The notes under the pieces were generated by a model. That model saw only the letters and a list, made by a program, of their open reading frames with translations. It had not been told where the DNA came from and did not search any database. Source: a virus (lineage: Duplodnaviria > Heunggongvirae > Uroviricota > Caudoviricetes). Taken from it: 64,000 nucleotides of DNA. The position numbers and the translations under genes were made by a program. This document shows positions 1 through 64,000 of the stretch, piece by piece; positions within the stretch are counted from its first letter, which is position 1; each line of letters opens with the position of its first letter. Where the stretch lies: the IMG/VR virus record IMGVR_UViG_3300006201_000003, positions 95 through 64,094 of that record; one strand, 5' to 3'.

Positions 1-62
1 ATCGGGAGAGCGCCAGCCTGTCACGCTGGAGGTAGCGGGATCAAAACCCGCCGAGGTCGCCA
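1..62 (+). tRNA. trnD: tRNA-Asp(GTC), 5' end truncated by window edge
   Basis: Anticodon arm CCAGC-CTGTCAC-GCTGG, T arm GCGGG-ATCAAAA-CCCGC, ends GGTCG-CCA at 62. Confidence 0.9.
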
Positions 63-65
63 TAT

Positions 66-139
66 AGGGGTTTGGTGTAATGGTAGCATAACAGTCTCCA
101 AAACTGTTGGTGAGAGTTCAAGTCTTTCAGCCCCTGCCA
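66..139 (+). tRNA. trnW: tRNA-Trp(CCA)
   Basis: Acceptor AGGGGTT/AGCCCCT, anticodon arm ACAGT-CTCCAAA-ACTGT, T loop TTCAAGT, encoded CCA. Confidence 0.95.
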
Positions 140-142
140 AAT

Positions 143-218
143 GCTGACATAGCTCTAATGGTAGAGCGGTTGCCTCGTAAGCAATATGTTCAGAGTTCAA
201 GTCTCTGTGTCAGCTCCA
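143..218 (+). tRNA. trnT: tRNA-Thr(CGT)
   Basis: Acceptor GCTGACA/TGTCAGC, anticodon arm TTGC-CTCGTAA-GCAA, T loop TTCAAGT, encoded CCA. Confidence 0.95.
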
Positions 219-560
219 ATCGCCCGATTGAGATAACATATCACGTGTGTGAGTGGCGCACGGAATCCAAGGTGGCCTCCAGCGATGGAGTGACTGGGCG
301 TAAAAGAAATAGCGGTTAGGTGCCGTTGTAGCACCAAAGGTAGGCTGAAATCTGTCTGGGCCATAGCCGCAAGTATGGTGTGCTTGTTACATCGAAATCC
401 TTGGTAGACTTTGACGGGAAACACAAATCCCCCTGCTCCTCAATAGAAAGGCTGAAAGGACTACAGCTTTGCATATGAAGCTGAGTTGTGGTGGTAATAT
501 GGCACAGCGTAAAGGCGTGTGGTGAGGCTGGGAGTGGAGTCACTTTTACAACATACATAT
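219..560 (+). ncRNA. Candidate large structured ncRNA between tRNA-Thr and tRNA-Tyr (family unassigned)
   Basis: About nine short helices, GNRA tetraloops (GCGA 282-285, GCAA 369-372), possible pseudoknot CCAAGG 267-272/CCTTGG 399-404, no RBS-led ORF. Confidence 0.6.
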
Positions 561-649
561 AGGGGAGCGCCGAAGTCGGAGAGTCGGGGCGGTCTGTAAA
601 ACCGTTGCGTTTATGCGCTGAGTGGGTTCGACTCCCACCTCCCTTACCA
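561..649 (+). tRNA. trnY: tRNA-Tyr(GTA)
   Basis: Anticodon arm GCGGT-CTGTAAA-ACCGT, long variable arm, T arm GTGGG-TTCGACT-CCCAC, encoded CCA. Confidence 0.92.
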
Positions 650-652
650 TAT

Positions 653-745
653 GGCGGAATTGACCCCAGTAGGTGCGGGGAGCAGTCTTGAAAACTGTTG
701 GCCGTGATGAGCGGCTTGTGGGTTCGAGTCCTACTTCCGCCGCCA
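653..745 (+). tRNA. trnS: tRNA-Ser(TGA)
   Basis: Acceptor GGCGGAA/TTCCGCC, anticodon loop CTTGAAA, long variable arm GGCCG..CGGCT, encoded CCA. Confidence 0.95.
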
Positions 746-814
746 CGGAACATCTTCGTAGTCCCGATAGAACGTACAGCTCTGGCCCGGAGTACATACG
801 AGGAAGGGCAAATT

Positions 815-882
815 TGAGACACGTACAGCAATTTGTTTGACTCCAAAATCAAACCCTGACCGTCAAATCAGGTAGTGTCTCA
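815..882 (+). ncRNA. tRNA-like element lacking a D arm, Trp-like anticodon loop
   Basis: 8-bp closing stem TGAGACAC/GTGTCTCA; GTTTGA-CTCCAAAA-TCAAAC arm; CCTGA-CCGTCAAA-TCAGG arm; no CCA end. Confidence 0.55.
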
Positions 883-891
883 TATACATAT

Positions 892-967
892 GCGCCAGTA
901 ATTCAGCTGGTAGAATAACCGCCTTTTAAGCGGTAGGTCGAAGGTTCGAGTCCTTTCTGGCGCACCA
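892..967 (+). tRNA. trnK: tRNA-Lys(TTT)
   Basis: Acceptor GCGCCAG/CTGGCGC, anticodon arm ACCGC-CTTTTAA-GCGGT, T loop TTCGAGT, encoded CCA. Confidence 0.95.
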
Positions 968-986
968 TGAAATATTATAACGACTG

Positions 987-1020
987 AAACCTCAGCGATT
1001 TTAAGCCGCTGAGGTTTTGT
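987..1020 (+). terminator. Rho-independent terminator closing the tRNA cluster
   Basis: 11-bp stem AAACCTCAGCG/CGCTGAGGTTT followed by T residues. Confidence 0.75.
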
Positions 1021-1043
1021 CATATTTGAAAGGAGGTCGCAGC

Positions 1044-2015
1044 ATGGCGGCAAAGAAACAACTGAAGAAATCGGTTGCACAAAAAGTTAATAAAGAAGCA
1101 AAGCCAAGTGAAGCAGAGCCGCGTGTTGTGAGCGATGAAATGTATCGTTGTCCTCGTTGTGGTCATAAATATCCGAAGCAGGATGGAAATTTCAATGTGT
1201 CTAAATCTCCACTGTTCAAAGGGAATAATGGCTATGTGGTGTACTGCAAAAAATGTGTAGCTGAGATGTTTGATGAGAATGTAGCATTTTTCGATAAGGA
1301 TGAGGATGCTGCTATGGAACGTGTCTGTCAAATTATTGATCTTTGCGTAAATGAAACGGCTTGGGCAGCTGCACGAAAGATTAGCGCAAATAGAAATCGT
1401 ATGAGCGGATATTTTTCAAAGTTAAATATTCGCCAGAGTAGTGAGGATTCTACCTATTCAGACACACTTGTGCGGCGATTTGAAGCGGAGGCCGAGATGC
1501 CAAATGAAGCATCTGATACTGATGATACCAGTGTAAATCTTGATGTAATTCGCAGATTTGGGCTTGGTTTTTCAGATAGTGATTATGATACATTGCAAGG
1601 CGAGTATGACAGTTGGGTAGAGCGCTGTGGTGCCCCTGTGGATAAACGGCAAGATGAACTTTATGTTTCTATTTGTTATTTGAAGCTAAATCTGCAAAAT
1701 AGCGTTAGGAACGGAGCAGCTGGCGTTGGTGCTCTTGCCAATTCTTATAAAGCGTTTATTGAGGCTGCTACAACAGAAATTGAGGATAGAAAGAAAAAGG
1801 CGGAATCGGAAATGCAGCTGAGTCCTTTGGGCGTGATGATTCGTGATATTGAAGAGCATTGTCCGGCCGATTTTTACAAGGATCAGAAGCTCTATGCCGA
1901 TTACGACCATTTGAGAGAATATATTACCAGATTTATGACACGGCCTTTGAACAATCTTCTGACTGGCTCTAAAGAAATGGATAAGGAGTTTAACCTTTCT
2001 GGATCGGAGGAGTGA
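1044..2015 (+). CDS. Zn-finger protein immediately upstream of terminase large subunit (probable terminase small subunit)
   Basis: AAGGAGGT RBS before ATG 1044; CPRC..CKKC motifs; positional inference. Confidence 0.6.
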   Translation: MAAKKQLKKSVAQKVNKEAKPSEAEPRVVSDEMYRCPRCGHKYPKQDGNFNVSKSPLFKGNNGYVVYCKKCVAEMFDENVAFFDKDEDAAMERVCQIIDLCVNETAWAAARKISANRNRMSGYFSKLNIRQSSEDSTYSDTLVRRFEAEAEMPNEASDTDDTSVNLDVIRRFGLGFSDSDYDTLQGEYDSWVERCGAPVDKRQDELYVSICYLKLNLQNSVRNGAAGVGALANSYKAFIEAATTEIEDRKKKAESEMQLSPLGVMIRDIEEHCPADFYKDQKLYADYDHLREYITRFMTRPLNNLLTGSKEMDKEFNLSGSEE

Positions 2016-2017
2016 GT

Positions 2018-3820
2018 ATGAAGTATGAAAAGGTAATGGATGAGCGGCAACGTCATTTGCATGAACATTTTTCTTCGTCCAATTATTTGGGAGATCCACA
2101 GAGAGTCCAAAAACTGATGGATTGGATAACATTTTGGAGGAGAAATCCAAGCCGATTTGTTCAGTATTATTTTGGAATCACGCTCCATCTCTATCAACAC
2201 ATTATCTTGTTCCTAATGGACATTTATCCGAGTATTTGCCTTGTTGCAGCACGAAGCGCCGCCAAGTCCTTTATCATCGCAATATACGCTTGTAAGGAAG
2301 CAATTCTGCGGCCTGGTGCAAGAATCGTTGTGGCTTCAGCAACAAAAGGTCAGGCAAAATTGATTGTTTCTGAAAAAATTCAGAAAGAGATTTTGCCTCG
2401 TTCTCCTTTGTTGCAGGAAGAAATTGAACGTATTAGGGATAATCAAAACGAAATTGAGGTGTTTTTCCGCAACGGCAGTTCTATTATCGTTGTGCCGGCT
2501 AATGATAACGCTCGTGGACATCGTGCTACTGTTATGATTTACGAAGAGTTTCGTATGATTTTGAAGAATATCATTGATACGGTTCTTTCTCCGTTCCTAT
2601 ATGTTCGGCAAGTGCCATGTATTCTGAAATATGAAGAGTATGGCTCTTTGATTGAGGAACCGAAAGAGGTCTACATTAGTTCCGCATGGTACAAAAACCA
2701 TTGGATGTGGGATTTGATGAAGATTATAGTTAAGGATATGCTGGAAAAAGATTCTGCTATCATTATCGGAATGGATTACAGCATTTCTTTGAAACACGCA
2801 ATCAAGCCGAGAGCGTTCCTTATTAAAGAGCGGAATAAGCTCGACAGTGTTGCCTGGGCAATCGAGTATGAAAACCAAATGATTGCAGAAAACGCCCATG
2901 CTTATTTCACATATGAAATGCTTAACAAGAACCGTTGCTTGAAACGACCATTTTATCCGAGGAAAAATGAGGACGTTCTTACGAGAGTAAAGAACCCATT
3001 CGCAATTCCAAGACAGCAAGGAGAAATTCGTATTGTTGCCTGCGATATTGCGACAGAGGGTGGAGATAGCAATGATAACTCAATTTTTTGCTGTATCCGC
3101 GCACTTCCTGAGAGTATGGAATACAAAACTTCTGATGTCAATGGTGATCATGTTGAGGTGAAGCAAGGTTATCGCCGGCAAGTGCTGTATATGGAGCCTC
3201 AGACAGAGTTTGAGACAACCAAGCAGGCAATTCGGATTAAACAGCTTTTCACAGACTTCGATGCTGATTACTGTGTTCTGGATACACGGAACGCAGGTAT
3301 TGCTATTTATGACGCATTGGCGAAGGTGCTCTATGATGTTGAGCGCAATGTTGAATATGAGCCGTGGACGTGTATGAATGATGACAATTTGAAGTCTCGT
3401 ATTGTAATTGCTGGGCAAAAAGAGGTTGTTTTTTCAATCAAAGCACAGTTGGAAACCAACAGCAGGATTGCGGTGTGCATGAAGAATACTCTGAACAGCA
3501 AAATGATTGAGTTGATGGTGCCAAACCAAGAGGGCGTTGAGGAACTGCAACGGTTTGTGCCAGATTATGCGACCGCAGATGTGGAGACACAGCTTTTCTA
3601 CGAACGTCCATTTTTGGAGACTGTTGCTCTAATCAATGAGATGATTAGTTTGGAGTATACTGTGCAAAATCAAACGGGGCTTATTAAGATTGAAGAAAAG
3701 TCTGGAGCACGTAAAGACCGATATACGTCTGTCTCTTATGGCAACTATTTTATTGAACTTTTGGAGCAGGATCTGTTTTCGGATAGTTCAGAATATGAAT
3801 ATGTAACATTGTTCAACTAA
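2018..3820 (+). CDS. terL: Terminase large subunit
   Basis: Walker A-like ARSAAKS, Walker B MIYEEF, nuclease ACDIA and KDRY motifs; directly before portal. Confidence 0.9.
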   Translation: MKYEKVMDERQRHLHEHFSSSNYLGDPQRVQKLMDWITFWRRNPSRFVQYYFGITLHLYQHIILFLMDIYPSICLVAARSAAKSFIIAIYACKEAILRPGARIVVASATKGQAKLIVSEKIQKEILPRSPLLQEEIERIRDNQNEIEVFFRNGSSIIVVPANDNARGHRATVMIYEEFRMILKNIIDTVLSPFLYVRQVPCILKYEEYGSLIEEPKEVYISSAWYKNHWMWDLMKIIVKDMLEKDSAIIIGMDYSISLKHAIKPRAFLIKERNKLDSVAWAIEYENQMIAENAHAYFTYEMLNKNRCLKRPFYPRKNEDVLTRVKNPFAIPRQQGEIRIVACDIATEGGDSNDNSIFCCIRALPESMEYKTSDVNGDHVEVKQGYRRQVLYMEPQTEFETTKQAIRIKQLFTDFDADYCVLDTRNAGIAIYDALAKVLYDVERNVEYEPWTCMNDDNLKSRIVIAGQKEVVFSIKAQLETNSRIAVCMKNTLNSKMIELMVPNQEGVEELQRFVPDYATADVETQLFYERPFLETVALINEMISLEYTVQNQTGLIKIEEKSGARKDRYTSVSYGNYFIELLEQDLFSDSSEYEYVTLFN

Positions 3821-3834
3821 GGAGGTGAGGGCTT

Positions 3835-5508
3835 ATGGCAGGTGAATCAAAAATCCGTGCATGGTGGAATCGAATTATCCAATCAAGTGAATCACAGCAA
3901 ATGGTATCAGAGCAGAACGCAGTTGCACCAGCGATGGACGCGGTTTTGCATGAGTTCAATACTCAGCTTGGTGTATATATGAATATTGTTTCGCAAACCA
4001 GCAAGGGGCAAGCGCCATATTCTACAGAACAAGTAGTTAGAATGGCACAAGAGCCGATGCGATATATTACTGAGCTACGCCGTTGGGCACGTTGGGCATA
4101 TTACTCCAATGGTACAGTTGGAACAGCAATCGACACTCTGACAAGTCTTCACTCACTGGACTATATTGTAACTGCAAGGCCAAAGAAATCAGGTGTGCAG
4201 CGTAAGGGGTATCGTACCAGTTCTGATCGTATGAATAGTGTTCTTCGGTCTATGCGATACAAAGAGGTAATCCGAGACGCTATTTTTCATAATGCTAACG
4301 AAGGTATGTACGTTGGCTACATGGAGACAAGAACTGTTCCTGTTGACCGTCGCATAGCATTGACTGATTTGGATATTCAAGGGATTACCGATATTAACTC
4401 AGCCGGTATTAACACAGTTGTCATTTCTCTTCCAATCGAATATGTGAGGATTATTGGCCGTAGGAACAACTGCTACGAGGTAGCATTTGACCTACGGTAT
4501 TTTGATGGTATGACAGAGAATGAACGCAAACGCAAATTGAGTGGGTTTCCACGCCAAATTCAAGATGGTTGGGTGAAGTATCACAATGGTGCTTTTGAAA
4601 GTGGAGCAACATGGTTACGTTTGGACTGGAAAAAAACCATAGTAACAAAAATTAAAAGTGGTCAAAACGATCCATATGGCGTCCCTTTTGCCGTGGCCGC
4701 TTTGGATGATATTGATTATGCGAAGTATTTTGTCAATACGAAACGCCGTGTGCTTGATAAGGTAAACAACCAAATTTACTATGAGACGTTCCCAGAGGGC
4801 AAGGACAAGGGGACATCTGCGTTGTCTCAGAAACAGCAGGAAAATCAGCATAATACTGTAAAACAGGCTTTGACTCAACGCACCAATTCTGCTGGTATTG
4901 CATTTTTCTCTTTGGCCGCTGGTACAAAAATGGATAGCTTACCAGTTGATATTTCTTTGCTTGATGAGGAAAACGAGAACGCTATCAAGGAAGATGTAAA
5001 CGAAGATCTGGGAATATCTTCTGCTGCTTTGAGTGGAAGTTCTACTGGCAACTATGCTACAGCGACATTAAACATGGAGATTGTTGCGAACAATGTGTTT
5101 ACATGGATTGAGGCGATTGTTGAGGAATTGAATAAGTGTTTGAACTATAACGTAATTCGGGATGGCAGTTATCGAATTGAGTTTCGTGTTCTCCCCATTA
5201 CGTTTGTCAATAGGGAAAAACAGGTCAAATTTTTCTCAGACCTCTATGCGCGTGGTAAGGGTAGTTTGCTTGCTTGGATTGCTTCAACTGGAATCAACGC
5301 CGACGATTATCTTTCCTTGATGGATTATGAGTTGGAAGAGGATTTTGAAAATCGTTATCCAGTGCATAAGACCTCGTTCACTGTTACGGGCAAAGATGCT
5401 CCAGATGGTGATGTTGACAAGAGTACAGGAGATCTTTCTGTAAACCCTGCCACAGAGTCAACAAATGCCAATAACGGTAACGCAAGTCCGTCTCCTTCAG
5501 ATACGTAG
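3835..5508 (+). CDS. Portal protein
   Basis: 557 aa after terL; DPYGVP-type motif; position in head module. Confidence 0.8.
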   Translation: MAGESKIRAWWNRIIQSSESQQMVSEQNAVAPAMDAVLHEFNTQLGVYMNIVSQTSKGQAPYSTEQVVRMAQEPMRYITELRRWARWAYYSNGTVGTAIDTLTSLHSLDYIVTARPKKSGVQRKGYRTSSDRMNSVLRSMRYKEVIRDAIFHNANEGMYVGYMETRTVPVDRRIALTDLDIQGITDINSAGINTVVISLPIEYVRIIGRRNNCYEVAFDLRYFDGMTENERKRKLSGFPRQIQDGWVKYHNGAFESGATWLRLDWKKTIVTKIKSGQNDPYGVPFAVAALDDIDYAKYFVNTKRRVLDKVNNQIYYETFPEGKDKGTSALSQKQQENQHNTVKQALTQRTNSAGIAFFSLAAGTKMDSLPVDISLLDEENENAIKEDVNEDLGISSAALSGSSTGNYATATLNMEIVANNVFTWIEAIVEELNKCLNYNVIRDGSYRIEFRVLPITFVNREKQVKFFSDLYARGKGSLLAWIASTGINADDYLSLMDYELEEDFENRYPVHKTSFTVTGKDAPDGDVDKSTGDLSVNPATESTNANNGNASPSPSDT

Positions 5509-5521
5509 GAGGTGAAAGAAA

Positions 5522-6718
5522 ATGTACGGTGAGAGAGTTTTTACCCCAAGATATGAAGTTTCCAGCAAATGTAACATTGCAGGTAGGCGTCCAATCAAAG
5601 TGATCTTGCACGAGATTTTCACCGATGATAGTCAATGGCAAGAGAACGGGATCTCGTGGTTGGAACCATATGTGGAAGAGAATCTTCATTCAGTAATCGG
5701 AATGTCTATCGTTGCTGAATTTTTAACTGGAGATCGGGATATTCCGTATGGGCATGGAATGACTGAGGTTCGGACACGGGATAATCTTCCATTGTTTGAA
5801 GACGCAACAATGGTTGGGCATTTTGATAAGGCATATGTAGATAGTGTGGAAATCGACGGAGTGACGAAGCGTGTATTAGTTGCTGAAGGTACTTTGGACG
5901 AAATGCGCTATCCAAAATTTGTGGCTTGGCTGAGAGAACACATGGAAGAGTCTACAATTAAAGGATCTGTGGAAATTGTGGGAAAGGCCGAGCATGACAG
6001 ACACATTATTTACTCCGGCGGTTGGAAAGATCAAGGACGCGTGCCGCAAATCTATGATTATAGCGGTTATGCGATTTTGAGTATCAAACCGGCTGATGAG
6101 GCCGCTATCGTGATGGAGTTAAATAATAAAAAGCAAAAAAAGGAGGAAATCGAAATGGATGAGAAGCTGAAGAACGAATTGATGGCGGTCGTCTCTGGCG
6201 CTGTTTCTGAGTCCAATTCCAAATGGGATGAATATTGGGCAAAGGTTGAGGCGAAGGATGCTGAAATCGCCCAGCTCCAGGCGGACATCAAGGGCAAGGA
6301 AGCTGAGATCGCCCAGCTGAGAGCTGATTTTGAAAAGGCAAATGCGGCTCAGGCAGCTGCTGAGGCTGGTCTGACAGAAGCTAATGCTGCCAAAGAAGCT
6401 GCTGAGGCTGGTCTGGCCGAAGCCAACAGTAAAATTGCCGCTCTGGAAAATGAGAGTGCCATTGCCGAGTTGAATGCTGCCCTGGCTCCCTATACTGAGG
6501 AGCAGCGTGCGATCGCCAAGGAAGAGATTGACGCATTCAATGCCAATCCTGGAAGTGTAGAGATTAACACGATTGTCGGAAAAATCTGTACCGAAATGGT
6601 GCGTGTGTCTCGTGAGAACCACATCTCTGAGACGAACGCCACAAATGAGATTGACGTTTTCGCTATCACAGATAGTCCAAAACAGGAAAATGATGATGGC
6701 GAAGTAAACGTATTCTAA
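5522..6718 (+). CDS. Prohead protease/scaffold fusion
   Basis: N-terminal protease-like domain (GHGM..GSVEI), C-terminal Ala/Glu-rich coiled coil; between portal and capsid genes. Confidence 0.7.
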   Translation: MYGERVFTPRYEVSSKCNIAGRRPIKVILHEIFTDDSQWQENGISWLEPYVEENLHSVIGMSIVAEFLTGDRDIPYGHGMTEVRTRDNLPLFEDATMVGHFDKAYVDSVEIDGVTKRVLVAEGTLDEMRYPKFVAWLREHMEESTIKGSVEIVGKAEHDRHIIYSGGWKDQGRVPQIYDYSGYAILSIKPADEAAIVMELNNKKQKKEEIEMDEKLKNELMAVVSGAVSESNSKWDEYWAKVEAKDAEIAQLQADIKGKEAEIAQLRADFEKANAAQAAAEAGLTEANAAKEAAEAGLAEANSKIAALENESAIAELNAALAPYTEEQRAIAKEEIDAFNANPGSVEINTIVGKICTEMVRVSRENHISETNATNEIDVFAITDSPKQENDDGEVNVF

Positions 6719-6737
6719 GAAAGGAAGGTATGTAACA

Positions 6738-7205
6738 ATGAAATACAAGACGATTGGAGCTTTCGCCAAGGGTGTTCAGAATGTTGGATACTGCAAGGCG
6801 ACCACCGATCTGAAGGTCGGTATGGGTGTCATTCTGGATCGTGTCGCAAAGACAGCCAGCTTGCCCGCTGATGATGCAGAGGCTAAGGCTTGCCACCGCA
6901 TCGTTACCAATATCAACGATAAGCCTGAGATGCACAATTTCAGTGAAACACTGGATGTTTTGAAGGGCGAGTATGTCCGTGCTGACGATCTGACCAGTGT
7001 TGCAAATCTGGAGATTGAGTTTGCGAAGTACGAGATCAAGGACGGCGACTATGATGGTCTGGCCGCTGGTGACAAGCTGGTGTTTGGCACTGATGGTCTA
7101 ATCACTAAGACCGCTGATGCAACTGGTTACAAGGTGTACTTTGAGGTTATTGAGAAGACTGCATATATGGGTCTTGGCCTGCTGGCCGTTATCCGTGTGC
7201 AGTAA
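6738..7205 (+). CDS. Head decoration/cement-like protein
   Basis: 155 aa directly before major capsid; positional inference. Confidence 0.55.
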   Translation: MKYKTIGAFAKGVQNVGYCKATTDLKVGMGVILDRVAKTASLPADDAEAKACHRIVTNINDKPEMHNFSETLDVLKGEYVRADDLTSVANLEIEFAKYEIKDGDYDGLAAGDKLVFGTDGLITKTADATGYKVYFEVIEKTAYMGLGLLAVIRVQ

Positions 7206-7223
7206 TGAAGGAGGGAGAATATA

Positions 7224-8330
7224 ATGAGCACGATTTACGAAATCAATATGTCCAATGCTCAGGCCGACATTGATACTGGACGTGTCAAGCAGAACTCTCC
7301 CGTTGTCGAGGTGTTTTCTGCTCTCGCAGCGGGTAAGAAACCCAATGTGGATGCCAAGGTTTTGGACAAGTCCGTGGCAACTCTGAAAGAGCTGTCTTCT
7401 AAGGCTTTGGCTGGCGACCATGCCGCACAGAGCGAGATCAATACCATTATCCGCTTTGCAATCGAGCCAAAACTTTTGGAGGCCGTTCGCCTGTTTGACT
7501 TTATGGGTACTTATCGTCGGATCGGATATCACGAGGCTCCAATGATGAAGACCTACAACTATGAGAGCATTGATTCTCGGTTCCAGGCTTCCAGTGCCGA
7601 TGTGCCGTTTGCGGCCTACAAATGGCGTGAGTATCCTATCGGCACCCAGACTATTTCTTCTGGTTTTGCTGTTGATTATCGTGAACTTCAAAGCGGTAAC
7701 TTTGACGGTAATATTGCCGAGGGTATGAACCAGGTGCAGACTGATATGCAGAACAAGGCCGTTTACTATGTGATGACCGTTCTGTATAATGGCTTGAAGA
7801 ACGCAAAGGGTGTCAAGCATTTTGCAGAGTCCAGTGGTATTACCAAGACAGGCGTTGACAATATGTTGAAGACTATGCGCCGGTACGGTAAGGTCAATAT
7901 TGCTGGCGATTACAGTGTAGTGTCCCAGTTCAACGATTTTGCTGGCTTTAAGCTGCTGGCGGCTGACGAAGTTCGCTATGCAAACACTGTGGTCGCTGAG
8001 GAGATCCGTAAAACTGGCCTTGTGAATATGTATAATGGCGCTATTGTGACTGAGCTTCCAAACGCAATCAACTGGACTAAACTGAATACTGATGGAACCG
8101 ATTATGCTATGTATATGCCACAGGGTCTGCTGTTCTTCCTGCCTCGTGGCGCTGTGTCTCCATTGCAGGTCTTCCTGCGTGGCGGTATGACCACAATGAC
8201 TGGCGATGACATTGTGACCCGTCAGCATCTGACCCGCTTCGATATGGAGCTTGGTGCTGGTATTGCTGAGGGTATGGAGGATCAGATTGGTCTGATTTCC
8301 GACACCAATTTTGAGGTTCCTGCCATTTAA
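7224..8330 (+). CDS. Major capsid protein
   Basis: 368 aa, strongly biased codon usage, position in head module, followed by terminator. Confidence 0.8.
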   Translation: MSTIYEINMSNAQADIDTGRVKQNSPVVEVFSALAAGKKPNVDAKVLDKSVATLKELSSKALAGDHAAQSEINTIIRFAIEPKLLEAVRLFDFMGTYRRIGYHEAPMMKTYNYESIDSRFQASSADVPFAAYKWREYPIGTQTISSGFAVDYRELQSGNFDGNIAEGMNQVQTDMQNKAVYYVMTVLYNGLKNAKGVKHFAESSGITKTGVDNMLKTMRRYGKVNIAGDYSVVSQFNDFAGFKLLAADEVRYANTVVAEEIRKTGLVNMYNGAIVTELPNAINWTKLNTDGTDYAMYMPQGLLFFLPRGAVSPLQVFLRGGMTTMTGDDIVTRQHLTRFDMELGAGIAEGMEDQIGLISDTNFEVPAI

Positions 8331-8349
8331 GTGGCGAATTAAATCAAAA

Positions 8350-8379
8350 CGGGAGGGGTAATACCCCTCCCGAATTTTC
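8350..8379 (+). terminator. Terminator after capsid gene
   Basis: Stem CGGGAGGGG/CCCCTCCCG then AATTTT. Confidence 0.7.
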
Positions 8380-8398
8380 AATGACAAGGAGAATTGTT

Positions 8399-8869
8399 AT
8401 GACGGCGAATAACAATGTTCTGGTAAACAATTTGTGTTCATGGCCTCTTTCATTCTGGCGCAAAGCTGGACAGGGTGATATTGAGATTCCAGCTAATGCA
8501 AAAAACTATCCATTGCTGTCTTTTGAGGAGGTTTTGGCACAAATTCAAACTGGAAACAAGATGTTCACTGGTACGGATGGTATGGGGAACCATGCACGTA
8601 TCCAGATTGTGAATGATGAACAACGCAAACAGCTTTTTGGACTGGAGAGCGTAGAGACGGAAGATCCTACTTTGCTCAATTTGGAGGCTGTTAAGGCGTT
8701 GCTGGCGATTCGTACAAAGGCAAAATTCAATGAGCAGCTTCAAGCGATGGTAAAAACTGACGCAGAAAAGAAGATGCTGGTTGAACTTGCAAAACAAGCT
8801 GGCTCTGATGAGGCTGAGGCTTGGAAAGTTGACGCTTTGCGTGAGTTGGCTGATACCTCTACCGTTTGA
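8399..8869 (+). CDS. Hypothetical virion morphogenesis protein
   Basis: RBS AAGGAG before ATG 8399; operon position. Confidence 0.55.
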   Translation: MTANNNVLVNNLCSWPLSFWRKAGQGDIEIPANAKNYPLLSFEEVLAQIQTGNKMFTGTDGMGNHARIQIVNDEQRKQLFGLESVETEDPTLLNLEAVKALLAIRTKAKFNEQLQAMVKTDAEKKMLVELAKQAGSDEAEAWKVDALRELADTSTV

Positions 8870-8895
8870 TTCTAAGAAAGGAGAAGGTGTGGGCT

Positions 8896-9300
8896 ATGGC
8901 GAAGAATAAGGCAACAACATATGAAGAAGTTGTGAAAAAGTTCCATTCCATGCCTTTAACCAAGTTTGAAATACAGAAGGGGTTAGAGCGAGAATGGTTT
9001 TCTACAGCAGTAGCTGATTACGAGCTGAATATCGGTTGTGACTTGGAATATAACGAGAAAAAAGAAAAATTCTCAAAGAAACTTGACGGGAGTGTTGTGC
9101 GTACTCTTGCACAAATGATTTATGTGTCATATCTGCAAAGGGAACTTAGCAGAGTTATGGCGATAAATGGTATTTATGCAAAAGATGTTCAAGTGACAGG
9201 GCAAGATGCAACGAAGCGTGTAACAAAGCAAGAGCTTGATGATCAGATTGCTCTTGTAGAGAGGTTGCTTCACCGTCAAAAAGACCCAGCATATGGATGA
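8896..9300 (+). CDS. Head-tail adaptor-like protein
   Basis: Small helical protein after capsid module; positional inference. Confidence 0.5.
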   Translation: MAKNKATTYEEVVKKFHSMPLTKFEIQKGLEREWFSTAVADYELNIGCDLEYNEKKEKFSKKLDGSVVRTLAQMIYVSYLQRELSRVMAINGIYAKDVQVTGQDATKRVTKQELDDQIALVERLLHRQKDPAYG

Positions 9301-9311
9301 GAGGTGATTGT

Positions 9312-10367
9312 ATGTCAGAAGAATCCAGAAACTGGTATCGAATGACACGCCCCTTATTTAATAGTGGCTTTGAGGATGATGAGTTTTGGGCGTATGGACA
9401 AGATGGGTTTCAAGAAGTTCTTGATTCTTTCATTGGGTGTAATGTTCTGATTTACGACAAAACCATAGTATCTATTCCACAGTCAGTTAGAGCTATCGTT
9501 CAGCAAAAGACAAGCGACGTTTATAACAGCACGGTTGTGAGACAAATTCTTTGCAATATTGGCATTTTGAAATGCGGGCAGTATGTGAAGTATGATAATG
9601 CACTTTGGATGGTAAGTGCGCTTCCAGACAATAACCGCATTTATGAGAAAGCCGTAATGTGGAAGTGCAAACACACGATTCGACTGTTGTCCCCGTTGAC
9701 AGGTGAAATTGTGGAATATCCTGTATACAGCACGAACAGCACGCAGTATGGCACAGGCGTTTCAGAAAAGACAAATGTAGATGTTGGTGAAGACCAGCAT
9801 TTAATTTATCTTCCATATAATGAAGAGACAATTTTGTTGGACGATGGTTTTCGTTTTATTATGGATAAAAACAGGGTTCAGCCGACTGTATATAAGATTA
9901 CAAGGGTTGATTCTGTTTCTTATGCAGTTGGAGCAGAGCACTATAACGATGGGCTGATTCAATGGGCTGTGTTGGAAGATAAGTTTGATGAAGCAACTGA
10001 TAGTCGAGAGGAAATGATCGCCGGCTATTATTGTAAGGAATCTGGTGGAACAGAAAACGAAAGTGGTTCAAATGGAACGATCACCTTGACTGACTTAGAC
10101 GGTGATTATACGATTGCTGCCGGAGAGCAGAAGCAAATCAGAGTATCGTGCATTGATGCTGATGGGAATGCAATTACTTTGTTTTCGTACCGACTGGAGT
10201 GCAACCTTTTGGATGGAGCTGTTACATTGAGAGATGATGCTGCTGGTACAATTACGCTTATAGCTTCTGACAATATTTTGAATATTGGACAACAGGTAGA
10301 GATTCGAGCTATTAGTGATGAATTAAACAGTGAGGCTACAATCAAAATTCAAATCGTGAACTGGTAG
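9312..10367 (+). CDS. Head closure-like protein with C-terminal Ig-like extension
   Basis: Position after adaptor; beta-rich C-terminus. Confidence 0.45.
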   Translation: MSEESRNWYRMTRPLFNSGFEDDEFWAYGQDGFQEVLDSFIGCNVLIYDKTIVSIPQSVRAIVQQKTSDVYNSTVVRQILCNIGILKCGQYVKYDNALWMVSALPDNNRIYEKAVMWKCKHTIRLLSPLTGEIVEYPVYSTNSTQYGTGVSEKTNVDVGEDQHLIYLPYNEETILLDDGFRFIMDKNRVQPTVYKITRVDSVSYAVGAEHYNDGLIQWAVLEDKFDEATDSREEMIAGYYCKESGGTENESGSNGTITLTDLDGDYTIAAGEQKQIRVSCIDADGNAITLFSYRLECNLLDGAVTLRDDAAGTITLIASDNILNIGQQVEIRAISDELNSEATIKIQIVNW

Positions 10368-10381
10368 GGGAGGTGATACGT

Positions 10382-10879
10382 ATGCCGCATTTTGATGCAA
10401 TCATTCGGCAAAAGAGTCTTTTGAGGAAAAAGCTGTTACAAAGTCAATCAGTAGTAAATTTGCTTTGTAATACAGGAAACAACGTGGTTGATTTTGAAAA
10501 TATAAAAACGGGAAGCAAAAGCCCTGCGGCATCACTTATCAAAACCCATTTTTACGTCCCTGGCACACAACAGGTAGATAAAAACTTTATCACGATGAGA
10601 AGTCGTGTGGTATATACCGACTCGAATGTGGTGAAGGAGACAGCAATTACTGTCTATATCATCTGTAACGAACATCAAATTGACTTGCTACAAGGTTCGA
10701 GAGCTGACCTGTTGGCAGATGAGGTGGATCGTATTTTGAATAACGGGGAAGAGCCTTTGTTTGGGCTGGGTGGAATTGCATTGAGTACGGCTGATGAGGT
10801 TCAATTTAATGATGGGTTTTCTGGCTGGCAAATCCCATATATCACTCACGAAAGAAATAGGAGTGCAGAATTGTTATGA
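10382..10879 (+). CDS. Tail terminator-like protein
   Basis: Position before tail tube; RADLLADEVDRIL-type segment. Confidence 0.45.
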   Translation: MPHFDAIIRQKSLLRKKLLQSQSVVNLLCNTGNNVVDFENIKTGSKSPAASLIKTHFYVPGTQQVDKNFITMRSRVVYTDSNVVKETAITVYIICNEHQIDLLQGSRADLLADEVDRILNNGEEPLFGLGGIALSTADEVQFNDGFSGWQIPYITHERNRSAELL

Positions 10880-11595
10880 TTGACGATCTGGTTGCGCTGA
10901 CTGGTGATGTGTATAAGATCACGCCGAAAATCGAGGTTAGAAACCCAACTTTACGAGAAATTCACAAATATGGAGAGCAGCAGTATTTTGGACTTGCACA
11001 GACGATTTGCGCAACACCTGCTGATCGTAAGGTGGAAATTTGGGACGCTATGGGTGTTTATTGGGATACAGTAGACGAATACGAACTTTTTGTGTCTACA
11101 TTCAAGGCAATCCAACAACGCGACACGAAGATACTGTTTGGCGATTTGGATATAGCGTCATTCCAGCCTATGATTTCAAAAGACCTCAATGATTTTGTGC
11201 TTGTGAACAAAGATGGCACTGTTATTGATCGAGCGGTTTATAAACTGCTAACCGACTATTTACGGCACATCCATATGTTCAAAAAGAATGTGGTAAAACC
11301 GTATGACGATTATACCAGAGATATTATGATTGAGGCTGACCGTGATGATCGGGAAGACGCTGCAAATAAGCCGTTTGTATCTATGCTGAAACCGCTGGTT
11401 TCTTCTTTGACTAATATGCCTGGATCTCAATTTCGCTGGGATACCGTTTGGGATGCGCCGATAGGTGTTTTTATGGACGGTTTGACACGTATGCAGAAGC
11501 GAGATCATTATTATTTCACAATGCTTGGAATTTATAGTGGTTGTGTTGATGCGAAAAAGATAAATAAGAAAGAGCTTGATTGGATGTCTGAGTGA
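10876..11595 (+). CDS. Hypothetical tail-module protein
   Basis: 239-aa ORF, ATGA overlap with previous gene. Confidence 0.55.
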   Translation: MIDDLVALTGDVYKITPKIEVRNPTLREIHKYGEQQYFGLAQTICATPADRKVEIWDAMGVYWDTVDEYELFVSTFKAIQQRDTKILFGDLDIASFQPMISKDLNDFVLVNKDGTVIDRAVYKLLTDYLRHIHMFKKNVVKPYDDYTRDIMIEADRDDREDAANKPFVSMLKPLVSSLTNMPGSQFRWDTVWDAPIGVFMDGLTRMQKRDHYYFTMLGIYSGCVDAKKINKKELDWMSE

Positions 11596-11628
11596 CGTTC
11601 AATGGCAACAAGGAAAGGATGGTTTATT

Positions 11629-12426
11629 ATGGCTGAAACTTTTGATATCAAGAGCGCTGTCATTAACAGATTCCTCCGTCTGACAGAGGTTGATCTGGAA
11701 TCTGGTATGGTGAACTGGGTGCTTCGTAACATTGAAAGCCCGCAGGCCGAGTTTACTGGTGAGTCTGTGGATAAGACTGACGAGCGTGGTATCCTGATTT
11801 CCCGCTTTGATACCGCAAAGGGCTTTACTCTGTCCGGTGAGAGTTCCAAGCTGGAGCTTGGCCTGATGGCATCTCAGTTGGGTACTGAGGTGCAGGTCGC
11901 AACCGCAGATAAGAAAATCAAAGGTGAGGATTTCGAGGTTATTACCATTGTGGACGATGGCACCGACAAGAAAGCTACCATGGCTTATACTCCACTGGTG
12001 ACGCCTACTGTTGTTTACGCTATCAATAAAGATAAGTCTTTGGGTGATCCCATTGAGGTGGGCACCGAAGATGGAAATGCTCAGATTACCGGCAATGTCA
12101 TTACTCTGCCTGCTTCTTACGCTGGCACCCGCGTTGGTGTTCTGTACCAGTATGAGACTGATGAGGCTGTGCGTGTAACTGACAGTTCTGAGACTTTCAA
12201 TAAGAACGCTAAGTATATTGCCAAGATTCTGGCAGAGGATGTGTGTGGTATTACTGCGGCAATCACCATTGTTATTTCCAAGGGTAAGCTGGACAACAAC
12301 TTCAGCCTGAATTTGACCACCGAGGGGACTCACCCATTCAGCATTTCTGCCATGAAGGATTACTGCTCCGAGGAGGAAGAGCTTTGCTATATTCTCGTCG
12401 GCAAGGCAGTTGGCGTGGGCGTGTAA
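11629..12426 (+). CDS. Major tail (tube) protein
   Basis: Acidic, Thr/Gly-rich, highly biased codons; position in tail module. Confidence 0.7.
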   Translation: MAETFDIKSAVINRFLRLTEVDLESGMVNWVLRNIESPQAEFTGESVDKTDERGILISRFDTAKGFTLSGESSKLELGLMASQLGTEVQVATADKKIKGEDFEVITIVDDGTDKKATMAYTPLVTPTVVYAINKDKSLGDPIEVGTEDGNAQITGNVITLPASYAGTRVGVLYQYETDEAVRVTDSSETFNKNAKYIAKILAEDVCGITAAITIVISKGKLDNNFSLNLTTEGTHPFSISAMKDYCSEEEELCYILVGKAVGVGV

Positions 12427-12429
12427 GCA

Positions 12430-12792
12430 ATGAAGCGTCTGTGTAAGGTGTGCGGTGCAGAGTACGAGTATTGCTATTCCTGTGAAAAGGTTCATAGCTG
12501 GCGTGCTCTCACCGACACGGCAGATCATTACTATATCCTTGGCGTGCTGATGGAGTATCAGAGTAACCATGATGCTCGAAAGGCGTATGATGCGCTATGC
12601 AAGCGTGGGATAGATATTCGGGAAACAAGTGGTTATATCCCAAGCGTTCAGAAACTTCTTGATGAAATCAACGCTTCAGTAGCCGGCAAAAGTCGGGCAA
12701 AAAAGTTGGTTTCTAAGAAGAAACCGAGTTCTGGAGAGTTGACGGAGATCCAACTTCCAGATAATGATGAAGATGGTAAAGAAGATGGCTGA
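12430..12792 (+). CDS. Small Cys-motif (Zn-finger) protein
   Basis: CKVC..CYSC at N-terminus. Confidence 0.6.
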   Translation: MKRLCKVCGAEYEYCYSCEKVHSWRALTDTADHYYILGVLMEYQSNHDARKAYDALCKRGIDIRETSGYIPSVQKLLDEINASVAGKSRAKKLVSKKKPSSGELTEIQLPDNDEDGKEDG

Positions 12793-12810
12793 AGAAGAGG
12801 GCTAAAAAGA

Positions 12811-12840
12811 AAAAGGAGGGCTGATGCCCTCCTTTTTTCG
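12811..12840 (+). terminator. Terminator
   Basis: AAAAGGAGGGC-TGAT-GCCCTCCTTTT plus T tract. Confidence 0.75.
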
Positions 12841-12858
12841 CTTTTGGAGGTGACAGCG

Positions 12859-13392
12859 GTGAATATCCTGGCCGTTGACCAGGCCAGACACGGTGCTTGG
12901 GCCGTTTTTGATTATGAGAAAAAGGCTCTGCTCGATTATGGTACATGGAGTTATGATAATAAAAACTATACATTTGAACAGGCAATTTTGCACATTGAAG
13001 CGTTGATAGGTGAAGTAATATACACGCATAACATCAGTGCTGTTTTCTTCGAGGACATTCAGCTAAGAAAAAATGTTCAATCGTTTAAGAAATTGGCGCA
13101 GTTGCAAGGCGTACTCGTTAATTTGTGTGAGAAAAACGAATACCTTTATGGTCTTGTAGCACCAACGCAATGGCAAAATTTCTGCAAAGCAAGAGGGAGA
13201 ACTACCAAAGAAATCAAGTCGAAAGTAACTGAGATTGACAAAGGTGAAAAGACATCTTCTAAGGTTCTTTCTATGCAATTTGTAAAAGATAACTTTGGAA
13301 TTGAAACTGAGAACGATAATTTATCTGATGCGATTTGCATTGGTCATTTCGTTGTGAATAAGCTGACTATTTCAAAAGGAGAAAAGATATGA
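12859..13392 (+). CDS. RuvC-like Holliday junction resolvase
   Basis: ILAVDQ, FFEDIQ and NDNLSDAICIG acidic motifs of the RNase H/RuvC fold. Confidence 0.75.
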   Translation: MNILAVDQARHGAWAVFDYEKKALLDYGTWSYDNKNYTFEQAILHIEALIGEVIYTHNISAVFFEDIQLRKNVQSFKKLAQLQGVLVNLCEKNEYLYGLVAPTQWQNFCKARGRTTKEIKSKVTEIDKGEKTSSKVLSMQFVKDNFGIETENDNLSDAICIGHFVVNKLTISKGEKI

Positions 13393-14036
13393 GTACAAAT
13401 ATGAAGAATGGCGTCAAATGCGAGTTTGAGGATGAATTTCAAGATGTTCAGGCTCTGATGGATGATTTGCTGCCAGACCCATCGTTGCTTGAATTTTATC
13501 GACGGTTGAAAAAGCGGGAAATTCTTTGGAATGATCTGATTGATGATACCACTATTGATATTGCACTCTACATTAGGAAATGGAATGAAGAGGATAAGGG
13601 TGTCGCTATCGAAAAGCGCAGTCCCATTAAAATCTTTATCAATTCTGATGGCGGTAGCGCGGATACGGTACTTCATATCATCGACATGATTAAACTCTCA
13701 AAGACTCCTGTTTATACCATTGGAATGGGGCGGGTGTATAGCGCTGGTGGCCTATTACTTATGGCTGGTCATAAACGGTTTATCTTTCCGCATACCAGTT
13801 GTTTGATTCACGACGGATCTTCTGGCACAATCGGTAGCATCGGCAAAATGCTGGACAATCTTGAATTTACAAAAGAGTTGGAAAAACGGATGAAAGAGTA
13901 TATTCTGTCCAGCACTCGAATTACGGAGGAAGTGTATGATCGGAACTACAGAAGGGATTGGTTTATGTTTAGCGAGGAAATGATTCAGCTTGGCATTGCC
14001 GATGAGATTGTAACCGATATTGATACTATTCTTTAA
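13389..14036 (+). CDS. clpP: ClpP-like serine protease
   Basis: IFINSDGG, GRVYSAGGLL (Ser), LIHDG (His), RDWFMFSEEMIQLGIADEI. Confidence 0.85.
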   Translation: MSTNMKNGVKCEFEDEFQDVQALMDDLLPDPSLLEFYRRLKKREILWNDLIDDTTIDIALYIRKWNEEDKGVAIEKRSPIKIFINSDGGSADTVLHIIDMIKLSKTPVYTIGMGRVYSAGGLLLMAGHKRFIFPHTSCLIHDGSSGTIGSIGKMLDNLEFTKELEKRMKEYILSSTRITEEVYDRNYRRDWFMFSEEMIQLGIADEIVTDIDTIL

Positions 14037-14048
14037 GGAGTGAAAAAT

Positions 14049-14774
14049 ATGGCACGGAAGAATACAGGTACAGATATTTATGATGTTCCAACAACCCTCT
14101 CTAAGCATCCGTTTTATGGCTTGCAACTGGACGAACAGCAACAGGCGTTTCGAGACGCAATCTGGAATAAGGATAAGCTGATTGTATTCTGTAACGCAAA
14201 AGCTGGAACGGGTAAGACCTTGATTGCTACAGCTACAGCAAATCTTCTTTATGAGTATGGTAGAAGTAATGGCATTGTTTATATTGCCTCTCCTACTCAG
14301 GAGCAAAAGCAGGGATATTTGAAAGGGACTATCGAAGAGAAGTCTGAACCGTATTTTGAGCCGTTTTATGAGGCATTAACAAAAATTGGAGTAAATCGCA
14401 ACACCACGTTCCATGATGGTGCGGTCAACGAGAAATACCAAAGTGCCTATATCGAGTGTCTGACGCACACATTTCTTCGCGGTACAAATTTTGAGAACAA
14501 GGTCGTAATCATTGATGAAGCGCAGAATTTCTATTTTGACGAGTTAAAGAAAGTGCTGACCAGAGTTCACGATAGTTGCAAAATTATTGTGATTGGTCAC
14601 GACGGACAGAATGACTTGCTTTCAAACCCAGAGAGATCTGGGTTTGTTCCATATATGGAGTGGTTTGACGGTGATGAGCGTACCGCTGTTTGCCACTTAG
14701 AGAAAAACTATCGCGGTTGGATTAGCCAGCACGCAGATGACCTAACTTATGGGTTCGCTATGAAAATGAAATGA
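14049..14774 (+). CDS. phoH: PhoH-family ATPase
   Basis: AKAGTGKT Walker A, FLRGTNF, IIDEAQN, GHDGQND. Confidence 0.85.
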   Translation: MARKNTGTDIYDVPTTLSKHPFYGLQLDEQQQAFRDAIWNKDKLIVFCNAKAGTGKTLIATATANLLYEYGRSNGIVYIASPTQEQKQGYLKGTIEEKSEPYFEPFYEALTKIGVNRNTTFHDGAVNEKYQSAYIECLTHTFLRGTNFENKVVIIDEAQNFYFDELKKVLTRVHDSCKIIVIGHDGQNDLLSNPERSGFVPYMEWFDGDERTAVCHLEKNYRGWISQHADDLTYGFAMKMK

Positions 14775-14792
14775 ATTTGGAGGAACACGATA

Positions 14793-15413
14793 ATGAAGAA
14801 AATCGCTGTGAACACCATTAAGACCTTTTTGAAGGAGCGGAAAGCCGCTAATATCACAAATGTATCGTTTCCGGTTGGAGATAGATCCTTTGATGTTGAA
14901 ATCAAAACTTCACTGACGGTGGCTGAAAAGACTACATTTATCAATCGGCTGCTATCTGGCTGTTTTGATGTGGCGGGTAATTTCCGTCCAGAATATGTGA
15001 CGCCTATGCTACGGGCCACTATTCTTCAAATGTGTACCAACGTCCCTATTATGACTCTCAAAAACGAGCAGAGTGAGGACGGCGGCAGTTTGATGGATAT
15101 TGAGGCTATGAACGCCCTGTATGTAGCAATGGATCTTGACAGCCTGGAAAACGGCGAGTATCAAGCTATGATGGGTGAACTTGTGCATTTGTGCAATTTG
15201 GCGATTGACTGGAAGAAGAGCTGTATTATTAGCGCTGGCACTTTGGACAGTTCTCTGCGTGGTTTGATTGAAACACTGAATGCCAAGGTAGAGAGCGTTG
15301 ATGCAAGCAATCTGATGGAATTTGCTGGGCAGTTGTCCGAAGTGACGAAAGGTTTGGACGAGGGCGGAATTTTGAAAGGACTGCTCCAGTTGCACGAAAG
15401 CAAGAAAAATTGA
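14793..15413 (+). CDS. Hypothetical protein, possible tail assembly chaperone
   Basis: 206-aa ORF two genes before tape measure; positional inference. Confidence 0.45.
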   Translation: MKKIAVNTIKTFLKERKAANITNVSFPVGDRSFDVEIKTSLTVAEKTTFINRLLSGCFDVAGNFRPEYVTPMLRATILQMCTNVPIMTLKNEQSEDGGSLMDIEAMNALYVAMDLDSLENGEYQAMMGELVHLCNLAIDWKKSCIISAGTLDSSLRGLIETLNAKVESVDASNLMEFAGQLSEVTKGLDEGGILKGLLQLHESKKN

Positions 15414-15431
15414 CTTTAAGGAGGTGGCGGC

Positions 15432-15929
15432 ATGGGAATGACCATTCGTGAAGCTCTGGCAGTAGCAAATAAGAATTTGATGCAGAGAGTTGATAATGCC
15501 ATGAGCAATGAGGTTTTCAAAGAAGTGCAGGACGAAGAAGCCGCTACTATTTATGAAGTCGTTTATAAAGTCTATACCCCTCGTATGTATCGTAGACGTG
15601 GTGAGTATGGTGGGCTTGGTGATCCATACAATATTGAGATTGCTGGGGGGAGCGCCAAAGGCGGGATTATGGTTGTTGTCAACCTAACTGATCCTAACCC
15701 TGGTGGATGTGTAAGCGAGTCCCTTGTTACAACGGGAAAGAACCTACCTGAACTTGTGGAATATGGTGACGGGTATAAATTTTATCAATATGACTTTCCA
15801 AAACGTGGTGCAGCCTTTATGGGGCTGCGCCCTTTTACTGCTAAGACGATTCAACACTTGAAAGAAAGCGGAGCACACATTACTGCTTTGAGAGCCGGCT
15901 TACAAAGGCAAGGTGTCAAGTTTAGATAA
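15432..15929 (+). CDS. Tail-completion-like (HK97 gp10-like) protein
   Basis: ELVEYG..RPF motif, directly before tape measure. Confidence 0.5.
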   Translation: MGMTIREALAVANKNLMQRVDNAMSNEVFKEVQDEEAATIYEVVYKVYTPRMYRRRGEYGGLGDPYNIEIAGGSAKGGIMVVVNLTDPNPGGCVSESLVTTGKNLPELVEYGDGYKFYQYDFPKRGAAFMGLRPFTAKTIQHLKESGAHITALRAGLQRQGVKFR

Positions 15930-15957
15930 CTTCAAAAATAAAGGGTGGTGAGAAAAG

Positions 15958-18900
15958 ATGGACGAGGATCTGAAGATTGTATTAACAACCGAATTGGAAG
16001 CGGATGAGCAGGCTTCCGCACAACGAATTTCTGCGCAGCTTCCTAATATCGCAAAGCTAATTAACTCAAAGAGTAGCATTAAAATCGGTGTGTCTCTTGA
16101 CAGCTCTAATATTCAGTATGAGGCTCAAAAGGTCAGCCGTCAGATTTCCCAGGTTACAAAGACACAGGGAATTGGTGTCACGCTAAATCTTGACAAAAGC
16201 TCTGTTAGTAAGATTCAGCAAGAGCTTAATAATCTGAAGGTCAGTCCCGATGTTTCTCGCGCAATGACAGAGCAGTTGGATAAGATGGGTGTTCAGATTG
16301 ATCGCATTTCCGGTCGCTGGGAAGCGGTTAATGGTGAAGAGGAGCGAATGCTGAGTTTGACCATTCAGGGTACAGACCAAATGCAACGAGCTGTAACCTA
16401 TCTCCAAACGTATGATACGGAGACTGGAGAAATCAACACCCATTTGACCAATGTAACAGCGAATTTGAAACAACAGCGGCAAGAAGCGGATCGGCTGGCG
16501 GCAAAAGCTAAGGCTGATAACGAATCAAGAGTGGCATATTTGCAACGTCAAAAGTCCATTCTCGCAGATATCCAGGCTTCTTATGCTGGCGACACCTCTG
16601 CGAAGCCAGTGCATGATGACGCCCATTTACAGCGGCTGAACAGTGCGTATCAGGTGCTGAATGATAAAATTTCTGAGTTAATCAGTAAAAATGGGCAGCT
16701 GGATAAGGTTCAACGTGCATCACTTGAATCTCAGATTTCCGATTTGCAAAGGCTTGTTAAGGAGTACCAAAACGCTGAGTATGTGGCAACAAAGCTGCGG
16801 ACGAAGGATATAGGAACGATTAAGAAAGATCAGCTGTCTGGTATTGAAGCATTGGAAAAGCGGTTGGAAGCCGCTGGTACACTGACAGAGGATTTCCGTA
16901 AAAAGATTAACACGCTGAAAACCGATCTTAGTAATGTAACAAACAAAGATCAGTTGGTATCGTTCCTTAATAGTTTTGACCAGCTGAATAACGATGTCTC
17001 TGTTTTTCAAGAGCGGCTTCGTGGAGTAAACAGTATTTATCAACAGATTATTGCGGTTGAGAAGAAAATCACTTCTGTGCAATCATCTATTACTGGTATG
17101 AATCCGCAAACTGACACAAATAAAATTGCTGCTTTGCGTAATGAACTGGCGGTTCTGGAAAATCAGCGAGTATCCCTTGAAGGACAGCTTGCTCCATATG
17201 CTGATATTGTGCAGTATGCGAAACAGGCCACAGCTTTGGAGCAGAGTCGGCTGTTGAATAATACACAGCTGGCGTACTCTCATATGGAACTTGCGGATAA
17301 GGCAAAACAATATGATGTCGCCATGCGCCAAGTGCCGGCTACGATTGCTGATCTGGAAACTAAATTCACACGTCTGACAAATCCGACAGCCTCTTTAGTA
17401 GAGAATATGCGGCTGCTTCGAGAAACAGCGGCGCAATATAGCTCGGATATGGGCGCACAAGAAAAGGTTCAAACCTATGAGCGTTTGAAAGTGCTGATTG
17501 GCTCATGTAGCAAGGAAATGTCTCAACTTTTGCGTGTGCAAAATGGAGACTTAGGCAATTTCAAATTCACTCAAAATCTTGAAAAGGCCAAGGCTGATCT
17601 TGAGACTGTTGGCCGAACATGGAGTGCATTAAAACACGATCCTGGTCTTAACGCACAATTTCGGTATCTCCAAGAGAGCTTAAAACAAGTCAATAACCAG
17701 ATGGATCTGACCAAGTGGACAGCGCAATTCAGTACGTTTAAGTCAGAGGTCAAAGCCGCTGGTAAAAATATGCAGTCTTTGGGCGATGTCTTGAAAAACA
17801 ATGTTGGTAAGGTTTTGCAGTGGGTGTCTGCTACTACATTGTTGTTCAGGGCATTTCGTCTTTTAAGGTCTGCAATCAGTACGATTGTTGACCTTGATAC
17901 TGCAATGGTTGATTTGCGAAAGGTAACGATTGCCACTGAAGCGGAGTATCAAAAGTTTTATTTGACATCTAATGAAACCGCAAAAAGACTTGGAGTGACA
18001 ACAGAGGAGATTATTTCTCAAACTGCGGAGTGGGCGCGGCTTGGATTTGCAATGCAAGATGCCGCAAAATTAGCTGAGAACTCTGCAATTTTTGAAGCGA
18101 TTTCTCCTGACATGGATATTACCCAGGCGACAGATGGCTTGGTAAGTATTATCAAGGCGTTTGATATCGAAGTGGAAGATTCCATGGATGGCATTATCTC
18201 GAAGGTCAATGATGTCGGTAACAAATTTGCTGTTTCTAATGGTGATGTCGTCGAGGCTTTGACAAGAAGTTCATCCGCTATGGCGTCTGCCAACAACACA
18301 TTTGAGGAAACTGTTGCCTTAGCTACTGCGGCTATCGAAATCACAAGAGATGCCGCCAGTGTCGGTAATGGACTGAAAACCCTATCAATGCGGATTCGTG
18401 GGTACGACGAGGAGACAGAAGAGTTTTCTGAAGATGTGGCTATACTGACTGGTGAAATTGCTGACTTAACCAAGACTGCAAGTAATCCAGGCGGTATCAG
18501 CCTCTTTGAAGTAGGAGATCCAGACACTTATCGTTCTACTTATGATATTTTGGCTGATATCGCAGATATTTGGGACGAACTTACCGATAAAAACCGTGCT
18601 AAGTTGCTGGAAGCACTCTTCGGCAAACGGCAGGCGCAGATTGGCTCTGCCATTCTCTCTAACTTTGATCAAGCAAGAAGTGCTATTGATAAGATGGAAA
18701 AGAGCGCCGGTAGTGCTGATCGTGAGATGGAGAAGATCACAAATTCACTGGAATATAAGCTGAACGCATTGAAAGAAACGTGGGTTGGTGTAGCTCAAAA
18801 CCTGTTCCAGACTGATGACTTGAAAGCGGTTGTTGATGGCCTGACCGCAATTTCTGAAGTGATTGGTGCGCTTACTGGGCAGCTTGGTCTGTTTGGTACA

Positions 18901-21900
18901 GTTGGCCTTGTTGTTGCAGTTGCTGGTTTAATTCGCTTTTCAAATACATTGAAATCTGTCAATACAACGGTCGCTCCGGTTCTGCAAACCTTGTCTGGGG
19001 TTAGTTATGACAACACGACAGCGAGTGCCTTACGGTATGCGGCAGCTTTGAGTAGCCTTGATCCGATTCAGCAGAAGTTGGCTATGAGTATGCTTGGCTT
19101 GAATGCCGAGCAAAAAGAGCAGATCAGTACCATGATGACAGCCATTGCGATTGCAAGGCAGTACAATGTTGCACAGCTTGAACAGGCTCTCGGTATGCAA
19201 GCTGGCACCATTGCAAATAATCTGAATATTGCATCAACTACTATGGTCACAGAAGAAGTTCTGAAAGCGGCGATGGCAAACGGTGTGTTGAGAGCTGAAC
19301 AACTGAAAGAGATTGTTACAACTAATGCTCAAACAGCCGCTAATGCAGCTGGTGCAAAAGGCTTTTTAACTTTGGGAGCAAGCGCAAAGGCCGCTGGTGC
19401 CGCTATGATGGCAACACCTATGGGATGGATTTCTTTGCTTGTCGGCGTCTTGCCACTCGCTATTACAGGCATTTCAAAATTGTATGATTGGCTTGTTGTG
19501 ACAGCGGAAGAGGCGTACTCAACTGCTGAGGAATACAAGAAGTCCTATGATGAGGCGACCGCAGAGGTTGAGGATCTGAACTCTGAACTGGAAACAAACA
19601 AAAAGCGGCTTGAAGAGCTTTACCGTTTGAGTGATAACGGCACAATTACTCTTATTGAGCAAGAAGAGTTGGAGCGGTTAGAGCGCACAAATGCTGAACT
19701 GGAAACTACCATTGCCCGCAAGAAGGAAATTGCGGAGATGGATGCGAAGGAAGCAAATAAAGGTTATGTAAGTAGTTATAACAAAACGAATTTTACCTCT
19801 AACCGACAAGATGTGCTTCTTGCAGAACAATCTGCTATTCAAGATAATCCATTGTATCAAAAATACCGTAAATGGTCTGACCAATTTACACAAGATGAAG
19901 TAGAATGGGTTTCTGATGAGGAACTTGAAAAGGCTGGTGAGTTGTATAACCGATTTGCAAGCATTACAACGATGCTTCAAAGTGGTTGGGATGATGAAAA
20001 TGGGACATGGCTCAATGAGAGTGTTGATTATGCAACCCATGTTGAAGAGCTGGTAGACACCTATAATAATCTAAACGCATTGCAAGAGTCTGGTGTCTCA
20101 CTTTCTGAAGCACAAAAAGATTTGCTGGAAAGCACACAAGCTGAACTTGTAGGGCTTGCTGATGATCTTGATGAAGATTACCTTTCTCAATATGTTGGTG
20201 AGGACACAAATACTGATGAATGGAATCGGCTCCTTGACCTAATCAATAAGACAATTTATGCGGCACAGTATTTCCAAGAAAAGCTGACAGAACTTCCTGA
20301 CGATTGCTATAATCAGATGGAGGGGCTTGGAAGTGAGGCCGGTTTGACTGCTGATAAGGTCACAGCGCTTGCTAATGAGTTTCCAGAGCTGAACTCATGG
20401 ATGAGTGAGTCTGGTTATACCGCTGAAGATGTCGCAAATCATTTTAACGCTATGGCGGAGGCTGAGGATAACGCTGGTAATGCCACATCCACTTATGAGG
20501 CACAGCTAAGTTCTCTTACCGATGTTTTGTCAGACTTGCAGGAGTCATATGACGCCTTGGAATCTGCGCAAGAGGACATGGCAACTGGAGACGGCTTATC
20601 TCCAGATACGATTGAAGCACTTGCAGACGCAGAGGAAAACTATCTGGACTATCTTTATGAGGAAAACGGTATTGTTAAACTCAACACAGAGGCATGGAAA
20701 GAAAACGCAAATGCTAAAATGGTGAGTGAGATAGATGAGATCCAGAAAGAGATTGATTCTCTTGAAGAGCAGAATAAAGTTTTGCAAGAGAATATTGCCA
20801 ACTATGAGGAGCAGCGCAAACTTGGTAGTGATGGTGGATTGTGGTCAAACTTGATTGCAACAGCTACTGCTGAAATTGCTGAAAACAATAAAGTTATTGC
20901 TGAAAATCAAGCAAAACTCGCTCTTTATGGGAGCCTGTATGGTAGTATCACTGGCGATTTGGACGCATATACCTCAGCGTTGAACAACTTCTCCAATATA
21001 GCAAATACTATCGACTCTGTATCCGATTCTTTCCAGACCCTTGCCGATTTGCAAGCTACCGTAGCAAATGGGTTTACCATGTCATTGGACAAGGCTCTGG
21101 AGTTTGCAAAGGTTTATCCTGAAATTCTCAACAGTGCCACGGTGAGTTCAAATGGTCAAATTGCGCTAAACGAAAATGTTGTCAATTCGTTTATTCAAGG
21201 CAAAAAAGCCGAACTGGATGCGCAAATCGACGTAGAAATTGCGCAGTTGGAAACGGATAAGGCTGTGCTGGAAGCAAAGATGCAGGCGGCTCAGGCGCAG
21301 CTTGATCTTGCCAAAAATGTTGGCGAGGGCGAGGGACAAATTGCCAAAGAACTTGCGGAGTATCGTATCAATGCTGGTAACGCAGTTGCGGAAGCCATGA
21401 TTGATGCAGGAATTGATGAAGCGACTGCTTTCAAGTTGGCTGCATTGGCTATGGCCCAAAATGCGGAAGAGTTTGACCGTGTTGCGATGGAGGTTTGCAC
21501 AGATGTAAACGGCAACTTTAATCAGGCCGCTTATGATTTGGCGCAGACGATGTATAACAACCTTACCAATGTCAAGACAGACCTTGCATCTGTTGCAACA
21601 CAGGCTCACGAAACGGCCAAGGCCATTGCAGGCATTGCAGACGGTTCTGTGTCTGGTTCTTCTGCTATGCAAGGTGGATCAGGTGGTGGCACAGGCTCTG
21701 GTGGAATCACTCTCAATTTGACGAAAGGGAGTTTCGAGGGTACTGAGTACACCTATACCGCAAAGGAATCCGGTTTAGAGGATTATATCTCACAGATTGA
21801 GCTGGACATCTCGAACTACCAAGACGCTATTGCTCAGATTGACGGTCAAATTGCTACGCTGAAAGCTCTGAAAAACATTCCACTAAAGGATTTCCGTAGT

Positions 21901-24231
21901 AGTTCTGGTAGTGGTAGTAGCAGTGGATCAACGAAAGAGGTTGAGGAATATATTGCTTCTATCGAAGATTACCGTGAAGCTATTGAGCGTTTGCGTAAAG
22001 CACAAGAGTATCGCGCTGAAACAGAGCAAAGGATCGACAATACCGACGATCTGAAGCAGAAGATTTTGCTGGAACGCCAGCTTATTGGTGCTTATGCCGA
22101 AGAACAGAGTGCTTTACACAATCTGAATAATCAGCGGGACAGCACTATCAGTGCTGGTGCAAAGGCTCTTCGTGAACTTGGTTTTGCAGTGCAATATAAC
22201 GCCGACACCAATGAACTTTGGATCGAGAATATGGAGCACCTAAACGAGTTGACCGCTGACAGCAAGGGTGAATATGACACACTGCAAGAGGCTACAAATG
22301 CACTGCGTGAGGAAACGGAAGACCTCATCAATTCACTGGAAGACCTGAATGACGCAAATCGTGAAGGTTCTGACAGCTGGTGGGAGTTGAAGTATAGCAC
22401 GGAAGCTGCACACAAAGAAATTTTGCAGTTGCTGGAGGATATTGTGTCGGAGGCTTCTGATGCGGTTGACTCTATCCAAGATGTTTACGACACGCTCCAT
22501 GACGCTGCGGACGAATATGCGGCAAGTGGTTTTATCACTATTGATACTCTTCAGAGTATTATTGACCTCGGCATGAAGTATGTAACATATCTCATTGACG
22601 AAAATGGTCAGCTGGTTATAAACGAAGAGCGTATCCGTGATGTAATTGCGGCGAAGACACAGCAGCTTGCCATTGAAAGTTCTCTGTCTTATGTTGAGGC
22701 TCTGCGGATTGCAAAGCGTGATGATGATATCGCAACGCTGAATGATTTGCTTTACGCTACACAGGAAACTACAGATGCCACATGGGGTCTTGTATATGCG
22801 AACCTGGCTATGGCTGGTCTTGACCAAGATCAGTACCAAGCGGCCTTGGATAACATCAATGCAATCCGCGCCTTGGCTGATAGTGCGGTACACAGCATTG
22901 GGCAAACGGCTGACAGTGTAACGGATGAACTCAACGCTATGAAAGACGGTGTTGATGACATCTTAAAATATGTCATGGATATGCTGAAACAGCGAATCAA
23001 TGACCAGATTGATGCGCTGGAAGATATGAAAGACGCTTACTCTGAAATCATCGACAAAAAGAAAGAGTCGTTGGAGGCCAGTAAGGACGAAGCCGACTAT
23101 TCTAAAACGATGGCAAAGAAACTCAGAGAAATCGCAAAACTGCAAGCAGAAATTGATGCTCTTAGCCTGGATGATAGCCGTGAGGCACAGGCTGAAAAGG
23201 CGAAACTGCTGGAGGAAATGGCGGAGCTTCAAGAGGATCTTGCGGAGGATCAAGCTGATAAGAGCCTGGACGCTGCTCAGGACGCATTGGACGATATGGA
23301 AACTGCTTACCATGCAGAAAAGGATAAGGAAATTGCCATTCTGGAGGACAGCATTTCTTCCTATCAGAAACTCTATGATATGGCAATCGACTATATCTCT
23401 AACCATTGGGATACGCTGTATTCTGAATTGATTGCTTGGAATACTCAGTATGGTGATGTTCTAAACAGTGAGATTACAACGGCATGGGAAAACTGTCTTG
23501 CAGCCGCCCAGCGGTATGGTAGTTATGTTTCCGCTTTGAATAGTATTGGATCGGATGTTGAGGCTTCCAAAGGCAGTAGTAGTAGTGGAAACTCTGGCGG
23601 AAATCTCCAAGTCGGCAAAACCAATTATGACAATTCTTCCTCAAATGAAGAGATGATTCACGCTATCATCAAGGAGATGTATGCTAACAGTCAGGCACAC
23701 CACGCCGCAGATCAGGCTGGAAAGGCAAGATTGAGCAACCGTAATTTGCAGCTTGGTGCTATGTTGGCGCAGTACGGAGTTTATACGCACCGTGACAATG
23801 GTACATGGTATATGGATGGCTCTAATCAGTTGCTATATGATAAGTACAAGAAGTACCTCTATCATAAAGGTGGTATTGCTGGTGATGTTGGTACGCTCAA
23901 GGATAACGAAATCCTTGCAACACTGGAAAAAGGAGAACCTGTACTTACAAATCGGATGTGGGACACTGTGACTACGATGGTTGAGCGTATGGGTCGCATG
24001 GCAGAGACATTCACTAATGCGCCTATTACCGCTATGTTGCCATCCTTACCAGAATTTGCCAATATTGGTGATACGGTCAACAATGTGACCACAAGCAACC
24101 AGCCAGTGCAAATCAGTATTGGCGATACCATTATCCAGGGTGACGCCAGCCCAGAGACAGTACAACAACACGTTAAGGTGACACGGGATATGATGAACCA
24201 AATCGCCAGACGGATGGGGCTGAAACTTTAA
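15958..24231 (+). CDS. Tail tape measure protein (2757 aa)
   Basis: Very long helical ORF with TP901-type core (LDTAMVDLRKV...GNGLKTLSMRI) and YHKGG..LEKGEPVL C-terminal motif. Confidence 0.9.
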   Translation: MDEDLKIVLTTELEADEQASAQRISAQLPNIAKLINSKSSIKIGVSLDSSNIQYEAQKVSRQISQVTKTQGIGVTLNLDKSSVSKIQQELNNLKVSPDVSRAMTEQLDKMGVQIDRISGRWEAVNGEEERMLSLTIQGTDQMQRAVTYLQTYDTETGEINTHLTNVTANLKQQRQEADRLAAKAKADNESRVAYLQRQKSILADIQASYAGDTSAKPVHDDAHLQRLNSAYQVLNDKISELISKNGQLDKVQRASLESQISDLQRLVKEYQNAEYVATKLRTKDIGTIKKDQLSGIEALEKRLEAAGTLTEDFRKKINTLKTDLSNVTNKDQLVSFLNSFDQLNNDVSVFQERLRGVNSIYQQIIAVEKKITSVQSSITGMNPQTDTNKIAALRNELAVLENQRVSLEGQLAPYADIVQYAKQATALEQSRLLNNTQLAYSHMELADKAKQYDVAMRQVPATIADLETKFTRLTNPTASLVENMRLLRETAAQYSSDMGAQEKVQTYERLKVLIGSCSKEMSQLLRVQNGDLGNFKFTQNLEKAKADLETVGRTWSALKHDPGLNAQFRYLQESLKQVNNQMDLTKWTAQFSTFKSEVKAAGKNMQSLGDVLKNNVGKVLQWVSATTLLFRAFRLLRSAISTIVDLDTAMVDLRKVTIATEAEYQKFYLTSNETAKRLGVTTEEIISQTAEWARLGFAMQDAAKLAENSAIFEAISPDMDITQATDGLVSIIKAFDIEVEDSMDGIISKVNDVGNKFAVSNGDVVEALTRSSSAMASANNTFEETVALATAAIEITRDAASVGNGLKTLSMRIRGYDEETEEFSEDVAILTGEIADLTKTASNPGGISLFEVGDPDTYRSTYDILADIADIWDELTDKNRAKLLEALFGKRQAQIGSAILSNFDQARSAIDKMEKSAGSADREMEKITNSLEYKLNALKETWVGVAQNLFQTDDLKAVVDGLTAISEVIGALTGQLGLFGTVGLVVAVAGLIRFSNTLKSVNTTVAPVLQTLSGVSYDNTTASALRYAAALSSLDPIQQKLAMSMLGLNAEQKEQISTMMTAIAIARQYNVAQLEQALGMQAGTIANNLNIASTTMVTEEVLKAAMANGVLRAEQLKEIVTTNAQTAANAAGAKGFLTLGASAKAAGAAMMATPMGWISLLVGVLPLAITGISKLYDWLVVTAEEAYSTAEEYKKSYDEATAEVEDLNSELETNKKRLEELYRLSDNGTITLIEQEELERLERTNAELETTIARKKEIAEMDAKEANKGYVSSYNKTNFTSNRQDVLLAEQSAIQDNPLYQKYRKWSDQFTQDEVEWVSDEELEKAGELYNRFASITTMLQSGWDDENGTWLNESVDYATHVEELVDTYNNLNALQESGVSLSEAQKDLLESTQAELVGLADDLDEDYLSQYVGEDTNTDEWNRLLDLINKTIYAAQYFQEKLTELPDDCYNQMEGLGSEAGLTADKVTALANEFPELNSWMSESGYTAEDVANHFNAMAEAEDNAGNATSTYEAQLSSLTDVLSDLQESYDALESAQEDMATGDGLSPDTIEALADAEENYLDYLYEENGIVKLNTEAWKENANAKMVSEIDEIQKEIDSLEEQNKVLQENIANYEEQRKLGSDGGLWSNLIATATAEIAENNKVIAENQAKLALYGSLYGSITGDLDAYTSALNNFSNIANTIDSVSDSFQTLADLQATVANGFTMSLDKALEFAKVYPEILNSATVSSNGQIALNENVVNSFIQGKKAELDAQIDVEIAQLETDKAVLEAKMQAAQAQLDLAKNVGEGEGQIAKELAEYRINAGNAVAEAMIDAGIDEATAFKLAALAMAQNAEEFDRVAMEVCTDVNGNFNQAAYDLAQTMYNNLTNVKTDLASVATQAHETAKAIAGIADGSVSGSSAMQGGSGGGTGSGGITLNLTKGSFEGTEYTYTAKESGLEDYISQIELDISNYQDAIAQIDGQIATLKALKNIPLKDFRSSSGSGSSSGSTKEVEEYIASIEDYREAIERLRKAQEYRAETEQRIDNTDDLKQKILLERQLIGAYAEEQSALHNLNNQRDSTISAGAKALRELGFAVQYNADTNELWIENMEHLNELTADSKGEYDTLQEATNALREETEDLINSLEDLNDANREGSDSWWELKYSTEAAHKEILQLLEDIVSEASDAVDSIQDVYDTLHDAADEYAASGFITIDTLQSIIDLGMKYVTYLIDENGQLVINEERIRDVIAAKTQQLAIESSLSYVEALRIAKRDDDIATLNDLLYATQETTDATWGLVYANLAMAGLDQDQYQAALDNINAIRALADSAVHSIGQTADSVTDELNAMKDGVDDILKYVMDMLKQRINDQIDALEDMKDAYSEIIDKKKESLEASKDEADYSKTMAKKLREIAKLQAEIDALSLDDSREAQAEKAKLLEEMAELQEDLAEDQADKSLDAAQDALDDMETAYHAEKDKEIAILEDSISSYQKLYDMAIDYISNHWDTLYSELIAWNTQYGDVLNSEITTAWENCLAAAQRYGSYVSALNSIGSDVEASKGSSSSGNSGGNLQVGKTNYDNSSSNEEMIHAIIKEMYANSQAHHAADQAGKARLSNRNLQLGAMLAQYGVYTHRDNGTWYMDGSNQLLYDKYKKYLYHKGGIAGDVGTLKDNEILATLEKGEPVLTNRMWDTVTTMVERMGRMAETFTNAPITAMLPSLPEFANIGDTVNNVTTSNQPVQISIGDTIIQGDASPETVQQHVKVTRDMMNQIARRMGLKL

Positions 24232-24240
24232 CACAGCTGT

Positions 24241-24268
24241 AGGCGGGGAGTTTTCTCCCCGCCTTTTC
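24241..24268 (+). terminator. Terminator after tape measure gene
   Basis: AGGCGGGGAG-TTTT-CTCCCCGCCT then TTT. Confidence 0.7.
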
Positions 24269-24305
24269 CTATATATGAAAATCAAAAGTGAGGAGGTGTA
24301 GTGAA

Positions 24306-25091
24306 TTGTACCGAACCTATGAGTTTACTTTTGCTGACACGCCAGCGTCATTGTATGGAATGTTTGTATGTGATTTTGGTAGCAAAAAGCATAGCGATAA
24401 CGCTTTTGGCAATCGGGCTAATATTGTAGAGACACGGCTTCCACAGCGAGTTACCCCGTTGCACTATGGAGTACGTTACCATGACAGTCCATTAGAGTTT
24501 ACTCTGATTTTTGGAGCAGAAGAAGAGATGGATCGCTACCAACTCCAAGAGGTATCAAACTGGCTGACAGGATACCAGGACTATCAATGGTTGTCTATTG
24601 ATCAACCTGATATGGAGCATATTCAGTTTCATTGTTTGATTCAATCTTTAACGCCAGTCAGTATCAAATGGCTTCCATTTGCGTTTGAGGCAAAGATTAT
24701 TTGTGATTGTCCATATGGATACAGCTATCCTTTTGAAGAGAAAATTGAATTTGCTGGAACGACAAGTATTCGTTTTTACAATGACAGCACCATTCGAGAA
24801 CATCTTCGCCCAGAACTCCGTATAAAGCTCGCAGCTGGATGCAAGAGTTTTTCAGTGACAAATAAGACCACGGGATCTGTTATGCAATTCACAAACCTTC
24901 CTGGAGGCGGCATCACGATTCTTGTGGATAACGAGAATGAGATACTTCAAGATGCGGATAACCGATACGACTTGTATGAGTATTTCAACTTTGAATTTTT
25001 TGATTTGGCTTCTGGCGATAACGAACTTGTGTTTAACGGCACAGGAGTCGTGACAATCAGTGGTAGGTATCTATACAACGTCGGAGCATAA
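24306..25091 (+). CDS. Distal tail protein (Dit)
   Basis: Directly after TMP; C-terminal FFDLASGDNELVF-type motif; TTG start after AGGAGG. Confidence 0.75.
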   Translation: MYRTYEFTFADTPASLYGMFVCDFGSKKHSDNAFGNRANIVETRLPQRVTPLHYGVRYHDSPLEFTLIFGAEEEMDRYQLQEVSNWLTGYQDYQWLSIDQPDMEHIQFHCLIQSLTPVSIKWLPFAFEAKIICDCPYGYSYPFEEKIEFAGTTSIRFYNDSTIREHLRPELRIKLAAGCKSFSVTNKTTGSVMQFTNLPGGGITILVDNENEILQDADNRYDLYEYFNFEFFDLASGDNELVFNGTGVVTISGRYLYNVGA

Positions 25092-25111
25092 CGAGGGAAA
25101 GGAGGTCGGAG

Positions 25112-28100
25112 ATGTATCTGAACTACGCAAAAATTAAAAACGGTCAGAAAAAGCAGCCACAGCTTAGGCTTCGCACTCTGGCCGGAAAAGAGTTGGGTGT
25201 TATCCCATATGTCCACAATCTCACATTTTCTATCAATTATTCTGATTTAAGTACGATTGAGTTTACAGTTCCGTACTATGTCAATGGAATGATTAACCCT
25301 CTTTATAGTGCATTAACCAGTTATAAGGTTATCTACACAGAGGAGTTTGGAATCTATATTCTCGTGTCGCCTCAGAAATCAGGAGACGGAGTACAGGAGA
25401 CAAAAACAGTACGAGGATATTCTTTGGAGCAACAGTTTCAAGGGAAAATGCTGTTTTTGGAAGAGGGTACTTATAATTTCTGGAACCCAGTCAATAGTGC
25501 AGACACCGTTCTTGGACGTATTGTGGAGCTTGATCCAAGTTGGCATATTGGGTATGTATCGCCTCGCTTGATTGGGTGCTATCGGACATTTGACGAATAT
25601 GACAATGATGCCTTGAGTTTCTGTTATGGCGATGCTATGGAGAAATATAGCTGTGTGTTTGTTTTCGATGTGTATGAAAAGAGTATCAGCGTGTATGACG
25701 CTACAATGGAGGCAGACACGCTTCCAATCTATTTGAGCTATGAAAATCTGGTCAAAGCTGTTGATATTGAAGAGATCACCGACGACCTCACAACAAAGCT
25801 GCATCTGTACGGATCGGACAATCTAAGTATTCGGAGTGTGAATCCCACTGGTACAGACTATATTGTAAATCTCGACTTCTTTCTTTCTAATGGTGATTTA
25901 GATGTCAGGGTTGGCAATAGTAATGTTACTCTTGCGGATAGGGTGCGCAGTTGGCAGGTTCAGATTGTGGCGAAGCAGACTTATTACTCTGGGTTGGTTG
26001 CCGCTCGTTCATCTTTAACGGCACAGAAGCTGGTTATGGATGCAGAATTAACAGAATTGAATGGTGAACTTGACAGTTTGACAGCCCAACAAAGTGTAAC
26101 GATCCAGGCTATTGCTCTTGAGAAGACATCACAAGGTAAGAATACACAGCAGGCAAAATTGAACGAAATCAACAGCCAAATTACTGCAAAGAACAATGAA
26201 ATTGCGAATCAGGAATCAAGGATCAAAACACTTGAAAAAGATATTGCGAGCTACAATACCAGCATTTCAGCGGTGAATAAAGAACTTGGGTATAACTATT
26301 ACTTTACTGATGCAGAGAGGAAGATTCTTAACCAGTATCTAATTGAAGGTGATATGGAAGATGAAACCTTCGTTGCGACTGATATTGACACGTCCGCATC
26401 TGCCGCAGTTTCAAAAGTGTCTGGCAACATTGCGGTCAGTGGCTCTTCGCTGTATAGAGTTTCACTGACCGATTTTAACAAAACGATGTATATGATTACT
26501 GGTGGCAAATTGACGCTTGCAAACGCCGGCATTACAGCGGAGATTGTGAGGGGAACACTTGAGGTAAACAGCGGGAACGCCTATGTGTTGACCTGCTATC
26601 TTGGAACCACATCTTACAATGGGCGCAATTTCTCAAGAGGTTTAATTACAATCTCTGGTTGGCTTTCACAGTTTTCCAGTGATATTTCACTTCATTCTGA
26701 CCAGGGAGTTTCAGAATATAAAGGTACAAGGTTTTCTTTCCAGACGACGAACGCCGATACCTATTTCACAGTAAACACCAGTGATTTTCAGAAATACTCT
26801 GTTGAGATGGAGCTGTATGACTTTGGTATGGATGTGCTGGACGATTACGCATGGCCCGTATATGAGTTTAGTGTGGATAGTGCAAACTTTCTCTACCACG
26901 ATAAATTTGAACCGTTCAAAAATAAATTGGAGCTTGGTAAAGCGGTTCATCTTCAAATGGGAAGCGACGGATTGCTTATCGCCAAAATCATCGGTGTGGA
27001 ACTGAATTTTGACGATATCAGCAGCTTCAACCTTTTGTTCTCCAATCGGTATCAGTTGAAAGACGGTGAACATTCTGTGAAAGAACTGACCAATACCGTG
27101 AGCAGATCCAGTCGAAGCATCAACGCCAGCAAGTACACCTATAATCGCTCTGCCGAGAGGCTGACAGAAGTTGAAGAAATCATGCAGCAACAGCTGGTGG
27201 CGGCTGTCCAAAATATCGTTAATAAGGAAGAACAAACGGTTCTTATTAACGGCTCTGGTATCAACATCGGAGGAAAGTCCAACTACCAGATGCGTTTGGT
27301 TGACAATATGATCGCTATGACTGACGATGGTTGGAAAACGGCAAAGCTGGCGATTGGCCTATTTGCTACCGAGGCTGTTGGAACTCAATGGGGTGTCAAC
27401 GCCGAAATGCTGGCTGGCAATGTAATGATTGGCAATAAGCTGATTTTGCAGAATGTCAATGATGATGGCTATATGATGTTCCAGGTGGACGCAACCGGAG
27501 CATGGCTCTATAATGCTCAGTTTGTTCTTCAAGATGAAAAGACAGGCGGGTTGATTATCGCTGATCCGAAGTATGGTATTGTTGGCGGAACAAAACTGCT
27601 GTTTGATACAAATGGCACAAGGGTGACTCCTGAGTTCATGGATAACACAGGAGCGATTACCTACGACAGTGATGGTATGCCTAAGAATGCGAACTTCTAT
27701 CTGGATATCAAGGACGGGAGTGCATATTTCCGTGGTAAGCTGGTCGCCAAGAGCGGAAAGATCGGTGGATACACGATTGAAAATGGATACCTGCACTCTG
27801 GCAGTAGCACCAATTATGTGGCTCTGAACGGAGGCACGGATGTATATTCTACATTTGCAATTTGGGCCGGTAACGCTAATCCAAACAACGCACCTGCATG
27901 GATTAAGAAGAATGGCGACGTTCATTTTAAGAACGGCGATTTCAGTGGTACACTAAGCGCTGCAAAACTTAGTGGCGCTTTGACGGCTCTTAATGGTGCG
28001 GAGATTATCGGGCCTGCTATCTATGTGCCAAATAAGTCTAACCCAAAATTCAAAGTGGATTCTGCTGGCAATGTTAGTATGACCGGAAATCTGACGCTGA

Positions 28101-28579
28101 GTAGTGGCGCAATTACTTGGAACAATTTATCTCAAACTGTAAAGAATGAGATAGATGGCGCATATGACGCCGCCGCCGCAGCCGCAAGGGACGCCGCAGA
28201 AGCGGCAAGTGATGCTTATGAGGCTGAAAGACTTGCACGAAGGATTGCAAATGGTGAGTTCAACAACGGAACATTTATCAACGGCACTGAAATTTACAGC
28301 CCAACGATCTATGCAGACGAGTTTATTGTAAAGCCTAAAAATACTGCTGGAAATAGTAGGTGGACTGGTGGATACAGTATGTATGGTTATTTCGGTAGCT
28401 GGCTTTACAAAATGCTTTCTATCTCCTATGTTGATACAGGGTTCGGGCCGGAGGTTGAGTTCTGGAGTCCAGATGGTGCATATGCTTACTGGGCTTTCCC
28501 ACGAACTTCTTTCCATGGTTATTTGGATTTTTCACAGGCGACTGTTGAAGGATTGTCTTTGGATGCAAAATTTGGATAA
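25112..28579 (+). CDS. Baseplate hub/tail-associated (Tal-like) protein
   Basis: 1155 aa after Dit; coiled-coil segment and GKIGGYTI-type repeats. Confidence 0.7.
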   Translation: MYLNYAKIKNGQKKQPQLRLRTLAGKELGVIPYVHNLTFSINYSDLSTIEFTVPYYVNGMINPLYSALTSYKVIYTEEFGIYILVSPQKSGDGVQETKTVRGYSLEQQFQGKMLFLEEGTYNFWNPVNSADTVLGRIVELDPSWHIGYVSPRLIGCYRTFDEYDNDALSFCYGDAMEKYSCVFVFDVYEKSISVYDATMEADTLPIYLSYENLVKAVDIEEITDDLTTKLHLYGSDNLSIRSVNPTGTDYIVNLDFFLSNGDLDVRVGNSNVTLADRVRSWQVQIVAKQTYYSGLVAARSSLTAQKLVMDAELTELNGELDSLTAQQSVTIQAIALEKTSQGKNTQQAKLNEINSQITAKNNEIANQESRIKTLEKDIASYNTSISAVNKELGYNYYFTDAERKILNQYLIEGDMEDETFVATDIDTSASAAVSKVSGNIAVSGSSLYRVSLTDFNKTMYMITGGKLTLANAGITAEIVRGTLEVNSGNAYVLTCYLGTTSYNGRNFSRGLITISGWLSQFSSDISLHSDQGVSEYKGTRFSFQTTNADTYFTVNTSDFQKYSVEMELYDFGMDVLDDYAWPVYEFSVDSANFLYHDKFEPFKNKLELGKAVHLQMGSDGLLIAKIIGVELNFDDISSFNLLFSNRYQLKDGEHSVKELTNTVSRSSRSINASKYTYNRSAERLTEVEEIMQQQLVAAVQNIVNKEEQTVLINGSGINIGGKSNYQMRLVDNMIAMTDDGWKTAKLAIGLFATEAVGTQWGVNAEMLAGNVMIGNKLILQNVNDDGYMMFQVDATGAWLYNAQFVLQDEKTGGLIIADPKYGIVGGTKLLFDTNGTRVTPEFMDNTGAITYDSDGMPKNANFYLDIKDGSAYFRGKLVAKSGKIGGYTIENGYLHSGSSTNYVALNGGTDVYSTFAIWAGNANPNNAPAWIKKNGDVHFKNGDFSGTLSAAKLSGALTALNGAEIIGPAIYVPNKSNPKFKVDSAGNVSMTGNLTLSSGAITWNNLSQTVKNEIDGAYDAAAAAARDAAEAASDAYEAERLARRIANGEFNNGTFINGTEIYSPTIYADEFIVKPKNTAGNSRWTGGYSMYGYFGSWLYKMLSISYVDTGFGPEVEFWSPDGAYAYWAFPRTSFHGYLDFSQATVEGLSLDAKFG

Positions 28580-28592
28580 GGTGGTGGTCTGA

Positions 28593-29234
28593 ATGGCTTC
28601 ATTTACCGTATCATGCACGGACACAACAGTTACAATGAGGGTATCTGGCCTTAAAAGTGGGCAAAAAGTTCGCTTCTATGTAAGAATTGACCCTGGAAGC
28701 ACAGTTTATGTAGATCGAACATTTACCGCAACCTCATCGTCATTATCCAAATCGTTTAGTGGTTTGACTCCTGGCACAGACTATGCTTGTAATGTTAAAT
28801 TGGATGATACAACATGGATTGGGACAAGGTACTTTACTACCGACACACCGGAGATAAAAGTCGATCCATGGTCATGGTCACAATCAAATGGAGACGCTTC
28901 CGCATCACAGACAAGAGCCGCTTACTCTGCCGTCAGTAGTAAAGGTAGGGTAAGCGACTTTTCGTATCTGGTTTGGAATGACATGGTGAATAAAGTAAAG
29001 GAAATACTTGATTCACAAGGGCTTTCCTGGAATAGTAGATTTGCTTCATACGCTGGCACGTTAATGGGTTCTGGGAGCAGAACTTTAACCGCCACTAAAT
29101 TTAATTCACTTCGATATAATATCGGATTGCATTATTCAACCGGAATTGACACCGTTTATCGTGGAGACACGGTATATGGTTGGTACTTTACTACATTGGC
29201 AAGCTGTATAAATTATTGGCTTGCGGGCCGTTGA
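28593..29234 (+). CDS. Tail-associated protein with N-terminal FN3-like domain
   Basis: SFSGLTPGTDY FN3 signature. Confidence 0.55.
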   Translation: MASFTVSCTDTTVTMRVSGLKSGQKVRFYVRIDPGSTVYVDRTFTATSSSLSKSFSGLTPGTDYACNVKLDDTTWIGTRYFTTDTPEIKVDPWSWSQSNGDASASQTRAAYSAVSSKGRVSDFSYLVWNDMVNKVKEILDSQGLSWNSRFASYAGTLMGSGSRTLTATKFNSLRYNIGLHYSTGIDTVYRGDTVYGWYFTTLASCINYWLAGR

Positions 29235-29247
29235 GGAGGATATAACA

Positions 29248-29454
29248 ATGACTAAAATCGAGATTGCACAGCATATTGCAAATGCGCACAATCGTCTGAC
29301 GCAGATTCAGGTTTGTGGTGATGGTGCTATTCTGATGGGTGATACACTGAAAGAGCTTCGCCTTTTGGTGCAGGAACTTCAAAAGGATATTGAGGCAGAG
29401 GAAGCATTGGTAGCAGAGGCTGCGGAGGAGGAGCAGGCTGAGAACAAAGAGTAA
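29248..29454 (+). CDS. Small hypothetical protein
   Basis: RBS GAGGAGG, operon context. Confidence 0.55.
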   Translation: MTKIEIAQHIANAHNRLTQIQVCGDGAILMGDTLKELRLLVQELQKDIEAEEALVAEAAEEEQAENKE

Positions 29455-29466
29455 GGAGGGAGTGCT

Positions 29467-29853
29467 ATGCACATTCCAAATCCATACACGCTGCCAGCCT
29501 TTGATTTTGTTGGCGGCTCAACACAGGATCTGATTTTCCATTGCTATTTCTTCAAAACAAAAAAGCCAAATGATTTGTCCGCTTGTGTAGCGGACTTTTC
29601 TATTATCAATTTTGTGAACAAGAATGGTAAACCTCTTCTTTCAAAGCAAATGGATATCGGTTCAGATCCTGACCGAGATGGTGATGTAAGCAATGTGGTT
29701 CGTGTCACATTGGACTCCAAAGATACGCTGAATTTGCCTGCGGGTAAGTATATTTATCAAATTACTATCCGTGACATTTCTGGTGAGGTGGAGATTCCGA
29801 ATCAAGGGATTATCCATATCATCAAGAATATTAACCAGGCTTTTATTCAGTAA
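29467..29853 (+). CDS. BppU-like baseplate upper protein
   Basis: TLNLPAGKYIYQITI motif, baseplate context. Confidence 0.55.
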   Translation: MHIPNPYTLPAFDFVGGSTQDLIFHCYFFKTKKPNDLSACVADFSIINFVNKNGKPLLSKQMDIGSDPDRDGDVSNVVRVTLDSKDTLNLPAGKYIYQITIRDISGEVEIPNQGIIHIIKNINQAFIQ

Positions 29854-29894
29854 AAAAATGACACGTAAATTAAAGAAAGGATGGAAGATATAAG

Positions 29895-30296
29895 ATGACT
29901 ACGACATATTTTTTGAATCTTGCCGCTGGTAATATTTATCGAACAAAGGAAGTTCCGGCTATTCCTACTGAGTATTGGATTGGCCTGAGCACTACTGCGC
30001 CAAATCTTAACGGTACGAATGTTACTGAGCCTGCGGCGAGCGCTGGGTATGCGCGGGTTAAGCTGGATATGCTGAGTGAGCCTGCTTCTGGCGTTGTTAC
30101 AAATGAAGCCAATATCGACTTTAATGAAAGCACTGCGAGTTGGGGAACTGTGACGCACTTTGTTGTGTTTGATGCCCAGAATGGCGGTAATCTGCTTCAA
30201 TACGGCGCACTGTCAACGCCTCGTTCTGTTGAGGCTACGACCATTATGACAATCAAGACTGGATACCTGAACCTGTCTGTTCAGAACCCAACATGA
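29895..30296 (+). CDS. Tail/baseplate structural protein
   Basis: WGTVTHFVVFDAQNGGNLL motif typical of phage tail proteins. Confidence 0.6.
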   Translation: MTTTYFLNLAAGNIYRTKEVPAIPTEYWIGLSTTAPNLNGTNVTEPAASAGYARVKLDMLSEPASGVVTNEANIDFNESTASWGTVTHFVVFDAQNGGNLLQYGALSTPRSVEATTIMTIKTGYLNLSVQNPT

Positions 30297-30320
30297 TTAT
30301 AAGAAAGGTGGAGTAGCACA

Positions 30321-31253
30321 ATGCCAAAGGAATTTGATATTTTTCTGAAGAGGCACGTTATCGAATGCGATTTGCTTGTCTACTCCATCCCATATCGTGA
30401 CGGTATCTCTGTAACAGATCGTTTGATTTTAGATGCTGCGCTTGAAGCCTATTCGCTCTATAAGTTTGTAGCGGTTCAGACCGGCTCTGTGCTTACGGCG
30501 CACATTGACGAGATGATGAAACTGTGTAAGGAGCGACTGAGTATTGGAATTGAATTTGGTGCAACGGCAGAAATTGAAGTGCATAACAATCTGTACTTAC
30601 AAAGCGATCCTATCATTTTGAACACACCAGCAGTTGAGACAATCGAACTGGTGATGAATGAGTTTCAAAATGGGCTGATTCTGGCGGCTGGTGATATTGA
30701 TACACAGGTTGCTTTATCTGCTGGTAAGGTAAATCTCGCTATGCTTCTCAATGCAGGGGTAACAGAAACAAAAAAGACAAGCCTAATTAGGCCAGATAGC
30801 AGATTACTTTTGAATGCAGAGATTCAGGAAATCAACCAGCACGATTTTATTGATGCAGATGCTACATTAGAGATTGACGCAACACTCCAAAGCCTATGTT
30901 ATCAGCTTACGATAGAAGCCAGCGCCGCTTTTGAGCTTATGGCAATGGTTATTGGCACTGAGATACGACACTCGCTTGGTAGGTGGTATAACGGGCTTGC
31001 TATCGGTGCTGCTGTAAAGGGAACAGCGGCGCAAAAATTTGAACGTGCAGAGGCGGTTATCCACCTTATGGAGAATGCGACAGGAACATTATTAAAGGTG
31101 CTCTATCCAAAGAGCTGTGGCATGGTGCTTGATGTTGCGGATGCGAATTTTGGACTGAAGCGATACCGACTTCTTAGTGAAGTGGATGATCTGACGTTGG
31201 GAGATATTGACGATATGACGCTTGGTGAGCTTGATTGGGTTGAGCTTACATGA
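30321..31253 (+). CDS. Hypothetical tail-region protein
   Basis: 310-aa ORF with RBS. Confidence 0.6.
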   Translation: MPKEFDIFLKRHVIECDLLVYSIPYRDGISVTDRLILDAALEAYSLYKFVAVQTGSVLTAHIDEMMKLCKERLSIGIEFGATAEIEVHNNLYLQSDPIILNTPAVETIELVMNEFQNGLILAAGDIDTQVALSAGKVNLAMLLNAGVTETKKTSLIRPDSRLLLNAEIQEINQHDFIDADATLEIDATLQSLCYQLTIEASAAFELMAMVIGTEIRHSLGRWYNGLAIGAAVKGTAAQKFERAEAVIHLMENATGTLLKVLYPKSCGMVLDVADANFGLKRYRLLSEVDDLTLGDIDDMTLGELDWVELT

Positions 31254-31279
31254 GTTGACGGATGGAAAGGAGGTCAAGT

Positions 31280-31570
31280 ATGTCACAAGCACATTTGGGC
31301 AGTTTCAACGGTGTTGTTACACCTAAAGTAAATATGCTGGATATTTTCAAGAAGAAAGAAATTGAAGATAACCCAAACAGCATTTTGAATTTTGGTGATA
31401 TGGTACTGAAAAAGTTTGGCATTTCTGCTCCGGTTGGAACAGTCATTGAAATTAACGGGAAAGAAATCCCACTGTTTACCGGAGTGTTTGAATTGGGGAT
31501 GAACCAGATTGACATTACCTCTTTGGTCTTTCCAGAGGCGGTTAGTGTCAACATTTACTATATGTTTTAG
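31280..31570 (+). CDS. Small hypothetical tail-region protein
   Basis: RBS AAGGAGGT before ATG 31280. Confidence 0.55.
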   Translation: MSQAHLGSFNGVVTPKVNMLDIFKKKEIEDNPNSILNFGDMVLKKFGISAPVGTVIEINGKEIPLFTGVFELGMNQIDITSLVFPEAVSVNIYYMF

Positions 31571-31586
31571 TGGGAGGCGATGGTTT

Positions 31587-32156
31587 ATGGATATGCCATT
31601 CATGGTCGCACTGAAATTTAACAGCGGCGGCGGTTCTGGTGGCTCTGGCGGCAAAGATGGTGTCGGCATCGCATCTCTGGATATTAACGACAATGGTGAG
31701 TTGGTCATTGTGTTGACCGATGGACGAGTGAGAAACCTTGGAAAGATTGTCGGTGCGGATGGCGCAGTATATGTGCCTCATATTGATGACCAAAAAGTTC
31801 TTTCATTCACAATCGAAAAGAACGCAGAAGATGTACCCGATCCCGTGAAGTTGGGTGGAAGCGGCACTGATGTCGAGGTTGTTACAGATGAAGAGGTTAA
31901 AGAAATGCTGGAGGAAGTTTTCGGGAATCAAGGAGGCTCTGGTGGCGGTACAGGTGGTGGCGAAACCGGTGGTGATGTTCTTGATGAATCCCGTGTTGCC
32001 ACAGATGCCGAGGTCTTTGAGATGCTGGAAGAGGTCTTTGGAAAATCTGGTGGCGAAAGTAGCGGAAGCGGAGGTAATACAGGCGATGTGAACGATAACA
32101 AAGTTGTTACCGATGCTGAGATGGCAGAAATGTTGAAAGAAGTTTTCGGTTCATAA
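31587..32156 (+). CDS. Gly-rich fibre/linker protein with three TDxEVxEMLxEVFG repeats
   Basis: GKDGVGIASLDIN motif, Gly linkers, repeats seen in translation. Confidence 0.65.
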   Translation: MDMPFMVALKFNSGGGSGGSGGKDGVGIASLDINDNGELVIVLTDGRVRNLGKIVGADGAVYVPHIDDQKVLSFTIEKNAEDVPDPVKLGGSGTDVEVVTDEEVKEMLEEVFGNQGGSGGGTGGGETGGDVLDESRVATDAEVFEMLEEVFGKSGGESSGSGGNTGDVNDNKVVTDAEMAEMLKEVFGS

Positions 32157-32208
32157 CCGTTAGCTTATAAGAAGAACAAAATTACGACAAAACAAGGAGG
32201 AATTTATT

Positions 32209-32991
32209 ATGGCTTATGATGTGAGCAAGCTGGCAAGATTGCAAGACCTGAAGAGTTTGGCAGTCAAGATTAACACCGATTTTGCAACAAAGGCAGAGGT
32301 TTCTAATCTCGCTAACGCTTTCAAGTCCGGCCAAGTGATTGGCAACACTGTCAAACTGTATACCAGCACTGATAAATCTGGCACTGCTGCGTTTGAGTTC
32401 GATTTCCCCGCCGAGCTGTTCTTGGATCAAACTAAGACTCAGTTCGTGCCTGCGTTCGCTTTCTCAACAGCTACCTATGCTGGTGCGACCGATCCCAACC
32501 TGGATGGTAAGCCTGTTATGGTTCTGGCTGTCAAGGGTGAGAATAACGAGATTACTTACTCTTTCCTTGATATGGCCGCTCTGGTGGACACCTACAAGGC
32601 CAAGGCAGGTGACGGCACCGCCACTGTGACCGTGAGTGGCTACGAGATCAGCGTGAATGTGAACATCTCCGCTGAGGCTGACAATGCTCTGGTGAAGAAG
32701 GATGACGGTCTGTATGTGCCAAAGGCTGATGTGGTTGATATTAGTGGCAAGGCTGACAAGGTTGATGGTGCTACTGATGGCAACTTCGCTGGTCTGGATG
32801 CGAATGGCAATCTGACGGACAGTGGTAAGGCTCCCACTGACTTCTCTAAGGTTGAAGCCAGCGATACCGCAGGCGCAATTAAGGTCGATGGCACTGATGT
32901 GACTGTCGTGGCGATTGCTACCGATGCAGAGGTCACGGAGATGCTGGATGAGGTTTTTGGTACTACTACCACTCCTGAAACCGGCGCTTGA
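32209..32991 (+). CDS. Fibre/whisker-like structural protein
   Basis: KADKVDGATDGNFAGLDANGNLTDSGK fibre repeat; highly biased codons; terminator follows. Confidence 0.65.
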   Translation: MAYDVSKLARLQDLKSLAVKINTDFATKAEVSNLANAFKSGQVIGNTVKLYTSTDKSGTAAFEFDFPAELFLDQTKTQFVPAFAFSTATYAGATDPNLDGKPVMVLAVKGENNEITYSFLDMAALVDTYKAKAGDGTATVTVSGYEISVNVNISAEADNALVKKDDGLYVPKADVVDISGKADKVDGATDGNFAGLDANGNLTDSGKAPTDFSKVEASDTAGAIKVDGTDVTVVAIATDAEVTEMLDEVFGTTTTPETGA

Positions 32992-33012
32992 TCTTGAATA
33001 GCGGCTATGTAG

Positions 33013-33042
33013 AGAGGGACAGTTTTGGCTGTCCCTCTTTTG
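33013..33042 (+). terminator. Terminator
   Basis: AGAGGGACAG/CTGTCCCTCT stem plus T tract. Confidence 0.75.
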
Positions 33043-33067
33043 TATTAAATGGATGGAGGTGAATCCT

Positions 33068-33493
33068 GTGGAAGTATACAAGGTTCCTTATTTGGAGCAT
33101 CTGAAGCAATTCGGGCTGAGAGAAAAAATCTTAATTGGTGAAGTTGCTCAAACTGCGGCAGATGCGATTGAGGAGCAGGCAGAACAGATTACCGCTTTGT
33201 CTGACAAGCTGGATAAGTTGCCTGGGATTGAAGGGAAGGTAAGCCGTTCGGTTGACACTACATTGACCGTCGCCGGCTGGGAGAACAATCGTCAGGTTGT
33301 CAATATTGATGGATTGACTGCAACGCAGAATGGTGTAGTTGGTCTTTCTCAGGACATTTCAACGGCAGAGCGTGAGACGGTAGCAGGTGCGGAGCTGTAT
33401 GTTTGTGGTCAGGCCGATGGGTCTTTTACGATTGCGTATGGCGGTGATAAGCCGACTTATGACATTCCAATTACCATTATCCTGCTCGACTAA
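33068..33493 (+). CDS. Tail fibre accessory protein (paralog of 33512-33916)
   Basis: C-terminal ~75 aa similar to the next gene. Confidence 0.6.
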   Translation: MEVYKVPYLEHLKQFGLREKILIGEVAQTAADAIEEQAEQITALSDKLDKLPGIEGKVSRSVDTTLTVAGWENNRQVVNIDGLTATQNGVVGLSQDISTAERETVAGAELYVCGQADGSFTIAYGGDKPTYDIPITIILLD

Positions 33494-33511
33494 CGAGAGG
33501 AGGAATGGATA

Positions 33512-33916
33512 ATGAGCAAAACAAAAAACTATGGGCTTTATCTTGAAGGGGATTCCACTGCTAAGTTTAAGGAATGGCGTGAAAAGCTGAACGGACTTGT
33601 CAATTCTAACATGATTCAAATTGACGAGATTCTTGCAGGTAAGGCTATTCAAAGTCAAGCGGTCAAAGCAACTTTGGTTTCGTCAAAATGGACTTGGACG
33701 GGAAGTGCGTACTCTCAAACATTGGAGATTGAAGGGCTTGCGGCGGAAATGAACGGTGTTATTGGGATTGGGCAGAACCTCTCCCTTGAACAGCTTGACG
33801 CAGTATACATGGCTGGGCTGATGGTTGGTGAGCAAGGAGACGGGACACTGACCATTCTGGCAAGCGGCGATATGCCCTATTGTGATATTCCCGTCGTCAT
33901 CATTCTCTTGGGATAA
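33512..33916 (+). CDS. Tail fibre accessory protein
   Basis: KTKNYGL..FKEWR N-terminus; C-terminus paralogous to 33068-33493. Confidence 0.6.
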   Translation: MSKTKNYGLYLEGDSTAKFKEWREKLNGLVNSNMIQIDEILAGKAIQSQAVKATLVSSKWTWTGSAYSQTLEIEGLAAEMNGVIGIGQNLSLEQLDAVYMAGLMVGEQGDGTLTILASGDMPYCDIPVVIILLG

Positions 33917-33934
33917 AGAAAGAAGGAGGTAACT

Positions 33935-35947
33935 ATGCCTATCATTGGAAATTTTCCCTCTGGCAGTGGAGGTAGCGGCGGTGGTGGTCTTGCGCTGGCC
34001 GCAGTAACAGATATTAAGGCACTGACAGCTGCGGGTAAGGTTTACATCAAGTGGACAGATCCCGATGATCTGGTGGTCGCTGGCTCTACCCTGGCGAGCT
34101 GGGGCGGCACGCTGCTTGTGCGTAAAGCGGGCAGTGCTCCCGTAAGCCGTAGAGACGGCACAGTGGTCTTGGATAGTAAGACCAGAAATGCTTATCAGAG
34201 CAGCTATTTCTGCGATAGTGGATTGACAGATGGTGTTGAGTATTTCTACAAGTTCTTCCCATACACGACTGGCGGCTCCTATACCGACAGTGCGGAGGAT
34301 GCTTTCAGCGTAACGCCGAACCCTGTTACTCTTGGCAATGTATCTGGGATGAGTGCTGAGGCGGCAGGTAATGGAAAGCTGGCAATCAAGTGGACAGACC
34401 CTGCGGCAACCGTAGTGAGCGATGGTGTGACGCTGGCAACTTGGGAAAAGACAGTTGTTGTGGTCAAAGCTGGAAGTTATGCTACCGATCCAGACGATGC
34501 GGACGCAGCATTTCGGAAAGTGGTCACAACTCGCAATCAGTATGCAACCAGTGCCTTGACTGCAACTGGGTTGACTAATGGCACAGAATATTTTGTGACA
34601 TTTTTTCCTATGTCCACGGATGGAGCAGTCAATAAGGCAAATGCGAATCGCACAACAGGGACTGCAAATCGTTTAACGCTTACGGTTCCTACGCAGAGTG
34701 GTACGCTGACATATAATGGAGATGCGCAGGCTCCTACTCTGAGCAATTATGATGCAAATAAGATGACGCTCGGAGGTGTTACCAGCAAGACGGACGCCGG
34801 TAGTTATACAGCGACTGTTACGCCGAAAGACGACTATATGTGGACTGACGGTACAATTACAGCTAAAAACGTCACTTGGACGATTGGCAAGGCGGCTGGC
34901 TCTTTGAGTCTCAGTCCTACGTCTCTGACTTTCAACATGGATAAGAAGAGTGGAACGATTGCGATTACTCGTGCGGGAGATGGTAAGATTACAGTGACAT
35001 CAAGCAATACGAGCGTTGCAACGGTATCTCTGAGCGGAACTACTGTGACAGTAAGCAGTGTCAATGATACAAATGGCGAAGCAACAATTACGGTTAGCGT
35101 GGCAGAAGGAACGAACTATAAAGCACCAGCTAATAAAACCTGTAAGGTGACGGCATCGTTTGTCAGCACCACTTTGAATGACAACAGTTGGGCAACGATT
35201 AAAGCAGTTTCTGACGCAAACCAAGGCTCTAACTATTGGAAGGTTGGCGACACTAAGAGAATCACCATCAATGGTAAAGTTGGGAACTTTACGTTCTCCA
35301 ATTTGTCCATTGATGCTTTTATTTTGGGCTTTAACCACAATAGCGCAAAAGAGGGAGATAAGCGTATCCACTTCGCAATCGGTAAGATTAACGGTACGAT
35401 GGTCAGCCTGGTTGACAGTCAGTTCGGAAATGAGCAGACGAGCGCTGGATATTTCCATATGAATACCAGTCGTACAAACTCTGGCGGTTGGAAGGGATCT
35501 GCGATGTATAAGACGCTCCTTGGCAACAGTAGAACGCCTACCAGTCCTGTCGCAAACAGCCTCATGGCAGCTCTACCAAGCGATCTGAGGGCAGTTATGA
35601 AGTCAGTGACAAAGTATACTGACAATACCGGAAACTCCTCTAACGTGGCCGCAAATGTCACAGCAAGCACTGATTATCTTACGTTGTTGGCAGAGTTTGA
35701 GGTACAGGGTGCAAGAACGTATGCTAACCAGTATGAGCAGAACAGTCAGCTTCAATATGAATACTTCAAGTCTGGTAACAGTAAGGTTGCTTATAGACAT
35801 TCTGCGACAAGCACCACGGCCTGGTGGTGGCTTCGTTCGGCCTATTACACCAACGGCAATCGTTTCTGTAGTGTGAACACCAACGGCACCGCTGACTCTA
35901 ACCTTGCCTCCTGGTCGGCGGGCGTGCTCCCCGGCTTTTTTGTCTAA
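33935..35947 (+). CDS. DGR target: putative receptor-binding protein (two FN3-like repeats, Ig-like domains, C-terminal CLec-type variable domain)
   Basis: Two KWTDP repeats; C-terminal WWWLRSA...GVLPGFFV containing the VR. Confidence 0.85.
   Translation: MPIIGNFPSGSGGSGGGGLALAAVTDIKALTAAGKVYIKWTDPDDLVVAGSTLASWGGTLLVRKAGSAPVSRRDGTVVLDSKTRNAYQSSYFCDSGLTDGVEYFYKFFPYTTGGSYTDSAEDAFSVTPNPVTLGNVSGMSAEAAGNGKLAIKWTDPAATVVSDGVTLATWEKTVVVVKAGSYATDPDDADAAFRKVVTTRNQYATSALTATGLTNGTEYFVTFFPMSTDGAVNKANANRTTGTANRLTLTVPTQSGTLTYNGDAQAPTLSNYDANKMTLGGVTSKTDAGSYTATVTPKDDYMWTDGTITAKNVTWTIGKAAGSLSLSPTSLTFNMDKKSGTIAITRAGDGKITVTSSNTSVATVSLSGTTVTVSSVNDTNGEATITVSVAEGTNYKAPANKTCKVTASFVSTTLNDNSWATIKAVSDANQGSNYWKVGDTKRITINGKVGNFTFSNLSIDAFILGFNHNSAKEGDKRIHFAIGKINGTMVSLVDSQFGNEQTSAGYFHMNTSRTNSGGWKGSAMYKTLLGNSRTPTSPVANSLMAALPSDLRAVMKSVTKYTDNTGNSSNVAANVTASTDYLTLLAEFEVQGARTYANQYEQNSQLQYEYFKSGNSKVAYRHSATSTTAWWWLRSAYYTNGNRFCSVNTNGTADSNLASWSAGVLPGFFV
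35816..35939 (+). repeat. DGR variable repeat (VR)
   Basis: 124-nt ungapped match to 36935-37058; 13 mismatches, all opposite TR adenines. Confidence 0.97.
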
Positions 35948-35970
35948 TCCACCGCAGTGTATCCAGCCTA

Positions 35971-35996
35971 ATCCCGCCCACGCAAGTGGGCGGGAT
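35971..35996. promoter_or_regulatory. DGR target-recognition hairpin/cruciform downstream of VR
   Basis: Perfect 11-bp stem ATCCCGCCCAC-GCAA-GTGGGCGGGAT 24 nt after the target stop codon. Confidence 0.8.
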
Positions 35997-36032
35997 GATT
36001 GGAGAAGAGAAAGTGGAATGGTACGGTATAAT

Positions 36033-36067
36033 GTCGCCGGCGCGAAGCGCCGGCGACGCGATTTTTT
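36033..36067 (+). terminator. Second GC-rich hairpin with T tract (terminator and/or second DGR cruciform)
   Basis: GTCGCCGGCGC-GAA-GCGCCGGCGAC then GCGATTTTTTT. Confidence 0.65.
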
Positions 36068-36206
36068 TGAAATTTGCATATTTGCCTATTTACCGTCAAT
36101 TTTCTAAAAATTAAGAAAATGATGTCATTCACCTGTCTTTAGACTGCATACAAGAGGTAAAAATAGTCATACAATGTGCTTACGCCAATTAGCTGGAGGG
36201 TTTAGT

Positions 36207-36389
36207 ATGGCTGCAAACAAGCGAGTATTTACCTTGCGTCTGTCTGATGAAGTGTTTGACAAGATCGGGGTACTGGCAACAAACGAGCATCGTTCTATCA
36301 CAAACTACATTGAATATGTGCTACTAAAACACTTGGAAGAAGTGGAACGGGAGCAGGGTTCAATCGACACTAAGGGGACGAAGCCGTAA
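36207..36389 (+). CDS. Arc-like ribbon-helix-helix DNA-binding protein
   Basis: RVFTLRLSDEVFDKI..A..EHRSITNYIEYVL pattern; RBS GGAGG. Confidence 0.75.
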   Translation: MAANKRVFTLRLSDEVFDKIGVLATNEHRSITNYIEYVLLKHLEEVEREQGSIDTKGTKP

Positions 36390-36418
36390 AGTAATATGCA
36401 CCAAGAAAGGATGAAAAT

Positions 36419-36883
36419 ATGTCGGTGCTACGAATGAAGCGTACCACGAGTAAGGCGGAATTTGTAAATACCGCTAATCAAATTTATGTGGAAACGCTGA
36501 ATTTTCTCACGCGGCTGTCTGCCAGATATTCAAGACTTATGGCGGAGGATGTCGCACATTTAGCTGGTGAGGTGATAGATCATTCTGAAAAGGCGAATAG
36601 CATCTTTCCATCGGATGACCAGCGTAAAGAACTCAGAAAGGCACATTTGCTTGAAGCAAGAGCTTCGCTGAGAGCGCTGGATGTAAGGCTTACTCATTGC
36701 TATCTGGTGATGATGCAAAACCCAGAAGGGTGCTTTACAACCAGCAAAGGCGCACAGGTGGACTCCAGAGACGCAGTAGAAAAGCTGAATCGTATGGCTG
36801 CAAGCCTTGGTGAACTTATTGACCATGAGGATGAGTTGCTAAAGGGTGCTACGAAATCTTTGGGTCAAATTAAAAAGGGATAG
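36419..36883 (+). CDS. avd: DGR accessory variability determinant (Avd-like four-helix bundle)
   Basis: 154-aa helical protein between VR and TR; EKANSIFP..RKAHLLEARASL pattern. Confidence 0.8.
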   Translation: MSVLRMKRTTSKAEFVNTANQIYVETLNFLTRLSARYSRLMAEDVAHLAGEVIDHSEKANSIFPSDDQRKELRKAHLLEARASLRALDVRLTHCYLVMMQNPEGCFTTSKGAQVDSRDAVEKLNRMAASLGELIDHEDELLKGATKSLGQIKKG

Positions 36884-36934
36884 GTTTTTATGGGTGTATT
36901 TCTGGAAACGTGACGGTAGGCTGTCGCCCTCTTG

Positions 36935-37058
36935 ACGGCCTGGTGGTGGCTTCGTTCGGCCAATTACAACAACAGCAATAATTTCTGTAATGTGAACACC
37001 AACGGCAACGCTAACAATAACAATGCCTCCTGGTCGGCGGGCGTGCTCCCCGGATTTT
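36935..37058 (+). repeat. DGR template repeat (TR)
   Basis: 13 AAY codons, 31 adenines; identical to VR except at A positions. Confidence 0.97.
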
Positions 37059-37271
37059 GCGATGCGAGGTCAAATGGAGTAACTTCGGTGAAAGACGACC
37101 TTCGCAAAAGGAGAAATACTTCCCTGGCTTTTGCCTAAAACTGCCCTTCGACGGCTCTACACGGACGCTGCTTGCATGGCGGGCTATTGCGCTAACCCGT
37201 TCCATGTGTCGAGCCAAAGTAGTTTAGATGCGCACCAACAAAACAACTATGCGGAGGAGCGAATACTTTCT

Positions 37272-38435
37272 ATGACAAGTGAAGAGCGCCACGAGGCGCG
37301 ATATCGCCGCCGAAAGGCCAAGCGGTTGGCGAATAAACGAAAAAGAAGCGAAGCGGTAGGAACTCTGGAGGATATCTTCAACTACCGTGATATGTTCTTT
37401 TATGGCAAAAAATGCTGCAACGGTGTACGTTGGAAGCAAAGCACTCAAAACTTTGAACTCCATCTGTTTTCTGGTACGGCAAGACGGCGGAAGCAGATTT
37501 TAGACGGAAAGTGGAAACCGAAAAATTGCGTCCACTTTACTCTACGTGAACGTGGTAAGGTTAGACCGATTGATGCACCTCACATTGAAGACCGACAAAT
37601 TCATAAGGTGGAGAGCAATAAGGTTTTGATTCCGCTTTATACCCCAAGCATGATCCACGATAACGGAGCAAGTCAGAAGAACAAAGGACTTCATTGGCAT
37701 TTCCATCGTATGAAAGAACAGCTTGGATGGCATTATAGGCGTTATGGTAGAAGTGGTGGAATCCTTCTGTTGGATTTGAAGAGTTTCTTTCCAAGCGCAA
37801 ATCGTAGTATCATCTATGAGCGGCATAAGCAAATGATGTTTGATGATAGGGTGCGGGCTTTTGCAGATGCGGTTGTAACATATGCCCCAAGTACAGCACC
37901 TGGTCGTGGTATGCCCCTTGGTGTGGAGCCGAGTCAACAGGAAATGGTTGCGCTACCAAGTGCGGTTGATAACTACATTAAGTGCCAACTTGGAATCCAT
38001 TGTGCTGGACATTATATGGACGATTACTATATTATTCTTCCAGACATTGAAGAGTTAAAGAAAGTCGGCCATGATATTGTCGATAAGTTCATTGAGTCTG
38101 GTATTCCAGTCAATAAGAAGAAGTGTAAAATCATTCCTTTGACAAGGCCGTTTCGCTGGTGTAAGGCAAGATTTACATTGAAAGAAAATGGCAAGATTAC
38201 TGTGAATGGAAATCGTGCGGGCATGAAGAGTGCAAGGCGTAAACTGAAACTCTTCCAGCGTGAATATATTGCTGGAAAGCGGACGTTGGCCGAGATTGAT
38301 CAGTTTATGGAAAGTCAAACGGCGTATTACAGAGGCTATAATGACCATGGCCGTCTATTGAGGTTGCGCCGTTTACACTACGCTTTATTCAACAAATATC
38401 GTATTCAAGAACAGCAAGGAAAACAAGTTGCATAA
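37272..38435 (+). CDS. brt: DGR reverse transcriptase
   Basis: GMPLGVEPSQ and HYMDD RT motifs; start MTSEERH after GGAGG (ORF track extends to 37131). Confidence 0.93.
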   Translation: MTSEERHEARYRRRKAKRLANKRKRSEAVGTLEDIFNYRDMFFYGKKCCNGVRWKQSTQNFELHLFSGTARRRKQILDGKWKPKNCVHFTLRERGKVRPIDAPHIEDRQIHKVESNKVLIPLYTPSMIHDNGASQKNKGLHWHFHRMKEQLGWHYRRYGRSGGILLLDLKSFFPSANRSIIYERHKQMMFDDRVRAFADAVVTYAPSTAPGRGMPLGVEPSQQEMVALPSAVDNYIKCQLGIHCAGHYMDDYYIILPDIEELKKVGHDIVDKFIESGIPVNKKKCKIIPLTRPFRWCKARFTLKENGKITVNGNRAGMKSARRKLKLFQREYIAGKRTLAEIDQFMESQTAYYRGYNDHGRLLRLRRLHYALFNKYRIQEQQGKQVA

Positions 38436-38447
38436 ATAAAAACGATT

Positions 38448-38482
38448 GCGTCTGAGGCGGTTATGCTTCAGGCGCTTTCTCT
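38448..38482 (+). terminator. Terminator after RT
   Basis: GCGTCTGAGG/CTTCAGGCGC stem then TTTCT. Confidence 0.6.
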
Positions 38483-38500
38483 ATTTTTGGAGGTAGACAA

Positions 38501-38899
38501 GTGGAATACAGCAACTATATTGTAAAGAAACGGGCGCGGTTTAATGCTATTTGTGGGCAAGTCAACATTCCATATGGTACAAAGGTAGAGGCGTCAGATG
38601 GTTTTTTGCTTTTGAATGGGGAAAGGCTCTGTGCAACTGTCAGCCAGAATGGTTTGGATTTCTTTGCCCAGAATGATGATGGCAATGGTGAAGAGCGTGG
38701 CAAACTGACCATTGCTATTATGCAGAGACTTGAGAAAAAGGATAAGAACCACCAGAACAGATGGGATAGAGTGTGGGATGATAAGCTGTGCCAGAAATAT
38801 CGGAGAAAGGATCACGATGATTATTGGCTGTGGAGCAAGGATTTTTTTGACGCTCCCATCTCTGATTTGCAGTACATCGAAAAGTTGATCAAGATTTGA
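38501..38899 (+). CDS. Hypothetical protein downstream of DGR RT
   Basis: RBS GGAGGT, 132 aa, Trp-rich C-terminus. Confidence 0.65.
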   Translation: MEYSNYIVKKRARFNAICGQVNIPYGTKVEASDGFLLLNGERLCATVSQNGLDFFAQNDDGNGEERGKLTIAIMQRLEKKDKNHQNRWDRVWDDKLCQKYRRKDHDDYWLWSKDFFDAPISDLQYIEKLIKI

Positions 38900-38913
38900 A
38901 AGGAGTGGTCAGA

Positions 38914-39183
38914 TTGTATAGAATTGTGAAAGATGGGTCTGTTATGGCCTATGTTGAGCAGCCACATTACATTCGGCTGCATACAAATGGTTGCTTCGTG
39001 AAGACAACCGAGGAAAATGCACAAGGAATCGCTATTCAAAGCATTCCATATCATCTGCTGGGGAAAGAAGATCTTCCAGGCGCTGTAGCTACAGTTGCTA
39101 TCTCTGAGGTTGACGGTGGTGCTGTGCTTATTAACCAGCAGGACAGCATTAACGAACTGATTCAGACTGTGTTGGAGGGATAA
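38914..39183 (+). CDS. Small hypothetical tail-fibre accessory protein
   Basis: TTG start after AAGGAG; operon context. Confidence 0.55.
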   Translation: MYRIVKDGSVMAYVEQPHYIRLHTNGCFVKTTEENAQGIAIQSIPYHLLGKEDLPGAVATVAISEVDGGAVLINQQDSINELIQTVLEG

Positions 39184-39186
39184 GAG

Positions 39187-39780
39187 ATGAAAGAGAGATT
39201 GAGTGTCCTGTATCAGAATGGGCAAAACGGCATCAGCCCATCCGTGAGTGCAAACGGTCTTTTGAGTGCTGTGGCGAAGGGATGGATCACCATTGAAGAT
39301 GCTGTTGAAATTATTGGTTCTGATCAGTCAACGGAGATTATTCGTGCAGCGAAGATTGCAGAGATTTCTACTGCTTGTAATGCCACCATTGTGTCTGGTA
39401 TTGATCTGGAACTTTCAGACGGCAAGGTGCATTTTAATCTGAGCATTGAAGACCAAAGCAATATTGCCAACCTGTTCCGTGTGGTTGAGTTGGGTGGCAC
39501 TGAGTTCCCTTATCAGGCAGATGGTGGTGTTTGTCGTGTTTATAGCGCCCAGGAAATCGCTAAAATCTACATTGCAGCTCAGAGCGCTATCACAACACAG
39601 ACCACATACCACAATGCGTTGAAAGCATATGTGCAGTCTCTGGAAGATGTCGAAACCATCGCTACCGTACAGTATGGAATGACTCTGCCAGATCCGTATG
39701 CCAGCGAGGTCGCTGAAAAGCTGTCAGTTGCACAGACTCAGATGGACGCTATTGTGCAAAGAATGGGCGAGACTACATGA
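39187..39780 (+). CDS. DUF4376-like tail fibre assembly/accessory protein
   Basis: HFNLSIEDQSNI..YQADG..YHNALKAY pattern. Confidence 0.6.
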   Translation: MKERLSVLYQNGQNGISPSVSANGLLSAVAKGWITIEDAVEIIGSDQSTEIIRAAKIAEISTACNATIVSGIDLELSDGKVHFNLSIEDQSNIANLFRVVELGGTEFPYQADGGVCRVYSAQEIAKIYIAAQSAITTQTTYHNALKAYVQSLEDVETIATVQYGMTLPDPYASEVAEKLSVAQTQMDAIVQRMGETT

Positions 39781-39956
39781 GTGATATTGAGCTGATTTCC
39801 GAACTGACGGATATTTGCATTTGTCAGGCGGAGATCATCAAAGCACAAGCCTATATGTTGGAACAACTTGGAGCTGAAATCAAAGAGGAAGAGGCACTGC
39901 GAGAGCGTAACAGACTGAAAGCAATCGCAGGAGAATGGGAGGAGGACACACAATGA
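39777..39956 (+). CDS. 59-aa hypothetical protein (below ORF-track cutoff)
   Basis: ATGA overlaps at both ends; MSDIELISELTDIC...EWEEDTQ fills the gap exactly. Confidence 0.6.
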   Translation: MSDIELISELTDICICQAEIIKAQAYMLEQLGAEIKEEEALRERNRLKAIAGEWEEDTQ

Positions 39957-40402
39957 AAAAAGAACGGGTAGGGAAATGGGTGCTGTCCGCCTTGCTTTGG
40001 ATGTGGACAGGTGGTATCTACTTTTTCATTGAGGTAATTTGGAAGACCGCTCAAGGTAGGCCAGAGACAATCAGCTGGACAATGTTTGCGCTGGCTATTA
40101 TTCTTGCGGTTCCTTTGGAGCGGTTTGGAGCAGAGCTTCCTTGGGGAATGCCGCTTATTTGGCAGTCGTGTATCTGTGCCATTGCGATTACTGTGGTTGA
40201 GTTTATTGCTGGATTGATTTTGAACGTCTGGCTTGGCCTTGGTGTATGGGACTACTCTGGTATGGCCGGCAACGTGCTTGGTCAGATATGCCCTCAATTT
40301 CTGATTGTGTGGCTTATTTTGTCTGTGGTTGGAATCGTTATGTTGGACTGGATGAGATATGCGGTCGAGAGTGGAGATAGGCCACATTATACATTGATTT
40401 AA
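39953..40402 (+). CDS. Multi-pass membrane protein (putative ABC-permease/CmpB-like family)
   Basis: Four hydrophobic segments; VWDYS..GNVLGQIC motif. Confidence 0.7.
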   Translation: MKKERVGKWVLSALLWMWTGGIYFFIEVIWKTAQGRPETISWTMFALAIILAVPLERFGAELPWGMPLIWQSCICAIAITVVEFIAGLILNVWLGLGVWDYSGMAGNVLGQICPQFLIVWLILSVVGIVMLDWMRYAVESGDRPHYTLI

Positions 40403-40420
40403 GGAAAGAGGTGATGGCGC

Positions 40421-40900
40421 ATGGGTGAAGCGAGTTTTGCAACGATCTTGGCAGGCGGCGTGACATTGAGTGGCGGCGGTGGAGCTGGTCAAACCGTTAT
40501 TCAGGGGATCAGCAAAATTGAAGCAGACGGACTGAATCTGATTTTCACCACGGATAGCGGCGATAAGGTCACGGTGACATTCCCAGAACCAAAAGCTGGT
40601 GCTTCTGTAAGCGGCGTTGAAATCAATGCGAACAACCATCTGGTCGTGACTTTGAGTGACGGTACAGAGGTGGATGCTGGTGATATGCCTACTGCAACAG
40701 AGCGTAAACCAGTTGAGTTTGAAATCAACACTGCCAGTGATACATGGAGCTTACAGCATAATCTGAACAATCAGCACCCGACCATCCTTTGCTTTGACGG
40801 TGATGGCGATACCATTTTTGGCAGTATCGAATACTACAGCCAAAACCTGTCTGTCGTACACTTCGATATTCCCGTCAAAGGCAAAGCTGTTGTAAAATAA
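40421..40900 (+). CDS. Fibre/head-associated structural protein
   Basis: SGVEINANNHLVVTLSDG repeat, WSLQHNLN C-terminal domain. Confidence 0.55.
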   Translation: MGEASFATILAGGVTLSGGGGAGQTVIQGISKIEADGLNLIFTTDSGDKVTVTFPEPKAGASVSGVEINANNHLVVTLSDGTEVDAGDMPTATERKPVEFEINTASDTWSLQHNLNNQHPTILCFDGDGDTIFGSIEYYSQNLSVVHFDIPVKGKAVVK

Positions 40901-40933
40901 CGAACCGTTGAAAAAAAGAAGGAGGAAACTACA

Positions 40934-41641
40934 ATGGAGAAGATTTATAAGAACATTGCTCTGATGACTACTCCCACGGATGAGAAGCATCTGGTGAACA
41001 AAGGCTATGTGGACGCCGCTATGAACCGCAAAATCAAGGACGCTGTGGTGGCCGTGGCTACTCAGGATTTGGATGCCACCTATGATTCTACCGCCAAGAC
41101 GCTGACCCAGAATACCGCCGCCGCTCTGGTGCTGGACGGTGTGACTTTGGCTGCTGGCGACCGTGTGCTGGTTGCAGGCCAGACCGACGCCACACAGAAC
41201 GGTATCTACACTGTAACCACTCTGGGTGACGATAGCACCACCACTGTGCTGACCCGCGCTGCTGATTTTGATGACACCGCAGACATTGCTCTGAACGTCA
41301 TTATCCCCGTGATGCAGGGCGATCAGAATGGCGATACCAACTGGCAGCTTGTGAATGATACTGCCGCTACGCTGGATGCCACTGCTCTTTCCTTCGCCAA
41401 GTTCAAGGGTAGTGAGGGTGCTCTGGTGTTCACCACGACCATCACTGGCGATGGTGCCGCTAAGGAGTTCCCCGTCTCTCACGGGCTGAATAGTGAGGCT
41501 GTGACCGTCTCTGTCGTGGATGCGGCCACCAAGGAGCAGTGCTACTTCGGTGTGGAAATTACCAGCGCCAATGTCGTGACCATCAAGAGTGATGTGGTTC
41601 TGGAGAACACGGATAGCTTTGTTGTCACTGTTATGGGCTAA
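40934..41641 (+). CDS. Head/tail fibre-like structural protein
   Basis: LDGVTLAAGDRVLVAGQTDATQNGIY motif; C-terminal HGLN domain. Confidence 0.6.
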   Translation: MEKIYKNIALMTTPTDEKHLVNKGYVDAAMNRKIKDAVVAVATQDLDATYDSTAKTLTQNTAAALVLDGVTLAAGDRVLVAGQTDATQNGIYTVTTLGDDSTTTVLTRAADFDDTADIALNVIIPVMQGDQNGDTNWQLVNDTAATLDATALSFAKFKGSEGALVFTTTITGDGAAKEFPVSHGLNSEAVTVSVVDAATKEQCYFGVEITSANVVTIKSDVVLENTDSFVVTVMG

Positions 41642-41723
41642 TCTTCAAGGGCGGAGGGATACAATCCCCCCCCCGCCCTATCTGCATCAAAAAATAGTTT
41701 TATTCTGAAATCGGAAAGGAGGA

Positions 41724-43340
41724 ATGAGCGTGAAGGTTTATGAAAGCGTCGATATGAACGGACAGCCGATTGAGAATTGCCCATCTATCACCGATGAAGT
41801 TGCCGTACAGATTGACCAGCTTGCAGATGAAAAGGTGAAGCTGTGGGTAATTCCATCCTATGAGCGGGAGGTTACAGTTGAAGTCCCTGTCGAGGGGAGC
41901 GAGACTGGTGAAACCACAACGGAAACCTATATCGAAACTGTTCCAGCCTCCATTCTCTATCGTGGTGAGGACGGTAAATTTCACGGCATAGATTCTATCG
42001 CTGGTGCGCCAGGAGTAGACGGAGCAGACGGCGTTTCTCCTACTGTCAGTCTGGATGACATTCTGGGAGCAGACGGCGAGAAAATTGGTGTGAAGCTGTC
42101 TGTCACGGATAAGGATAGCACAAAGTCTACAAACATTTTGTATGGCGCAAAGGGAGAGACTGGCGTTGGAATTACATCCATTGACAAAACGGGAACGGCA
42201 GGACTGGTAGACACCTATACCATTACCTTTTCTGACAACACCACAACAACATTCTGTATCACAAATGCCAGCTCGGTTGAGAAGTTGAGTCAGCTTGAAA
42301 ACGACAGTGGTTTCATCACAGACACCGTGAACAACTTGGTAAACTATTATACCAAGGAACAGACCTATACAAAGGAAGAGGTCATGGAGCTTCTATCCAA
42401 ACTATCTGCCGGACTCTCCACCAAGATTGTTTCGGAACTGCCTGACGCTGCTACTGATGAAATTAGCCTGTCCACGATCTATCTGGTGCGTGTGGGCGAA
42501 AGTAATGTCTACACTCAGTATATGTGGATTAGTGGCGGATGGGCAAACCTGGGCACAACCGCTGTCAATTTGGAGAACTACTATACCAAAGGTGAGATCG
42601 ACACCAAACTTGGGCTGTATGTTTCCACAACGGCTTTACTTGCGATTTTGGAGAGCTATGTGAAAACGGCAGAGTTGGCGAAGGTTGCCTTATCTGGTGA
42701 CTACAATGACCTAAAAAATATCCCTGTGATTCCTGATTTGAGTGGGGTTGCTTCTACAGCATATGTAGATAACAAGGCATCAGAAATTGAAGGTAAGATT
42801 CCTGATGTAAGCGATTTCCGAAAGAAAACTGACGCTATCCAGTACAGCGAAATCAGTGGTACACCTGTTGTGGATACCGCACTCTCTGCAACCAGTACAA
42901 ATGCTGTGCAGAACAAGGTGATACAGGCGGCACTTGATAAAGCTCAATACTATCAGGCTGGAGAAACAGTAAATGTATCTGGTATGTATGCCGCAGGGCA
43001 TATAACTAATAACGCTAATCGCGTACAATTCTTTATTCCGTTGCCACGAGATATTACAAAACGAACCGTTACTCTTAATACCCCTTGGGTGTTAAGTATT
43101 CGTGGTACAAATGGAATAAGTTATCTGATGCCAAGTGCTACTGCTAACAACTACCTATATAATCAACTGACCTCTGATGCTTATGGGAACATGGTTACTA
43201 TCCTTATATCGAAACATACGAATGGTTTGGCGGTTACTTTCCAGTCAACAACGAAGTGGTATAGCTCCAGAAACAATGAGCAGGTCAATAACGCGCCAGT
43301 TACAGTAGAGATAGCAACCATGTCCTTCAAACTAACCTAA
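41724..43340 (+). CDS. Collagen-like fibre protein with putative C-terminal receptor-binding domain
   Basis: GxxGxxG triplets, YYTKEQ/YYTKGE repeats, VALSGDYNDL motif. Confidence 0.65.
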   Translation: MSVKVYESVDMNGQPIENCPSITDEVAVQIDQLADEKVKLWVIPSYEREVTVEVPVEGSETGETTTETYIETVPASILYRGEDGKFHGIDSIAGAPGVDGADGVSPTVSLDDILGADGEKIGVKLSVTDKDSTKSTNILYGAKGETGVGITSIDKTGTAGLVDTYTITFSDNTTTTFCITNASSVEKLSQLENDSGFITDTVNNLVNYYTKEQTYTKEEVMELLSKLSAGLSTKIVSELPDAATDEISLSTIYLVRVGESNVYTQYMWISGGWANLGTTAVNLENYYTKGEIDTKLGLYVSTTALLAILESYVKTAELAKVALSGDYNDLKNIPVIPDLSGVASTAYVDNKASEIEGKIPDVSDFRKKTDAIQYSEISGTPVVDTALSATSTNAVQNKVIQAALDKAQYYQAGETVNVSGMYAAGHITNNANRVQFFIPLPRDITKRTVTLNTPWVLSIRGTNGISYLMPSATANNYLYNQLTSDAYGNMVTILISKHTNGLAVTFQSTTKWYSSRNNEQVNNAPVTVEIATMSFKLT

Positions 43341-43458
43341 GCTGGAAAGTGAATAAAAGTACAATTTGGTTTGGCGAATGAGGTTGGAAATGGCTCCCGA
43401 CACTCCAGCAATGGAACCTGAGATGCAGGATATGCCGCCCTGCTATTCGCCAAATATC

Positions 43459-43488
43459 AAGCCCAGTAGAGAGATCTACTGGGCTTTT
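43459..43488 (+). terminator. Perfect 12-bp hairpin (terminator/attenuator) before recombinase
   Basis: AAGCCCAGTAGA-GAGA-TCTACTGGGCTT then TT. Confidence 0.65.
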
Positions 43489-43520
43489 CCCATATCCAGA
43501 TAGTAGAAAGGAGGGGCTAT

Positions 43521-44546
43521 ATGGGACGAAAAACAAAGCAAAACAAAATCACTTCACCTGAGTTGATCGCCCAGATCAATCCGAAGAACATTCGGCTGAT
43601 GAATGACTTTCTGGACTATCTGAGGTCGGTCGGCAAAGCGGAGTCTACCGTGAAAGCGTATACAAGCGATCTCTATATCTTTTTTGTGTGGGTGCTTCAA
43701 AATGCTTACAATAAATATTTCCCAGAGGTTAGTAAACGAGATATTGTTGCTTATCAAAACTGGCTGTTGCGGGACAATGAAAATTCTCCGGCTCGTGTGC
43801 GCCGGCTGAAGGCAACACTTTCCTCTCTCAGCAATTACATTGAAGCAATTTTGGATGATGAACTTCCAGGATTTCGTTCAATCGTTCGGAAGATTGAAAA
43901 CCCAATCAATGAACCAACCAGAGAGAAAACAGTGCTTACTGATGAACAAGCTGATACTCTGCTGGAGTATCTGGTTAGTCGTAAACAGTATGAGAAAGCC
44001 TGTTGCTTTGCATTGGCACGGTACTCTGGACGGCGCAAGTCTGAGCTACCGAGGTTCAAAGTGTCATATTTCGACGATGACAACATCATCTATGGTTCAC
44101 TTTACAAAACACCTGAAAAGGTTAAGACCAAAGGGCGTGGCGTAAATGGCAAGATGTTGACGTGCTATGTGCTTTCTAAGCCGTTCAAACCGTACTTCGA
44201 TCTGTGGATGCGGAAACGAGCGGAGCTTGGTATTGAAAGCGAATGGCTCTTCCCAGACAAAGACGATCCTACTCAGCCAATTCCCATTTCAACACTGAAT
44301 AGTTGGGCAGAGACATTCTCTAATATTTTGGATATCCCAGTGTATTGGCATAGTCTTCGGCATTTTTTCACGACTTCTCTTGCCAAAGCTAACTTGCCTG
44401 ACTCTGTAATCAAAACCATCATTGGATGGGAGAGCTTAGAGATGGTGGAAATTTACAAGGATATCGACGACGAAGAGGAAATCGGGAAGTATTTCCAGGA
44501 TGGAGAAATTGTCGGACAGAAGCAGACGAGCCTATCTGATCTGTAA
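43521..44546 (+). CDS. Tyrosine recombinase (XerC/D-like with SAM-like N-domain)
   Basis: Catalytic residues present: SGRRKSEL (R), KTKGRG (K), HSLRH, GW..EMVEIY. Confidence 0.88.
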   Translation: MGRKTKQNKITSPELIAQINPKNIRLMNDFLDYLRSVGKAESTVKAYTSDLYIFFVWVLQNAYNKYFPEVSKRDIVAYQNWLLRDNENSPARVRRLKATLSSLSNYIEAILDDELPGFRSIVRKIENPINEPTREKTVLTDEQADTLLEYLVSRKQYEKACCFALARYSGRRKSELPRFKVSYFDDDNIIYGSLYKTPEKVKTKGRGVNGKMLTCYVLSKPFKPYFDLWMRKRAELGIESEWLFPDKDDPTQPIPISTLNSWAETFSNILDIPVYWHSLRHFFTTSLAKANLPDSVIKTIIGWESLEMVEIYKDIDDEEEIGKYFQDGEIVGQKQTSLSDL

Positions 44547-44558
44547 GGGGGCGAGTAT

Positions 44559-45290
44559 ATGAATGAGTTTGTAATCCATGATTATCTCATAGCTAAGGGT
44601 TTGAATGAGTATGGTGTAGCAGGTCTTATTGGAAACTTATTCGCTGAAAGCGGACTGAACCCCCGAAACTTACAGAACAGCTACGAGAAATCCCTTGCCT
44701 TGAACGATAACGCCTATGTTGCAGCCGTAGACAATGGCACATATACAAACTTTGTGCATGATAAGGCGGGGTTTGGATTGGCGCAATGGACTTATTGGAG
44801 CCGCAAGCAAAATCTTCTTAATTTTGCGAGGGCTGCTGGTAAATCTATTGGGGATCTGATTATGCAGTTGGATTTCTTGTGGAAAGAATTGTCAGAGTGT
44901 TATCCTGGTGTTGTGGCTGTTTTGAAGTCTGCTACCTCTGTGCTGGAGGCGTCAAATGCTGTATTGCTGAACTATGAGAGGCCAGCAAATCAGAGTGAGG
45001 GTGTTCAGACTAAGCGGGCTGAGTATGGGCAGCGATATTATGATCAGCTTGCTACGGTCAATCTTGAAGAGTTTACAAAGCTCTTTCAAGAAATGAGATC
45101 CAATTTGCAGGACAATGACGCTGGCGACTGGAGTACGGATGCCAGACAATGGGCGGTAAGCACTGGTTTGATTGCTGGTAATGGTACGACTATCAATGGA
45201 GTCCCTAACTATATGTGGCAAGACTTTTTAACAAGAGAGCAGTTTGCTGTTGTACTCTACCGATTCTCGCAGTTGATAGGAAGCCTCTGA
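44559..45290 (+). CDS. Phage-tail-lysozyme-family muramidase with SLH-like C-terminus
   Basis: GNLFAESG, GFGLAQWT, YERPA motifs. Confidence 0.8.
   Translation: MNEFVIHDYLIAKGLNEYGVAGLIGNLFAESGLNPRNLQNSYEKSLALNDNAYVAAVDNGTYTNFVHDKAGFGLAQWTYWSRKQNLLNFARAAGKSIGDLIMQLDFLWKELSECYPGVVAVLKSATSVLEASNAVLLNYERPANQSEGVQTKRAEYGQRYYDQLATVNLEEFTKLFQEMRSNLQDNDAGDWSTDARQWAVSTGLIAGNGTTINGVPNYMWQDFLTREQFAVVLYRFSQLIGSL
45107..45134 (+). repeat. 28-bp exact repeat, copy 1 (copy 2 at 46541-46568)
   Basis: GCAGGACAATGACGCTGGCGACTGGAGT in both lysin genes. Confidence 0.9.
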
Positions 45291-45355
45291 TTTATATATC
45301 AGACTGGCTTCCTATTTTGCTAACCAATATTCAGAAAAAGTTTTGAGGTGAAAAC

Positions 45356-45640
45356 ATGGTCAATGTAAATAACATCGTTCCCCGTAATGGGTACTTGGTG
45401 GATGGCGCAACAGGACAGAGGGTTCTGTTTTATGAGTGTGATCCCACAAAGAACACGGAATGTACCAGAAAGATTTGTCGGGCTGATGCGGAAGAGGACG
45501 AAGGTAGCTTTGGGTTTTGTTCTAAGACTGTCAACCCCAACTTTCGCAAAGAGGGTGGCAAAGCATGGTATGCCGTGCTGAAGACACCAGATGATGGAGG
45601 AGAGCCTTACTGGGGCAGAGAGTATGTAGAGGTGGATTGA
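45356..45640 (+). CDS. Cys-containing hypothetical protein
   Basis: RBS GAGGTG; between the two lysins. Confidence 0.55.
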   Translation: MVNVNNIVPRNGYLVDGATGQRVLFYECDPTKNTECTRKICRADAEEDEGSFGFCSKTVNPNFRKEGGKAWYAVLKTPDDGGEPYWGREYVEVD

Positions 45641-45641
45641 T

Positions 45642-46724
45642 ATGATGACGGTTCAAGAATGTATCAATTATGTTGAGAGCCATTTGGAAATCCGTCCTGC
45701 AACAAGCAACGGAGCATATACCAGCGGCAGAACGATTACACCTGCGGGATGCGTAAATCATTCTGTTGGATGTGCCCAACCATCAGCCGATGTGTTTTTT
45801 AAGAATATGAACAAAGGGAGTGCTGGTTGGGGAGTAAATGCTATCCTGGGTGACTTCCACAAAGGTGAGGGAAAGATTATTCTTGCTTTGAACTGGAATA
45901 CTCGTCCATGGGGATGTGGAACAGGCAGCAAAGGATCTTGGAACAATACAAAGGTGCAGTGGGAGATTACGGAGCCTGCTGGTCATACTTATGCGGGCGG
46001 CACTATGATTGGATACGATGTGGCAAAAAACCAGCAATTTTTTGATCGTATGTGGAAGATGGTTGTAGCCTGGAATGTCTATATGGTCAAGAAGTTCGGC
46101 TACCCTGTTTCTGGCATCAGCGATCATGCTGAGTCGCATAAGGCTGGTTATGGTTCTAACCATGGTGATGTTGGACATTGGTGGCCGAAGCATGGTAAGA
46201 GTATGGATGCGCTACGTAAAGAAGTCCAGGAAATTCTCAATGGTGGTGGCGACATCATCTCGTCAGAGCAAGGTGCAACTGTTAATTACCAATGTAAAGT
46301 TACCGCTAAGGACGGCTTGAACTGTAGGCCGGAGCCGTCACAAAATCCGGTGCTCACAACATATCCATATGGAACGACGCTGGTTATCAGCAAAGAGAAA
46401 AATGGGTGGGGTTTCACTGGCCTTGGCTGGGTTTCACTTAAATATGTTGAAAAAATTACTACAACTGAAGCTACAAAGGAGGATGAGGACATGGACGTGA
46501 ATCGGTTTACTGAACTGTGGAAAGAAATGCGGAGCACATGGCAGGACAATGACGCTGGCGACTGGAGTGCAAAGGCTCGTGAGTGGGCAACTACAAACGG
46601 TTTGATTGCCGGCAACGGAACGACCATCAACGGCGAACCAAACTGTATGTGGGCTGATATGCTTACCCGTGAGCAGTTTGTAGCAGTGCTTTATCGGTTT
46701 GCTCAACTGATGGGCAAGGCGTAA
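45642..46724 (+). CDS. Endolysin: N-acetylmuramoyl-L-alanine amidase + SH3 + SLH-like domain
   Basis: NHSVG, QWEITE, SDHAE, NHGD Zn-amidase motifs; GLNCR..GWVSLKYV SH3 segment. Confidence 0.85.
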   Translation: MMTVQECINYVESHLEIRPATSNGAYTSGRTITPAGCVNHSVGCAQPSADVFFKNMNKGSAGWGVNAILGDFHKGEGKIILALNWNTRPWGCGTGSKGSWNNTKVQWEITEPAGHTYAGGTMIGYDVAKNQQFFDRMWKMVVAWNVYMVKKFGYPVSGISDHAESHKAGYGSNHGDVGHWWPKHGKSMDALRKEVQEILNGGGDIISSEQGATVNYQCKVTAKDGLNCRPEPSQNPVLTTYPYGTTLVISKEKNGWGFTGLGWVSLKYVEKITTTEATKEDEDMDVNRFTELWKEMRSTWQDNDAGDWSAKAREWATTNGLIAGNGTTINGEPNCMWADMLTREQFVAVLYRFAQLMGKA

Positions 46725-46735
46725 GAGGTAGCGGT

Positions 46736-47074
46736 ATGGTTGTTTTTGGTGGAGGCGGAAAAAGGCTGGCAAAGCCCAAAACAGCCAAAAAGGATTTTTC
46801 CAAAAGGCTGATTTCGGACATTAGGTGGCTGCTGTGGGTGGTAACTCTTGGAGGTATCGTCCTGGCAGCTTATTGTGTTCGTAAAGGGTATACTGGTTCT
46901 TTGCCCTGGCTTAGTGCCATGGTAGGACTTCCTTGGACTGCTCATGGTGTTGTATGCTCGTTCTATCTCAATATGGCAAAGTCAGATCACAGTGAGGGTG
47001 GTATCACTTTTGAGTCCGCCAAAGCAAGCAACTTTGAGATGGACACTGGTAGTGATGAAAGCCCGATGATTTGA
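46736..47074 (+). CDS. Two-TM membrane protein in lysis cassette
   Basis: KKDFSKRLI then two hydrophobic helices, FYLNMAK. Confidence 0.6.
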   Translation: MVVFGGGGKRLAKPKTAKKDFSKRLISDIRWLLWVVTLGGIVLAAYCVRKGYTGSLPWLSAMVGLPWTAHGVVCSFYLNMAKSDHSEGGITFESAKASNFEMDTGSDESPMI

Positions 47075-47088
47075 TAAGGAGAAAGAAA

Positions 47089-47382
47089 ATGGTTCGACTT
47101 TTTATTTCCCAGCCTATGCGGGGTAGATCTGATGAAGAGATCGTTGCAGAGCGGGAGTATGCAAAACTTGCCGCTGAAAGAATCTTGAAAGAGGAAGTTG
47201 AGGTTGTTGACAGCTTTTTTCAAGACAGCGATAGAAAGCCTTTGGAGTATTTGGGTGATAGCCTGAAACTCTTGGCTGGCGCTGATTGGGTATGGTTTTG
47301 TGAAGGATGGGAACAGGCCAGAGGGTGCAAAATCGAAAATTTGTGCGCTCGTGAATACGGCATTCCTATCATTCATGCGTAA
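47089..47382 (+). CDS. DUF4406/nucleoside deoxyribosyltransferase-like protein
   Basis: LFISQPMRG..ADWVWF..GWEQARGCKIE motif. Confidence 0.7.
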   Translation: MVRLFISQPMRGRSDEEIVAEREYAKLAAERILKEEVEVVDSFFQDSDRKPLEYLGDSLKLLAGADWVWFCEGWEQARGCKIENLCAREYGIPIIHA

Positions 47383-47403
47383 AAAAAAGGAGGATGATTA
47401 GAT

Positions 47404-47655
47404 ATGAAGATTATGCAGAAACTTACAAGTCGTAAACTGTGGGCCGCAGTTGCTGGTATTGTTACTGGTTTGGCTATGGTGTTTGGGCTGGACGAAAATG
47501 TGATTACCAGTATTGCTGGAGCGGTTGTTTCTTTGGCGTCTGTGATGACTTACATTGTTACTGAGGGACGCATCGACAAGGAAGCTGTGGGTAATACTGC
47601 GGGCCAAATTCAAGATGCCATTGATTCGATGCAAGGTTCTGAGGTGAAACAGTAA
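47404..47655 (+). CDS. Holin-like protein
   Basis: KLTSRKLW, two TM helices, YIVTEG..D. Confidence 0.7.
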   Translation: MKIMQKLTSRKLWAAVAGIVTGLAMVFGLDENVITSIAGAVVSLASVMTYIVTEGRIDKEAVGNTAGQIQDAIDSMQGSEVKQ

Positions 47656-48104
47656 TGACTCTCAAAGAAATTTTTCTGAATGGTGGCGGTGCCCTTGTAG
47701 TTGTTTTAACGATTCTTCAAATTGCGCCAATCAAGATTGATCCATGGGGTGCTATTGCTCGGTGGATTGGTCGGGCGCTGAATGGCGATGTGTTGAAGAA
47801 GCTGGATGAGCTGGAAGATGGGCAGGCCGATACAAGAGCGCAGCTGGAAGAGCATATCCGTGTAGACGACGAGCGTGATGCAAACTCTCGTCGTCGAAAT
47901 ATTCTTAACTTTAATGTTGAGTTGATGCGTGGAAAAAATTATACACATGAACACTTCATTGATATGCTTACAGATATCGACGAGTATGAGCGGTATTGCG
48001 AAGGGCACCCAGGATATAAGAACAACCGTGCTGTAATGGCGATTGCAAATATCAAGCGTGTGTATGAAGAGAACGAGAGAACAAATGGCTTCCTTAAAGT
48101 CTAA
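47655..48104 (+). CDS. Holin-associated membrane protein
   Basis: N-terminal TM, IKIDPW, coiled coil, YERYC..H..YKNN. Confidence 0.6.
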   Translation: MTLKEIFLNGGGALVVVLTILQIAPIKIDPWGAIARWIGRALNGDVLKKLDELEDGQADTRAQLEEHIRVDDERDANSRRRNILNFNVELMRGKNYTHEHFIDMLTDIDEYERYCEGHPGYKNNRAVMAIANIKRVYEENERTNGFLKV

Positions 48105-48113
48105 AATAAGCTG

Positions 48114-48155
48114 AGGGCGTAGGTATCAATTACGATACTTACGCCCTATTTTTTT
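48114..48155 (+). terminator. Terminator ending late operon
   Basis: AGGGCGTAGGTATC/GATACTTACGCCCT stem plus ATTTTTTT. Confidence 0.8.
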
Positions 48156-48198
48156 GCTCCGCAAGGAATTTGAAAACCACATCGAGCTTTTCTTCAAA

Positions 48199-48476
48199 TG
48201 GTGTAAACTTGGTGTAAAGCTGAAATGGCACTCTCGATATACCAAAACAATTTACACAAGATATGGTGAAATTTTTGCTGTTTTACACTGAATGGCGCAC
48301 ATTTTGCTTAAAGACGGTTTTGAAATATTTATATATCGAGGATATAAATATTGTTGCTCATGGTTTCTTATAAGTTCTCAAAACTGCTCCGCTTGCGATA
48401 CAATCCAGAATTTTTTCACACAATTTCTTATAGCTTCTTAGAAAATTTTCGTGAAGTGGTGTAGAATTTGGTGTAT
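48199..48476. mobile_element. Putative attP: arm-type repeats flanking an 11-7-11 core
   Basis: TGGTGTAAA x2 (48199, 48210), TGGTGTAGA/TGGTGTAT (48457, 48469); perfect IR AATATTTATAT-ATCGAGG-ATATAAATATT at 48324-48352. Confidence 0.7.
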
Positions 48477-48490
48477 GCAAGCGGATGTAA

Positions 48491-49762
48491 TCAGCCAATC
48501 TTAATCTTGCCCTCAAGGTTCGCAAAGCTGGCCTTTTTCTTCTCCATCGTTGCTTCATTGTAGATGTCCATGGTGGTAGAGATATTGGCGTGTCCCATGA
48601 TCTCTTGAATGACCTTCAAATTGGTTTCGTTCTCACAGAAACGAGTGCAGAACGTGTGCCTTAAATTATGAACGGAGAAGTGCGGGAGCAAGAGCGGCTT
48701 CCGCTTCTGCTTTTTAGCGGCCTGCTCCTCTGAGGCATTGTAGTCACGGATGATGTTGTTGATGATACGGTTAATGCTTACGCTGGTATACAGATTGCCA
48801 CGCTTCGTCTGGAAAATGAACCCAGAGTATCCGTCTACTTCGTTTTTGTTGAAACCATCCGCCATCTGCCTAAGCCGTTCAGAGATCAGAGCAGACTTAA
48901 CTTCTTTCAGCATAGGAATTATCCGCTCACCAGCTTCGGTCTTCGGAGAGGACACAAGGAATCTCATTTTCTTCTCATTTTCAGGCTTACAAAAGGCCAA
49001 GCTGTGGTTGATAGAAATGAGATTATCAGTGAAATCACAGTCGTCCCAGCGAAGTCCGATGACTTCACCTACACGGCAACCAGTCCCAAGAAACACAGTA
49101 AACAGGTTGAGAAAACCAGAGTATTTCTGAGAATTTCGGATGAAATCTACAAACGCTTCCTGTTCATCTTCGGTCAGCGCATGGCGCTTATCCTGGCTCC
49201 AAGCGTTTTGCTTTTTCAGTTCGGCATATACTTGGTATGCGGGATTCGCCCTAATATAACCATCACGTACCGCAAGTGTAAAAATCGGATGGAGTACGGT
49301 ATTGACGGCGTGGATTGTGTTTGGCTTCATTCCCTTTTCATAGAACAGTGCTAAGTAAAACTTCTTGATATCACTATACTTGATAGAACTGATGCTACGC
49401 ATACCAAGTTCATCTTTGATGTAGTGTTTGTAGACTTGGAAATAGCCAGAGCGTGTGGTGGGTTTCAACTCTTTTTTCATAGCCATATACTTGTAGAAAA
49501 AGTCATCCAAGGTTTTCTTACTGGCTACGAAACTTTCAATGCCATCATCTGTATCACGGGTCAGTTGTTTTTCCAGATCACGTAAAGGCGCACCAGCTTT
49601 TTTGCCTGTTGGCAGTTTGTCGGTTTCTACTAACCGCCAGCTGTAAATAGTCCGTCTCACCCCTCCAGCATCATTGTAGCGGTACATATACATCCCGTCC
49701 GCTCGTTGGGATTCGCCAACTTTGAGAAGTCGGCCTTTCGAGTCTCTTCTTTTCGAGGCCAT
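48491..49762 (-). CDS. int: Integrase (tyrosine recombinase with Tn916-type N-terminal arm-binding domain)
   Basis: RRDSKGR..GESQRADG N-domain; GTGCRVGE, HNLRHTF, GHANISTTMDIY. Confidence 0.93.
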   Translation of the reverse strand: MASKRRDSKGRLLKVGESQRADGMYMYRYNDAGGVRRTIYSWRLVETDKLPTGKKAGAPLRDLEKQLTRDTDDGIESFVASKKTLDDFFYKYMAMKKELKPTTRSGYFQVYKHYIKDELGMRSISSIKYSDIKKFYLALFYEKGMKPNTIHAVNTVLHPIFTLAVRDGYIRANPAYQVYAELKKQNAWSQDKRHALTEDEQEAFVDFIRNSQKYSGFLNLFTVFLGTGCRVGEVIGLRWDDCDFTDNLISINHSLAFCKPENEKKMRFLVSSPKTEAGERIIPMLKEVKSALISERLRQMADGFNKNEVDGYSGFIFQTKRGNLYTSVSINRIINNIIRDYNASEEQAAKKQKRKPLLLPHFSVHNLRHTFCTRFCENETNLKVIQEIMGHANISTTMDIYNEATMEKKKASFANLEGKIKIG

Positions 49763-49843
49763 TGTGAACTCCTTTCTGCCTGAAGAAGAAACTCGATGTG
49801 GTATTTGGATTATACCACACCGAGCATTTGACCTCAAGCAAAA

Positions 49844-50044
49844 TCATATCAAACTGATTCGATCAATGTAGTTTTCAAATTTCTTGCGTTTTATTTGTGC
49901 TCTGGTATTGTTCCAGAGGATGAAGTCAGCGTCGGGATGTTCGCTGATTAGTTTCCGCAACTTGTTTTCTCCCACTCTGAAATATGCTGCGGCTTCTTCT
50001 ATGGAAAGGGTATATCGCTCCCAGAATGGGATTTCAATAGCCAT
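49844..50044 (-). CDS. xis: Excisionase (Tn916 Xis family)
   Basis: IPFWERYTLSIEEAAAYFRVGENKLR; adjacent to int. Confidence 0.88.
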   Translation of the reverse strand: MAIEIPFWERYTLSIEEAAAYFRVGENKLRKLISEHPDADFILWNNTRAQIKRKKFENYIDRISLI

Positions 50045-50067
50045 CGTCTATGCTCCCTTCTTGGCAA

Positions 50068-50082
50068 TGATTTTATTCGTCG
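50068..50082 (-). promoter_or_regulatory. 15-bp intergenic motif CRACGAAYAAAATCA, copy 1 of 5
   Basis: Other copies at 53254, 55712, 62537, 62599, all on the same strand. Confidence 0.75.
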
Positions 50083-50104
50083 TTTTGCAAAAAGTTTATT
50101 TCTT

Positions 50105-50338
50105 CTATGTTGCCTCTGCTATCGCTCTTATAACGAATCTGAATTTCTCATCCATCACATAATTGATACTTGCCTTAAAGCGTTCAATGTCAGATTTAGT
50201 TAGATCGTACCTCGTGACATCTTCACACATAAAGGTATTGAAACGTAGCATGATTTCAATTTGTAGCTGAGACACATCACGCACAATTCTCAACCGCTCT
50301 TTATCTGGGATATTTCTTACACGTTCTGTATCAGCCAT
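50105..50338 (-). CDS. Hypothetical protein
   Basis: RBS AAGGAGG, strand-consistent. Confidence 0.6.
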   Translation of the reverse strand: MADTERVRNIPDKERLRIVRDVSQLQIEIMLRFNTFMCEDVTRYDLTKSDIERFKASINYVMDEKFRFVIRAIAEAT

Positions 50339-50378
50339 GACTATCCTCCTTCGATTAGGCTAAATGAAAACATTTCAT

Positions 50379-50774
50379 TTAGTTTTCGTCTTTCCTTTGG
50401 AACAAAAATTTATAGTACGCATTGGAATTTGCTTGTGCTTGATCCGCTTCAATGAACTCAGAAACGATCTTGTCTTCCATTTCACCGTCAAACAAATCTG
50501 ATTCATACCATTCAAGTGAATTGTAGTAGTCCAGAAGCCAGCACATATTCAGCTTTTGGCAGGTCATTTTCAGAGCTTCATTCCAGCCAGCTGTACTACT
50601 AACATAGAACAGGCTGTAAAGATCAGATTCGTCCTTCTTAAAAATCATATGCCCGAAAACACTGCATAGCTCCCCAGCAAATGCAATATAAAAGTGCTGT
50701 GGTATTTTGCTTTTGATTTTCTCTGGAATCTTGTATTCAATGCGTGGATTTTCACCATTACCAACGATAGGCAT
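50379..50774 (-). CDS. Hypothetical protein
   Basis: Strand-consistent ORF abutting HNH stop. Confidence 0.55.
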   Translation of the reverse strand: MPIVGNGENPRIEYKIPEKIKSKIPQHFYIAFAGELCSVFGHMIFKKDESDLYSLFYVSSTAGWNEALKMTCQKLNMCWLLDYYNSLEWYESDLFDGEMEDKIVSEFIEADQAQANSNAYYKFLFQRKDEN

Positions 50775-50775
50775 T

Positions 50776-51294
50776 CTACACACCCCCATTTTGCTGCACT
50801 AATTCGAGATATAGCTCCCATTGCGGAGCAAACTCACCAAACAGCTCAACCTCTGTTTCGAGGCGGGCTATAATTGCGTCCTCTTTGTCACGAAAGCGAC
50901 CTATGAATATCCGTTTGCTGTTGTAGGTAATACTTGCCGCCCACCGATTACGTTTCTTGTCAAATGAAATGCCGGCCACGCCAGAAGTGTTTGTTGAGTA
51001 TAGGCCACGATTTCGATTATTCTCAGAGTAGGAACAACACCTCAGATTTTGCTTTCTATTGTTTGCACGGTTTTTGTCTCTGTGGTCTACCCATTGGCCT
51101 GGTTTTGCATGGGCAACAATCCTATGGAACCTGACAATCCGCAGTTGACCGAGATAATAGTAGCTGCTTGTAAGATACCCGCCTTTGTCTACATACCAGC
51201 GGCGGCTTTCAATAATAGGGAGGTCGTCCAAGTCAAAGTAGAACAATGACACACCTATATGCAAAATACCGTAAGATTCAAGTAGCTCTATCAT
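50776..51294 (-). CDS. HNH endonuclease with C-terminal AP2 DNA-binding domain
   Basis: VDHRDKNRANNRKQNLR HNH motif; NTSGVAGI..RWAASI..IGRF AP2 motif. Confidence 0.85.
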   Translation of the reverse strand: MIELLESYGILHIGVSLFYFDLDDLPIIESRRWYVDKGGYLTSSYYYLGQLRIVRFHRIVAHAKPGQWVDHRDKNRANNRKQNLRCCSYSENNRNRGLYSTNTSGVAGISFDKKRNRWAASITYNSKRIFIGRFRDKEDAIIARLETEVELFGEFAPQWELYLELVQQNGGV

Positions 51295-51306
51295 CTCTGA
51301 TCACCT

Positions 51307-51550
51307 TTATTCTATATCCTCTGGCCGCTCAGGAAGCGGCATCCAATGCGCAACTCTTTTGGTTACTTTTTGGGGTTGACCGCATTGATGTTACGATATA
51401 CCACTCTCTGCGCTTTGTTCTTGGATAGCGGTCATTCATTGGATCTTTTCTGTGGAATCATATGAAAATGATCCCGTCACGAGGAGTATAACCCAAAACC
51501 AACTGATTGTCGATAGGTAGCCTGTCTTTTACCGAGATCCATTCACCCAT
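51307..51550 (-). pseudogene. DUF551-like gene with in-frame TGA and +1 frameshift
   Basis: MGEWISVKDRLP start and HWMPLPERP end; TGA at 51458-51460, extra base in run 51367-51375. Confidence 0.7.
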
Positions 51551-51556
51551 TAAATG

Positions 51557-52402
51557 TCACCAGCCCAATTTTACATTTAGACCAGCCGCCGCTGCTGTAT
51601 TCAGTAGAAGCATTGCACGAGTCATCGGCCCGACACCACCAGGTACTGGTGTGTATGCTGCGCTCTTTTCATAGGCATCAGGATCACAGTCGCCACACAA
51701 TTTCCCGTTGTCATCACGGTTCATACCAACATCAATAATGGTGGTGTCCGACTTAATAAACTCTGGTTTGATAAGGCTTCTTCTTCCAGTTGCGGCTATT
51801 ATGATGTCAGCGCTTTTACAAATGTCGCCAAGGTTTCTGGTGTGCGAATGGCAGATAGTTGTTGTGGCGTTATTCCAAAGTGCTATGGTAGCCATTGGTT
51901 TGCCAACAATATCGGAGCGACCAACTATAACGCAATGCCGTCCAACGATTGGTATTTTGTAAAACCTCATCAACTCAATAATGCCTCCAGGAGTACAAGG
52001 TACAAATCGGAATTTTCCATCCAGCATTGCCATAGTATTTGCCTTTGTAAATCCATCCACATCTTTTTTAGGACTGATTTCGGAGATAATATGGTCTTTA
52101 TTGATATGTTTTGGAAGTGGAAGTTGAACTAAAATTCCATGCACATTGCTGTCATCAGAAAGTGAGCGAATCAGCTTAATCAACTTTTCTTCACTTGTGT
52201 TTTCTGGGAGTGCATAAGTAACACTATCAATTCCGCATTCCTCACAATCTTTCGCTTTGTTCCTAACATAGACTCTGGATGCTTGGTCGTGCCCAATTAA
52301 AATAACGGCCAAACGTGGCTGTATACCAGATTCTACAATCGTTTCCTTGATCTTTTTCTTGATAGATAATGCGGCGTGGTTGCCATTCAAAATCAGAGGC
52401 AT
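51557..52402 (-). CDS. folD: Bifunctional methylene-THF dehydrogenase/cyclohydrolase
   Basis: ASRVYVRNK, GILVQLPLP, KDVDG, PCTP, GRSDIVGKP, IDVG, TPVPGGVGPMT. Confidence 0.95.
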   Translation of the reverse strand: MPLILNGNHAALSIKKKIKETIVESGIQPRLAVILIGHDQASRVYVRNKAKDCEECGIDSVTYALPENTSEEKLIKLIRSLSDDSNVHGILVQLPLPKHINKDHIISEISPKKDVDGFTKANTMAMLDGKFRFVPCTPGGIIELMRFYKIPIVGRHCVIVGRSDIVGKPMATIALWNNATTTICHSHTRNLGDICKSADIIIAATGRRSLIKPEFIKSDTTIIDVGMNRDDNGKLCGDCDPDAYEKSAAYTPVPGGVGPMTRAMLLLNTAAAAGLNVKLGW

Positions 52403-52978
52403 TTATTTCTCCTCCTTATCAGAGATTTCCTTGCAGATTGGCTTAATATAGTCGATGAAGACCTGAGTTATTTTCTTTGCACTGGCAGAGAAATCCATAC
52501 AAATGCAACCCCATAAGTCACTCTCATCACAATCTGCCATTGGTGTGTCTCTAAACAAATCTTGTAAAGCCAAAATAATCCCTTGGTCTGTGGCTTCTTC
52601 GCAGCACTCTCTGACTTCATCCAAATCAATGGTTGGATCGCCATATTCATTTGGTTCTGACGGGTTTATCCCGTAATCATCAATAAGCTGCTTAACTTCC
52701 TTGAAAGTGTCAGCCTCATTGATGAAATTCCGTTTTGAGAGTTTGTCTAATAAATAGCCACCATCAACTCGCGCCATAAGGTGCATAAAGCTCTCACTGT
52801 TTGGAGTTGGAACCCACCCATAAGCATAGCTTCCGCAATCAGACGTTATGGACAGCTCATAGCGGTCAAGATCAAAATTGAAGACTGCCCAGAGGCAAGA
52901 GCCATAGTCTGGATCTCCTCTTTCTTGCTGGAAGTGAAGAGATACAATATTAGTCGTTCTATTTGTTACTTTAGCCAT
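52403..52978 (-). CDS. Hypothetical protein
   Basis: 191-aa strand-consistent ORF, coupled to neighbours. Confidence 0.6.
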   Translation of the reverse strand: MAKVTNRTTNIVSLHFQQERGDPDYGSCLWAVFNFDLDRYELSITSDCGSYAYGWVPTPNSESFMHLMARVDGGYLLDKLSKRNFINEADTFKEVKQLIDDYGINPSEPNEYGDPTIDLDEVRECCEEATDQGIILALQDLFRDTPMADCDESDLWGCICMDFSASAKKITQVFIDYIKPICKEISDKEEK

Positions 52979-53240
52979 TGATGCTCACCTCCGGCATAAG
53001 ATGAAAGAACTCCGTATGGCTTCCGACATCGAAGATTGTTTTTCCATCACTGTTCCGAATGCGTGTATAGTAAATGGTAAAGTTTCGTTCGGCGCAAAAT
53101 GCACGGATCAACAGGTTCGCTTCATCCATTATGTCCTGATCAGACCTTAGCTGGCCTGTGTCGTTGTAGTCATCAATGAACGCAATCTTCCGTTTGTTTC
53201 CATGGCTGTCCTTGAAAAAGAGGATGTGACTTTTCTTCAT
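52971..53240 (-). CDS. Hypothetical protein
   Basis: RBS AAGGAG; FDVGSHTEFF motif. Confidence 0.6.
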   Translation of the reverse strand: MKKSHILFFKDSHGNKRKIAFIDDYNDTGQLRSDQDIMDEANLLIRAFCAERNFTIYYTRIRNSDGKTIFDVGSHTEFFHLMPEVSING

Positions 53241-53269
53241 ACTTATTTCTCCTTGATTTTGTTCGTTGT

Positions 53270-53699
53270 TTAATGAAAGATAACTACCATACTGGGAAAT
53301 GGGGCGGAGTTTTTACCATCTCCAAATTTCAGACGGCCACGGATAAAGCGCATCTCTACATTTTCTTTTTGGTAAATGTAGTCGTGAAAGTATGCCGTAT
53401 CTGTCCTGGCCGGTATCAGCAGCACCACAGTGGTATTAGGCTGCTTGGCTTCTTCGGAGCATTTCTTCACCCAGTCTTTGATAGCCTTTCCGTATGGCGG
53501 ATTGCAAAAGACCGTCTGCCCCCCCCCACGACTGCTTCAGTCCATCGTCCGCTTCTGTGAAATAGCGAGCGCATTTATGATTGGACTCGTTCGCACAGGG
53601 ATCAAGGGTGAAGTGAAACTCCGAATCCAGCCGATCAAAAAACGCTTGTGGCGTTGCCCAGTCCATAGCCTTGGACGAGAACATAACCTCTGTATTCAT
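53270..53699 (-). pseudogene. Phage Dam-type DNA N6-adenine methyltransferase, frameshifted in a G9 tract
   Basis: DWATPQAFF..FTLDPCA in one frame; CNPPYG..LLIPARTDT..GRLKFG..APFPS in the next; G8 restores a 142-aa ORF. Confidence 0.85.
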
Positions 53700-53722
53700 T
53701 TTGTTTCACCTCTGAATAGTTG

Positions 53723-54133
53723 TTATAGTCCGAGCGCTGTGGCGATGCTACTGATTTCCAGTTCTGTTTTCTTATCGTCAGACAACAGCTTATCCAGCTG
53801 GACTTCCATAGATTTTAGCTTTTCCAGCTCGCTCTTCTGGTCAAGTATTGCCAGCCGATCCTGAATATCAGAAATCCAGCTACTGGTTGGGAAACCACAG
53901 ATCATACACTGCTCGGAGTAACCAAGTTCTTCGGCGGCGGTATCCAGGTTGTGGAGCTTACAGAGCAGAAGAATCAGCGATGTGCGGTCAGCTGAGTGAA
54001 GATTGTGCCGTGTGCCGTCCATCTCGATGGAACAGCTGGTCAAAGGAGAGAATCGGCGTGGTTGGCCGATTTCCTTCTTCTTTGCCTCAATGCGCTGTTT
54101 CAGCATTAGGATCTGGTCATCGTTTTTGTTCAT
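53723..54133 (-). CDS. Helical hypothetical protein
   Basis: RBS AGGAGG; ATGA overlap with upstream gene. Confidence 0.65.
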   Translation of the reverse strand: MNKNDDQILMLKQRIEAKKKEIGQPRRFSPLTSCSIEMDGTRHNLHSADRTSLILLLCKLHNLDTAAEELGYSEQCMICGFPTSSWISDIQDRLAILDQKSELEKLKSMEVQLDKLLSDDKKTELEISSIATALGL

Positions 54134-55347
54134 GCGTATACCCTCCTATAAAATTTTCCGTTTTGCAAATACTGGTCGATACAGTATGGCGGTAGCTTTG
54201 CAAATATTTCTGTCACATCCAAAGGAATCATTCTCCCGTCTCGTGTGCCATCGTCCTCAAACTCAAAATAGTCCCGCATATTGCTCCCGCTATAATCAGA
54301 CCGAAATGAGCAAACAAACTTTGGATTACTACGATCTGTGTAAGGACGTGAAACACTATACCGAACTAATTCCCCATCAATCATGGTTGTGCAGTCAACA
54401 CTCCACCAGTAACTGTCTGCATCTTTAATTCGGTGAATGTTTTCTTCGTCGCTACATAGACGAATCTTGTCTTTAGACGAATCGTATGGTGAGTATGAGG
54501 TTTGCCCCTCCAGCCTTTCAAACAGTTCTGCATAGTTAGCAGCTGGTTCTGTTGAAATGGTGTCAATGAAAAGTCCTGAGATGGATTTGAAGTTGTAAAA
54601 GTAACCATCTGGTGTTGTAAAGAAATGGCGTTTACCAACACATCCAATTTCGATTGTATACAATCGTTCATCACGATATCCCCATCTATCCCAACGACCA
54701 CGAGTAGATAATGGCTTTTGATTTTCACGAGCGTACTTCTCCATAAGACCAGCCGTTAAGAACCATTTCCCATCGAAGTGATACATACTGTCGTATGCGT
54801 CAAATCGTCCCATATAGATGAGGTGTTTGTTGTCTTTTGTTAGGTATTCGCCTCCTATCACAAGGTCTTTTGCTTTGATAGCCTTGTTCTCAAATCGCTT
54901 AGTATTCAGTTCTGTAAGACTGGCATAGTCAGGAGAACATGTAGGGATAAGAACAAGCTCAGTCCCATCCCATCCGTATACAAACTCTCCCTCAAGACCT
55001 TTTCCTTTGATTGAGCTGGTATACTCCAAGATGTATAGCAAGTTTGGAACAGAGATTTCAAACTCAAAGCCGCGTGGGTCATATACTCGGACATATGCCT
55101 GCCGGAAGTTGCCCCATGAGCCTGCATATCCGCCAACCTTTTTGTTGAGGACAAATCCATCCATCGGGATATTATCGTATTCAACAGGATCAATTTTCTT
55201 ATCACGCCAACTCTCCCACGATCCTGCCTTTCGCAAAGTGCCCTTCTCATCATAATAGATCACATAGGCCAGTTTTTTTGTATAGGTGTCGTTGCGTTCT
55301 TGAAATCCAATGCGAATTTTTTGAGGTATAAAAATATTATTGTTCAA
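54130..55347 (-). CDS. Hypothetical protein (~405 aa)
   Basis: TTG start after GAGGTG; long strand-consistent ORF. Confidence 0.65.
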   Translation of the reverse strand: MNNNIFIPQKIRIGFQERNDTYTKKLAYVIYYDEKGTLRKAGSWESWRDKKIDPVEYDNIPMDGFVLNKKVGGYAGSWGNFRQAYVRVYDPRGFEFEISVPNLLYILEYTSSIKGKGLEGEFVYGWDGTELVLIPTCSPDYASLTELNTKRFENKAIKAKDLVIGGEYLTKDNKHLIYMGRFDAYDSMYHFDGKWFLTAGLMEKYARENQKPLSTRGRWDRWGYRDERLYTIEIGCVGKRHFFTTPDGYFYNFKSISGLFIDTISTEPAANYAELFERLEGQTSYSPYDSSKDKIRLCSDEENIHRIKDADSYWWSVDCTTMIDGELVRYSVSRPYTDRSNPKFVCSFRSDYSGSNMRDYFEFEDDGTRDGRMIPLDVTEIFAKLPPYCIDQYLQNGKFYRRVYA

Positions 55348-55351
55348 ATCG

Positions 55352-55693
55352 CTACACCTCTTTCTCCATATTCCCAAAAGCCAACTCATATGGTAGCCCT
55401 GTTACTTCCAGTATCGCAGCAATACCTTTACCACTGATCTTCCCGCTACTCAGCGCTTGTCTAAGACATTTGCCAGTCATACGTTCCAGATCGGATATGA
55501 AGATGTGGTTGTCACACATCCACTTGCGCAAACCTGGGAACACGACTGATTGTGGCTTGATGTTGATAGTGGCGTTTTCATGCTTTTTAATTGCGCTGTG
55601 TACCGCTTGCTTGCTGACACCACATTTTCTTGCGATTGCCTCATAACTTAGGCCGCTTTTTCTCAGTGCAATATACTTTTCTGTTTTCGTCAT
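55352..55693 (-). CDS. Helix-turn-helix protein
   Basis: GLSYEAIARKCGVSKQAVHSAIK HTH. Confidence 0.7.
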   Translation of the reverse strand: MTKTEKYIALRKSGLSYEAIARKCGVSKQAVHSAIKKHENATINIKPQSVVFPGLRKWMCDNHIFISDLERMTGKCLRQALSSGKISGKGIAAILEVTGLPYELAFGNMEKEV

Positions 55694-55726
55694 GTACTTG
55701 GCTCCAATCATTGATTTTATTCGTCG

Positions 55727-56143
55727 CTATTGAAGATTTATAGGACACACAGACACCCCTCGTTCTTTGAAATAGTGGATAGCCTGTTCTGAAGAGAGGT
55801 GATTCATAATCCATTCCAGTGTCACATACTCTCGCTCACGAAACACATATTTATAGGAAATTGTGTGAATGCTTTTAGCGTAAAACCGTCTCTGTGTTTC
55901 GGTACTATATCCATATACTTCGATATATTGGCGATGATTGAACAAGGTTTCACCGACATACATTCCGTCAAGATGAAGTTTGGGGATTATTTGATATGCT
56001 TCATCAAAGGTGCAGCGATCTAAAGCAACCAGTTCTTCTTGCACTTCGGATTCGTCACGGCAAGTGTACCCATTGTTTCCGCATAGCTTCCAGTTTTGTC
56101 TGTTGACCTGAAACATGGACTTCACATCATAGATTTTAAGCAC
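55727..56143 (-). CDS. Hypothetical protein
   Basis: RBS AGGAGG; overlaps upstream stop. Confidence 0.6.
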   Translation of the reverse strand: MLKIYDVKSMFQVNRQNWKLCGNNGYTCRDESEVQEELVALDRCTFDEAYQIIPKLHLDGMYVGETLFNHRQYIEVYGYSTETQRRFYAKSIHTISYKYVFREREYVTLEWIMNHLSSEQAIHYFKERGVSVCPINLQ

Positions 56144-56510
56144 GCTGTTCCCTCCTTTTATAGTGTTTCACACGAATATCCAGTTTGTGCTTTTTCGCTG
56201 TTTCAATCATGTGCTTTGTGCCTCGGCTTTGGCCGTCCCAAAATGCTACCAGAGCATCGGCATTCTTCGCCATCTCTTCATTTCGGATAAAGCCAGCGCT
56301 ACGGCCTTTGCCATCCCAGTCTGCTGGAAAATAACGAATGGAATATCCGCGCTCCTTACCATAACGCTCTCCAAGCCGATCTGCACCTTGAGCCATACCG
56401 CACACTACAACAATTTCGTCAGTCACATTGGCAAGCAGTTGATCCATAGCTTTGGCAAGACCAGGATAGTTGTTAAAGTCTCTGCCGCCAGCAATAATAA
56501 CTCGAAACAT
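56136..56510 (-). CDS. SLOG/YspA-like (DUF2493) protein
   Basis: RVIIAGGRDF, GMAQGAD, AGFIRNEEM, AFWDGQSRGTKHMI. Confidence 0.85.
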   Translation of the reverse strand: MFRVIIAGGRDFNNYPGLAKAMDQLLANVTDEIVVVCGMAQGADRLGERYGKERGYSIRYFPADWDGKGRSAGFIRNEEMAKNADALVAFWDGQSRGTKHMIETAKKHKLDIRVKHYKRREQRA

Positions 56511-56543
56511 TTTTCACCTCCAGCATAAGTTGGCGTTTTTCTA

Positions 56544-56572
56544 TTGACACCACCTGGTTTTGTTTGTATACT
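56544..56572 (+). promoter_or_regulatory. Near-consensus sigma-A promoter for 56603-56809
   Basis: TTGACA-17 nt-TATACT. Confidence 0.8.
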
Positions 56573-56602
56573 TTTCTATCATAGACGAAGGAGGCCAACC
56601 AT

Positions 56603-56809
56603 ATGGCTGCACGCACTGTAAAATCCGTTGAGGAAAAAGTTGCGGTAATCGACCAGAAGATTGCGAAGAAGCAGGAGGAGATTAACGCACTTGAAGCTCA
56701 AAAACAGAAACTCCTCCATCCGGTCAACATGAAGACCGTTATGGCAAAGGCAAAAGAAATCGGACTGACACCGGAAGAAATCGCTGAAAAACTCGGACTT
56801 GAAGTGTGA
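56603..56809 (+). CDS. Small coiled-coil protein (moron), opposite to surrounding genes
   Basis: Own promoter, RBS GAAGGAGG and terminator. Confidence 0.8.
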   Translation: MAARTVKSVEEKVAVIDQKIAKKQEEINALEAQKQKLLHPVNMKTVMAKAKEIGLTPEEIAEKLGLEV

Positions 56810-56815
56810 TTCTTG

Positions 56816-56849
56816 GCCCACCTGCGATTTGCGGGTGGGTTTCTCTTTT
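56816..56849 (+). terminator. Terminator (possibly bidirectional)
   Basis: GCCCACCTGC-GATTT-GCGGGTGGGT then TTCTCTTTT. Confidence 0.7.
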
Positions 56850-56857
56850 GATAACAT

Positions 56858-57280
56858 TTAGAACCATTTGCTGATTTTAGTGAAGTTTTTGCAATTTTTA
56901 ATTATTTTTCTTTTTACCTCTTTGTATCTTTTTTTTGAAATTTCTTTAGAATTTGGTGCGCCTACAAGAAACCAACTGTGTATAAGATACTGAATCACTC
57001 CGACTCCACGTATTATGTGACAACTCTCTACATAAATATTTCCATTCTCAAAATAAATGGGGTGTTCTATGATAGTGTCATCTATTGAGTGCATATAGAT
57101 TATAAAATATTTTCCAACTGGCTCGTTTTGTGCATTAACATTTTGTTTGTGTATTGTAAGATCAAATATTTTGTATCGAATATGAGATCCGTCGTTCTCT
57201 GCGCTAATCATTTTCCGTAGCCAGTTAATGTTGGATGTAAGCATTTTTTTATACAGCATCATCATTGTCATATTAACCAA
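56858..57280 (-). CDS. Basic hypothetical protein, AT-rich DNA; start uncertain
   Basis: ORF track; visibly AT-rich. Confidence 0.45.
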   Translation of the reverse strand: MVNMTMMMLYKKMLTSNINWLRKMISAENDGSHIRYKIFDLTIHKQNVNAQNEPVGKYFIIYMHSIDDTIIEHPIYFENGNIYVESCHIIRGVGVIQYLIHSWFLVGAPNSKEISKKRYKEVKRKIIKNCKNFTKISKWF

Positions 57281-57292
57281 ATCAATCTTTTA

Positions 57293-57478
57293 TCAGAATA
57301 GCCAATGCCAAATCGCATCCAATGTACGCTTCCATTTACCATCAACCCATTTGAATCCGTTCACATACACATTGCCGTTATATTGTGTAACACGGATATT
57401 ATTAGACGGTCTTGGTAAATCAACATACTTGCCATCAATAACAAGTTTTCCATCTATCATTCCAACGATTTGCTTCAT
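57293..57478 (-). CDS. Small hypothetical protein
   Basis: Strand-consistent 61-aa ORF. Confidence 0.55.
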   Translation of the reverse strand: MKQIVGMIDGKLVIDGKYVDLPRPSNNIRVTQYNGNVYVNGFKWVDGKWKRTLDAIWHWLF

Positions 57479-57493
57479 TTCTTTACCCCAAAA

Positions 57494-57742
57494 TTAACAT
57501 TCAATATGCCACGATCTTTTTTCTGCGAGTTGAGTATCTATGTCAAGAGACAAATTGTAGATCTCCATTATGGTTTGCATATTACTGGAGTATTGCTGGA
57601 TAGCTTTCTCAATATCTTCTTTTGATACATAAACGGGATAGTCTTCATGGTCAAATGTGTCGCACACAACAAGCATATAGTCGCTTTCCGCAGCTTTCTC
57701 ACGTTTAAGCCACGACTCGATCATCCATTTATTTGCGGCCAT
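57494..57742 (-). CDS. Small hypothetical protein
   Basis: RBS AGGAGGT; VVCDTFDHEDYPVYV motif. Confidence 0.65.
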   Translation of the reverse strand: MAANKWMIESWLKREKAAESDYMLVVCDTFDHEDYPVYVSKEDIEKAIQQYSSNMQTIMEIYNLSLDIDTQLAEKRSWHIEC

Positions 57743-57760
57743 ACAATACCTCCTATAAAA

Positions 57761-58282
57761 TTAGTCTTTTATTCGGGCGGTTGCCCTCAAGAAATCTTCT
57801 CGCAGGATTTCGTACATTTTATCGTCATGCACATTTCCAGCCATGTCCTTTGCACGGTGGTGTCTGATACCAATGATACGTCCACCCAGCTTTTCGCACA
57901 TCCTATCGTAGCTTCTCTCAATGGGATTGCCGCAGATCACACACCACTCAACTACTTCCATACCGAATTTCAGAAAACAGTCTTCAATGACCTGCCTCAG
58001 CGCCTTGCCAAAGGATATCTTGTCGTCGGAGAAATTTACTGCTCCAAACCACTGGGCGATCTGCAATTCATTGTCCACGGAGTAGCTGATATACCCCAAC
58101 AATTCATCGCTATTGCTCAATACAGCAAACGCCCGCTTTTGATAATCACCAGTGTTGTCGGCAAGGGAGAAATCGCTGCGATAGTTACCGCCGAAATAAT
58201 ATTGGTACTTTTCATCGTACCAGATTCCCCACATCTTGCGTTTTATCTGCTCCTCATAGAGCTTTGCGTTTACGAGTTTCAT
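57761..58282 (-). CDS. GNAT (RimJ/RimL-like) acetyltransferase
   Basis: LLGYISY..CFLKFGMEVVEW..GNP..KLGGRIIG..DDKMYEILREDF pattern. Confidence 0.7.
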   Translation of the reverse strand: MKLVNAKLYEEQIKRKMWGIWYDEKYQYYFGGNYRSDFSLADNTGDYQKRAFAVLSNSDELLGYISYSVDNELQIAQWFGAVNFSDDKISFGKALRQVIEDCFLKFGMEVVEWCVICGNPIERSYDRMCEKLGGRIIGIRHHRAKDMAGNVHDDKMYEILREDFLRATARIKD

Positions 58283-58289
58283 GTGACAA

Positions 58290-58535
58290 TCACCCCTTTT
58301 CTTTGATCGTCACACGAAGCTCAACTTTGCGGCCATCTTTTAAGTCCCACTCATAGCCGCCTGTTGTTGCCTTAGCGCACCCAGTACCACCAAGCAATTC
58401 CTGAACCATGTAATCTCTGACGGCGCACAAGGCTTCATCAGTACATTCAGTTTTGTTCTGCCACAGGTTGCCTTTCTTGTTTAGCGTTCCAGCGTATATG
58501 CCAAAACAACCTGTGCCAACATGATATTCAGCCAT
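58290..58535 (-). CDS. Small hypothetical protein
   Basis: IYAGTL..W.NKTECTDEALCAV motif. Confidence 0.6.
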   Translation of the reverse strand: MAEYHVGTGCFGIYAGTLNKKGNLWQNKTECTDEALCAVRDYMVQELLGGTGCAKATTGGYEWDLKDGRKVELRVTIKEKG

Positions 58536-58547
58536 TCAGTCACCCCA

Positions 58548-58778
58548 TCATTCTCCGTACATACAGATGTCACTCATATTGCGGCACTTGCAGCAATTTT
58601 CGTGGAGCCACTTATCAAAATCTTCCTGGGACATGGTTTTGTCGATATGGACGGCCTTCCAGTATTCATCGTAGTGCATTCCACACACCGAAGACATATC
58701 AGTTTTCGTGCATACAGTTTCCATAAAAACGTGCTCCTCTCCATCAATGTTCATTTGTGTTCGCCTTTTGATAGTCAT
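58548..58778 (-). CDS. Small Cys-rich hypothetical protein
   Basis: Strand-consistent; start uncertain. Confidence 0.5.
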   Translation of the reverse strand: MTIKRRTQMNIDGEEHVFMETVCTKTDMSSVCGMHYDEYWKAVHIDKTMSQEDFDKWLHENCCKCRNMSDICMYGE

Positions 58779-58779
58779 T

Positions 58780-58989
58780 CTAAATACCACCCTTTCGGCT
58801 GGATTTGCTAACCAGATTTGCAGAAATTTTATCGACAAACTCTTCACAGATGGTTTCAAATAAGCCTACCCACCGACTAAACCTTGTGCATCTGATTTTC
58901 CCGAAGTCTTTACAAGGAAGCGAGTTTATGCGATTTCTGTCTGCATATACACAGTCACAGCATTTTGCTATATTACCCATATTCATCAC
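58780..58989 (-). CDS. Small Cys-rich hypothetical protein
   Basis: CCDC..C..C..C; ATGA coupling. Confidence 0.5.
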   Translation of the reverse strand: MMNMGNIAKCCDCVYADRNRINSLPCKDFGKIRCTRFSRWVGLFETICEEFVDKISANLVSKSSRKGGI

Positions 58990-60419
58990 CTACCATCTGT
59001 TAGCTGCGGAAGCCAATTTTCTGGCGTAGGTACACGACTGTACTCTGGTACACACTCACGATAGAAAGCGGAGTTTTCAGCTACACCCATATCAATCAAC
59101 CAGAAGTCATTTCCGGTCTGCATAATATCCAGTGACCACTGGCCGTGTAGGTGTAGGTCAGGTAGGAGGTCTATGACCGCCGTTTTTACCCGTTCAATAT
59201 TCTCGTAGTAACGCCGCATCAGAGTTTCCTCATGGGCCTTGTAGATGATATAGTCGTGGATCTGATGAGGGGAGTTCGCATCTTCTTCGTGACCAAAGCG
59301 TTGTTTCATAGTCTGTGGTTCCCAGTAAGGAGTGCAGCCTATAACGGTTTTCTGGTCGCAATCAATAAAGATGCGGTATTCGGTACGAAGAGGCAAACCT
59401 TTGTAGATACATGGGTTATTCTCCGTATCCTCAATCCACTCTCTTACAACCCATTCATTTGTGGTAGAGGCTCCATAGATACATGGGGAAGATAGTGGGC
59501 TTGCCATCTGAAGAGCCTGATAGTGAATAAAGAGCAAATACTCTCCCAGCTCCTGAACCTCTTTTGCGCCTTTTACGTGAGCGTTGCGAAAATCGAACTT
59601 GGAAGAATAAGTTCCGGTTTTAATAAAATACTCCTTGGAGTCATCAAGTCGAAATGCTTCATGTGCCCATTTATCCAGAACAGATAGCGTTGTTTGCGTC
59701 AGCATCCCATATTCCTGCCTGGTTAGCTGTAGAAGCGTCATAGGTACTTTTGTGATAGCTGTTGCTGGGATCTTGAAGAATCCTTTGCCACGACAAGCCT
59801 CTACGAGCTGAGGGAACCAATGTCCCATTGAGTTTGGGTTCGTGCCAATGATCTCATAAGTCAGGCCATCAAGATCGAGGATGTCCAGCCCTTGTCGAAA
59901 CATATGATACGATGTCCGCCCCTTCGCTGTATTCGGATTGTCCAGATACTCCTTATACTGATACAGAAGCATTTGCCCGGACTCTTCTCCAATATCACGT
60001 TTCATCAAGGTTCCGGTAAGCTGAGGTTGTATTTCTGGTGGGAGATTGGTCACTTCTTGGAGAGTTACAGGTTCGGCTCCAGTCGGTAGAGCCTTACAGC
60101 TCTGGATGGTCGCCAAATTTCCGTCAAAAAAGTAAGTGGTGGTTTGAGAAAGTAACTCATCTACGATACGGCGTTCCAAGACTGTTGTATCAGCATGGGT
60201 TGATTTCGACGCCATATCAATTAAATGGTTTTGCTCTACGGCCTGCCGAGAATTTTGCTGGAAGAATCCGTCTGGCTCTTCGGTCAAGGTATATCTTTTA
60301 TACGATTCCTCAAATTTGGAAAGAGCCTCTGGGCTTATTTTAAGCATCTGCGCTATCGCATCTTTTTGAAGCGTTGGATTTGGCATCCCACATCTAAAAA
60401 GATTTTGCAAGCCATCCAT
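58986..60419 (-). CDS. ATP-grasp-fold protein (R2K/CDC123-like candidate)
   Basis: YFIKTG, WVVREWI, EYRIFID, WSLDIM..FWLIDM motifs. Confidence 0.65.
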   Translation of the reverse strand: MDGLQNLFRCGMPNPTLQKDAIAQMLKISPEALSKFEESYKRYTLTEEPDGFFQQNSRQAVEQNHLIDMASKSTHADTTVLERRIVDELLSQTTTYFFDGNLATIQSCKALPTGAEPVTLQEVTNLPPEIQPQLTGTLMKRDIGEESGQMLLYQYKEYLDNPNTAKGRTSYHMFRQGLDILDLDGLTYEIIGTNPNSMGHWFPQLVEACRGKGFFKIPATAITKVPMTLLQLTRQEYGMLTQTTLSVLDKWAHEAFRLDDSKEYFIKTGTYSSKFDFRNAHVKGAKEVQELGEYLLFIHYQALQMASPLSSPCIYGASTTNEWVVREWIEDTENNPCIYKGLPLRTEYRIFIDCDQKTVIGCTPYWEPQTMKQRFGHEEDANSPHQIHDYIIYKAHEETLMRRYYENIERVKTAVIDLLPDLHLHGQWSLDIMQTGNDFWLIDMGVAENSAFYRECVPEYSRVPTPENWLPQLTDGR

Positions 60420-61255
60420 TATAGCAACCTCTCTACATAATTCCTATCTTGCGTAAAGATTGGAATTTCGGTGTCGATTACCCATTTTCTACGGCGAACC
60501 ACAACAGTCTGACCAGGATTTCTTGGATCGGCCATAGGAGTTTCCATTTCCTGCTTGATACAGCACGAACCACGCTTATTTTCTGTCGGGAAGTTATTCC
60601 AGTTGATATTGTGTTTCGACCAGAGCATTTCTTGAATCTCATCACAATTCTTCTTGTGTAGCTCTTTCTGAGAGAAAAATACTTGACCAACAGCCTCAAT
60701 GCTGTTGCGAGTTGCGTCCTGCTGTCGCCAGATCAGGCAATTACAGACTTCCCCTTTAGGGATAGAGAAAACACGTGCGTCGAACAATGCCTGATGCCGT
60801 TTGCTGGCGTAAAGCGCATCGAGTTTTGAAAATCCGGGCAGATCAGAGTCGCCATTCATAAAGCTACGGTCAAACCATTGCCCATAAGCAATGATGAACT
60901 CACGGTCAAACGCCAATGTAGCCATGGAAGCAGCAATACTTGTCATCTTCTGAATGTTATATCCGAACCATGCGTCCGTCTTGATTGTGGCATAGTCGGT
61001 CAACACCAGTGTAATCTCGTCTGATTGTGTGTAGCCCAGGACACAGCCTTGAATGCTCTCGCAAAGAGATTTCATAGTCTGCTGCATAGCCTGTGTAAGA
61101 ACGGAATCAAAAGGTTTCTCCATACCACGTGTAAATGTGTGGAACGCTTTACCATCCAGACGGATGATGACCGGAACACGGCGGGTTAAGTAGTTGCGGG
61201 AGATATTTTCGTAACCCTTCATACGATCGCCAAGGCTATCTTTCTTATTTGCCAT
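60419..61255 (-). CDS. thg1: tRNA-His guanylyltransferase Thg1-like 3'-5' polymerase (TLP)
   Basis: LGDRMKGYE, IRLDGKAFHTFT, YTQSDEI, FDAR, WRQQDATRNSI. Confidence 0.92.
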   Translation of the reverse strand: MANKKDSLGDRMKGYENISRNYLTRRVPVIIRLDGKAFHTFTRGMEKPFDSVLTQAMQQTMKSLCESIQGCVLGYTQSDEITLVLTDYATIKTDAWFGYNIQKMTSIAASMATLAFDREFIIAYGQWFDRSFMNGDSDLPGFSKLDALYASKRHQALFDARVFSIPKGEVCNCLIWRQQDATRNSIEAVGQVFFSQKELHKKNCDEIQEMLWSKHNINWNNFPTENKRGSCCIKQEMETPMADPRNPGQTVVVRRRKWVIDTEIPIFTQDRNYVERLL

Positions 61256-62026
61256 CTAATTGTCCTCCTTCTCCCACGGGATTCTGATAGCGTACCGATA
61301 TGTGTAACAATACGATCTTGTTGCATACCGATTCTTCCAGAACTCAAAATAATTTTGCATACTTCTTATAGCAAGATCCGAAATCTCGTTTATAGCGTCT
61401 TCGTGCAGTTCTTCACAAGCAGACGAAATAATGTCGTTAGCGTTGAATTGCATTTCAACCAGTTCCGTTCCCCAAACATACATTGGGCGCTCAGGAATTT
61501 TGGAGCCATCACGCTTACATTCATCAATAAGCCCGTACCACGCTTCAAAAAACTCTTCCCAGTTAGCAAAGTATCCATCATCATACGGAAAATAATCGCT
61601 GTACGCACACACGAAGTCGCTTCCTAATGTGTTAGAATCACATTTTTGGGCTTTCTCGACTCTTTCCAGGTATTTCTTGTGCTCATTCTCATGTTCACGT
61701 GCTTGCTCCGCCTCACAGTCACATTTCAAATACTCTCTACGAAGTTGTTTTCCACAATCTGGGCAGTATTTGACCACACCGTTATAGCAGTTTGGACATG
61801 GAAAGATTGACTGATGTTTGTACGGGAAAAGTCCAGCCTGTTTATCTGGATCTCCTTCCAGGCCATACGGATTATCCCGAATAACCATCCCAGTTCCATG
61901 GCATATAGGGCAAATACCCTCGTTCTCTGCAAGATCTTTGAATAATTCTTTTCCAAGCAGTTCGACAAAGCCATCACTTACTTTTACGCTTCTACGAACA
62001 GGTTTCACAAATTCTGACATCGCCAC
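61256..62026 (-). CDS. Protein with DnaJ-type Zn-finger repeats
   Basis: CPICHGTG, CPNCYNG, CPDCG, CDC. Confidence 0.65.
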   Translation of the reverse strand: MAMSEFVKPVRRSVKVSDGFVELLGKELFKDLAENEGICPICHGTGMVIRDNPYGLEGDPDKQAGLFPYKHQSIFPCPNCYNGVVKYCPDCGKQLRREYLKCDCEAEQAREHENEHKKYLERVEKAQKCDSNTLGSDFVCAYSDYFPYDDGYFANWEEFFEAWYGLIDECKRDGSKIPERPMYVWGTELVEMQFNANDIISSACEELHEDAINEISDLAIRSMQNYFEFWKNRYATRSYCYTYRYAIRIPWEKEDN

Positions 62027-62032
62027 ACCTCC

Positions 62033-62536
62033 TCAAAACGGGAAATCGTCTGCTGGCTTACGCATCTTGCATCCGAGTACAGTAATAGACGGTAGACCGA
62101 TCTTCTTTGCAACCAAGTATGCGGAATAACCATCACGAAGCAAGCCATCGCTGTTCAATGCCACGTTGGTGTTAAATTTACCTGTGTGGTAATACTCAAG
62201 GAACCGCTTTGCAATCTTCTCATCTCTGGGTGTGGTACGGGACATATACATGGGGATTTTGATTTCATCAATCGGAATTTCTTGCGGAATAGCGACAATC
62301 TTCTTCAGAGGCAGCTTTGCGCCGGATGCAAGCATAACATCTCGTACATCGTCCATGCTGAGGATGGAACCAACCACAACGCCAGTTTCCAGGCCACGCA
62401 CTGTATCACAGGCAACACACATATTGGGTGTGATCTTGTCGGAAAGAAACTCTGGCACCTCAAACCAGTATGTCTTGCTATTAGGGCTATGTTTAACCAT
62501 TGCGACTTTCATAAATGGCACCTCCATAATATACAT
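62033..62536 (-). CDS. Protein with C-terminal ParB/Srx-like domain
   Basis: IPIDEIKIP..ALNSDGLLRDGYSAYLVAK. Confidence 0.6.
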   Translation of the reverse strand: MYIMEVPFMKVAMVKHSPNSKTYWFEVPEFLSDKITPNMCVACDTVRGLETGVVVGSILSMDDVRDVMLASGAKLPLKKIVAIPQEIPIDEIKIPMYMSRTTPRDEKIAKRFLEYYHTGKFNTNVALNSDGLLRDGYSAYLVAKKIGLPSITVLGCKMRKPADDFPF

Positions 62537-62559
62537 TGATTTTATTCGTCGCTAAATAT

Positions 62560-62587
62560 AGTATATCACGGATTTCCTGTTTGTCAA
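62560..62587 (-). promoter_or_regulatory. Near-consensus sigma-A promoter overlapped by a 14-bp inverted repeat
   Basis: TTGACA-16 nt-TATACT on minus strand; IR ATCACGGATTTCCT/AGGAAATCCGTGAT at 62565-62602. Confidence 0.75.
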
Positions 62588-62616
62588 GAGGAAATCCGTG
62601 ATTTTGTTCGTTGTTT

Positions 62617-63174
62617 TTAGATGTTCAGCTGAATATGAAGGAGAACCGCTAACGGGTTATCGCAATCTTTCAGTGTGGCCTTATAGTGATTTTTCCACCA
62701 AACGTACATAAGCTCAAAATTTTTAATCGGCAAATATTCTTCAAGGAGTATCTGTGGATCGTTTTGCGAAGCGTAGTCCAGGTGCATAAGTTTCAGTTCG
62801 GTTTCTGTGAAAGAGCGAATTGGTTTTTCATTGTCAACTGCACTAATATTTACAAAACGACGAATAGCGAAGTCTGGGAGTTGAGCCGCTGGACTCCATC
62901 TATCAGCTTCGTCTAATTGCTCAATACTCAGATCAGATCTTACCAAGCATACCACACCGTCAGCACGATACTTAACACCAACGAGAACTTTCCTTTCATG
63001 CTCTATGCCATCTTTTTCAACTGTTTCCATTACGGTCAGTCTTTTGAACGGTTCTTTAATTCCAACTGGCTTGGAGCTATCGAAATCGTCCATCCACGCT
63101 TGCGGAACAGCGATTGCTCTTAACTTTCCTTGACTCAATAATTCAAGGTCACGCAGATTCATAGTCAGGTTCAT
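62617..63174 (-). CDS. Hypothetical protein, possibly ASCH/PUA-like
   Basis: RBS GGAGG before ATG 63174; RWSPAAQLPDFAIRR resembles phage ASCH-like motif. Confidence 0.5.
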   Translation of the reverse strand: MNLTMNLRDLELLSQGKLRAIAVPQAWMDDFDSSKPVGIKEPFKRLTVMETVEKDGIEHERKVLVGVKYRADGVVCLVRSDLSIEQLDEADRWSPAAQLPDFAIRRFVNISAVDNEKPIRSFTETELKLMHLDYASQNDPQILLEEYLPIKNFELMYVWWKNHYKATLKDCDNPLAVLLHIQLNI

Positions 63175-63952
63175 TGACTTCCTCCAGTCTTCGTTGTGCG
63201 ACTTCAGACCAAGGCAACCCATAGTACGGACTTTTCTTTTTGTCGCAAATACCGTTGTCGATACCGATATATTGACGCCTTTCCAACTTTGCGGCGATGA
63301 GGGTAGATCCAGTTCCACAACAGTTGTCGAGAACTACCTCCCCCACATTAGTATAGGTACGAATTGCATACCGCAACAATTCAATAGGCTTTTCTGTTGC
63401 GTGTAGAGCAACGGACGGATGTGGTTTAGGGAACCTCCAAATTGATGCTGGATACTTTAAGTCTGTGTCTTCTGACTGTACGAGTGTGTAGTTGCCATAG
63501 CTGCGGTTGGAATGAATGTCCACAGCCTGTTTACCAACCGCCTGACCTTTGCTGTGATTCTTCTCTCCCTTAGTCATTTGTGGATTGTATGGAGGTGGTG
63601 ATTTATAAAACACCATAATGTCCTCATGCTCTCGAAGTGGCATTTTCTTAGCATTAAGAAAACCGCTTTTAAGTACCTTATCCCAAATAATATTGTATCG
63701 GTGTAACTTTGGATTAGAAAGCATCATCGTTGCGGTAAATTTGTCTTGTCCGAAGAGAAGAATTGCGCCGTTTGGTTTTATGATCCGTTCGTACTGCTCC
63801 CATAAAAGAGCTGGAGGGATTACCACATCCCACTTGTTCTGAGTCGCCCCATATGGGAGGTCACAGAGGATAAGATCAATGCTCTCGGTATCAATATCTC
63901 TCATCACTTCAAGGCAATCACCATTGATGACAGTGTTTGTGGTGATGCTCAT
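63149..63952 (-). CDS. DNA methyltransferase (N4-C/N6-A, beta class)
   Basis: IDLILCDLPYG, HATEKP, VLDNCCGTGSTL. Confidence 0.9.
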   Translation of the reverse strand: MSITTNTVINGDCLEVMRDIDTESIDLILCDLPYGATQNKWDVVIPPALLWEQYERIIKPNGAILLFGQDKFTATMMLSNPKLHRYNIIWDKVLKSGFLNAKKMPLREHEDIMVFYKSPPPYNPQMTKGEKNHSKGQAVGKQAVDIHSNRSYGNYTLVQSEDTDLKYPASIWRFPKPHPSVALHATEKPIELLRYAIRTYTNVGEVVLDNCCGTGSTLIAAKLERRQYIGIDNGICDKKKSPYYGLPWSEVAQRRLEEVNEPDYESA

Positions 63953-64000
63953 ATCATTCTCCTTTTATCCATTCAAAGGCGGTGCTGGCATTTGTCGCCC

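Follow-up and report, generated by a model that had tools for sequence, protein, structure and literature searches.

A conserved, pseudoknotted non-coding RNA family associated with tRNA arrays and RNA-repair genes in phages of gut Clostridia

The gap between the tRNA-Thr(CGU) and tRNA-Tyr(GUA) genes of the phage described here harbours, as comparative sequence analysis indicates, a real and intricately folded RNA of about 330 nt (221-552), which is compact and stapled by two long-range pseudoknots. The family is found in neither Rfam 15 nor the searchable literature, where no paper describing this RNA was detected; an anonymous entry in large viral-RNA catalogues is possible. As the best explanation of the evidence as a whole, we favour with moderate confidence a stable ~330-nt RNA of a new family that acts in trans within a phage counter-defence based on tRNA repair and replacement. 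All positions refer to the window, meaning the whole analysed stretch of 64,000 nucleotides, which corresponds to bases 95-64094 of an IMG/VR virus record (138,206 bp, direct terminal repeats).

A long non-coding segment in the phage tRNA array

Based on ARAGORN predictions, the gap between tRNA-Thr and tRNA-Tyr (219-560) spans 342 nt, compared to 3-nt spacers elsewhere in the cluster (Table 1). This agrees with a preliminary description of the window, made from the sequence alone, which had drawn attention to the unusual length of this gap. The remainder of the array is located at the opposite end of the virus record and comprises 12 further tRNAs, a ROOL RNA and a tmRNA, so that the gap 219-560 represents the third long non-tRNA segment of one array. 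No ORF spans the gap, and the indels found among homologs are not multiples of three, including one of 41 nt, which argues that the element is non-coding.

Besides this element, the tRNA arrays of gut Clostridia phages host several other non-tRNA RNAs, namely ROOL, tmRNA (also present in the relatives L003, L031 and L011) and at least one further conserved block. The latter is a second non-coding segment directly before tRNA-Lys, shortened to 146 nt in the window (746-891) and 250-350 nt long in relatives. Its conserved words include CCGGUGAAAnUCCGG and GGGACUUYGAGAGCCUGAGAAAGU, and no Rfam match was obtained for it. A module consisting of GACGnGUGACGGUUCUGACnCGUC followed by UAAAAUAAAAAnUGACCG is common to the pre-tRNA-Lys block of L006 (3570-3620) and to an insertion in hairpin H5 of the L027 homolog of the 221-552 RNA (about 125-230), which suggests a small, putatively mobile RNA module. 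Elsewhere in the window, Rfam models identified an RT-2 RNA and a skipping-rope RNA; the latter also occurs within the tRNA array of L109 (3671-3766). Some long gaps of related tRNA arrays are filled not by RNAs but by small ORFs with ribosome-binding sites, and the ORF in the L021 gap resembles an HNH-type nuclease with CxxC pairs.

Table 1. Coordinates of the 221-552 RNA, its structural parts and related features. Positions are those of the window unless a locus is named.
Feature	Position	Strand	Details
tRNA-Trp	66-139		ARAGORN
tRNA-Thr(CGU)	143-218	+	ARAGORN, Rfam tRNA model; CCA end 2-3 nt ahead of the RNA element
Structured RNA, minimal extent	221-552	+	5' limit, pair 221-300; 3' limit, PK2 (552 or beyond)
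5' domain	221-300	+	H1-closed junction with invariant strand 227-243, H3, PK1 5' strand (267-272) and variable hairpin H5
H1	221-226/295-300	+	98.6% canonical; 223-298 exchanged between CG and UA
H3	244-249/257-262	+	7-nt loop 250-256; 99.2% canonical; 2 covarying pairs
PK1	267-272/399-404	+	CCAAGG/CCUUGG; 97% canonical; 3 covarying pairs
H5	274-294	+	Hairpin in 43/43 homologs, sequences unrelated
Three-way junction	312-370	+	H6, H7, H8
H6	312-318/364-370	+	97.6% canonical; 313-369 exchanged between CG and AU
H7	319-323/331-335	+	Loop 324-330; 98.1% canonical; 4 covarying pairs
PK2	325-330/547-552	+	GUUGUA (H7 loop)/UACAAC (3' tail); long-range pairing
H8	about 339-345/354-362	+	Stem sequences swapped between groups
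Variable arm	371-397	+	Missing from the 309-nt L030 type; extends to about 150 nt in L049 (alignments)
3' domain	413-543	+	H9, stacked closing helices H10 and H11, optional H12, H13
H9	416-418/431-433	+	RNAalifold on 3' domain
H10	433-440/530-537	+	99.1% canonical; 5 covarying pairs
Invariant strands of 3' domain	443-449; 452-459		AUAGAAA; CUGAAAGG
H11	450-453/526-529	+	3 covarying pairs
H12 (optional hairpin)	460-464/488-492	+	2 covarying pairs
H13	503-508/515-521	+	Loop GUAAAG; 100% canonical; 3 covarying pairs
tRNA-Tyr(GUA)	561-649	+	ARAGORN; begins 8 nt past PK2
tRNA-Ser	653-745		ARAGORN
tRNA-Lys(UUU)	892-967		ARAGORN
RT-2 RNA	37065-37280		Rfam, 167 bits
Skipping-rope RNA	43373-43451		Rfam, 71 bits
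ROOL RNA, full-length	L056 7051-7639 (G000 about 135,257-135,845)		379 bits; between tRNA-Thr(UGU) and tRNA-Ala
tmRNA of the same phage	L056 7783-8209 (G000 about 135,989-136,415)		93 bits
Block before tRNA-Lys in relatives	L003 3551-3848; L006 3545-3843; L021 3493-3848; L031 3272-3555		L031 on minus strand
ORF-bearing array gaps	L021 2839-3258; L010 2057-2493; L003 2448-2711; L006 2201-2449
Deletion remnants	L052 6328-6429; L053 2079-2180; L069 295-354; L050 about 645-685		About 16 further loci
Metatranscriptome contigs	226-537; 242-528; 232-519; 242-506		226-537 is a whole contig of 312 nt; 232-519 has sequencing adapter at both ends

Homologs in phages and prophages of gut Clostridia

Homologs were collected via a neighbouring protein (P0001), which led to 24 related viral loci, and by exact-word scans with three conserved blocks, which added viral, bacterial-genome and metagenome contigs. 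Altogether, approximately 75 full-length copies were identified (nhmmer), corresponding to 44 distinct sequences of 241-479 nt that are 58-95% identical to the window copy. The carriers are large uncultivated phages and prophages of gut Clostridia. Bacterial contigs carry three of the copies, one each from an Oscillospiraceae bacterium, a Clostridiaceae isolate and a Clostridia MAG; the L046 contig derives from a cultured Clostridiaceae strain. According to the sample labels, many of the metagenome contigs originate from human gut, and the DNA runs containing the window from mouse gut. Comparison with GenBank phages (blastn, 11-base words) gave no match to the element, which is therefore present in no cultured phage of that collection.

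Natural variants delimit the core of the RNA. The shortest version (L087, 241 nt) has no three-way junction, and L004, L048, L049, L116 and L095 have no H12; the core thus consists of the 5' junction, PK1 and the 3' domain. Remnants of 95, 60 and 36 nt, the products of three different internal deletions, precede tRNA-Lys at about 20 loci of the L031 lineage. Each deletion is flanked by short direct repeats (AAGGUG, AUCC/GUGG, GAGUGG) and recurs in human-gut contigs of one phage lineage, and 36-56 nt from the 5' end and 15-48 nt from the 3' end of the RNA are retained in all remnants. Since these deletions arose independently, the RNA appears to be dispensable in this lineage.

Covariation supports a fold with two pseudoknots

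In order to describe the fold, eleven curated helices comprising 59 pairs were evaluated in window coordinates across the 44-sequence alignment. Overall, 95.5% of the pairs were canonical and 28 pairs were changed on both sides in a compensatory manner. When the 3' partner was slid by 1-3 columns, only 36-45% of the pairs were canonical, with 8-12 double-sided pairs, and shuffling of columns resulted in 88.7 ± 0.3% canonical pairs. Along the alignment, conserved blocks alternate with hairpins that change in sequence and retain their pairing. The outermost pair (221-300) is canonical in 38/43 sequences and occurs as CG, UA, UG or AU. The fold of the single sequence is ordinary (z = -1.3 on the plus strand, -0.09 on the minus strand), and the case for structure is therefore comparative and not thermodynamic. 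We assigned the RNA to the plus strand, the same as that of the tRNAs, because, read from the opposite strand, the invariant U-G pairs 434-536, 248-258 and 453-526 would become A-C.

Within the 5' half, most of the helices proposed in the preliminary description were recovered. Those at 221-225/296-300, 245-261 and 319-335 correspond to H1, H3 and H7 and are retained with compensatory changes, and the hairpin at 277-290 (H5) is formed by differing sequences in 43/43 homologs, including that of L027 with its 100-nt insertion. The helix drawn at 339-356 is roughly retained as H8, with limits differing from those proposed (Table 1). In contrast, the hairpin suggested at 361-378 is canonical in only 58% of cases, and its segment 364-370 pairs with 312-318 instead. 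In the 3' half, the earlier pairings did not hold: the helix at 448-470 is canonical in 62%, that at 485-508 reaches 84% in conflict with H12 and H13, and 438-442/523-527 (75%) had been placed in the wrong register, the real pairings being H10 and H11. The helix proposed at 532-545 is broken in sequences where H10 is compensated. A repeat of GGCTGAAA, noted earlier, does occur twice (343-350 and 450-457), of which only the second copy is conserved in relatives.

The pseudoknot PK1, already anticipated from the sequence of the window, is borne out by three covarying pairs and by variants such as CCAAAG/CUUUGG, CCAGGG/CCCUGG, CCGAGG/CCUCGG and CAUAGG/CCUAUG. Going beyond the preliminary description, we found a second pseudoknot (PK2) connecting the loop of H7 with the 3' tail. 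In PK2, 256/258 alignment cells are canonical, four of the six pairs are changed on both sides, and the pairing is formed in all 43 sequences that keep H7 (variants GUUGCA/UGCAAC, GUUAUA/UAUAAC, GACAUA/UAUGUU, GUCAUA/UAUGAU and GAUAC/GUAUC).

Applied to the 3' domain alone, RNAalifold independently recovered H9, H10, H11 and H13 with 11 compensated pairs. A covariance model of this domain (R1, 131 positions) scored 146 bits on the window. Several further pairings were considered. The invariant helix GAUA/UAUC (232-235/239-242) was rejected, as it is broken without compensation in three sequences. Pairing of the tail GUC (539-541) with 292-294 was dropped because GAC there is part of an extended H5 in divergent members; a candidate pairing of the same GUC with 413-415 showed one-sided changes only.

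The element is recovered from metatranscriptomes

In four metatranscriptome runs from two mouse-gut studies, the element was assembled each time as one short stand-alone contig containing the element only (Table 1). Coverage in the RNA runs was zero on positions 1-222, on 556-629 and on the coding sequence at 963-1100; these uncovered parts of the window serve solely as an internal contrast. DNA contamination would be expected to yield contigs extending into the flanks. The contigs thus provide supportive evidence that 221-552 is expressed as RNA, and as assembled contigs they give neither its exact ends nor its strand or level. Together with conservation, covariation and the position in the tRNA register, these stand-alone contigs support one of the alternatives raised in the preliminary description, an unclassified RNA released by tRNA processing.

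No match to established RNA classes

At the gathering score, no Rfam 15 family was detected in 219-560, and with permissive filters (E ≤ 10) nothing was found on the plus strand of the element in the window or in 16 related loci. The sole overlapping Rfam hit was a minus-strand match to HOTAIR_3 (16-18 bits), which we attribute to chance. The Rfam scan proposed in the preliminary description thus returned no family, and covarying pairs were found across the 44 sequences. Its suggestion of a GOLLD/ROOL-class domain finds no support as a statement of homology: neither at its gathering score nor at E ≤ 10 did the ROOL model (RF03087) match 219-560, whereas a comparable scan gave 379 bits for the phage's own ROOL, and no Rfam match to GOLLD was obtained in the window or the 16 related loci. 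What the element has in common with GOLLD and ROOL is solely its niche in a phage tRNA island.

It might be argued that the element is a highly diverged form of a known RNA, such as tmRNA, a group I intron, RNase P RNA or the specificity domain of the latter, or that it derives from a series of decayed tRNA genes. Three short words resembling the type A RNase P specificity domain occur in the same order (AUAGAAA, CUGAAAG and loop GUAAAG versus ACAGAAA in J11/12, GUGAAAa in J12/13 and GUAAGAG in the P13 loop), and the length is similar. However, the topology differs, there is no model-level similarity, RF00010 and RF00011 (RNase P types A and B) remained unmatched at E ≤ 10, and the P4 words GAGGAAAGUCC and ACAGAAnnnGGCUUA are absent. 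Neither ARAGORN nor Rfam indicated a tmRNA in 219-560, the sequence has no GGUUCGA-type T arm, and the phage encodes a tmRNA of its own. No group I or group II intron was matched by Rfam, and both flanking tRNAs are complete, which argues against an intron. The failure to recognise tmRNA, RNase P or intron cores in the initial inspection was accordingly confirmed by the Rfam 15 scans at E ≤ 10. No tRNA or tRNA-like call was made on 219-560 by ARAGORN or RF00005 even at E ≤ 10. When the element was locally aligned with 23S, 16S and type A RNase P RNA of the host and with ROOL and tmRNA of the phage, the scores remained within the shuffled null (z between -1.1 and +1.0). Likewise, model R1 found no match in host RNase P RNA, rRNAs, ROOL, tmRNA or related phages without the element, and among 151 Clostridia genomes it matched only the known prophage; a 28-bit match in G035 reads as coding sequence and was judged spurious. 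Given these results, we consider a diverged known RNA or a decayed tRNA-gene run highly improbable.

The element does fall among the large structured RNAs of phage tRNA islands, understood as a kind and not as a homologous family. It is longer than 200 nt, occupies array positions in three independent arrangements, is supported by 28 compensated pairs plus two pseudoknots and is represented by metatranscriptome contigs.

Genomic neighbourhood and proposed function

A link to RNA-repair genes, likewise not part of the preliminary description, emerged from the genomic neighbourhood of the family, which proved the most telling part of the analysis. Full-length copies with enough flanking sequence are located either in a tRNA array or beside RNA-repair genes, bar three contexts (the loose tRNA region of L048/L088, L087 with tRNA-Gly 117 nt downstream, and L116, a 1.3-kb contig). 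In the array class, a tRNA begins 5-15 nt downstream of the RNA. This is tRNA-Tyr(GUA) in the lineage of the window and the L003, L004, L019, L020 and L023 types, and tRNA-Lys(UUU) in two unrelated arrays, i.e. the L031 type and the differently ordered array of L109, whose copy is 65% identical. Non-array copies lie within 0-2.3 kb of genes for RNA ligase, Pnkp-like proteins, RlaP or CCA-adding enzymes (within 2.8 kb in L049/L110, where RNA ligase and metallophosphoesterase are the neighbours). A Pnkp-like kinase/phosphatase/Rnl1-ligase fusion is encoded 0-40 nt downstream in L051/L070/L076/L098 and L062/L063; in its place, L065 encodes the Rnl1 ligase as a gene of its own, along with a metallophosphoesterase on the opposite strand. 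In L095, the gene 34 nt downstream encodes an RNA ligase with a PHA02142 OB domain; in the L030 type (15 or more loci) such a ligase is found at a distance of 2.25 kb, and L027 and L066 have RlaP and a CCA-adding enzyme as neighbours. No single protein-neighbour family was consistently present (Pfam, PHROGs). In L049, the gene string downstream of the copy that contains RNA ligase and phosphoesterase also includes a class-V aminotransferase (cysteine-desulfurase-like, PF00266; 7870-9033), for which a connection with tRNA thiolation is conceivable.

In comparative genomics, the tRNAs of phages have been grouped with ligases, polynucleotide kinase/phosphatases, RlaP and CCA-adding enzymes as one counter-defence against host attacks on the translation apparatus (PMC7824862). 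For RlaP, it was shown later that the enzyme adds nucleotides to damaged RNA ends and is required to restore the function of badly damaged tRNAs (bioRxiv 10.64898/2025.12.29.696909). It is because of its exclusive genomic company, either tRNA arrays or RNA-repair genes, that we infer a role of the 221-552 RNA in this pathway. In this phage, transcription of the RNA proceeds together with the tRNA array, and host tRNA-processing enzymes cutting at the flanking tRNAs would release it. It could then act in trans in the programme that repairs or replaces tRNAs cut by host defence nucleases, most likely as a folded platform binding a component of the pathway, either damaged tRNA or repair enzymes. 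The adjoining repair gene differs between lineages, so that a single constant protein partner is not to be expected. It is also unlikely that the RNA acts as a simple splint, since no conserved stretch is complementary to tRNA loops; the only matches to phage tRNAs are GU-rich and lie in the non-conserved H12. As a counterpoint, the tRNA array could be a mere convenient expression site for a stable RNA, as assumed for ROOL and GOLLD.

The close spacing to downstream genes would also be expected of a cis-acting, riboswitch- or T-box-like leader that senses a signal, e.g. tRNA damage, and controls the gene or tRNA directly downstream. In every context (Pnkp-ligase, RNA ligase, RlaP, small ORFs, tRNA-Tyr, tRNA-Lys) the following gene or tRNA has the same orientation as the element and begins 0-40 nt after it, and in L051 a hairpin followed by UUUUA separates it from the ligase gene. 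However, in arrays a tRNA and not an ORF follows, and the downstream gene is not the same in all lineages. PK2 engages the 3' tail in all 43 sequences that keep H7, with no conserved alternative pairing or expression platform visible. Regarding terminators of the stand-alone copies themselves, no terminator-like site was scored following the L051 copy, and the hairpin at L048 terminates transcription of the opposite strand. Moreover, the RNA accumulates apart from its flanks, yet terminated leaders can do so too. Taken together, we regard a leader function as rather unlikely.

tRNA-Tyr(GUA) and tRNA-Lys(UUU), directly ahead of which the element is positioned, are classical targets of anticodon nucleases. 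Cleavage of tRNA-Tyr by Septu has been reported (PMC13096335). The RNA might be a decoy that both binds and blocks a host tRNA-cleaving defence nuclease and shields these and other tRNAs, which would fit its co-localisation with other counter-defence genes. Moreover, five bases of the tRNA-Tyr anticodon loop CUGUAAA (G34-A38) recur in the invariant H13 loop GUAAAG. Against this, the loop reads AUAAAG in L087 and L102, and no part of the RNA is tRNA-like to tRNA models or ARAGORN. The 7-nt H3 loop (UGAGUGG) is variable and has no U33, and the H5 loop comprises 4-5 nt of free sequence. Finally, the high sequence conservation across phages of different hosts is unexpected for an RNA facing fast-evolving nuclease targets. 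In our view, a decoy is an unlikely reading.

Sharing its array with ROOL, the element could alternatively form a self-assembling RNA-only particle without a role in RNA repair, the array providing strong transcription and processing only. ROOL and GOLLD form homo-oligomeric cages (PMC12286853), and the element is similarly large, pseudoknotted and without a consistent protein neighbour. However, GOLLD is more than twice as long and ROOL, at about 580 nt, is also considerably longer, a self-complementary conserved loop was not found, and the RNA-ligase proximity of the non-array copies (nine context classes) would have to be coincidence. We consider such a particle quite improbable.

Within the preferred reading of a trans-acting RNA of tRNA repair and replacement, a more specific version is conceivable, albeit doubtful. 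The RNA may serve as a cofactor of phage tRNA repair whose 3' domain is a tRNA-elbow-docking module, comparable to those of the ribosomal L1 stalk, T-box leaders and the RNase P specificity domain. In this scenario, the pieces of cleaved tRNAs (Tyr, Lys and others) would be kept together by the RNA and handed over to the repair enzyme that the respective phage provides, be it a ligase, an end-healing enzyme, RlaP or a CCA-adding enzyme. If true, RNA repair would thereby gain its first RNA chaperone or guide. More generally, an RNA participant in the phage-bacteria arms race over tRNA cleavage is a testable idea. Intricately folded natural RNAs of large size are seldom found, and every new class has added to the understanding of RNA biology. 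The assets of the 221-552 RNA are a well-determined secondary structure, signs that it is expressed in the gut, natural minimal versions of 241 nt (L087) to 275 nt (L048) and deletion alleles that have arisen in nature.

Comparison with known systems

The closest parallels in genomic setting are ROOL (RF03087) and GOLLD, which are likewise large, pseudoknotted, covariation-supported phage or prophage RNAs in or beside tRNA arrays and abundant as RNA. The 221-552 RNA differs from both in showing no sequence or model similarity, in being shorter (241-479 nt) with another architecture, and in adjoining RNA-repair genes outside arrays, unlike ROOL and GOLLD as reported. Compared to these RNAs, it thus comes with a sharp genomic clue, as it travels with tRNA genes and tRNA-repair enzymes.

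A tie between a structured non-coding RNA and RNA ligase or repair genes is also known from Y RNA/YrlA with Ro60 (Rsr) in the RNA-repair operons (rsr-yrlBA-rtcBA) of bacteria and phages, where the RNA is made beside tRNA-like processing signals. In contrast to these, the 221-552 RNA has no adjacent Ro60 gene and no Y-RNA family match, is about three times larger, and its 5' and 3' ends form no Ro-binding stem.

In phage T4, the tRNA cluster yields two stable RNAs (species 1 and 2, rnaC/rnaD; about 120-140 nt) that are co-transcribed with the tRNAs and cut from the same precursor, and T4 carries Pnkp and Rnl1 for tRNA repair. They resemble the 221-552 RNA as stable non-tRNA RNAs accompanying phage tRNAs but are much smaller. 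To our knowledge, no pseudoknotted multi-domain fold has been described for species 1 and 2, and we expect no homology.

The 3' domain, in turn, recalls the type A RNase P specificity domain, in which the J11/12-P12-J12/13-P13 module docks the tRNA T arm. Both have two stacked closing helices around A-rich junction strands and a hairpin, with the words AYAGAAA and SUGAAA and a GUAAR loop in order. The differences are that the 221-552 RNA has no catalytic domain or P4, that H11 is placed between two of the words where RNase P has P12, and that model-level similarity is absent in either direction. As a hypothesis, this likeness would fit the genomic context if the 3' domain were a tRNA-elbow-binding module.

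What the first reader, a model, noticed from the sequence alone, without database searches (positions are those of the whole stretch)
815..882. D-armless tRNA mimic carrying a Trp anticodon in an 8-nt loop
Seen: an acceptor-like 8-bp stem (TGAGACAC/GTGTCTCA) encloses a single-stranded GTACAGCAATTT in place of the D arm. It then has an anticodon-like arm whose loop CTCCAAAA is the real tRNA-Trp loop (CTCCAAA) plus one A, and a T-like arm CCTGA-CCGTCAAA-TCAGG. There is no variable loop and no CCA. The stems are perfect, which suggests selection rather than decay. Inference: a decoy or competitor for host anticodon nucleases or other tRNA-binding defence proteins, a processing signal, or a degenerate tRNA. 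The 8-nt loop resembles +1 frameshift suppressors, but the element probably cannot enter translation.
Basis: partly seen in the sequence, partly recalled or inferred. Interest (0 to 1): 0.72.

Follow-up and report, generated by a model that had tools for sequence, protein, structure and literature searches.

The report
Phage Y-like RNA with tRNA-like body
The "armless tRNA" is real, but it is one of six copies of an unannotated small-RNA family (closing stem, then single-stranded CAGCAA, then a variable, often tRNA-like body) that travels with a Ro60-like ring protein in gut phages, so it is most likely that protein's partner RNA, not a Trp-specific tRNA decoy.

Summary
Window 815-882 folds as the three-way junction described (MFE -19.2 kcal/mol, z -3.7), and ARAGORN and Rfam do not call it a tRNA.

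The interpretation needs re-centring. The strand read as "in place of the D arm" (GUA-CAGCAA-UUU), together with the closing stem, is the conserved signature of a family. The same 138-kb phage genome has five more copies. Two of them lie directly upstream of a DUF2828/DUF7788 gene whose predicted fold matches Ro60 (TROVE ring plus vWA), followed by RNA-repair genes.

- A covariance model built only from other phages' copies scores the element at 30.7 bits (E about 1.6e-5). It is the only significant hit in the window.
- In 80 loci with DUF2828 homologs, 202 of 220 same-strand descriptor hits lie within 2 kb upstream of the gene.
- 63 loci of unrelated phages gave no model hit, and three bacterial genomes agree on co-occurrence.
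- Anticodon-arm mimicry is a selected trait of the family (47 of 119, against 3.4 after shuffling).
- The "Trp" loop is not conserved. The closest relatives have CUUCAAAA, with a compensatory G-C to A-U change in the stem.

I found the family neither in Rfam nor in the papers searched. This scan has noted it before on other DNA. Binding, processing and function remain inferred.

The parts
815..882 (+). The whole element (E1), a 68-nt small-RNA gene of the stem-plus-CAGCAA ('CAGCAA-handle') family
   Evidence: Fold. Model R1, built from other phages only: 816-881, 30.7 bits, E 1.6e-5, the only significant hit in the window. The ortholog in L003 scores 32.9 bits.
815..822 (+). 5' strand of the closing stem (UGAGACAC); it pairs with 875-882
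   Evidence: Fits the family consensus RRGRCRC. Paralogs carry UGAGACGC, UGGGACGC, UGGGACAC and GGGGCAC with matching 3' strands. Invariant among the three ortholog versions.
823..834 (+). Single-stranded handle: 3-nt spacer GUA, CAGCAA, then UUU
   Evidence: Unpaired in the MFE structure. Family logo: spacer U/A-A/C-A, CAGCAA, then U-rich. The spacer GUA occurs in 4 of 119 members. Invariant among ortholog versions.
835..854 (+). Anticodon-arm look-alike: 6-bp stem with the 8-nt loop CUCCAAAA
   Evidence: Relatives have AUUUGA/CUUCAAAA/UCAAAU, a compensatory G-C to A-U change plus a loop change. Other phages' members use the same UUUGA/UCAAA stem with the loops CUUGAAA or CUUUUAA.
855..872 (+). 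T-arm-like hairpin: 5-bp stem with the 8-nt loop CCGUCAAA, not a canonical T loop
   Evidence: One relative version has CUGUCAAA and loses the closing A-U pair. Some family members carry true T arms such as GGUUCAAAUCC.
875..882 (+). 3' strand of the closing stem (GUGUCUCA)
746..810 (+). Flanking conserved hairpin between tRNA-Ser and the element. In the closest relatives the ~150-nt block B RNA lies between this hairpin and the element.
   Evidence: Fold. Conserved in L003-type relatives, with wobble-compatible changes in the stem.
892..967 (+). tRNA-Lys(UUU), 9 nt downstream. Its 5' processing would set the element's 3' side (inferred).
   Evidence: ARAGORN and Rfam.
988..1016 (+). Terminator-like hairpin (10-bp stem, 9-nt loop, followed by a U-rich run) that ends the RNA array before the first protein gene
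   Evidence: Read directly from the sequence. The simple scan did not list it, because it accepts loops of 3-8 nt only.

Best explanation
Window 815-882 is a gene for a ~66-68-nt non-decoding small RNA of a phage 'CAGCAA-handle' family. A 7-8-bp stem joins its two ends. Directly 3' of the 5' stem strand lies a single-stranded spacer-CAGCAA-U-rich strand. The rest is a variable body, here an anticodon-arm look-alike plus a T-arm-like hairpin. The RNA is made as part of the long tRNA-array transcript and is probably cut out by the tRNA-processing nucleases. The stem plus CAGCAA is the likely docking site for the phage's Ro60-like ring protein (DUF2828/DUF7788), which is encoded about 45 kb away next to two more copies and an RNA ligase / nucleotidyltransferase / kinase cassette. 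By analogy with Ro60-Y RNA particles, the RNA would gate or tether that protein. The tRNA-like body would either make the RNA look like a tRNA to processing and modification enzymes, or direct the particle to tRNA-related substrates, for example during host attack on tRNAs. Shown here: the structure, conservation with a compensatory change, family membership, the genomic link to the DUF2828 gene, and the Ro60-like fold of that protein. Inferred: transcription and processing, protein binding, and the biological role.
For: Structure.
Orthologs: three versions; the handle is invariant, there is a compensatory G-C to A-U change, and the loop varies.
Paralogs: five more copies in the genome's RNA islands. 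The 14-nt signature occurs 5 times against 0.10 in shuffles.
Membership: model R1, built from 98 elements of other phages, scores the element at 30.7 bits, E 1.6e-5, and the paralogs at 33.6-49.1 bits.
Link to the protein: two paralogs lie directly upstream of a DUF2828+DUF7788 gene, followed by RNA ligase, RlaP and a kinase.
Across 80 loci with DUF2828 homologs (56-98% identity): 220 hits on the gene's strand against 19 on the other, 202 of them within 2 kb upstream, in 77 of 80 loci.
Among CAGCAA occurrences, a flanking stem of 7 bp or more is present in 38% upstream of the gene and 5.4% elsewhere (odds ratio 11, p 1.6e-47).
No model hit in 63 loci of unrelated phages.
Two bacterial assemblies with PF11443 have all 7 model hits on the same contig as the gene, and a third has neither.
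Protein fold: AlphaFold model pLDDT 78.8. The top 13 Foldseek PDB matches are full-length Ro60/TROVE structures, E 3e-9 to 1e-3. DxSxS is invariant in the C-terminal domain.
tRNA mimicry is a family trait: 47 of 119 against 3.4 +/- 1.8.
Precedents: Y RNAs encoded beside Ro60 in bacteria and phages contain tRNA-like domains (PMC4201824). Thermus phage phiLo Ro60 binds two small RNAs encoded upstream of its gene (PMC12135203).
Against: This copy lies in the main tRNA array, not beside the DUF2828 gene. It is the lowest-scoring of the six copies and has a rare spacer (GUA) and an atypical 8-nt loop.
The protein does not match Pfam TROVE even at E 10, and the fold match is moderate (TM 0.45-0.60).
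Many of the 80 loci come from related phages, so the counts overstate the number of independent events.
The more distant relatives of this phage carry different hairpins at this site that the model does not recognise, so this particular copy is young or dispensable.
Confidence: 0.7

Rival explanations
1. A free-standing tRNA decoy. The RNA acts on its own as bait or competitor for host anticodon nucleases or other tRNA-binding defence proteins, and its link with the Ro60-like protein is incidental.
For: Anticodon-arm mimicry is clearly selected in the family, and the displayed triplets are diverse. This copy lies among tRNAs, far from the protein gene. The phage carries RNA-repair genes, which suggests that tRNA damage matters to it.
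Against: The most conserved parts are the stem and the CAGCAA strand, not the tRNA-like body. About 60% of members show no canonical anticodon-like arm. This copy has an 8-nt loop that changes between near-identical phages. The tight, strand-specific placement upstream of DUF2828 is left unexplained.
Confidence: 0.12
2. A processing or spacer element: a structured 'punctuation' hairpin that only helps RNase P, Z or E to cut the polycistronic tRNA transcript, or that protects the 5' leader of tRNA-Lys.
For: All six copies in this genome lie shortly before a tRNA or tRNA-like sequence, separated by an A/U-rich spacer ending in AUAU or UUAU.
Against: In most of the 80 loci the copies stand in tandem directly before a protein gene, not before tRNAs. 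A mere spacer would not need an invariant single-stranded CAGCAA or anticodon-like loops. Relatives manage with unrelated hairpins before the same tRNA-Lys.
Confidence: 0.07
3. A selfish or regulatory DNA/RNA repeat: a miniature inverted-repeat element, or a cis-acting attenuator of DUF2828 expression, of which this is a stray copy.
For: It has terminal inverted repeats, several dispersed copies and a variable interior. Most copies lie in the leader of one gene.
Against: The orientation is strictly strand-specific (220 against 19). There is no target-site duplication at 815/882. The stems covary rather than being copies of one sequence (31 distinct 5' strands). Copies sit inside tRNA operons far from the gene.
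Confidence: 0.05
4. A decaying tRNA pseudogene, for example a degraded duplicate of tRNA-Trp.
For: The loop equals the tRNA-Trp loop plus one A. It lies in a tRNA array.
Against: All four stems are perfect. There is a compensatory change between relatives. Outside the 8-mer it shows no similarity to tRNA-Trp, and the tRNA model finds nothing at E up to 10. A model built from non-tRNA elements of other phages recognises it.
Confidence: 0.03

Closest known systems
Bacterial and phage Ro60 (Rsr) with Y RNAs of the YrlA type (Rfam RF02553; Chen et al. 2014, PMC4201824), and Thermus phage phiLo Ro60 with Yrl1/Yrl2 (PMC12135203)
   Same: Small RNAs whose two ends form a stem, encoded next to (mostly upstream of) a ring-shaped TROVE+vWA protein gene, several per genome, with tRNA-like modules. 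The neighbourhood holds RNA-repair genes, much as Chen et al. mention RtcB at the rsr locus. The protein's predicted fold matches solved Ro60 structures over its full length.
   Different: YrlA does not match at threshold: the only weak YrlA hits (17.8-28 bits, gathering score 69) lie over tRNAs. The protein is DUF2828/DUF7788 and fails Pfam TROVE. The conserved RNA signature is a single-stranded CAGCAA next to the stem, not the bulged helix of animal Y RNAs or the CGAA motif used for phiLo. In YrlA the tRNA-like domain has D and T arms. Here the closing stem takes the acceptor position, an anticodon-like arm is displayed, and there is no D arm.
Dictyostelid Class I RNAs (Rfam RF01414; Kjellin et al. 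2021, PMC7919456; pattern in PMC5054030)
   Same: The same design in the authors' own words: about 60 nt, a short stem joining the 5' and 3' ends, a conserved unstructured 11-nt motif next to the 5' stem strand, and a variable remainder. The published pattern is GTTGRC-CTTACAGCAA ... GTCAACTG. The element has ACGUACAGCAA, 9 of 11 identical, and the family consensus is C-U(A/C/U)A-CAGCAA.
   Different: The Rfam model does not reach its threshold. The best hit in this genome is 17.5 bits, against a gathering score of 41.5, on a paralog, and the element itself gives no hit. Class I RNAs are reported only in Dictyostelia, are made from single genes with a DUSE promoter, and their reported partner is an RRM protein, Rnp1A. 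Whether the likeness reflects common descent or convergence was not tested.
Phage T4 stable RNAs C and D (species 1 and 2) in the T4 tRNA cluster (from my own knowledge; not checked in a paper here)
   Same: Non-tRNA small RNAs embedded in a phage tRNA operon and released with the tRNAs; function unknown.
   Different: No sequence or structural relation was tested or is expected, and no link to a Ro60-like protein is known.
D-armless mitochondrial tRNAs
   Same: An acceptor-like stem, a connector in place of the D arm, an anticodon arm and a T arm.
   Different: ARAGORN's mitochondrial mode does not call the + strand. The loop has 8 nt, there is no variable region, 2 nt separate the T-like arm from the 3' strand, and there is no CCA. 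The 'connector' is a family signature that is also found in members without any tRNA-like body.

Membership tests
Canonical tRNA (Rfam RF00005) | Cloverleaf with a D arm, recognised by tRNA finders | tested here: not met
   ARAGORN gives no call. The Rfam tRNA model gives no match at E up to 10 over 1-1100.
Canonical tRNA (Rfam RF00005) | 7-nt anticodon loop, 7-nt T loop of the UUCRANY type, and a discriminator/CCA or a site for its addition | tested here: not met
   Both loops have 8 nt. The T-like loop is CCGUCAAA. 2 nt separate the T-like arm from the 3' strand, and no CCA follows.
D-armless (mitochondrial-type) tRNA | Called by a D-armless-aware finder on the strand of the array | tested here: not met
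   ARAGORN -mt and -mtmam call only the reverse strand, with a 4-nt anticodon.
CAGCAA-handle RNA family (unnamed; defined here by model R1) | A 7-8-bp stem joining the two ends, with covariation among members | tested here: met
   8 perfect pairs. The paralogs' stems differ at two positions with matching partners. There are 31 distinct 5' strands among 119 members.
CAGCAA-handle RNA family (unnamed; defined here by model R1) | A 3-nt spacer, then single-stranded CAGCAA and a U-rich run, directly 3' of the 5' stem strand | tested here: met
   GUA-CAGCAA-UUU, unpaired in the MFE structure. It fits the logo, although the spacer GUA is rare (4 of 119).
CAGCAA-handle RNA family (unnamed; defined here by model R1) | A significant score with a covariance model that holds no sequence of its own clade | tested here: met
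   30.7 bits, E 1.6e-5. The next hit in the window scores 12.7 bits, E about 1.
CAGCAA-handle RNA family (unnamed; defined here by model R1) | Encoded in a genome that has a DUF2828 (Ro60-like) gene, typically within 2 kb upstream on the same strand | tested here: inconclusive
   The genome encodes the protein, and two paralogs sit directly upstream of it. This copy lies about 45 kb away in the main tRNA array, as do three other paralogs.
Y RNA / YrlA (Rfam RF02553) | Match to the YrlA covariance model (D- and T-arm-like domain plus a Ro60-binding stem) | tested here: not met
   No YrlA match at the element. The weak YrlA matches elsewhere lie over tRNAs and far below threshold.
Y RNA / YrlA (Rfam RF02553) | Bound by a Ro60-family protein | not testable with these tools
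   The complex predictor offered takes no RNA. This needs pull-down, EMSA or a structure.
Dictyostelid Class I RNA (Rfam RF01414) | Short terminal stem, an 11-nt motif next to the 5' stem strand, about 60 nt, variable remainder | tested here: met
   Design as stated in PMC7919456. The motif CCTTACAGCAA is in PMC5054030, and the element shares 9 of 11 positions. Its length is 68 nt.
Dictyostelid Class I RNA (Rfam RF01414) | Score at or above the family's gathering threshold | tested here: not met
   No match at the element at E up to 10. The best in the genome is 17.5 bits against 41.5, on a paralog.
Ro60 / TROVE protein (for the putative partner, L137:6288-7847:-) | Match to Pfam TROVE (PF05731) | tested here: not met
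   No match at E up to 10 in a six-frame search of the genome. The protein matches PF11443 and PF25043 instead.
Ro60 / TROVE protein (for the putative partner, L137:6288-7847:-) | Helical-repeat ring followed by a vWA domain with a MIDAS motif | tested here: met
   Model pLDDT 78.8, pTM 0.74. The top 13 PDB matches are full-length Ro60 structures (9kop, 9l5y, 2nvo, 9nen, 1yvp and others), followed by vWA domains. D299, S301 and S303 are invariant.

The most novel reading that the evidence does not exclude
The CAGCAA-handle RNAs are interchangeable 'cartridges' for a phage Ro60-like ring. One constant handle docks on the protein, while the variable body displays a particular tRNA anticodon arm. 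A phage with six such RNAs could then aim an RNA-repair or RNA-decay particle at, or bait host nucleases away from, specific tRNAs. This copy would be a fast-evolving cartridge (CCA or UCA type, 8-nt loop). The near-identity of the handle with that of Dictyostelid Class I RNAs would then point to the long-sought function and partner type of that orphan eukaryotic RNA class.
Probability: 0.2. Interest if true: 0.85.

Novelty: new variant of a known kind. Interest (0 to 1): 0.68.

Why it matters
Ro60-Y RNA particles are known from animals, some bacteria and a few phages, but their roles in microbes are still unclear. This genome shows a second, sequence-distinct version of that theme. The ring protein is annotated only as DUF2828, a family with thousands of protein clusters. 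Its small RNAs are missed by tRNA finders and by Rfam, and public gene calls even lay a false ORF over them.

Recognising the handle lets these RNAs be annotated in gut-phage tRNA islands. It explains why such islands are full of "odd tRNAs". It also gives a testable link between phage tRNA mimicry, RNA-repair enzymes and host attack on tRNAs. The close match of the handle to Dictyostelid Class I RNAs, reported as unique to social amoebae and without a known mechanism, suggests a concrete experiment for that open question.

For this particular element, the practical lesson is that the eye-catching "Trp anticodon" is the least conserved part. The dull-looking single strand is the part that matters.

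Tried and rejected
1. Exact 20-mer of the anticodon-like arm in viral contigs. Apart from the window's own type, the two other matches (L026, L028) lie inside a coding region of unrelated contigs and are chance.

2. The loose structural descriptor alone on the genome (stem of 7 or more, spacer 3, CAGCAA) gave 9 hits against 5.2 +/- 2.6 in shuffles, so it does not discriminate by itself. The candidates at genome 96526-96592, 132359-132480 and 20943-21006 were not recovered by the model, and I treat them as chance.

3. Pfam TROVE in the genome: no match.

4. phmmer of the DUF2828 protein against PDB sequences: nothing meaningful.

5. The single-sequence structure prediction was unusable (pLDDT 38.7).

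6. Expression. Runs on record as RNA hold contigs only over the flanking tRNA-Ser and tRNA-Lys, at 90-99% likeness, so from relatives or conserved tRNA parts. Only a run that is probably DNA spans the element. Contigs cannot show RNA ends. This is no evidence for or against transcription.

7. I first suspected the element to be the 3' domain of block B, the ~145-nt RNA that precedes it in close relatives. I rejected this because B occurs in 87 viral contigs with quite different 3' neighbours and closes on its own stem, and the element survives without B in the window.

8. Rfam at E up to 10 gave nothing for the element, hairpin A or block B.

9. The hairpins at the same site in more distant relatives (before tRNA-Lys in the L004 and L019 types) share a GUAUCAG or GAUCAGCAA word, but the model does not recognise them. 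I could not decide whether they are decayed copies.

10. The promoter/terminator scan lists the T-like arm as a minus-strand terminator-like site. No minus-strand gene feeds into it, so I disregard it.

Full report
**Context.** The window is bases 95-64094 of a complete 138,206-bp IMG/VR phage genome with terminal repeats. It opens in the middle of a tRNA array: part of tRNA-Asp, Trp(CCA) 66-139, Thr 143-218, a 340-nt gap, Tyr 561-649, Ser(UGA) 653-745, a 146-nt gap that holds the finding, and Lys(UUU) 892-967. A terminator-like hairpin (988-1016) follows, and then the first packaging-region gene (1044-2015, Pfam YonG_N by precomputed hits). In the whole genome the array starts at about 135.1 kb, behind a TTGACA-17-TATAGT promoter-like site that I read in the sequence printed. 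It runs across the record's ends.

**The observation.** RNAfold returns exactly the proposed three-way junction as both MFE and centroid: -19.2 kcal/mol, z -3.72, and 1 of 200 dinucleotide shuffles as stable. The 8-nt loop CTCCAAAA equals the loop of the array's own tRNA-Trp plus one A. The element is not a tRNA by any finder:
- ARAGORN in bacterial mode and the Rfam tRNA model (E up to 10) find nothing.
- ARAGORN's D-armless mode calls only the reverse strand, with a 4-nt anticodon.

**Orthologs.** I used the downstream gene as an anchor, its 90% protein cluster and a metagenome pattern scan. This recovered three versions of the element in near-identical phages.
- The window type has GUUUGA/CUCCAAAA/UCAAAC.
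- Two other types have AUUUGA/CUUCAAAA/UCAAAU. One of them also has CUGUCAAA and loses one A-U pair in the T-like arm.

So the stem is kept by a compensatory G-C to A-U change. The "Trp anticodon" is not kept. The closing stem and the single strand 815-834 are invariant.

Both non-window types also carry about 150 extra bases directly 5' of the element. This "block B" is conserved after tRNA-Phe in all more distant relatives. It also occurs behind tRNAs in 87 viral contigs, many of about 40 kb, and in three Clostridia assemblies. It has a consensus fold of 34 pairs, 15 of them with compensatory changes, and it has no Rfam match at E up to 10. Block B closes on its own stem and has unrelated 3' neighbours elsewhere, so the element is not part of it. 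The window lineage has simply lost B.

**The turn.** Notes from earlier work in this scan mention phage tRNA islands holding small RNAs with a "stem plus CAGCAA" signature beside a Ro60-like protein. They liken these RNAs to Dictyostelid Class I RNAs. The element reads stem-GUA-CAGCAA-UUU, so I tested this lead independently.

1. The same genome has five more copies with almost the same closing stem: genome 136648-136707, 136709-136808 and 137285-137348 on the plus strand in the main array, and 95220-95285 and 94570-94623 on the minus strand. The 14-nt signature GR[CG]RC-NRA-CAGCAA occurs 5 times against 0.10 in 100 shuffles, always in RNA islands. The element differs from it only in its spacer, GUA. 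The interiors differ completely between copies, and the closing stems differ at two positions with matching partners.

2. The two minus-strand copies, a tRNA-Ser(GCU) and two tRNA-shaped sequences that contain UAACAGCAA or UACAGCAA form a second RNA island directly upstream of a gene for a DUF2828+DUF7788 protein (about 520 aa). That gene is followed by a class-V aminotransferase, an RNA ligase, an RlaP-type nucleotidyltransferase and a P-loop kinase, and is preceded by an SPFH protein.

3. The protein does not match Pfam TROVE or any PDB sequence. With an alignment of 46 homologs, its AlphaFold model (pLDDT 78.8, pTM 0.74) matches Ro60 over its full length. The top 13 Foldseek hits are Thermus phage phiLo Ro60, D. 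radiodurans Rsr, and human and frog Ro60 (E 3e-9 to 1e-3, TM about 0.45-0.60). Isolated vWA domains follow. A DxSxS motif is invariant.

**Association test.** I fetched 80 viral loci that encode DUF2828 homologs of 56-98% identity, from phages of 60-170 kb.
- The descriptor (stem of 7 or more, 3-nt spacer, CAGCAA) hits 220 times on the gene's strand and 19 times on the other.
- 202 of the same-strand hits lie within 2 kb upstream, and 77 of 80 loci have at least one.
- To avoid circularity I asked, for every CAGCAA, whether a flanking stem exists. The answer is 38% upstream of the gene against 5.4% elsewhere (odds ratio 11, p 1.6e-47). CAGCAA itself is 7.5 times denser there.

The 119 distinct elements have a median length of 60 nt. 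Their consensus is RRGRCRC | U-A/C-A | CAGCAA | U-rich, with 31 different 5' stem strands. Many of these loci come from related phages, so these counts are not independent events.

**Membership test.** A covariance model (R1) built from 98 of these elements, excluding this phage's clade, scores window 816-881 at 30.7 bits, E about 1.6e-5. It is the only significant hit in the 64-kb window. The five paralogs score 33.6-49.1 bits, and the L003 ortholog scores 32.9 bits.
- 63 loci (about 570 kb) of the ~40-kb block-B phages give no hit at E 0.01 or better.
- In three whole bacterial assemblies, the two that have PF11443 hold all 7 model hits, on the same contig as the gene. In each, one hit lies about 2 kb upstream on the gene's strand.
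- The third assembly has neither the gene nor any hit.

**The tRNA-like body.**
- 47 of 119 distinct members have a 5-bp stem closing a 7-nt Y-U-NNN-R-N loop, against 3.4 +/- 1.8 when the interiors are shuffled.
- 67% of all 5-bp/7-nt hairpins obey that rule, against 9% expected from base composition.
- The displayed triplets are diverse: UGA 10, UUU 8, UGG 7, CAU 5, UUG 3, GAU 3 and others. None is CCA.
- Some members also carry true T arms.
- Members of other phages use the same UUUGA/UCAAA stem as this element, with the loops CUUGAAA or CUUUUAA.

The element therefore belongs to the tRNA-like subtype. Its closing stem takes the acceptor position, the handle takes the place of the D arm, and an anticodon-like arm and a degenerate T-like arm follow. 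Its 8-nt loops are unusual, since only 4 other members have an 8-nt Y-U loop.

**Comparison with known systems.**
- *Ro60 with Y RNAs.* Chen et al. 2014 report likely Y RNAs beside Ro60 in more than 250 bacteria and phages, each species with a tRNA-like domain. The phiLo study shows a phage Ro60 binding two small RNAs encoded upstream of its gene, and it proposes that the phage hijacks the host's PNPase. The present system has the same logic but different parts. The protein is DUF2828, the signature is CAGCAA, YrlA does not match at threshold, and the tRNA mimic has a different topology.
- *Dictyostelid Class I RNAs.* Their design is described as a short stem joining the ends, an unstructured 11-nt motif next to the 5' stem strand, about 60 nt, and a variable remainder. 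The published pattern is GTTGRC-CTTACAGCAA...GTCAACTG, and the element shares 9 of the 11 motif positions. The Rfam Class I model nevertheless stays far below threshold: best 17.5 against 41.5 bits, on a paralog. So this is a likeness of design, not a demonstrated membership.
- *Literature.* The papers I could search mention DUF2828 only in passing, in plant and animal gene lists. This scan's own notes hold 193 entries on the same family in other genomes. My tests here agree with them.

**Mechanism.**
- *Shown:* a conserved, structured, multi-copy RNA family with an invariant handle; tight, strand-specific linkage to a Ro60-fold protein gene next to RNA-repair genes; and selected anticodon-arm mimicry.
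- *Inferred:* the element is transcribed with the tRNA array and is trimmed by tRNA-processing enzymes, since it lies 9 nt before tRNA-Lys. Its handle docks on the Ro60-like ring. The particle acts on tRNA-related or damaged RNAs.

I could obtain no expression data. The RNA-library contigs cover only the flanking tRNAs.

**Verdict.** The element is not a Trp decoy or a decayed tRNA. It is an outlying, fast-evolving member of an unannotated Y-RNA-like family.

Noticed in passing
L003:2615-2770 (+); also L029-L118 and L116-L118; absent from the window: 'Block B': a ~145-nt structured RNA, usually directly after a tRNA 3' end, in 87 viral contigs (many ~40-kb phages) and 3 Clostridia assemblies. 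Its consensus fold has 34 pairs, 15 of them with compensatory changes. No Rfam match at E up to 10. It shares a GGGUCGCUCCC hairpin with the ROOL/GOLLD-like region of the main array. The window lineage has deleted it cleanly between hairpin A and the element.
   Followed up: partly
window 219-560: A 340-nt ORF-free gap between tRNA-Thr and tRNA-Tyr with no Rfam match. A gap of similar length sits at the same place in relatives (for example about 345 nt in L004). It is possibly another unannotated structured RNA.
   Followed up: no
L137:8411-8566 (-) and L137:8905-9010 (-), genome about 94.4-95.0 kb, outside the window: Two tRNA-shaped sequences that ARAGORN does not call. One has perfect acceptor, D and T arms, but a ~63-nt insert containing CAC-UAA-CAGCAA replaces the anticodon arm. 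The other has a T arm and an acceptor-like end with ACAUACAGCAAUC inside. They look like chimeras of a tRNA body and the CAGCAA handle.
   Followed up: partly
L137:1540-7898 (-), genome about 87.5-93.9 kb, outside the window: Downstream of the Ro60-like gene lies a cassette of class-V aminotransferase (cysteine-desulfurase-like), RNA ligase with a PHA02142 OB domain, RlaP nucleotidyltransferase and an AAA_33/KTI12-like kinase. An SPFH/Band-7 protein and a small coiled-coil protein lie upstream. Together these look like an RNA-repair island.
   Followed up: partly
window 37065-37280 and 43373-43451: Rfam matches above threshold to RT-2 RNA (167 bits, beside a reverse-transcriptase ORF; another note on this window describes a DGR there) and to skipping-rope RNA (71 bits).
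   Followed up: no
L004:2469-2545 and equivalents in L005-L011 and L019-L023: The relatives' tRNA-Phe(GAA), absent from the window, has an unusual T loop (AUCGUUA in place of UUCRANY), an odd D loop and an encoded CCA.
   Followed up: no
L020 (=L101), between block B and tRNA-Lys: An ORF that looks like a GIY-YIG homing endonuclease, interrupted by in-frame stops, is inserted exactly after block B and replaces the hairpins found there in sister contigs.
   Followed up: no
window 316-852 (-): A 178-aa minus-strand ORF runs across tRNA-Tyr, tRNA-Ser and part of the element. Public gene calls list a 150-171-aa product there with no Pfam hit. It is almost certainly a false gene call over RNA genes.
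   Followed up: partly
L025:1-216 and 435-858; L003:1-127: The relatives' main arrays hold ROOL RNA and a tmRNA (Rfam, above threshold). The own genome shows the tmRNA 5' end sequence at about 135.99 kb. The array thus mixes some 20 tRNAs, tmRNA, ROOL and at least four CAGCAA-handle RNAs.
   Followed up: partly
genome 1-77 and 138130-138206: The 77-bp 'direct terminal repeat' of the record is exactly one tRNA-Glu(UUC) gene. The repeat may therefore mark a circular or permuted assembly joined inside the tRNA array, not a physical genome end.
   Followed up: no
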